Assembly (NCBI RefSeq): GCF_000195755.1
Contig: NC_002937.3
Span: forward strand, 720,001-752,000
Reading direction: 5' to 3'
From: Nitratidesulfovibrio vulgaris str. Hildenborough
GTDB taxonomy: Bacteria > Desulfobacterota > Desulfovibrionia > Desulfovibrionales > Desulfovibrionaceae
DNA: 32,000 nt
The position numbers and the translations under genes are program-made. Within the stretch, counting starts at the first letter, position 1. Each line of letters starts with the position of its first letter. Shown here piece after piece: positions 1 to 32,000 of this stretch. Below the pieces are notes generated by a model. That model saw nothing but the letters and a program-made list of their open reading frames with translations, was not told where the DNA came from and searched no databases.

Positions 1-8748: not shown

Positions 8749-8886
8749 GTCTCTCCCGTGTGTCGGCCTGAAGCCGGGTTTCGCGCGATGCTATGACCGG
8801 GCGCAGAGGTTGTCAACAAAGGGCGTCCGGGCTTGAGGTCGACGGGCCGACAGCGTATGAAGCTCAAAAAACCACAGGAGACGAAC

Positions 8887-9096
8887 GTGCCCCTCAACAA
8901 GGAACTTCTCGACATTCTGGCCTGCCCCGCCTGCCGTGGCGAACTCACTCTTCTCGATGGTGAGGAAGGGCTACGCTGCCCCGCCTGTGCCGTCGTCTAC
9001 CCCGTGCGTGACGAGATACCCGTCATGCTGGTGGAAGAGGCCGTTCCGGCCGAGGACTGGGAACGCGGCGAACGCACCCCGGCCAAGAGACGCTGA
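8887..9096 (+). CDS. Trm112/UPF0434 (YcaR-like) small zinc-ribbon protein
   Basis: LLDILACPACRGELTL...LRCPACAVVYPVRDEIPVMLVEEA is the Trm112-family CxxC...CxxC pattern. I prefer GTG 8887, which has AGGAG 6 nt upstream. ATG 8857 or 8833 are alternative starts. Confidence 0.75.
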   Translation: MPLNKELLDILACPACRGELTLLDGEEGLRCPACAVVYPVRDEIPVMLVEEAVPAEDWERGERTPAKRR

Positions 9097-9162
9097 ACGC
9101 CGCACCGTGCCGCATGGGCCGCAAGGCCTGCGCAACGGGCGGCAAGCCGCTATGGAGGCCAC

Positions 9163-9576
9163 ATGGTCATCGACTTCAGTGCCTTCTACGAACTGCCGCG
9201 CCTCATCGACCGTCTTGCGGCCGAGGGCGAGTCTTCGTTCGCCGCCTCTCGCGGTCAGGCGGTGTTCCCGCCGCTCAACATCGGCGAAGACGAGAGCGCG
9301 GTGTACGTGCGGGCGCTCATTCCCGGCGGCGACCTTTCTGCCCTCGACCTGACGCTCACCGACAAGACACTGGTGCTGCGGGGCGAGTTGCCGCCCGTGC
9401 GCGGACGCTACTACCGGCAGGAGAGGCGTACCGGGCCGTTCCAGCGGGTCGTGCTGCTCAATGTGCCCATAGACCGCGACAGGGTGCATGCCGCCATGCG
9501 CGACGGGGTGCTCGAGGTGGTGCTGCCCAAGGCGCAACAGGAACGTCTCCGTACCATCCACATCACCACACGCTAG
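9163..9576 (+). CDS. Hsp20/alpha-crystallin small heat-shock protein
   Basis: 137 aa with GGAGG upstream. Contains the alpha-crystallin domain pattern ...PPLNIGEDESAVYVRALIPG...LVLRGE...GPFQRVVLLNVPIDRDRVHAAMRDGVLEVVLPK. Confidence 0.85.
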   Translation: MVIDFSAFYELPRLIDRLAAEGESSFAASRGQAVFPPLNIGEDESAVYVRALIPGGDLSALDLTLTDKTLVLRGELPPVRGRYYRQERRTGPFQRVVLLNVPIDRDRVHAAMRDGVLEVVLPKAQQERLRTIHITTR

Positions 9577-9586
9577 GAGGCCGGAC

Positions 9587-10048
9587 ATGTCGCACGACCA
9601 AGATGCGCCCGACCGACCCGGGCCCGCCCATGCTGCCCATCCGTGCAGGCCCGAAGGCCCGTTGCGTTCCTGCAAGCCCTCTGCCTCGCAGCCCGCTACG
9701 GGACGGCAGGCGGGGCGGCCCCGCGTGCGTCCCGCAGCCGACCTCGTCGAACGCGAAGAGGGGTTCTTTCTCTATCTCGACATGCCGGGTGTGGCGCGAG
9801 AAGACCTTGCCGTCGACATCGAGGGGGATGAGATGATCATCTCTGCGGTGACCCGCATCGGCAGCGGTTCCAACGAACGGGTGCACGCGCTCGAATTCGG
9901 CGATGTGGAATACCATGCGGCCTTCGCCCTCTCGGACATGGTCGATGCCGAACGCATCACGGCGCAGCTTGCCAATGGCGTGCTGGTGGTCGAGATGCCC
10001 CGCCGCGAAGCAGCGCGCCCGCGTCGTATCCGCGTCGAAGTGGGCTAG
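9587..10048 (+). CDS. Hsp20/alpha-crystallin small heat-shock protein (second copy, Pro/Ala-rich N-terminus)
   Basis: ORF 9488..10048, trimmed to ATG 9587, which has AGGAGG upstream. DLVEREEGFFLYLDMPGVAREDLAVDIEGDEMIISA...ITAQLANGVLVVEMPR is an alpha-crystallin domain. Confidence 0.8.
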   Translation: MSHDQDAPDRPGPAHAAHPCRPEGPLRSCKPSASQPATGRQAGRPRVRPAADLVEREEGFFLYLDMPGVAREDLAVDIEGDEMIISAVTRIGSGSNERVHALEFGDVEYHAAFALSDMVDAERITAQLANGVLVVEMPRREAARPRRIRVEVG

Positions 10049-10306
10049 CCGCTCCGTCTCGCCCAGCCTCGCCGGGGTCTTCGCACGGGGCCGACCGGAA
10101 AGCTGGTGCTGCCGCACGAAGGCGAAAGCCCGCAAGCCGGGGCCATGCGCAGGAGGTCTCCCCGCGTCCCTGCGTGACCGTAGGCGTGTGGCCTGTCGGG
10201 GGGGCAACGTGAATGGTCTGCAGTGCGGAATGCCGGGGCGGCCAGTCAGGCGTGCTACCGGGCGGCCTGCCGGGGCCGTTGTCGGGAAGTGCGGCGTCGC
10301 CTCACG

Positions 10307-11077
10307 TCAACGCTGTTCACCGTGACGGCGTTCGAGTTCACCCAGTGACTTTGCAAGAAGCCTGCGTTCGAGAGATGCGTGGGCGGTGGAGAGTTTCGTC
10401 TGCACGTCGGGGCCCTTGCCCTGTTGCGGGCGTTCCAGCGTAAAGGCCTCCGCAGCCCGACGGGCGAACGCCACCAGTGCGGGCACGTCTTCAATGACGG
10501 GTAGTTCTTTCTGGATGCTGTCCACAGGTTCGCGGTATTCGATGACCAGCTTGGTACGGCGCATGTCGGGCAGGAACGTGAAGCGGTAGACCAGCGTGTC
10601 TCCCGCCTGTCCTTGCACGGGGGCGGCTTCGTGCCAGACGCTGGCCCACGGGTCGCGGTCGGCGGGCAGGGTGAACGTCGCCACCTTGCCGGGCATCCCT
10701 CCCAATTCGATGGTGTCCACACGCACTTCGTGCAACCCTGAAGACACATCATGGGGCCATTGCCACTGGTCGCCCGCCTCGGCAAGGATGACCGAAAGCC
10801 TTCGCCCGTCGGTGGTGGGCTGTCCATTGCCGGAGGGGGCATAGAGGGCGTACCAGACCCGTGCCGAGGCCGTGCCCGAAGCCGTGGCCGGAGAGATGTC
10901 GGTGACGCCACCCCCCACGGCATGAAGGCCGCTTGCAGGGGAGACCACCAGCGGCGGTCTGCCTGTGGATATGAACGATTCGCCGCTGAAGCCCCGTAGC
11001 AGGGGACGGCGCGTCATGACAAGGAACACCATCGCCGCAGCGAGGGCGAACATCAGAAACGGCAGAAGCTTGGACAT
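10307..11077 (-). CDS. Hypothetical protein with an N-terminal membrane anchor
   Basis: ORF 10307..11101, trimmed to ATG 11077, which has GGAGAG upstream. MSKLLPFLMFALAAAMVFLVMT is a single TM or signal anchor. I recognise no family in the rest of the protein. Confidence 0.55.
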   Translation of the reverse strand: MSKLLPFLMFALAAAMVFLVMTRRPLLRGFSGESFISTGRPPLVVSPASGLHAVGGGVTDISPATASGTASARVWYALYAPSGNGQPTTDGRRLSVILAEAGDQWQWPHDVSSGLHEVRVDTIELGGMPGKVATFTLPADRDPWASVWHEAAPVQGQAGDTLVYRFTFLPDMRRTKLVIEYREPVDSIQKELPVIEDVPALVAFARRAAEAFTLERPQQGKGPDVQTKLSTAHASLERRLLAKSLGELERRHGEQR

Positions 11078-11287
11078 GGTCTCTCCGGGCTGAAGTGGCA
11101 ACGGGTCGTCCCCGGCGGGCGACAGCGCATTGTGCCAATCCTCGCCGTGCTTGTCACCCCGCCGGAAGGTGTACCGCTGCGGGCTTGCGCGGGTTTCGGC
11201 TGCGTCGTATGAGGCGTGTGCCCTCGCCCTCCGGCACTACCGGGGCGAACCACAACCGGCGCACGGCGCCATGCAGGACGCAAGACC

Positions 11288-11854
11288 ATGTCCACACGCC
11301 TTCTCATCGCATCCGACATCCACGGTTCACTGCCGCGGGCTACCTTTCTGGCAGACCTCGCGCGGGACACGGCGCCCGATAGCATCATCCTTCTGGGCGA
11401 CCTGCTGTACCACGGGCCGCGCAACCCCCTGCCCGAAGGGTACGCCCCGCGTGACGTGGCGGACACCCTCAACGACTGGAAGGCCCGCATCATCGCCCTG
11501 CGCGGCAATTGCGACGCAGAGGTCGACCAGATGCTGCTGCATTTCCCCCTCGTGGAGTCGGCGTGGCTGTTCGTGGACGGGCTGCGCATCTTCGCCAGTC
11601 ACGGGCATCACAACCAGTTGCCCGATCGCTTTCCCGACCTTGCAGAGGGGGACGTCTTCCTCTGCGGGCACACCCACATCCCCCGTGCGGAGACGGTGGA
11701 GGGCCTGCATGTGTGGAATCCCGGTTCGGTGACGCTGCCCAAGCAGGGACACCCGGCTGCCTACGGTCTGTACGAGGACGGCGTGTTCAGGGTCTTCGAC
11801 CTCGACGGTGCCGAAGTGCTGCGCCATGGGCCGCTTCGTGACGGCATGGCGTGA
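11288..11854 (+). CDS. YfcE-like metallophosphoesterase (MJ0936 family)
   Basis: ORF trimmed to ATG 11288. Contains LLIASDIHGS, ILLGDLLYHGPRN, LRGNCD, ASHGH and LCGHTHIP, the calcineurin-like phosphoesterase motif set in YfcE order. Confidence 0.85.
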   Translation: MSTRLLIASDIHGSLPRATFLADLARDTAPDSIILLGDLLYHGPRNPLPEGYAPRDVADTLNDWKARIIALRGNCDAEVDQMLLHFPLVESAWLFVDGLRIFASHGHHNQLPDRFPDLAEGDVFLCGHTHIPRAETVEGLHVWNPGSVTLPKQGHPAAYGLYEDGVFRVFDLDGAEVLRHGPLRDGMA

Positions 11855-11867
11855 TGCGGGAGTGTGC

Positions 11868-13070
11868 ATGACGGATGTCTTGATGGACGGTATGCCGGAC
11901 GTTTCCCCTGCGCTTCATGACCCGGATGGTGAAGCGACTGCCACCGTCGCCTCTGTGGCGGTACGTCCCGTAGCCGCAGCCCCCGGTGGGCAGCCTGCTG
12001 GGCCCGCTGGTGGTCAGGCTGGCTGGAACGCCGACCTCACTCCCGGACTTGTCGCACGATTGCGCCGACCGGTGCAGGTCGGCGCGCGCACGGCCCCCGG
12101 CAGCCTCTGGCTTGCCCCGCTGGCGGGGGTGGGCCATGTGGCCTTTCGTGAGGTGATCGACAACCTCGGAGGTTGCGGGCTGCTGTTCACCGGCATGTGC
12201 AACGCGCGGGCCGTCCCCACGGAGAACCCGGCACGTTCCAATGCCTTCACGTGGCGTGCGGAAGAACTGGAGCGGTGCGTCTGTCAGTTGTTCGGTGCCG
12301 ACCCATCCGAGATGGCCGAGGCGGCCCGACGGGTCGAAGCCGAGGGCTTCTTCGGGGTGGACATCAACATGGGGTGTTCCGTGGCTGCCATCGTGCGGCG
12401 CGGCTGCGGTGCCGACCTGCTGCGGGACGAGGAACGTGCCGTGCGCATGGTCGAGTCCGTCCGTCGGGCCGTGGATTGCCCCGTGCTGGTCAAGTTCCGC
12501 ACGGGCTGGAGTCCCGACCCGCAGGGTGCGGTGGCGCTTGCCCGCCGTTTCGAGGACGCAGGGGCCGACGCGCTGGTCTTCCATCCCCGCGTGGCCCCCG
12601 ACAGGCGCACCCGCCCGCCGTTGCGCCACCACATCCGCCTCGTCAAGGAGGCGGTCGCCATCCCCGTGCTCGGCAATGGCGAGGTGTTCACGCCGGGGGA
12701 CGCCGCATCCATGCTCGAGACCACGGGGTGCGACGGCATCTCGCTGGGGCGCATCGCACTGGGGCGGCCGTGGGTGTTCGCGGCGTGGACGGGCCTTGTG
12801 GACGACAACCCCGCCAGCAACCCCGACCTGTGGCGCGACATTCCGCTGGCCCTGCTGGACGCGCTGGAACGCCGCCATGCCGACCGCAAGTATGCGGCGC
12901 GCCTCTTCAAGAAGTTCCTTCTCTACTTCATCGCCAACTTCACCTATGGCAACAGCCTTCGCGGCCCCATGCTCAAAGGGGACGACCCCGCCGACCTGCG
13001 TACCGCACTCGTGGATACGCTGGCGACACTGCCTGCCATCACCCGCCGTCCCAGTGCGCTGATGTTCTGA
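11868..13070 (+). CDS. tRNA-dihydrouridine synthase (Dus/NifR3 family) with an N-terminal extension
   Basis: ORF 11808..13070. ATG 11868 is preferred because it follows GGGAG and does not overlap the previous gene. LWLAPLAGVGHVAFREV..., FFGVDINMGCSV...RRGCGADLL..., VLVKFRTGW and VFHPRV match Dus TIM-barrel motifs. Confidence 0.8.
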   Translation: MTDVLMDGMPDVSPALHDPDGEATATVASVAVRPVAAAPGGQPAGPAGGQAGWNADLTPGLVARLRRPVQVGARTAPGSLWLAPLAGVGHVAFREVIDNLGGCGLLFTGMCNARAVPTENPARSNAFTWRAEELERCVCQLFGADPSEMAEAARRVEAEGFFGVDINMGCSVAAIVRRGCGADLLRDEERAVRMVESVRRAVDCPVLVKFRTGWSPDPQGAVALARRFEDAGADALVFHPRVAPDRRTRPPLRHHIRLVKEAVAIPVLGNGEVFTPGDAASMLETTGCDGISLGRIALGRPWVFAAWTGLVDDNPASNPDLWRDIPLALLDALERRHADRKYAARLFKKFLLYFIANFTYGNSLRGPMLKGDDPADLRTALVDTLATLPAITRRPSALMF

Positions 13071-13140
13071 CCGCTACGGGGAGAGAGACCCGTTGCGTCA
13101 GGCGACCTTCTGTCTCTCTGTCCTGCCGCGCCCGTAGCGG
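13071..13140. other. 70-nt two-tier imperfect hairpin immediately after the dus stop
   Basis: CCGCTACGGG (13071..13080) pairs with CCCGTAGCGG (13131..13140). AGAGAGAC (13082..13089) pairs with GTCTCTCT (13112..13119). Confidence 0.5.
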
Positions 13141-13218
13141 ACACCGCACTCCCGTGGGCAGGCCTTGCGGAGGCCCTGTCCGCACCGCCGTGGCGGGTAT
13201 ACATGGTCGACAATGGAA

Positions 13219-13244
13219 AAGGCCGGACATTTCTGTCCGGCCTT
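13219..13244. terminator. Bidirectional intrinsic terminator between the convergent dus and cysE genes
   Basis: AAGGCCGGACA-TTTC-TGTCCGGCCTT is a perfect 11-bp stem, flanked by an A-run on the left and by T-containing sequence on the right. Confidence 0.7.
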
Positions 13245-13255
13245 CATGGTTTCCG

Positions 13256-14227
13256 TCATGCCTTGGGGGTGCCGTTCTTCGTTCCCACCATCCTGTCTTC
13301 GGCGGCAGGCGGTGAGGACTTCTGCTGCACCACCTTGGCACCGGGGGCCACATCGTGGGTCACCCACACGTTGCCACCCACGATGGCACCTGCGCCGATG
13401 GTGACCCGCCCGAGGATGGTCGCCCCCGCGTAGACAGTCACGCCGTCCTGAAGGATGGGGTGGCGCGGGATGCCCTTGATGAGCGCACCGCCTCCGTCCT
13501 TGGGGAACGAGAGCGCCCCGAGGGTGACGCCCTGATACAGGCGGCAGCCGCGGCCGATGATGCAGGTCTCTCCGATGACCACGCCCGTGCCGTGGTCGAT
13601 GAAAAACTCCTCGCCGACTGTCGCGCCGGGGTGGATGTCGATGCCCGTGCGCGAGTGCGCCATCTCGCTGATGATGCGCGGAATCACCGGCACGTCGAGC
13701 CTGTACAGCTCATGGGCGATGCGGTGATGGATCATGGCGTAGATGGAGGGATAGCAGAAGATGGTCTCGCCGGGGCTTTTGGCGGCAGGGTCGCCCTCAT
13801 AGGCGGCCTTCACGTCTGTGGCGAGCAGTTGCCGTATGCGCGGCAGCGCCCGCATGAACTCCATGGCGGTCTCCTGCGAATGGCTTTCGCAGTTCTGACA
13901 GTCCGTGGCGTAGTCGGCGCAGGCGAAGCACCCGCCGCGGCGAACCTGTTCGGCGAGGATGCGGTAGATGGAGTCGAGGTTGGCTGCCAGGTGGTAGCGC
14001 ATGGACTCCAGAACGATGTTGGACGCTCCAAAGTAGCCGGGGAAGAGTGCCGCACGCAGACGCGCCATAAGTTCGGTCAGCGCCTCCAGCGAAGGCATGG
14101 GCGAACCGTGCAGTGACTGATGGTAGACCGCCTCGTACGATTCGGGGGTACACAGGGACTCGACGATGCGTTCGAGTTCGGGCATTCCGGTGAGCGATAC
14201 GGCGGTGCTGGCATCAAGCTTCTTCAT
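13256..14227 (-). CDS. cysE: Serine O-acetyltransferase
   Basis: ORF 13256..14536, trimmed to ATG 14227 (MKKLDAST...). Has a SATase N-terminal helical domain followed by hexapeptide repeats (GIDIHPGATVGEEFFIDHGTGVVIGETCIIGRGCRLYQGVTLG...). Confidence 0.9.
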   Translation of the reverse strand: MKKLDASTAVSLTGMPELERIVESLCTPESYEAVYHQSLHGSPMPSLEALTELMARLRAALFPGYFGASNIVLESMRYHLAANLDSIYRILAEQVRRGGCFACADYATDCQNCESHSQETAMEFMRALPRIRQLLATDVKAAYEGDPAAKSPGETIFCYPSIYAMIHHRIAHELYRLDVPVIPRIISEMAHSRTGIDIHPGATVGEEFFIDHGTGVVIGETCIIGRGCRLYQGVTLGALSFPKDGGGALIKGIPRHPILQDGVTVYAGATILGRVTIGAGAIVGGNVWVTHDVAPGAKVVQQKSSPPAAEDRMVGTKNGTPKA

Positions 14228-14394
14228 GGCGTTTCCGGTCTGTTTTCGGGTTGGTGGGTGCGGGGCACGGTAGCCGCGGCCGGGGCACACGTCAATGACG
14301 CCTCCGCCCCGGTGCAGCCCGTTCCCTTTCCCGTGGCGGAGGCGCAGGACTCCGGGACGTCTTCCGGGCCGGGGACGTGCTGGCCCCGCAGGGT

Positions 14395-15321
14395 CTACTC
14401 GGGGGCGAAGAGCGGTGTCGAAAGGTAGCGTTCGCCCGTGTCGCAGATGATGCACACCACGCGCTTGCCCGCATTCTCGGGGCGTCTGGCGTAGGCGATG
14501 GCGGCATGCACGTTGGCACCCGAAGAGATGCCGCACAGGATGCCCTCCTCCTGAAGCAGCCGCCGGGCCATGGTCAGCGCGTCGGCACCGGGGACGGGCA
14601 TCACCTCGTCATAGACCGACGTGTCGAGCACGGGCGGGACGAACCCCGCACCGATGCCCTGAATGGCATGGGGGCCGGGGGCACCGCCGGAAAGCACGGC
14701 CGATTCTGCGGGTTCGACGGCGATGACCCGGATGTCGGGGTTGCGTCCCTTGAGGTAGCGTCCCGTACCGGTGATGGTGCCGCCCGTGCCGACCCCCGCC
14801 ACGAAGCAGTCGATCATGCCGTCGGTGTCGGCCCATATCTCCGGGCCGGTGGTGGCCTCATGGGCAGCGGGGTTGTCGGGGTTGGCGAACTGTTGCAGCA
14901 TCACCGCACCGGGGGTGTCGGCCACGATGCGCTCGGCCTCTTCCACCGCGCCACGCATCCCCTTGGCTGCGGGCGTGAGCACCAGCGTGGTGCCGAAGGC
15001 CTTGAGCAGTGCCCGGCGTTCGGCGCTCATGCTCTCCGGCATGGTCAGCACCAGCTTGAGGCCGCGCACGGCGCATACGAAGGCAAGGCCCACTCCGGTG
15101 TTGCCGCTGGTGGGTTCCACAAGCACCGCGCCCGGGGCAATCTCTCCCCGTGCGATGGCGGCTTCCACCATGTTGAGGGCGATGCGGTCCTTCACGGAAC
15201 TGCACGGGTTGAAATTCTCGAGTTTGGCGACGACCTCGGCGACACAGCCGAGTGTGACCTTGTTGAGGCGCACCATGGGCGTCTTGCCCACGAGGTCCGT
15301 CATGCTTGATGCGATGTCCAT
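14395..15321 (-). CDS. cysK: Cysteine synthase A (O-acetylserine sulfhydrylase)
   Basis: Trimmed to ATG 15321, which has GGAGGGGG upstream. TDLVGKTPMVRLNKV...KLENFNPCSSVKDRIALNMV...EPTSGNTGVGLA... contains the PLP-lysine and Gly-loop motifs of CysK. Confidence 0.95.
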   Translation of the reverse strand: MDIASSMTDLVGKTPMVRLNKVTLGCVAEVVAKLENFNPCSSVKDRIALNMVEAAIARGEIAPGAVLVEPTSGNTGVGLAFVCAVRGLKLVLTMPESMSAERRALLKAFGTTLVLTPAAKGMRGAVEEAERIVADTPGAVMLQQFANPDNPAAHEATTGPEIWADTDGMIDCFVAGVGTGGTITGTGRYLKGRNPDIRVIAVEPAESAVLSGGAPGPHAIQGIGAGFVPPVLDTSVYDEVMPVPGADALTMARRLLQEEGILCGISSGANVHAAIAYARRPENAGKRVVCIICDTGERYLSTPLFAPE

Positions 15322-15448
15322 GCCCCCTCCTTGTTCTGTCCATGGCAATGAGCACCGCCAGCCGGGTATCGACGGCGGCGCAGTCGTAGGCGTCGGAACA
15401 TGCAAGGGCGCACGTGGCAACCATGCCTCCGTGCGCCCTTGCCGGCTA

Positions 15449-16633
15449 TCAGCAGGTGCAGGCCGGTTTTCCGGTCATTTCGCCCCGGAACGGCGATATC
15501 TCACGTAGACGCCGGATGATGGGCGGCAGTTCACGCACCACGTATTCCACGTCTTCCATCGTGTTGAACCGCGAGAGGCTGAAACGGATGGAACCGTGGG
15601 CGAAGGTGAACGGCACACCCATGGCCCGCAGCACGTGCGAGGGTTCGAGGCTGCCCGATGTGCAGGCCGACCCGGAACTTGCACAGACGCCATGCTGGTC
15701 GAGCATGAGCAGGATGGCTTCACCCTCGACGTACTTGAAGGCGATGTTCGAGGTGTTGGGAAGCCTGTTCGCCGTGTCGCCGTTGACGACGGCATCCGGA
15801 ATGGCGGCCAGCAGCCCCGATTCGAGGCGGTCGCGCAGGGCGCGTACCTGTGTGTTCTCCTCGTGCATGGCGGCGGTGGCGAGCTCGCAGGCCTTGCCCA
15901 GAGCCACGATGGAGGCGACGTTCTCTGTGCCCGCACGCCGCCCGCGCTCCTGATGCCCGCCGCGCAGGAACGGGCGGTAGGCCGTGCCGCGGCGCACATA
16001 GAGCGCGCCCACGCCCTTGGGGGCGTGCAGCTTGTGGCCCGAGAGCGCGAGGTAGTCGACGGGCATGGTCTTCATGTCGAGCGCGACCTTGCCCACGGCC
16101 TGTACGGCGTCGGTGTGGAAAGGCACGCCGTGTTCGTGGGCGATGGCTCCCGCTTCTGCGATGGGGAATATGGTGCCCGTCTCGTTGTTGGCGGTCATGA
16201 TGGAGATGATGGCCGTGTCCTTGCGGATGGCGGCACGCAATTCGTCAAGGTCCATCCTGCCCTTGGCATCGACGCCGAGCAACGACACTTCGACGCCGTT
16301 CTTTTCGAGATGCTGGGCAAGGCTGAGCACCGCCGGGTGTTCCACCCGGGTGGTGATGATGTGCCGCCTGTCGGGCTGTGCCTGCAGGGCCGAGCGGATG
16401 GCCGTGTTGTCGCTCTCGGACCCGCACGAGGTGAAGATGATCTCTTCGGGGGCGGCGCCGATGGCGGCAGCCACCTGCGCCCTCGCTTCGGTCACATATC
16501 GTCCGACCTTGCCGCCGAAGGTGTGCATGCTCGAAGGGTTGCCGTACATCTCCGTGAGAAACGGCAGCATGGCTTCAAGCACGGCAGGGTCGACCTGCGT
16601 GGTGGCGTTGTTGTCGAAGTAGATGGTCTTCAT
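15449..16633 (-). CDS. nifS: Cysteine desulfurase NifS
   Basis: Trimmed to ATG 16633, which has GGGAGG upstream. MKTIYFDNNATTQVDP..., SGHKLHAPKGVGALYVR (PLP Lys) and SSGSACTSG (active-site Cys loop). Its ATG overlaps the nifU TGA as ATGA. Confidence 0.95.
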   Translation of the reverse strand: MKTIYFDNNATTQVDPAVLEAMLPFLTEMYGNPSSMHTFGGKVGRYVTEARAQVAAAIGAAPEEIIFTSCGSESDNTAIRSALQAQPDRRHIITTRVEHPAVLSLAQHLEKNGVEVSLLGVDAKGRMDLDELRAAIRKDTAIISIMTANNETGTIFPIAEAGAIAHEHGVPFHTDAVQAVGKVALDMKTMPVDYLALSGHKLHAPKGVGALYVRRGTAYRPFLRGGHQERGRRAGTENVASIVALGKACELATAAMHEENTQVRALRDRLESGLLAAIPDAVVNGDTANRLPNTSNIAFKYVEGEAILLMLDQHGVCASSGSACTSGSLEPSHVLRAMGVPFTFAHGSIRFSLSRFNTMEDVEYVVRELPPIIRRLREISPFRGEMTGKPACTC

Positions 16634-17475
16634 GCCGAAACCTCCCTGACCACGATCTCCTGATCGACGTGGTCGCGCAGGGTGCGCTCGACGAACTCCT
16701 TGAGGGTGAGCTGACTCGAGGGGCAGCTGGTGCACATGCCGCGCAGGGCTACCATGACTTCGGTTCCGTTCATGTCCACCAGTTCGATGTCGCCGCCATC
16801 CTGTTGCAGGCGCGGGCGGATCTCACCGTCGAGCACCTTCATCACAAGCTGCATCCGCTGCACGTTGGTCAGCTTCTTGGGCGGTTCCAGCGGGGTGAGG
16901 CATTCCGGTTCCTTGCCGAGTTCCACGTCGAGGATGTGGCGTATCTCTTCGAGACAGTCGCCGCAGCCGCCACCCGCCTTGGTGAAGTGGGTGATGTCCT
17001 CGACCGTTTTGAGATTGTTCTCGCGAATGGCGCGGATGATCTGCTCGTCGGTGATGCCGAAGCACTTGCAGACGAGCTTGCCTTCATGCGCATGCTCTAC
17101 GGCAGGTTCACCGCGCCAGTTGCGTATGGCGGCTTCAAGTGCCTCCTGCCCCATGACGGAGCAGTGCATCTTTTCCTTGGGCAGCCCGCCAAGGTGGGCT
17201 GCGATGTCCTTGTTGGAGATCTTGAGGGCGTCTTCGACGAGCATGCCCTTGATGAGCTCGGTCAGTGCCGAACTCGAGGCGATGGCACTGGCGCAGCCGA
17301 AGGTCTGGAAGCGTGCGTCCTGTATGCGCCCTTCGTCGTCGATCTTCAGATAGAGCTTCAATGCGTCGCCGCAGGCAAGGCTTCCGACCTCTCCTATGGC
17401 GTTGGCGTCATCGAGGGAGCCGACGTTGCGGGGATTAAGAAAGTGCTCGCGCACCTTGTCGGTGTAGTCCCACAT
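16630..17475 (-). CDS. nifU: NifU Fe-S cluster scaffold (IscU-like N domain, BFD-like [2Fe-2S] centre, Nfu C domain)
   Basis: Trimmed to ATG 17475, which has GGAGGAAA upstream. MWDYTDKVREHFLNPRNVG...GSLACGDALKL...FQTFGCASAIASS... is followed by CKCFGITD...GGGCGDC and then ...GMCTSCPSSQLTL. Confidence 0.9.
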   Translation of the reverse strand: MWDYTDKVREHFLNPRNVGSLDDANAIGEVGSLACGDALKLYLKIDDEGRIQDARFQTFGCASAIASSSALTELIKGMLVEDALKISNKDIAAHLGGLPKEKMHCSVMGQEALEAAIRNWRGEPAVEHAHEGKLVCKCFGITDEQIIRAIRENNLKTVEDITHFTKAGGGCGDCLEEIRHILDVELGKEPECLTPLEPPKKLTNVQRMQLVMKVLDGEIRPRLQQDGGDIELVDMNGTEVMVALRGMCTSCPSSQLTLKEFVERTLRDHVDQEIVVREVSA

Positions 17476-17571
17476 AGTGCTGTTTCCTCCGTGTTCTTCC
17501 TTGCGTGGCAAGGGTGCACCAGAGCAGATAACACCGCAATGACGGAGGGGGAAGAGGCGAGGGAGAAAAAG

Positions 17572-18570
17572 CTACAGTACGTTGGCGCCTGAGAGCATCA
17601 GCACGAACCGTCGGAACATGTCGAGGTCGAGCTGGTCGCGCATTTCGCTCGACATGATGCGAAGCACCTGGAACGCGTTGCGGGCGGGGGCGTAAGCCCT
17701 GTTCGACGTGAGTGCGTCGTAGATGTCGGCGATGGTGATGGCACGGACGGGCAGGGGGATTTCGTCGCCGCGAAGTCCGCAGGGGTAGCCCGACCCGTCG
17801 AGCTTCTCGTGGTGGAACAGGATGCAGTTGATGGCGTCCTGCGAAAGGGGCATGCGTGCGCAGGCTCCCACGCCGAAGACGGGGTGTCTGTTCACCTCTT
17901 CACGTTCGTCCGGCGTGAGGGCGGCGGGCTTGGTGAGGATGGCGGCGTCGAGGAACGTCTTGCCGATGTCGTGCAGCATGGCACCGAGGCCGAACTGCAC
18001 GAGGCTGTCTTCGTCGAAGCCGTAGCTCTGCAGCAGCGCCTGTGAATACACGAAGACATGCAGCGAGTGTGAATAGGTATGGTAGTCGTGCGCGACGAGA
18101 GAGGCGACCGTCTTCAGCGAGTTCTCCAGCGTGAGAAAACTGATGCCCTCACTGACGAGGGCAAGGATGCGGTCGAACGTCTCTCTCTTCAGGGTGCGCG
18201 GAAGTTTCTTCTCGAAGACCTCTTTCACGATTTCGGTGGATGTCTCGTAGAAGAGGCGTGCCCGTTCGGGAAGAGGCAGCGAATCGTCGGACAGAACCCT
18301 GCCGAAGTGGCGCTCACGGTGCGAGATGAACGAGGGGTGCTGAGGCGCAGGGACAAAGACCTGCGTGACTCCATGCGCCCGCAGTTGCATCCTGTGGCGC
18401 ATGGTGAAGGCTTCATCTTCCTTGGCGTAGAGTACGAAGCCGCGTTCCTGTTTGAGATAGATGCTGAACCCGCCCCGCGCATCGGGGACGAGGAGTGAGG
18501 TCGGTACGGCGAAGTAGCCATCGACGGACTGTTGGATTGCTGCCGTAGCCTGCATCATGCGAGTGAGCAT
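17572..18570 (-). CDS. HD-GYP domain protein (putative c-di-GMP phosphodiesterase) with an N-terminal domain shared with its neighbour
   Basis: LHDIGKTFL...HPVFG...HHEKLDGSGYPCGL...ADIYDALTSNRAY are HD-GYP motifs. The start is uncertain; ATG 18570 or ATG 18558/18555. Confidence 0.85.
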   Translation of the reverse strand: MLTRMMQATAAIQQSVDGYFAVPTSLLVPDARGGFSIYLKQERGFVLYAKEDEAFTMRHRMQLRAHGVTQVFVPAPQHPSFISHRERHFGRVLSDDSLPLPERARLFYETSTEIVKEVFEKKLPRTLKRETFDRILALVSEGISFLTLENSLKTVASLVAHDYHTYSHSLHVFVYSQALLQSYGFDEDSLVQFGLGAMLHDIGKTFLDAAILTKPAALTPDEREEVNRHPVFGVGACARMPLSQDAINCILFHHEKLDGSGYPCGLRGDEIPLPVRAITIADIYDALTSNRAYAPARNAFQVLRIMSSEMRDQLDLDMFRRFVLMLSGANVL

Positions 18571-18683
18571 CCTGTGTATGGCCTATACGGCGGCGAAGCA
18601 GCCGCAAATGACCCCCCGCATGAGGCATGACGTAAATGCACAAGGTTGTCAATGGTGTGTGCTGTATTGTCGCAATCGCAGCG

Positions 18684-19673
18684 TCAACGCAGTGTATCCG
18701 GCCATACCCCGGCCATCTCCGCATCGGAGAGCATGGTTATGAATTCGCGTAGCAAGTAGAGGTCAAGCGTTGAATGGTGTTCGCTACGCATCAGTTGAAG
18801 CGCCATGAAGGGGGTGAGGCGCGCTTCGCCGGGGGCGGTCGTCAGAAGGTCGTAGGTGTCGGCGATGGCAAGTGCACGCACGGCTGTGGGGATGTTCTCG
18901 TCCTTGACGCCCGCAGGAAAACCGCTGCCGTCGAGCCTTTCGTGGTGCAGCATGATGCAGTGCAGTGCCTCTTGTGACAAAGGCACCTGTGCCACCAGAC
19001 CGACTCCGAGGGTGGGGTGCGTGCGATAGATGTGCTCTTCATGTTTCGTGAGAGAATGCCTGTGGCGCGTTATGGCGCGGGGCAGCCGGGCGAGGCCGAT
19101 ATCATGCAGCAGCACACCCAACCCGGTCCGTACGAGGTCGGTTTGCGCATAGCCAAGACGGGCAAGCAGTGGCACCGTGAGTGCATAGACGTTGACGCTG
19201 TGCGAATAGGCACTGAAGTCGCAGTCGAGAAGCTGTCCCAATGCCTTGAGGGTGCCCTGTTCGCACAGGAAGCGCAACGACATGGTCACAAGACTTTGCA
19301 ATCGTTCAAAGAGAATGCCGTCGACCGGGGCTGGCAAACGTGTGCCGAACGTGTCGCGCAGGAGTTCGGTCGTGGCACAGTGGAAGGCGCTGGCCCTGTG
19401 TTCGACCGGCAGCCTGTCGTCTTCGAGAATATGGGCAAGGTGACGTTCGAGGTACAGGCCGAAATTCTGTCTCTGGTCGACACGGACATAGACTTCTGAA
19501 GTGCCATTCTCGTGCAATCTGCGGCTGTGTCGTTCCGTGAAGGTCTCTCCTGCCTTTGCATAGAGGATGAGACGTTCATCCTTGCGAATGAACACGCTGA
19601 AAGACCCTAGTGCCTGCGGTACGATCAGTAGGGGAGAGATGGGGAAGTAGCGCGGATCGTCGTGGCGGGGCAT
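18684..19673 (-). CDS. HD-GYP domain protein, tandem paralogue
   Basis: ORF 18684..20216, trimmed to ATG 19673 (MPRHDDPRYFPISPLLIVPQ...), because the upstream 180 codons overlap the divergent MCP gene and are Ser/Arg/Ala-rich. LHDIGLARL...HPTLG...HHERLDGSGFPAGV...ADTYDLLT are HD-GYP motifs. Confidence 0.8.
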   Translation of the reverse strand: MPRHDDPRYFPISPLLIVPQALGSFSVFIRKDERLILYAKAGETFTERHSRRLHENGTSEVYVRVDQRQNFGLYLERHLAHILEDDRLPVEHRASAFHCATTELLRDTFGTRLPAPVDGILFERLQSLVTMSLRFLCEQGTLKALGQLLDCDFSAYSHSVNVYALTVPLLARLGYAQTDLVRTGLGVLLHDIGLARLPRAITRHRHSLTKHEEHIYRTHPTLGVGLVAQVPLSQEALHCIMLHHERLDGSGFPAGVKDENIPTAVRALAIADTYDLLTTAPGEARLTPFMALQLMRSEHHSTLDLYLLREFITMLSDAEMAGVWPDTLR

Positions 19674-19842
19674 GGCTTGATTGTGACCGTGGCGTTGCAG
19701 CTGTGCGGCGGATGTGTTGCGTTGCGGAGGTCGACCCGGTAAGAGGAAAAGCCCTCCAGCGGTGCTATGGTCCGGTAGGATGCCCGTAGACGCCGTGGGG
19801 GAGATGCCGTAGCGGCGGACAATACGCCGCAAGGAGGTCGAA

Positions 19843-21429
19843 ATGCAAGGTTTTCGTGCGCTGTATATTCCCGCCAGCATCCTTACGGTGCTGGTTCTGG
19901 TCGCTATCGGGGGCTTCTGGTGCATCGCCGCCAAGGCAGGGACCGGTCCCCTTGAGGCAGGCGCGGTGTGGCGAGTCGCCGCTGCGACGCTCGCCCTGGT
20001 CGTCGCTTGCGTGGCCGCTCTGTGCATATGGTTCGGCGTAGCCATCCGCAGGCCCATCGATGATGTCATGACGCGACTCGACCGCATGCTCGACGGTGAT
20101 ACGAAGCTCTGCTTCGCTTGCGACAAGGTCGACGCCTTCGGGGAGATGCGGCTTGCGCTCGATACGCTCGTGGGCAGGTTGCGGCAGAATCTCGGGTTCG
20201 CACAGGGGGTGCTCAAGGGAATCGATACGCCCTTTGTCGTGGTCGACGCGCATGAGAAACTCTCCTACACCAACAGCAACCTGCTGGACATCCTGCAACA
20301 TGACGGTCGGCCGGAAGACTACTACGGCCAGAACGTGGCCCATTTCTTCTACGGTGATGCAAGCAGGCGCACCGTTCTGCGCGACAGCATCGAGCAGGGC
20401 ACCATCGCCCGCCGTGAGGTCGACCTCGTGGGGCGCAAGGGGGGCAAGCGCAGGCTGCATATCAACGCATCGCCGCTCTACGACCTTGACGGCACACTCA
20501 TGGGCGCGCTGTGTATCTATCAGGATCTTACGGAGTTGCGCGCACGCGAGGCCGAGTTGAGTGCCCAGAATGCGCGTATCGCCGAAGCTGCCGCCACGTC
20601 GGAAGCCATTTCCGACGAGGTCGCCCGCACTGCCGCCGCACTCGCTGAACAGGTGCGGGGTGCCAGCGGGGTTGCCGTGCAGCAGTCGCAGCGTGCACGT
20701 GAGGCCACCATCGCCATGGAACAGATGAACGATGCTGTGCTTTCCGTGGCGCGAAGCGCTTCCGAGGCCGCTTCAGAGGCCGAGGCGGCGCGCAGACGTG
20801 CCGAGGGCGGCGCAGATGTCGTACGCAACGCCATGGCCGCCATCGACGAGGTCGACCGTCTCGCCGCCGGACTCAAGCAGCAACTCGGTGACCTTGGTGG
20901 AAGGGCCGATGGTATCGGGCGCGTCATCGACGTCATCTCCGACATCGCCGACCAGACCAACCTGCTTGCCCTCAACGCCGCCATCGAAGCGGCCCGTGCA
21001 GGGGATGCGGGGCGCGGCTTCGCCGTCGTTGCGGACGAGGTACGCAAACTGGCCGAAAAGACGATGCAGGCCACGCAGGAAGTGGGCAACGCCATCCGTG
21101 CCATTCAGGAAGGGACCCGTTCCGCCGTACAGGGCATGGAGACCGCCGTGGGGGCTGTGGAACGGTCGCGCGAACTCTCGGCACAGTCGGGCGAGGCCTT
21201 GTCAGGCATCGTCGAACTGGTCGTGCAGAGCAGCGATCAGGTACAGTCCATCGCCGCGGCAGCGGAGCAGCAGTCCTCCACCAGCGAGAGCATCAACAGG
21301 TCGGTCGAAGCCGTGCGCGAGAGTGCAGATGGTCTTACTGGCGAGATGGAAGCGGCTGGCAGGGCTGTGCGCTCCCTTGCCGAGATGACCGGAAGACTGC
21401 ACGACCTTGTGCACGGGATGGCGGTCTAG
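19843..21429 (+). CDS. Methyl-accepting chemotaxis protein (2 TM with a minimal outer loop, HAMP, PAS, MA domain)
   Basis: AAGGAGG lies 5 nt upstream of the ATG. Two hydrophobic segments are followed by HAMP ([16 protein letters not shown]...[15 protein letters not shown]). A PAS-like stretch follows ([18 protein letters not shown]...[26 protein letters not shown]). The signalling hairpin is [40 protein letters not shown]. Confidence 0.9.
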
Positions 21430-21582
21430 TTGTAACTTGTCTCATGCGAGCAGTAGCCGGGACGATGTCCTTGGTATACAAGTCATGTTGTCCAGTCGTG
21501 TCCCAGAAGTGGTCCAAGGCGAGGACGGGCTACGATGGCAGGCCGGTGGAGAGGGTAAAGACTACGTGAGGTCTGGGAAAAA

Positions 21583-22365
21583 GTGACAGATGGTATGCGG
21601 ACATTACAGCTGCTGACATGCATAGACCAGGATTTCGAAGAGTTCGCCTGTGGCTTGCGCACAACCGTAGCATCGTATGACAACGTCGACTTGGTTATCT
21701 ACGATATAGATACTCGAACTCCGGAGAAGATGGCTTCTGCCCAGTACAAGGCTCGAGTTTCACCGACCTACAAGAGCCTGGACTGTCATAACAATATCAT
21801 CGCTAACCATAAGCCGTCGTGTATTCTTGACTTCCTTGACCGGACAGGTGCTCCATGTCTTTGTATCGATGCGGACTGTCTTCTGACAGGGCGCATCGAC
21901 CTCGCCGTATTCGAAGGGGCTGACCTCTGCATCACTCCGCGTGGCGTGCGAGAGAGCAAGGCGCACCACCTGCGGAACGGGCTTCTCAACTCAGGGGTTG
22001 TGTTCTTCGCGAATAACGAGCGGGTACGAAGTTTCGTGGCTGAATGGCATGAGGCCTGTATGGCTTCGGCCGTTTCAGACCAGAAGGCGCTCAGTGACTT
22101 GCTGGAAGGGGGCATCGACTTCTCTCGCCTTGGGGATCAATCGTGCCGGGGGATGACTGTGAGGTTGCTCGACCCCGAAGTCTATAACGATACGACGTGC
22201 CGGACGGGAATCATCTTCCATTGCAAGAGCGTAGGAAGGCTTGCCCGGAAATATGTCGCCTACAGGCTGCTTCTTTTGTGGTTGAAGTATATGCCGCGTT
22301 TCGCATCGTATGTTATAGGTCTCAACAGGCGCTATCGCTGGATTGTCTATCGTCAAAGGGGTTGA
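21583..22365 (+). CDS. Putative GT-A-fold glycosyltransferase (nucleotide-diphospho-sugar transferase-like)
   Basis: 260-aa ORF; GTG 21583 or ATG 21595. Has a DxD-like CIDADC, NSGVVFFANNERVRSFVAEWHEA and DQKALSDLL, which resemble GT8/Nucleotid_trans-type enzymes. GC is lower than in the flanks. The family call is tentative. Confidence 0.55.
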   Translation: MTDGMRTLQLLTCIDQDFEEFACGLRTTVASYDNVDLVIYDIDTRTPEKMASAQYKARVSPTYKSLDCHNNIIANHKPSCILDFLDRTGAPCLCIDADCLLTGRIDLAVFEGADLCITPRGVRESKAHHLRNGLLNSGVVFFANNERVRSFVAEWHEACMASAVSDQKALSDLLEGGIDFSRLGDQSCRGMTVRLLDPEVYNDTTCRTGIIFHCKSVGRLARKYVAYRLLLLWLKYMPRFASYVIGLNRRYRWIVYRQRG

Positions 22366-23657
22366 TGGTCGTTCGCCAGTTTGCCTTGCGGTCAGTGGCC
22401 CTGAAATTATCGTCGTATCAAGAGACGTCGGTCAGGATTGGTCGCATGCATTTTTCTAGTCGATTCACTATGGAAGGCCTATTCCTTGGAATGCTGACAG
22501 GGCTTTTTGTGATGCTCGGGCTGAACAGGGGGGTCTATCCCTTCATGTGGGGGGCAGGCATCACGGCCCTGTTCCTGCTTTACCGTGTCTGCCGAAGGTC
22601 CGAGATGGCATGCTTCGCCCAGGTGGCCTTGTTGCCTTTTGTCTTTATCGGCTACGTCATGTTGTCACCATCCGACTTCGGTGCGGATTTCCCCCTTGGG
22701 GGGATGTATCTATGTGCGTATCTCACCGGCTTGAGCCTCGGTTTTGTCCGTCCTCGCGCCATGTGGATTCCATTGCTGGGCCTCGCTCTTGTCATAGTCT
22801 TGTCTCTGCCTGTCGGATGGCTGGTCGTGGGGCGAGAAACTCTTTTTTTTCATGGTCGTCTTAAGCTTTTCTTTCATCATCCTGCGGTGCTTGCCACATT
22901 GGCTCTGTGGTGTGCCCTGTATCTGGTCACATCGTGGCGCGATATCCCGGGGCAATGGCGTTGGGTGTGGAGTTGTGCCGCCGGGGCTTGCGTGGTGTTC
23001 GCCGTATTGTCCATGGCACGAGCGCCGCTGTTCGGGTTCATGGCCGCGGTAACAGTGCTGTTTGTCCTTCGTTGGAAACGGGTGGGGCTGCGTTTCCTTG
23101 TGGCATGCATGGTGTTGGTTGGGATTGGGGTCGTGCTGTTGTCTGCAGGTGAACGGGGGCGTCTTGTGGCCAGTATCGCAGCCCCGTTGGAACAGCCAAG
23201 CCTGATTTCGCGAAAGCCCATATGGGAAGCCGCATGGAGCGGTTTTGTCGAGTCTCCTTTGCTCGGCAACACACTGTCTGCGTTTCATTCCCATTATGAG
23301 GAGTATATCACTACGAATGAAGAGCGGCTGCACGCCCAATACCCGGTCGTCGAGAGGTCCTTGCGGTATCCGCATAGTACCTATCTGGCCGTGCTCTTCG
23401 GCTTCGGTCTTTTCGGCACCCTACTGCTTGTGGTGGCTTTCGTGCCAGCAGTGTGCCTTTCTTTGAGGGCAAACGACCTGTTCTTGCCGTGTGTCGTCGT
23501 ATTCATGCTTGTATACGGCACGGTGGAGGCATCGCTCCATCGCAAGGATGGTGCTATGGAACTCTTCTTCCCTCTCGGTGTGGCCTGTGGTCGGCTGGTT
23601 AGCCGTGAAAGACGGGAGCCTGACGTCATCGCCAAGGCGCAAACGCTGCCGTCCTGA
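22365..23657 (+). CDS. O-antigen ligase/polymerase-like (Wzy_C) polytopic membrane protein
   Basis: ORF 22197..23657. ATG 22365 overlaps the upstream TGA as TGATG. At least 10 hydrophobic segments. SMARAPLFGFMAAVTVLFVL... and ...YPHSTYLAVLFGFGLFGTLLLV resemble the O-antigen ligase domain and its H-x-x-YL...G motif. Later starts such as ATG 22446 are possible. Confidence 0.65.
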   Translation: MVVRQFALRSVALKLSSYQETSVRIGRMHFSSRFTMEGLFLGMLTGLFVMLGLNRGVYPFMWGAGITALFLLYRVCRRSEMACFAQVALLPFVFIGYVMLSPSDFGADFPLGGMYLCAYLTGLSLGFVRPRAMWIPLLGLALVIVLSLPVGWLVVGRETLFFHGRLKLFFHHPAVLATLALWCALYLVTSWRDIPGQWRWVWSCAAGACVVFAVLSMARAPLFGFMAAVTVLFVLRWKRVGLRFLVACMVLVGIGVVLLSAGERGRLVASIAAPLEQPSLISRKPIWEAAWSGFVESPLLGNTLSAFHSHYEEYITTNEERLHAQYPVVERSLRYPHSTYLAVLFGFGLFGTLLLVVAFVPAVCLSLRANDLFLPCVVVFMLVYGTVEASLHRKDGAMELFFPLGVACGRLVSRERREPDVIAKAQTLPS

Positions 23658-23754
23658 GTGTGACTGTTCTGGTATGGATGCACAGGCGTGAGCAGATATC
23701 AGCCTGTCGTCTCAGAATCTGCTCTGCTGTTGAGCCTTTCCATGGTTTGACCAT

Positions 23755-23793
23755 GCAAGAGGGGGATGTCCCGTCGGGACATCCCCCTCTTGC
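23755..23793. terminator. Strong bidirectional terminator hairpin between convergent genes
   Basis: GCAAGAGGGGGATGTCCC-GTC-GGGACATCCCCCTCTTGC is a perfect 18-bp stem. It lies between the ligase-like stop (23657) and the GltB-like stop (23817). Confidence 0.75.
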
Positions 23794-23816
23794 AATTGTC
23801 ATAGTCTGGTTAAGCC

Positions 23817-25454
23817 CTATCTGCGGAGAATCGCCTTGGCGAACTCGTCCTGCACATCGGTGATGAAGGGGATGCCGGTCTCGCGCTCGGTCTCGCGGTT
23901 GCCGGAGGCGATGTCCTCGCGGGCAATCTGGTCGAGGCGGAACTTGCGGGCCCCGGCCATGAGCTGCTGCACACCGGCGCCAAGCTTGTCGAGCATGGTC
24001 CACATGGCGATGGCACCATAGGGCAGGGTCTTCATGGCTTCGGCACCCAGCTTCTGCTGGACGTCGTGGTACCCCGCGAAGATTTCCTCTGCGGTGGAAC
24101 CGAGTTCGCTCACGGTCTTGGGCAGGCTGTCCCAGTTGCCGCAGACCTTTTCGCGGTTCTCGGGCTTGAGGACGCCTTCGATGTTGGAGCCGAGGAAGCC
24201 CGGAATCATCATGGCGCGGCCCATGCAGATGAGCTTGGTGTAGGGTGCGCCAAGGGCCAGTGCCTTGAATATCTGGCTCGGCTTGGCAAAGCCGCCGGCA
24301 AAGGAGAGGTCGACCACCTTCTCGCCGCGTGCGGCAAGGATGGAGGCGTATTCGTGCGCCTTCGAGTGCAGCAGGATGGACGGCACGCCCCATGTTTCCA
24401 TCATGTCCCACGGGCTCATGCCGGTGCCGCCGCCGGAACCGTCGATGGTGAGCAGGTCGAGCTTGCATTCGGTGGCGAAGCGGATGGCCATGGCCAGAGC
24501 TTCCATGCCGTAGGAACCGGTCTTCAGCGAGACGCGCTGGAAGCCGAGTTTGCGCAGGTAGGCGACCTGGTTGACGAAGCTCTCACGAACCTGTTCGTAG
24601 CTGGACAGGTCGGTGTAGCCGAGTCGGCTGTGGCGGGCAAAACCCTTGACCGCTCCGGCCTTGAAGGCGGCCTGTACTTCGGGGCGGCTCGGGTCGGGGT
24701 CGACGAGGTAGCCGCGCTCCTTGAGGAACAGGGCGTAGTCGAGGCTCTTCACTTCGATTTCGCCGCCGATATCCTTCGCGCCCTGGCCCCACTTCAGTTC
24801 GATGATGACCTTGTCGCCGTACTTCTCCGCCACGTATTCGGCCACACCGTTGCGGGTGTCTTCGACGTTGAGCTGTACGATGATGGCACCGTGTCCGTCG
24901 TAGTAGCGCAGATAGCCGTCGATGCGGCGTTCGAGTTCGGGCGCCTTGACGATGCGACCGTTCTTGAGTTCGGCGGCACGGTCCACGCCCACCACGTTCT
25001 CGCCGATGACGATGGGCACGCCGCAGATGGCGCAGCCGGTGGCGAACGCATCCCAGTACTTGGCAGCCACGAAGGTGGAACCGAGGGCGCCGGTCATGAG
25101 CGGGTAGCGGCACGAGGTCTTGTGCTCGGCACCGAACGTGGTCTCGAGGGATACGTCGGTGAACAGGGCGTCGCCCTGCGCGGCCTTGGCTGCATCACCG
25201 CCATTGGCGCCGTAGTTGTACCCCTGAATGCGGAGAGAATTGTAGGACACGCCAACGTGGGTGGTGTTGCCGCTGCCAGCGGTGACGATGCCGAAATCGC
25301 GGGGGTAGAGCGTCTCGCGGCCCTTGAGGCAGGAAAGCCACGTTTCGCACTTGCCCATACAGTCGGCACGGCACAGTGTGCACAGGCCGGATTCAACGAT
25401 ATTGCCACGGTTGGTGGTGCCAAGGACGTCATTGCTCTTCAGCAGCTGGGACAT
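23817..25454 (-). CDS. Glutamate-synthase-related FMN oxidoreductase (stand-alone GltB FMN-domain homologue with an N-terminal Cys cluster)
   Basis: 545 aa with GGAGG upstream. The N-terminal CTLCRADCMGKCETWLSC is a Cys cluster. The central and C-terminal ...LKTGSYGMEALAMAIRFA...LLTIDGSGGGTGMSPWDMMETWGVP... matches the Glu_synthase FMN-domain signature. Confidence 0.85.
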   Translation of the reverse strand: MSQLLKSNDVLGTTNRGNIVESGLCTLCRADCMGKCETWLSCLKGRETLYPRDFGIVTAGSGNTTHVGVSYNSLRIQGYNYGANGGDAAKAAQGDALFTDVSLETTFGAEHKTSCRYPLMTGALGSTFVAAKYWDAFATGCAICGVPIVIGENVVGVDRAAELKNGRIVKAPELERRIDGYLRYYDGHGAIIVQLNVEDTRNGVAEYVAEKYGDKVIIELKWGQGAKDIGGEIEVKSLDYALFLKERGYLVDPDPSRPEVQAAFKAGAVKGFARHSRLGYTDLSSYEQVRESFVNQVAYLRKLGFQRVSLKTGSYGMEALAMAIRFATECKLDLLTIDGSGGGTGMSPWDMMETWGVPSILLHSKAHEYASILAARGEKVVDLSFAGGFAKPSQIFKALALGAPYTKLICMGRAMMIPGFLGSNIEGVLKPENREKVCGNWDSLPKTVSELGSTAEEIFAGYHDVQQKLGAEAMKTLPYGAIAMWTMLDKLGAGVQQLMAGARKFRLDQIAREDIASGNRETERETGIPFITDVQDEFAKAILRR

Positions 25455-25539
25455 GAGACCTCCAGAGGGGGGGAATTACGAAGTCGGTGTCTGCCCACTA
25501 ATACCGGTTACGGCAAATGGCAAAATATTGGTGGATGAA

Positions 25540-25900
25540 AAATCTGTGCAAAATTGATTGAAAAGGACGTGATATTGATATTGATTCGTTAACTATGGGT
25601 GTAAATATTTATTGATAGTATTTAGTTTGCGTAATGCCTCGATTATCAGCGAAGTAACTATTGTGAATAATCAGGGTCATAAAATGAAAATAGAACTTTT
25701 TTTAAAAAATCAAATCGGTTTATTTGTGATAAGATTATTTTTGAATCGTATAATCATCCATTGATGATCATTCTGTGAAAAATTGCATCGTTAATTACAA
25801 AAATGTAACATAATCTAAAAAAAACAAAAAATAGCGCAAAAATCACTTTTTTGTTGTGAGCAGATCTCTTTCATCTGTGCACATCGAAAAAAATAACAAA
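25540..25900. other. Extremely AT-rich intergenic tract
   Basis: Hand count over 25561..25860 gives 79 G+C out of 300, or 26%, against roughly 65% in the flanking genes. Contains A/T tracts (AAAAAAAACAAAAAA, TTTTTTTAAAAAA), TGAAAA half-sites, and TTGAT/GATATT repeats (GATATTGATATTGATT). Confidence 0.9.
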
Positions 25901-26309
25901 ATTGGGCATGAACTCGTGTGCACGCCATGTCCCAAGCAGGATATTGACAGAAGCGTACAGCTGGATTGCTGCCATGTGCCATGGGTGGGTGCGCTGCCTG
26001 AAATGCGATAGCCTTCTCCAGACACTTCCGCGCCCGGTGGCGTACCGGTCAGGCGGCCCGCATGCCACCGTCCGTCCCATTGCCGGTCGAATGCTGTTCA
26101 TGGCGCCGTTAGCGACTGCACCCGGTCAGGGGGCATGCGGGGGGCTGACTGGGCACTCCCCCGTGCTGTGCTTCCGGAGGCGTGAGGTGCGCGAATGGCG
26201 TAGGGTCGCGCAACGGCTGGACATGGGATGGCCCGGTCTGGTGCCGGAAAACGCCCTGATGTGTCGTTTGCGCTTGGCATGAAGCATCCTGACGGGCTAT
26301 ATCTCTGGT

Positions 26310-27146
26310 ATGTTGTGCAAGAATTCTGCGGTGTCCGCTTTTGCGGGGCAGTTCCGCAACGGTCGTGCCGTTGTGGATGTGCTGGCCTATGTCGCGTTGA
26401 TGGGCGGGTTTCTCACGGTGGTCGTCCACGGAGCGTCGCAGTCGGGGTACGTGTGGCAATGGTACCGGGCGTGGCGTTTTCTTTTCGTGTTGCCCGGTGA
26501 TGCCGGGGCCGAAGGCGGCGCTTCAGCCGGTCTGCTTCTGCAGGGGCTTGGCGTCACTCTTCAGGTCGCAGCGGGAAGTCTTGTGCTGGCACTGCTGCTC
26601 GCCGCAGTGGCCGTGGCTTTACGCCTTTCGTGCCTTCGTACGGGGCGCCTCGTGGCGCGTCTGTATGTCGAATCGGTACGCAACACGCCGCTTCTGGTGC
26701 AACTGTTCGTGACCTATTTCGCCATCGCCCCGGTCTTCGGGCTCGGCAGGATGGCATCAGCCGTCATGGCACTCGGTGTGTTCGAAGGCGCCTACATGGC
26801 GGAGATTCTGCGGGCGGGCATCGCCGCCGTGCCGCAGGGCCAGTGGGAGGCCTCGCGAAGCCTTGGCATGGACGAACCCGGAACCTACGTTCAGGTCATC
26901 CTGCCGCAGGCGTTGCGGCGCGCCTTGCCTCCGCTTACCGGACAGGCAGTGAGCCTCGTGAAGGATTCCTCGCTGGCAAGCGCCATCGCCATCCATGAAC
27001 TGACCATGCAGGCGCAGACGATCATCGCCGAAACGTTCCTCACGTTCGAGGTATGGCTGCTTACCGCCGCCATCTACCTGTGCGTGACCCTGAGCCTCTC
27101 GGCTGTGGCGCGCCTGCTCGAACGCAGGATGCATTTCGATGTCTGA
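26310..27146 (+). CDS. Amino-acid ABC transporter permease (His/Glu/Gln/Arg/opine family, long N-terminal form)
   Basis: Contains YVESVRNTPLLVQLFVTYF and the EAA loop GAYMAEILRAGIAAVPQGQWEASRSLGM...ILPQALRRALPPLTGQ. The start is uncertain because there is no strong SD at 26310. Confidence 0.85.
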   Translation: MLCKNSAVSAFAGQFRNGRAVVDVLAYVALMGGFLTVVVHGASQSGYVWQWYRAWRFLFVLPGDAGAEGGASAGLLLQGLGVTLQVAAGSLVLALLLAAVAVALRLSCLRTGRLVARLYVESVRNTPLLVQLFVTYFAIAPVFGLGRMASAVMALGVFEGAYMAEILRAGIAAVPQGQWEASRSLGMDEPGTYVQVILPQALRRALPPLTGQAVSLVKDSSLASAIAIHELTMQAQTIIAETFLTFEVWLLTAAIYLCVTLSLSAVARLLERRMHFDV

Positions 27147-27175
27147 TACAACCCCGCAATGAAAAGGAGGTAAGG

Positions 27176-27997
27176 GTGCGCAGTATCATAATGACCCTGT
27201 TGGGAGTTCTCATGGCGATTTCCGTAGCCTCTGCAGCCGACCGTCCGTTGCGTGACCAGCTGGCGGAGGATAGCGTGATCGAGCAGGCGCTCAAACGCGG
27301 GACGTTGCGGGTGGGGTTCTCGACCTTCGTGCCGTGGGCGATGCAGGACAAGAGTGGAGCATTCGTCGGCTTCGAAGTTGACGTGGCCACACGGCTTGCG
27401 CAAGACCTCGGCCTCAATCTGGAACTCGTGCCGACCAAGTGGTCGGGCATCATCCCCGCACTGCTCACCGGGAAGTTCGATGTCATCATCGGTGGCATGA
27501 GCGTGAAACCCGTGCGGAGTCTCAAGGTCAACTTCACCATTCCCTACGACTACGCGAGCATATCCGTCATGGCCAGCAAGTCGGCGGCCGCTGGCCTCAA
27601 GTCGCTGGATGATTTCGACAATCCCGAAGTCGTCGTCGTCGCCCGTACGGGCAGCACTGCCGCCTTGGCGGCCAAGAAGCGTTTCCCCAAGGCCAGACTC
27701 CGCTATTTCGACGATGAGGGACCAGCCATCCAGGAGGTCCTGTCCGGGCGTGCCCATGCCCTTGTCTCGAGCGACCCGCTGCCCCGCTTCGAAGTGCTGG
27801 CCAATCCGGACCGGTTGTTCATGCCTGAAGGCAAGCCTCTCGCGCTCGAACCTGTAGCCTTCGCCGTACGCAAGTCAGACCCCGATACGCTGAATGTGCT
27901 CGATAACTGGATCAGGATGGTGGAGATGGAAGGCTGGCTCAAGGAACGCAAGCACTACTGGTTCGAGACACGTGACTGGGAACCGCTTGTTCGCTGA
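27176..27997 (+). CDS. Periplasmic amino-acid-binding protein (SBP family 3)
   Basis: GTG 27176 lies 5 nt after AAGGAGG. The signal peptide is MRSIIMTLLGVLMAISVASAA. LRVGFSTFVPWAMQDKSG.FVGFEVDVA...KWSGIIPALLTGKFDVIIGGMS is the SBP_bac_3 pattern. Confidence 0.85.
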   Translation: MRSIIMTLLGVLMAISVASAADRPLRDQLAEDSVIEQALKRGTLRVGFSTFVPWAMQDKSGAFVGFEVDVATRLAQDLGLNLELVPTKWSGIIPALLTGKFDVIIGGMSVKPVRSLKVNFTIPYDYASISVMASKSAAAGLKSLDDFDNPEVVVVARTGSTAALAAKKRFPKARLRYFDDEGPAIQEVLSGRAHALVSSDPLPRFEVLANPDRLFMPEGKPLALEPVAFAVRKSDPDTLNVLDNWIRMVEMEGWLKERKHYWFETRDWEPLVR

Positions 27998-28011
27998 AGA
28001 GACTACCCGGC

Positions 28012-28956
28012 ATGATAGGGCTTGCCGTACCCCGGAAACCGTCTGCGGTGCATGGCGGGGCTTGTCGCATGCCTAGGCGTTGTGGAGTATCGCGCGCCGC
28101 CCTCATGCTGGATGTGGCCTTTCTTCTTGTGCTCGTGGGCGGGGCCGCATGGTTCGTGTGGCGCATGGACGATGTGATCCATTACCGCTGGCATTGGGGG
28201 CGGGTTCTCGAAGGGCTGGTGTATGTCACTCCGCAGGGAGAATGGCATGCCGGGCCGCTGGCAAGAGGGCTGGCAGGCACGGTGCGCCTCAGCCTGTGGG
28301 CCATGCTTGCGGCGTTGCTGCTTGGCACGGTGGCAGGTCTTCTGCGTACCCGGAGGCGTTTGCTGGCCCGCCTTCTTGCTGGAACCTACGTGGACAGCGT
28401 CCGCAATCTTCCGGCGCTGGTGCTGATTTTCGTGATGTACTTCTTCATCAGTTCGCTGGTGCTGCCAGCACTGGGGCTCGAGGAATCCGTCCGGGGACTT
28501 CCTCCTGGGGGGCGTGCGGTCGTCGGCTGGCTGTTCGCCCCCGTGGAGCAACTCTCGGCCTTCCTGTCTGCGGTGGTGACGCTTGCCATCTACGAAGGGG
28601 CCTACATCTCGGAAATCGTCAGGGCTGGCATCGAGAGTGTGCCGCGAGGACAGTGGGACGCCTCCTCATCGTTCGGTCTCGGACCTGTGCAACAGATGCG
28701 CCACGTGATTCTGCCGCAGGCCCTGCGCCATGCCGTTCCTCCCCTTGCGGGGCAGTTCATCTCCATCATCAAGGACTCTGCCATCGTGTCGGTCATCTCC
28801 GTTCCGGAATTGACCTTCCAGGGTATGGAACTCATGGCCGCCACCTATCAGACCTTCGAGATATGGACGACCATCGCCCTGTTGTACCTCGTTCTCACTC
28901 TGGGCTGTTCTCTCGTGGCGGAAAGGCTTGAAAGGCGCTTCAGGTGGGGTCTGTAG
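28012..28956 (+). CDS. Amino-acid ABC transporter permease (second subunit)
   Basis: Contains YVDSVRNLPALVLIFVMYFF and the EAA loop GAYISEIVRAGIESVPRGQWDASSSFGL...ILPQALRHAVPPLAGQ. Alternative starts are at 28069 and 28105. Confidence 0.8.
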   Translation: MIGLAVPRKPSAVHGGACRMPRRCGVSRAALMLDVAFLLVLVGGAAWFVWRMDDVIHYRWHWGRVLEGLVYVTPQGEWHAGPLARGLAGTVRLSLWAMLAALLLGTVAGLLRTRRRLLARLLAGTYVDSVRNLPALVLIFVMYFFISSLVLPALGLEESVRGLPPGGRAVVGWLFAPVEQLSAFLSAVVTLAIYEGAYISEIVRAGIESVPRGQWDASSSFGLGPVQQMRHVILPQALRHAVPPLAGQFISIIKDSAIVSVISVPELTFQGMELMAATYQTFEIWTTIALLYLVLTLGCSLVAERLERRFRWGL

Positions 28957-29133
28957 AAGATACGTGCCGCGAGTGAGGGCTTTCGGGCTGGCTTCACGGA
29001 GGGGCGTCTTCCTGCGTGAAGGTACCCCTTCGAGTCGGCTGGCCTTGCGCTGTGATGCCTCCCGGAAGCTGCGCGTACTGTCGTCTGCCAGAATATACTC
29101 CATTCGTGCGGGGGACTGTCGCTCGAAATGAAC

Positions 29134-29163
29134 GCCCACGATGACCTGAAGGTCGTCGTGGGC
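29134..29163. terminator. Hairpin between the convergent permease and MltB-like genes
   Basis: GCCCACGATGACC-TGAA-GGTCGTCGTGGGC is a 13-bp stem with one G-U pair. The flanking U-tracts are weak. Confidence 0.45.
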
Positions 29164-29237
29164 GCTTGTGCTGTGCAGGGATGAGGCAGGCCAGGCCTGC
29201 TGAGGGCGTCGTCGTTTCGGTCGCTGCCTGCCCGACG

Positions 29238-30287
29238 TTACCGAAGGGCCGAGGCGGTGGGGCCAGGGCGGGACGGTGTGGCAGATGCCACGACGGTGAC
29301 GCGGTCAGCCAGAGTGAGGATGGTGTCGGCGTAAATGGCAAGGTTGTTGTAACGACGGAGTGCCTTGTGACGTCCCGCCCTGTCCATTCCCGGCTTCCAG
29401 CCGTTCTCCTTGAGATAGCGCCCGAGACTGGCTACGGCGTCAGCCGTGGTGAAAAGGTCGATACGTCCGTCGCCGTCACCGTCGGCACCGTAGCGCAGCA
29501 GACTCGTCGGCATGAACTGGCAGATACCGATGGCACCATAGATGGAACCGGGCATATGCATCGGGTCGAGACCGTTGGCGCGGGAGTGCCGCAATAACGC
29601 CTTCAACTCGTTGTAGGCCCAGTCGGCCTTGATACGCATCTTCTCCGCCACCCAGTCCTTGTGGTCGTAGGCACCGGGCAATTGCGCCATCCATTCGGGT
29701 ATGGCGTCCGGATTGGTCGTGGAAGCCATGCTTGCGAGCGTCTCGAAGGCATTGCGCTTTCCGAGATTGGTTCCGAGGCGCGTCTCTACGAACAGCAGGG
29801 ACACGGCAACGTTGCGCGGTACGCCGTACGTCGCTTCCATCCGTGAGAAGGCATCAGCGTTGGCCTGAAGAAAAGACAGGCATTTGCGGGCGTTCTCATC
29901 GGTGACGACACCAGGATAGAGCGCGGGGCGCGGCTTCTGCGGCTTTGCCGTCGTGGACGGGGCCGGCTTCAGATATTTGGTGGTGTAGAGTTCCTTGACC
30001 TTGCGGCCCATGGGGTCTTGCGATGCCGTGGGGCCGAGACGCCTGAAGAGGTCGTCGACATCAGGTCCCGCGATGCCGTCTGCCTGCAGGCGAAGCATGA
30101 CGGGCCTCCAGCTTGTGGCAATGTCCTGAGGGGCAGGATAGCTGCCGGGGACCACCGGGGCTGGCTGCGGAGTCTGACTGGGTGTCTCGGGGCGTGAGGA
30201 TGTTCCGGCACAGGCGGTGAGACCGAGGGCCAGAAGACAGGTAAGGAGGGGCCTTACGGCGCGGGCAAGGATGGCTCGACGTTTCAT
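29238..30287 (-). CDS. Lytic murein transglycosylase (MltB/SLT_2-like) lipoprotein
   Basis: The lipoprotein signal is MKRRAILARAVRPLLTCLLALGLTACAG, with lipobox L-T-A-C. The C-terminus ...SLLFVETRLG...GAIGICQFMPTSLLRYGADGDGDGRIDLF..ADAVASLGRYL is typical of the MltB family. Confidence 0.85.
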   Translation of the reverse strand: MKRRAILARAVRPLLTCLLALGLTACAGTSSRPETPSQTPQPAPVVPGSYPAPQDIATSWRPVMLRLQADGIAGPDVDDLFRRLGPTASQDPMGRKVKELYTTKYLKPAPSTTAKPQKPRPALYPGVVTDENARKCLSFLQANADAFSRMEATYGVPRNVAVSLLFVETRLGTNLGKRNAFETLASMASTTNPDAIPEWMAQLPGAYDHKDWVAEKMRIKADWAYNELKALLRHSRANGLDPMHMPGSIYGAIGICQFMPTSLLRYGADGDGDGRIDLFTTADAVASLGRYLKENGWKPGMDRAGRHKALRRYNNLAIYADTILTLADRVTVVASATPSRPGPTASALR

Positions 30288-30336
30288 GTGCTGAAGATAC
30301 TCCAGCCCTTCTGGCGGTGCAAGGCGGCAGCGGGGG

Positions 30337-30380
30337 AAAAGGTCGAAGCCTCCGGGATGGGGGGGTATCCCGGAGGCTTC
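30337..30380 (-). terminator. Terminator-like hairpin with a C7 loop
   Basis: The minus strand reads GAAGCCTCCGGGAT-ACCCCCCC-ATCCCGGAGGCTTC, a perfect 14-bp stem, followed by GACCTTTTCC. Confidence 0.6.
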
Positions 30381-30488
30381 GCAGGAAGGAACAGGCCGGT
30401 CTCCGCTGGGGGGGGAGTGGCGGAGGGCCGTGAACCGACATGGAACCGGGATGGTCGGGGGGGATGACCATCAAGAACCGGCTCCTGC
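30337..30488 (-). ncRNA. Candidate sigma-54-dependent small RNA with three stem-loops carrying C7/C8/C7 loops
   Basis: It lies downstream of a perfect -24/-12 promoter. The hairpins are at 30472..30450, 30425..30401 and 30380..30345 (the terminator). There is no credible ORF. The ends are inferred, not measured. Confidence 0.55.
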
Positions 30489-30499
30489 ACTACTGTATA

Positions 30500-30514
30500 G
30501 CAAATGGTGTGCCA
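30500..30514 (-). promoter_or_regulatory. Sigma-54 (-24/-12) promoter
   Basis: The minus strand reads TGGCAC-ACCAT-TTGC, matching TGGCAC-N5-TTGC at all ten specified positions. It lies in an intergenic region 127 nt after the regulator stop and 213 nt before the MltB-like ATG. Confidence 0.8.
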
Positions 30515-30596
30515 TGCTCGTGGTGGGGCCAGATGGGCTTCTGAGGCGGTTTTGTTTGCGGCTGCTAGACGAAAGAGCGGGTGTCTTCGGCGTTTC

Positions 30597-30641
30597 GTGC
30601 GGAAAAGCACGTGCGAATACGCACGGCGTGCGATTGCGCAC
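30597..30641. promoter_or_regulatory. Three tandem 14-bp palindromes, candidate enhancer (UAS) for the adjacent activator
   Basis: GTGCGGAAAAGCAC (30597..30610, one arm mismatch), GTGCGAATACGCAC (30611..30624, perfect) and GTGCGATTGCGCAC (30628..30641, perfect). They lie 83-127 bp upstream of the -24 element. The last site overlaps the regulator stop codon. Confidence 0.55.
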
Positions 30642-32000
30642 TATTTGCGGAGGCGGCGCAGCAGGGCGAAGCGCGAGAGGCCGAGAAGGGTGGCCGCGCG
30701 GGTCTTGTTTCCGTTGCAGCGTTGCAGGGCCTGTTCTACGAGGCGTTCGACGAACTCATGCAGGTTCATGCCCTCGTCAGGGATGCGAAAGTCTTCCGGT
30801 GTCGACGTGAGGACTTCGTTGGCAGGGGGGCCCTCGGACCCGGTCCTGTGGGACACATCGTCCGAAAGCCTGATGGGGAGGACGAGGTGCTCCGGGCGAA
30901 GCAGCGTCCCGTCATGCAGCAGGACCGCGCGTTCGATGGTGTTTTCCAGTTCGCGGACGTTACCCTTCCAGACGGCGCTTTGCAGCAGGGCGAGTGCTTC
31001 ATCGTCGATGCCCGTGAATTGCTTTTTCTTGCGGGCGGCTTCCCGGCGCAGGAAGAGGGCTGCCATCTCCGGGATGTCTTCGCGCCTTTCACGCAACGGT
31101 GGCAGGATGAGGTGCCCGACCCGAAGCCGATGATAGAGGTCGCGTCTGAACAGGCCGTTTTCGACCATCTGCTCGAGGTCGCGGTTGGCCGCGCATACGA
31201 TGCGTGCGCGGAAGTTGCGCCGCTTGAGGCCGCCCAGCCTGTAGAAGGTGCGTTCTTCAAGGACGCGCAAGAGCTTGGGTTGCAGATGCAAGGGCAGTTC
31301 AGCCACTTCGTCCAGGAAAAGAGTGCCGTCGGCTGCCAGTTCGAGCTTCCCCGGCGAGCCTCCGCTCCGGCTTCCGGTGTAGGCTCCCGCCTCGTGTCCG
31401 AAGAGCTCGCTCTCGAACAGTTCGGTGGGGATGGCGGCGCAGTTGAGGTCGATGAAGGGCCTGTCGTCGCCGTCGTGTCCGAAATGGACGAGTCTTGCCA
31501 CGACCTCCTTGCCGGTGCCCGTTTCGCCTTCGACAAGGACGGGTACGGAAGGGTCGGCATGGAAGATGGCGGCTTCTTCGAGGATGCGCCGCATGGCGGG
31601 CGAGGCTGTGACGATGTCTCCGATGCCCGAGACGTTGCGAAGCCGCAGACGAGCCGCTTCAAGGTCCTGCCGCAATGCCGTTGTGGCCTGCGCAACACGT
31701 CCTTCCATGTCGGAACGGAGAGTGGCGTTTTCCGAGACCAGCGCCATATGCTCTGCACAGCGGTCGACCACGATGGCGAGTTCGCGGGCGTTGATGGGCT
31801 TGTTGAGGTAGTCGTAGGCCCCGCGTCGCAGGGCTTCCACGGCTGTCTCCATGTCGCCGTGGCCGGTGATGAGGACCACATTGCTCTTCGCCGTGGCCGT
31901 ATCCGACTTGAGGTGGGCGAGAAGCTCAAGCCCGTCCATGTCAGGCATGCGGATGTCGGTGATTATCAGCGGGTAGAACGTACGGGCCGCTTCTTCGATG
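30641..32000 (-). CDS. NtrC-family sigma-54-dependent response regulator (receiver + AAA+ + HTH); the N-terminus lies beyond the right edge
   Basis: The reading frame stays open to the window edge (...IEEAARTFYPLIITDIRMPDMDGLELL...). It has a canonical phospho-acceptor D and LNKPI. The AAA+ motifs are GETGTGKEVVARLVH, GAYTGS and LFLDEVAELP. The C-terminal HTH is NKTRAATLLGLSRFALLRRLRK. Confidence 0.9.
   Translation of the reverse strand, partial: IEEAARTFYPLIITDIRMPDMDGLELLAHLKSDTATAKSNVVLITGHGDMETAVEALRRGAYDYLNKPINARELAIVVDRCAEHMALVSENATLRSDMEGRVAQATTALRQDLEAARLRLRNVSGIGDIVTASPAMRRILEEAAIFHADPSVPVLVEGETGTGKEVVARLVHFGHDGDDRPFIDLNCAAIPTELFESELFGHEAGAYTGSRSGGSPGKLELAADGTLFLDEVAELPLHLQPKLLRVLEERTFYRLGGLKRRNFRARIVCAANRDLEQMVENGLFRRDLYHRLRVGHLILPPLRERREDIPEMAALFLRREAARKKKQFTGIDDEALALLQSAVWKGNVRELENTIERAVLLHDGTLLRPEHLVLPIRLSDDVSHRTGSEGPPANEVLTSTPEDFRIPDEGMNLHEFVERLVEQALQRCNGNKTRAATLLGLSRFALLRRLRK

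Follow-up and report, generated by a model that had tools for sequence, protein, structure and literature searches.

Among the described systems closest to the RNA analysed here are small RNAs (sRNAs) with C-rich hairpin loops. The Xanthomonas sRNA sX13 bears C-rich loops at the tips of three stems, and without the help of Hfq it represses mRNAs that carry G-rich motifs at their start sites. The actinobacterial 6C sRNA (RF01066) binds several mRNAs through C-rich loops of at least six C. The Listeria sRNA LhrC is encoded in several copies, and envelope stress induces it by way of the two-component system LisRK.

An sRNA of D. vulgaris Hildenborough, Dv-sRNA2, lies in the window analysed here, by which we mean the whole 32-kb stretch of DNA (32,000 nucleotides; a genome coordinate equals the window coordinate plus 720,000). 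Binding of the regulator DVU0679 to the Dv-sRNA2 locus was reported by DAP-chip and EMSA, the DAP-chip peak spanning 750272-750940 (window 30272-30940) in a table row that names both DVU0677 and DVU0679, and expression of this DVU0679 target was confirmed by tiling arrays (Rajeev 2011, Genome Biol 12:R99, PMC3333781). The promoter and the DVU0679 sites of Dv-sRNA2 were also tabulated by Kazakov 2015 (BMC Genomics 16:919), and the in-vitro-transcribed RNA served as a control RNA in the work of Kempher et al. Neither Rajeev 2011 nor Kazakov 2015 gives a structure, C-run loops, targets or a function for Dv-sRNA2, and our search of the literature for its structure or function, and for C-rich Desulfovibrio sRNAs, returned nothing beyond these three sources. 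In this work we describe how the RNA is built, how it is conserved, and what it may do.

The Dv-sRNA2 locus and its activator

An earlier note on this DNA had proposed a sigma-54-dependent sRNA that the NtrC-type activator encoded next to it switches on when needed. The identity of the promoter and of the upstream activator sites (UAS) with published ones, the DAP-chip and EMSA results for DVU0679 and the tiling-array expression all bear this out. The features of the locus, all on the minus strand, are as follows (window coordinates).

30641..32000, minus strand: 3' part of the activator gene DVU0679 (Pfam receiver, sigma-54 AAA+ and HTH_8 domains; GAYTGS loop); the gene continues past the end of the window
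30596..30642, minus strand: three tandem activator-binding palindromes (UAS), letter-identical to the DVU0679 sites of Rajeev 2011 (Table S7) and Kazakov 2015 (Additional file 4), namely AGTGCGCAATCGCACG at 30642..30627, CGTGCGTATTCGCACG at 30625..30610 and CGTGCTTTTCCGCACG at 30611..30596
30500..30514, minus strand: sigma-54 -24/-12 promoter TGGCAC-ACCAT-TTGC, conserved in orthologues
30337..30488, minus strand: small RNA Dv-sRNA2, about 152 nt from predicted start to U-tract
30442..30485, minus strand: stem-loop 1 of the minimum free energy (MFE) structure, with outer helix 30485..30478 paired to 30449..30442, inner helix 30472..30466 paired to 30456..30450, and loop AUCCCCCCC at 30465..30457
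30388..30436, minus strand: stem-loop 2 domain (MFE), with apical hairpin 30425..30401 and loop CACUCCCCCCCCA at 30419..30407
30337..30381, minus strand: stem-loop 3, the terminator (MFE), with a 15-bp stem 30381..30367 paired to 30358..30344 and loop ACCCCCCC at 30366..30359
29238..30287, minus strand: DVU0677, an SLT_2 lytic transglycosylase of 349 aa (Pfam SLT_2, E = 2.9e-49), a neighbour and not an obligatory part of the unit

We are nearly certain that this RNA is the published Dv-sRNA2, the "ncRNA downstream of DVU0679", because its promoter and its three binding sites agree with the published ones in every letter. The published sigma-54 promoter CATGGCACACCATTTGCTA (genome position 750515; Kazakov 2015, Additional file 6) is window 30516..30498 on the minus strand, and since this string is found identically in the window it also fixes the offset of 720,000. 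Counted from the ATG at 30287, the three binding sites begin at -355, -338 and -324, which are also the positions published relative to DVU0677. The flanks agree as well, with a GAYTGS activator on one side and a transglycosylase-domain gene on the other, as published; the GAYTGS motif is present in the translated ORF, and the main table of Kazakov 2015 gives GAYTGS for DVU0679.

The promoter match is the only perfect TGGCAC-N5-TTGC in the whole 32 kb (0.09 expected from shuffles), and it begins about 126 nt after the stop codon TAG of DVU0679 (30643..30641), practically the 127 nt given before. The predicted start near 30488 was upheld, since the C of the -12 GC sits at 30500. The core GTGC-N6-GCAC of the binding sites occurs three times in the UAS and seven times in the window as a whole, where 1.7 occurrences are expected. 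Promoter and upstream activator sites thus adjoin the activator gene, as in a Qrr/LuxO-type arrangement.

Structure and conservation of a family with C-run loops

The region from 30490 to 30330 of the minus strand folds with an MFE of -76.4 kcal/mol (RNAfold), compared with -48.3 +/- 3.7 for shuffled sequences (z = -7.5; none of 200 shuffles is equally stable). The three hairpins proposed at 30472..30450, 30425..30401 and 30380..30345 are all reproduced exactly by RNAfold, and each does expose a C-run in its loop. Runs of C7 are about as frequent in the GC-rich window as expected (12 against 11.3); what is unusual is that three of them fall within 107 nt of one strand, each in a hairpin loop. 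As to hairpin 3, its reading as a terminator stands in part: the stem is followed by GAC and CUUUU, with UUUU at 30340..30337, and several orthologues have a clearer, canonical U-tract at this place, but in Hildenborough it fails a simple terminator scan, the loop being within the 3-8-nt limit but the stem being followed, after a 3-4-nt spacer, by just four U. Some read-through into DVU0677 is therefore possible.

The same succession of UAS triplet, sigma-54 promoter, at least three C-run-loop hairpins and terminator follows DVU0679 orthologues in 13 further loci of the Desulfovibrionaceae, or 12 when L101, a near-identical copy of the window, is left aside. L170 carries the unit three times in tandem, and every copy has binding sites, a promoter and a terminator of its own. 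The number of C-run loops per RNA ranges from three to five, so that loop number and gene copy number both vary. All 15 homologues whose folds were tested are more stable than their shuffles (z = -4.1 to -8.2), and of the 58 C-runs, 43 fall in the loop of a hairpin whose closing stem has 4 bp or more; in shuffles in which the C-runs were fixed in place, the share is 13%.

Orthologous spacers were compared as the earlier note had suggested. A sequence-only alignment (MAFFT and RNAalifold) brought the C-runs into register and mis-registered the stems, and for this reason the sequences were re-aligned with a covariance model built from the window and two close relatives with the MFE structure, which matches the homologues at E = 3e-36 to 5e-4. 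In a five-lineage alignment (five rows, fitted to the model structure; 94% of cells paired), 21 of the 44 pairs change on both sides, whereas shuffles give 6.9 +/- 2.1, none of 500 reaching 21, and slid controls give at most 4. These changes are spread over stem-loop 1 (five pairs in helix 1 and three in helix 2), stem-loop 2 (four in helix 3 and three in helix 4) and stem-loop 3 (six in helix 5). Across 10 sequences with differing stems, by contrast, the C-run columns show little or no variation.

When the activator protein was used to search a genome collection, only paralogues of 33-44% identity were found among the matches listed. In a metagenome search whose query was an alignment of the HTH region specific to the orthologues, the RNA was present, among the matches listed, in L089, L090, L091 and L101 only; the activator orthologue group itself comprises at least 120 protein clusters with identities of 56% or higher. 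Three other candidates were set aside. The covariance model also matches window 2361..2502 (15 bits), a coding region devoid of C-run loops, and we take this match as chance. A second sigma-54 ncRNA of the window, 3' of DVU0653, was considered as a paralogue and has no C-run loops, and the seven C-runs of L004 (Rokubacteria) belong to G6/C6 palindromic repeats after an unrelated activator.

No Rfam family matches the RNA at the gathering threshold, in line with the earlier note, which did not recognise a named family in it; the RNA thus supplies material for a new family model. The RNA itself, its promoter and its control by DVU0679 are already known. Our analysis adds that Dv-sRNA2 belongs to a conserved, uncatalogued RNA family with C-run loops, whose family-wide architecture and covariation are new here.

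Possible modes of action

We propose, and hold it to be the probable reading, that Dv-sRNA2 is a free-standing trans-acting sRNA, driven by DVU0679 and sigma-54, in which the C-runs serve as redundant seeds for G-rich stretches of mRNA. A two-component phosphorelay whose genes lie immediately upstream (close relatives have genes for a hybrid kinase and a PAS kinase in front of DVU0679) would activate DVU0679, which would then bind the three CGTGCG-N4-CGCACG palindromes directly after its own stop codon and drive open-complex formation by sigma-54 RNA polymerase at TGGCAC-N5-TTGC. The transcript is predicted to fold into three stem-loops with seven to eight unpaired C in each apical loop and to end at hairpin 3. 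Function and sequence specificity would reside in the C-runs. They most probably act as redundant seeds for G-runs, or for G-rich ribosome-binding regions, of distant mRNAs, and the resulting duplex would prevent translation or change the stability of the mRNA. A chaperone would probably not be needed, because G-C pairing is so strong. In this scheme, activator binding and RNA expression come from the literature, and the structure, the conservation of the loops and the independence from neighbouring genes were computed here; the pairing with G-rich targets, together with the identity of the targets and of the signal, is argued by analogy.

By that analogy with sX13, 6C and LhrC, the C-loops probably pair with G-rich stretches of mRNA, and pairing with G-rich Shine-Dalgarno sequences is plausible. 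Runs of five or more G occur about 90 times on the two strands of the 32-kb window, and only the one before cysK coincides with a credible ribosome-binding site; the Shine-Dalgarno sequence there offers the C-loops a G5 match only. Those G7-G8 runs of the window that were compared with the ORF coordinates fall within ORFs. A run of C alone cannot bridge the A in GGAGG by pairing. In 10 loci, the start regions of the kinase, activator and SLT_2 genes showed no G-run, and there is thus no obvious local feedback target.

The conservation pattern has a second possible explanation, in which the RNA is a decoy for a protein that binds unpaired C-rich RNA, either a KH-type protein or Rho through its primary binding sites. 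In CsrB and RsmZ, repeated GGA loops are displayed for CsrA, and Rho prefers C-rich unstructured RNA. One motif repeated in three to five loops, held constant although the stems can change freely, and present in varying numbers of loops and gene copies, is a signature of protein-titrating RNAs too. We nevertheless regard the decoy as unlikely: the conserved neighbourhood encodes no candidate protein, loops of 8-13 nt mimic poorly the long unstructured rut sites used by Rho, and the characterised bacterial sRNAs with C-rich apical loops that we found in the literature all act by base-pairing. That the C-run loops form a multivalent decoy rather than antisense seeds, with the Rho primary sites as the most interesting candidate, we judge very unlikely. 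If such a poly-C sponge did exist, a two-component system would tune global termination or RNA turnover through sigma-54, and the tandem gene copies would amplify the effect in some genomes.

The structured RNA could also be a sigma-54-driven 5' leader of DVU0677, with hairpin 3 as a conditional terminator and regulated expression of the transglycosylase as the output. RNA and gene share a strand, and the MltB-like ATG at 30287, about 50 nt past the hairpin as had been noted, does open the SLT_2 protein. We found no sigma-70-like promoter between the hairpin and DVU0677, the terminator with its four U fails the simple scan, and seven loci (the window, L081, L083, L084, L101, L169 and L170) have an SLT_2 gene after the RNA. 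However, across the loci the RNA is followed by SLT_2, by a periplasmic binding protein gene, by an FMN riboswitch or by convergent genes, and its linkage to SLT_2 is not obligatory, since an unrelated or a convergent gene stands there in at least six lineages. Unrelated or convergent genes, or the FMN riboswitch, follow it in D. subterraneus, Oleidesulfovibrio, M. gigas, Halodesulfovibrio, L091 and L172, and copies without SLT_2 frequently have a canonical U-rich terminator. The SLT_2 gene of L170 lies behind three full units, each terminated. The published DAP-chip target is moreover the sRNA, for which a discrete signal was reported. A leader is hence an unlikely reading, and the attenuating leader of the MltB-like gene, put forward earlier as the alternative, is disfavoured by the persistence of the RNA beside unrelated or convergent genes.

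The region is not coding either, because in the four closest relatives the C-runs vary in length by 1-2 nt (7/8/7, 9/8/7, 8/7/8 and 9/8/8); where a single ORF had been counted on this strand, two overlap the region (30284..30610 and 30061..30474), neither of them conserved. A small proline-rich peptide translated from the ATG at 30471, with the C-runs as Pro codons and possibly acting as a stalling leader peptide, has an AGGAG 10 nt before that ATG and a frame reading MVIPPDHPG...PPPLPP in its favour, but it is extremely improbable and is effectively refuted by length differences of 1-2 nt that shift the frame between close relatives. The ATG is also lost in L081, L083 and L084. The ORF, 137 codons long, reaches into the SLT_2 gene in a frame different from that of the gene, and the paired stem changes indicate selection on RNA structure.

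What does Dv-sRNA2, taken as a trans-acting sRNA, contribute? How such RNAs are made is already understood, and our findings leave that knowledge unchanged. Dv-sRNA2 is, however, the only output that has been reported for a conserved pathway of sulfate-reducing bacteria in which a two-component system (the upstream kinases and DVU0679) acts through sigma-54. The RNA has had a name since 2011, and the invariant poly-C loop motif across the Desulfovibrionaceae gives a testable handle on its regulon and thence on the signal.

Relation to described sRNA systems

With the published Dv-sRNA2 we find no difference: the locus, the promoter, the three DVU0679 sites and the place between DVU0679 and DVU0677 are the same. 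The regulatory layout recalls that of Qrr and LuxO in Vibrio, where the sRNA gene also lies beside its own sigma-54 activator, a phosphorelay response regulator, where multiple copies are possible (as the three of L170) and where several stem-loops and a terminator are present. The Qrr RNAs share no sequence or structural homology with Dv-sRNA2, which gave no match to Rfam Qrr at the gathering threshold or at E values up to 10. The Qrr seed is a conserved single-stranded stretch, whereas the seed proposed for Dv-sRNA2 is formed by homopolymeric C loops, and the Dv-sRNA2 loci have no G-run that would hint at feedback on the activator mRNA. Judged from these sequence comparisons, Dv-sRNA2 is Qrr-like in its mode of production and not a member of the Qrr family. 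The Myxococcus Pxr RNA, deltaproteobacterial, also has three stem-loops and a link to an NtrC-like activator, Nla19; it has no known sequence similarity to Dv-sRNA2, and its loops are not known to be C-runs.

The likeness in the RNA itself is to the C-rich loop sRNAs. sX13, like Dv-sRNA2, has three stable stems with three C-rich apical loops, which in sX13 are functional and redundant. It comes from an unrelated phylum and is unrelated in sequence, its loop motif is 4C as against 7-9 C in Dv-sRNA2, and, unlike Dv-sRNA2, it is not known to depend on sigma-54 or on an activator. 6C, whose hairpins also carry C-runs in their loops, is the best Rfam resemblance, although a sub-threshold one (28.9 bits against a gathering threshold of 47, over hairpin 3 only), and it differs in having two loops, an unrelated lineage and another promoter type. 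LhrC and the RsaE/RoxS and IsrR class of Firmicutes share redundant C-rich loop motifs with Dv-sRNA2; their motifs are UCCC or CCCC and not long homopolymers, their promoters are of the sigma-70 type, and they have no known homology to Dv-sRNA2. Dv-sRNA2 shows two features of sX13, 6C and LhrC, which form a functional class and not a homology family: at least two stable stem-loops with unpaired C-rich apical loops, and a conserved loop motif on stems that vary with compensation.

Published identity and genomic setting

The RNA downstream of DVU0679 (Dv-sRNA2, window 30337..30488, minus strand) is already known: it carries a published name, and earlier work mapped both its promoter and the regulator that acts on it. 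The features of the region are the following.

Upstream of the RNA: DVU0679, activator with receiver, sigma-54-AAA+ and HTH_8 domains
30642..30596, minus strand: three DVU0679 binding sites, AGTGCGCAATCGCACG, CGTGCGTATTCGCACG and CGTGCTTTTCCGCACG, identical to the published strings
30516..30498, minus strand: published promoter CATGGCACACCATTTGCTA, identical to the Kazakov 2015 string (genome position 750515)
30514..30500, minus strand: sigma-54 promoter TGGCAC-ACCAT-TTGC, as read from the sequence
30472..30450, minus strand: hairpin 1, perfect stem, loop AUCCCCCCC
30425..30401, minus strand: hairpin 2, perfect stem, loop CACUCCCCCCCCA
30380..30345, minus strand: hairpin 3, perfect stem, loop ACCCCCCC, with GACCUUUUCC directly after
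ATG at 30287, minus strand: DVU0677, SLT_2 (MltB-like) transglycosylase

Kazakov et al. (2015; BMC Genomics 16:919) assigned a GAYTGS loop to DVU0679, and this unusual loop is present in the translated ORF; the only target they give for this activator is the "ncRNA downstream of DVU0679". All four strings of their supplements, the promoter and three binding sites, were found exactly in the window, where the perfect sigma-54 promoter pattern occurs once (0.09 expected). Rajeev et al. (2011; Genome Biol 12:R99) reported a DVU0679 DAP-chip peak at 750272-750940 and a motif validated by EMSA, and the distances of the sites from the DVU0677 ATG (355, 338 and 324 nt) agree with their Table S7. These matches place the window at about 720,001-752,000 of the D. 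vulgaris Hildenborough genome. Rajeev et al. credit the name Dv_sRNA2 to Bender (personal communication), support its expression with tiling arrays, and state that "its function is unknown". In Kempher et al. it served solely as a negative-control RNA. None of these three texts describes its structure, C-run loops or targets, and literature searches on its name and on Desulfovibrio sRNAs rich in C likewise turned up no structure, C-loops or target. The feature is almost certainly a DVU0679- and sigma-54-dependent sRNA; the earlier note, which had read a -24/-12 promoter at 30514..30500 and proposed a sigma-54 sRNA made by the adjacent activator, was right on both counts.

In Additional files 2 and 4 of Kazakov 2015, the "positions" of the DVU0679 sites (749933, 749950, 749964) are a mirror image of the true ones, with the DVU0677 start as the axis; the sites really correspond to 30642..30596 of the window. 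Additional file 2, in its text copy, apparently sets the HTH sequences one row off from the locus tags, the DVU0679 C-terminus being printed beside DVU0744. The window also contains a cobalamin riboswitch (1631..1811, minus strand; Rfam RF00174, 105.5 bits) and a second published sigma-54-dependent RNA, the "ncRNA downstream of DVU0653" (4742..~4540, minus strand; promoter CTTGGCACGCTTCTTGGTA, listed at genome position 724743). The latter forms several hairpins and is ruled out as a paralogue of Dv-sRNA2, since it lacks C-run loops.

A conserved fold displaying C-runs

The three perfect hairpins with C-run loops described in the earlier note were all present. The folding energy of the 161-nt stretch is -76.4 kcal/mol; dinucleotide shuffles give -48.3 +/- 3.7 (z = -7.5), and none of 200 is as stable. 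Single C7 runs are unremarkable in this GC-rich window (12 seen, 11.3 expected); what is unusual is three of them inside 107 nt, every one looped. As for the proposed role of hairpin 3 as a terminator, the hairpin and its trailing GACCUUUUCC are there, but a simple terminator scan rejected it because just four U follow, past a 3-4-nt spacer.

Since two collection scans gave mostly paralogues, activator orthologues were taken from a protein search and their loci then compared, giving a family set of 13 further loci (12 besides L101).

Loci compared, with identity of their activator to that of the window
L081, relative: 88%
L083, relative: 75%
L084, relative: 70%
L169, relative: 64%
L085, D. subterraneus: 63%; L089, D. 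subterraneus, near-identical over the compared region
L086, Oleidesulfovibrio: 62%
L090, nearest to L086: no figure
L170, uncultured deltaproteobacterium: 62%
L087, Megalodesulfovibrio gigas: 61%
L172, relative: 60%
L088, Halodesulfovibrio: 59%
L091, metagenome contig: no figure
L101, metagenome copy near-identical to the window: no figure

In each of these loci, two or three palindromes and then a sigma-54 promoter lie directly 3' of the activator stop, followed by 130-230 nt with three to five C-run-loop hairpins, ending in a hairpin and U-tract. No C-loop RNA was seen downstream of the activator of L171 (58% identical). From the window plus two close relatives a covariance model was made; it recovers all family loci and has no credible match elsewhere in 300 kb of compared DNA. 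In Rfam, no family reached threshold for this RNA in the window and 11 homologous loci, the best sub-threshold likeness being 6C RNA (28.9 bits against 47, hairpin 3 alone).

All 15 homologous RNAs outfold shuffles in which the C-runs are held in place (z = -4.1 to -8.2). Of 58 C-runs, 43 fall within hairpin loops that have a closing stem of 4 bp or more; in the C-run-keeping shuffles the share is 13%. In a model-guided alignment of five lineages, whose five rows include three fairly close ones and are fitted to the model structure, 94.1% of cells hold standard pairs and 21 of 44 pairs show two-sided changes (6.9 +/- 2.1 in shuffles; 0/500 reach 21), with compensated pairs in all five helices; structures slid by 1-3 columns give at most four such pairs. 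A further result needs no alignment: between distant members, terminator stems differ entirely in sequence and still form helices of 11-18 bp around a C-run, with at most one mismatch or bulge. In a 10-sequence alignment the C-runs are invariant or nearly invariant columns.

Some loci deserve separate mention. L101 (1600-2100) shows two visible substitutions, AGTGTG for AGTGCG in the first binding site and CCTGG for CCCGG in stem-loop 1, where a G-C pair becomes G-U. In L087 (CP006585, 3585-4260) the sigma-54 promoter lies ~420 nt upstream of a C-loop domain with five C-runs, a 114-aa ORF without Pfam match standing between them; this RNA may have another promoter, or else form the 3' portion of a longer transcript. 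L004 (Candidatus Rokubacteria CSP1-6, 4190-4420) was rejected as a member: its repeated G6/C6 palindromic hairpins, partly N-masked, have the appearance of a REP-type repeat, and the sigma-54 activator upstream is unrelated.

Mode of action and alternatives

The literature has shown that DVU0679 binds the palindromes and that the RNA is expressed; our comparison adds a conserved fold that displays invariant C-runs. By functional analogy with sX13, 6C and LhrC, phosphorylated DVU0679 would activate sigma-54 polymerase at this promoter and the C-loops would serve as redundant seeds on G-rich mRNA stretches. We lean towards an action through pairing of C-loops with G-runs, and overall a DVU0679/sigma-54 sRNA working in this manner seems probable. 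As the A of GGAGG is unpairable by a pure C-run, targets would need true G-runs, not ordinary Shine-Dalgarno sequences. Runs of G5 or longer are frequent within the window; one of them occupies a plausible ribosome-binding site, that of cysK (AAGGAGGGGGCAUG), and those G7-G8 runs that were compared with ORF positions are all internal to ORFs. In 10 loci no G-run was seen where the kinase, activator and SLT_2 genes start, so there is no indication that the activator is under Qrr-style feedback. The C7 run at 25473..25467 (minus strand), directly 5' of the Shine-Dalgarno of a minus-strand gene starting near 25454 (UUCCCCCCCUCUGGAGGUCUCAUG), is no candidate target, being a C-run.

Identical repeated loops in variable copy number would also suit a decoy that titrates a C-binding protein, for example Rho. 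We consider this reading unlikely: it lacks a candidate partner, and the known C-loop sRNAs in the searched literature all base-pair.

The earlier note had alternatively proposed an attenuating leader of the MltB-like gene. The linkage is common (an SLT_2 gene lies 3' of the RNA in L081, L083, L084, L101, L169 and L170 as well as in the window), but the downstream gene varies among lineages: a periplasmic binding-protein gene lies ~280 nt beyond the RNA in L085, convergent genes follow it in L086, L087, L088 and L172, and in L091 (2188-2346) an FMN riboswitch (RF00050, 91.3 bits) comes directly after the sRNA terminator. Canonical terminators close several of the copies whose downstream feature is not SLT_2. 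Between activator and SLT_2 gene, L170 has three tandem whole units (3118-3275, 3426-3583, 3743-3903); each possesses separate binding sites, a sigma-54 promoter, a C-loop sRNA (loops shorter, C4-C6) and a terminator of its own. These features support an independent, trans-acting RNA, and it is improbable that it serves solely as leader or attenuator for DVU0677; some read-through into DVU0677 is possible in the window strain.

Two spurious ORFs overlap the region on the minus strand, instead of the single one noted earlier, and a proline-rich leader peptide is refuted, since C-run lengths vary by 1-2 nt among close relatives (7/8/7, 9/8/7, 8/7/8, 9/8/8), so that no reading frame runs through them, and the ATG is lost.

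Relation to known C-loop RNAs

Beyond the publications, our analysis adds the architecture and covariation across the family. It also shows that the poly-C loops are invariant, that one genome has amplified the unit in tandem, that the RNA is independent of its neighbouring gene and that Rfam has no such family. The poly-C loops offer a direct experimental handle on the signal and regulon of the pathway. LhrC is multicopy and induced through a two-component system, and mycobacterial 6C binds its targets via its C-rich loops. Three stems with C-rich apical loops, as in Dv-sRNA2, are also present in the Xanthomonas RNA sX13, which, without needing Hfq, represses mRNAs whose start sites carry G-rich motifs.
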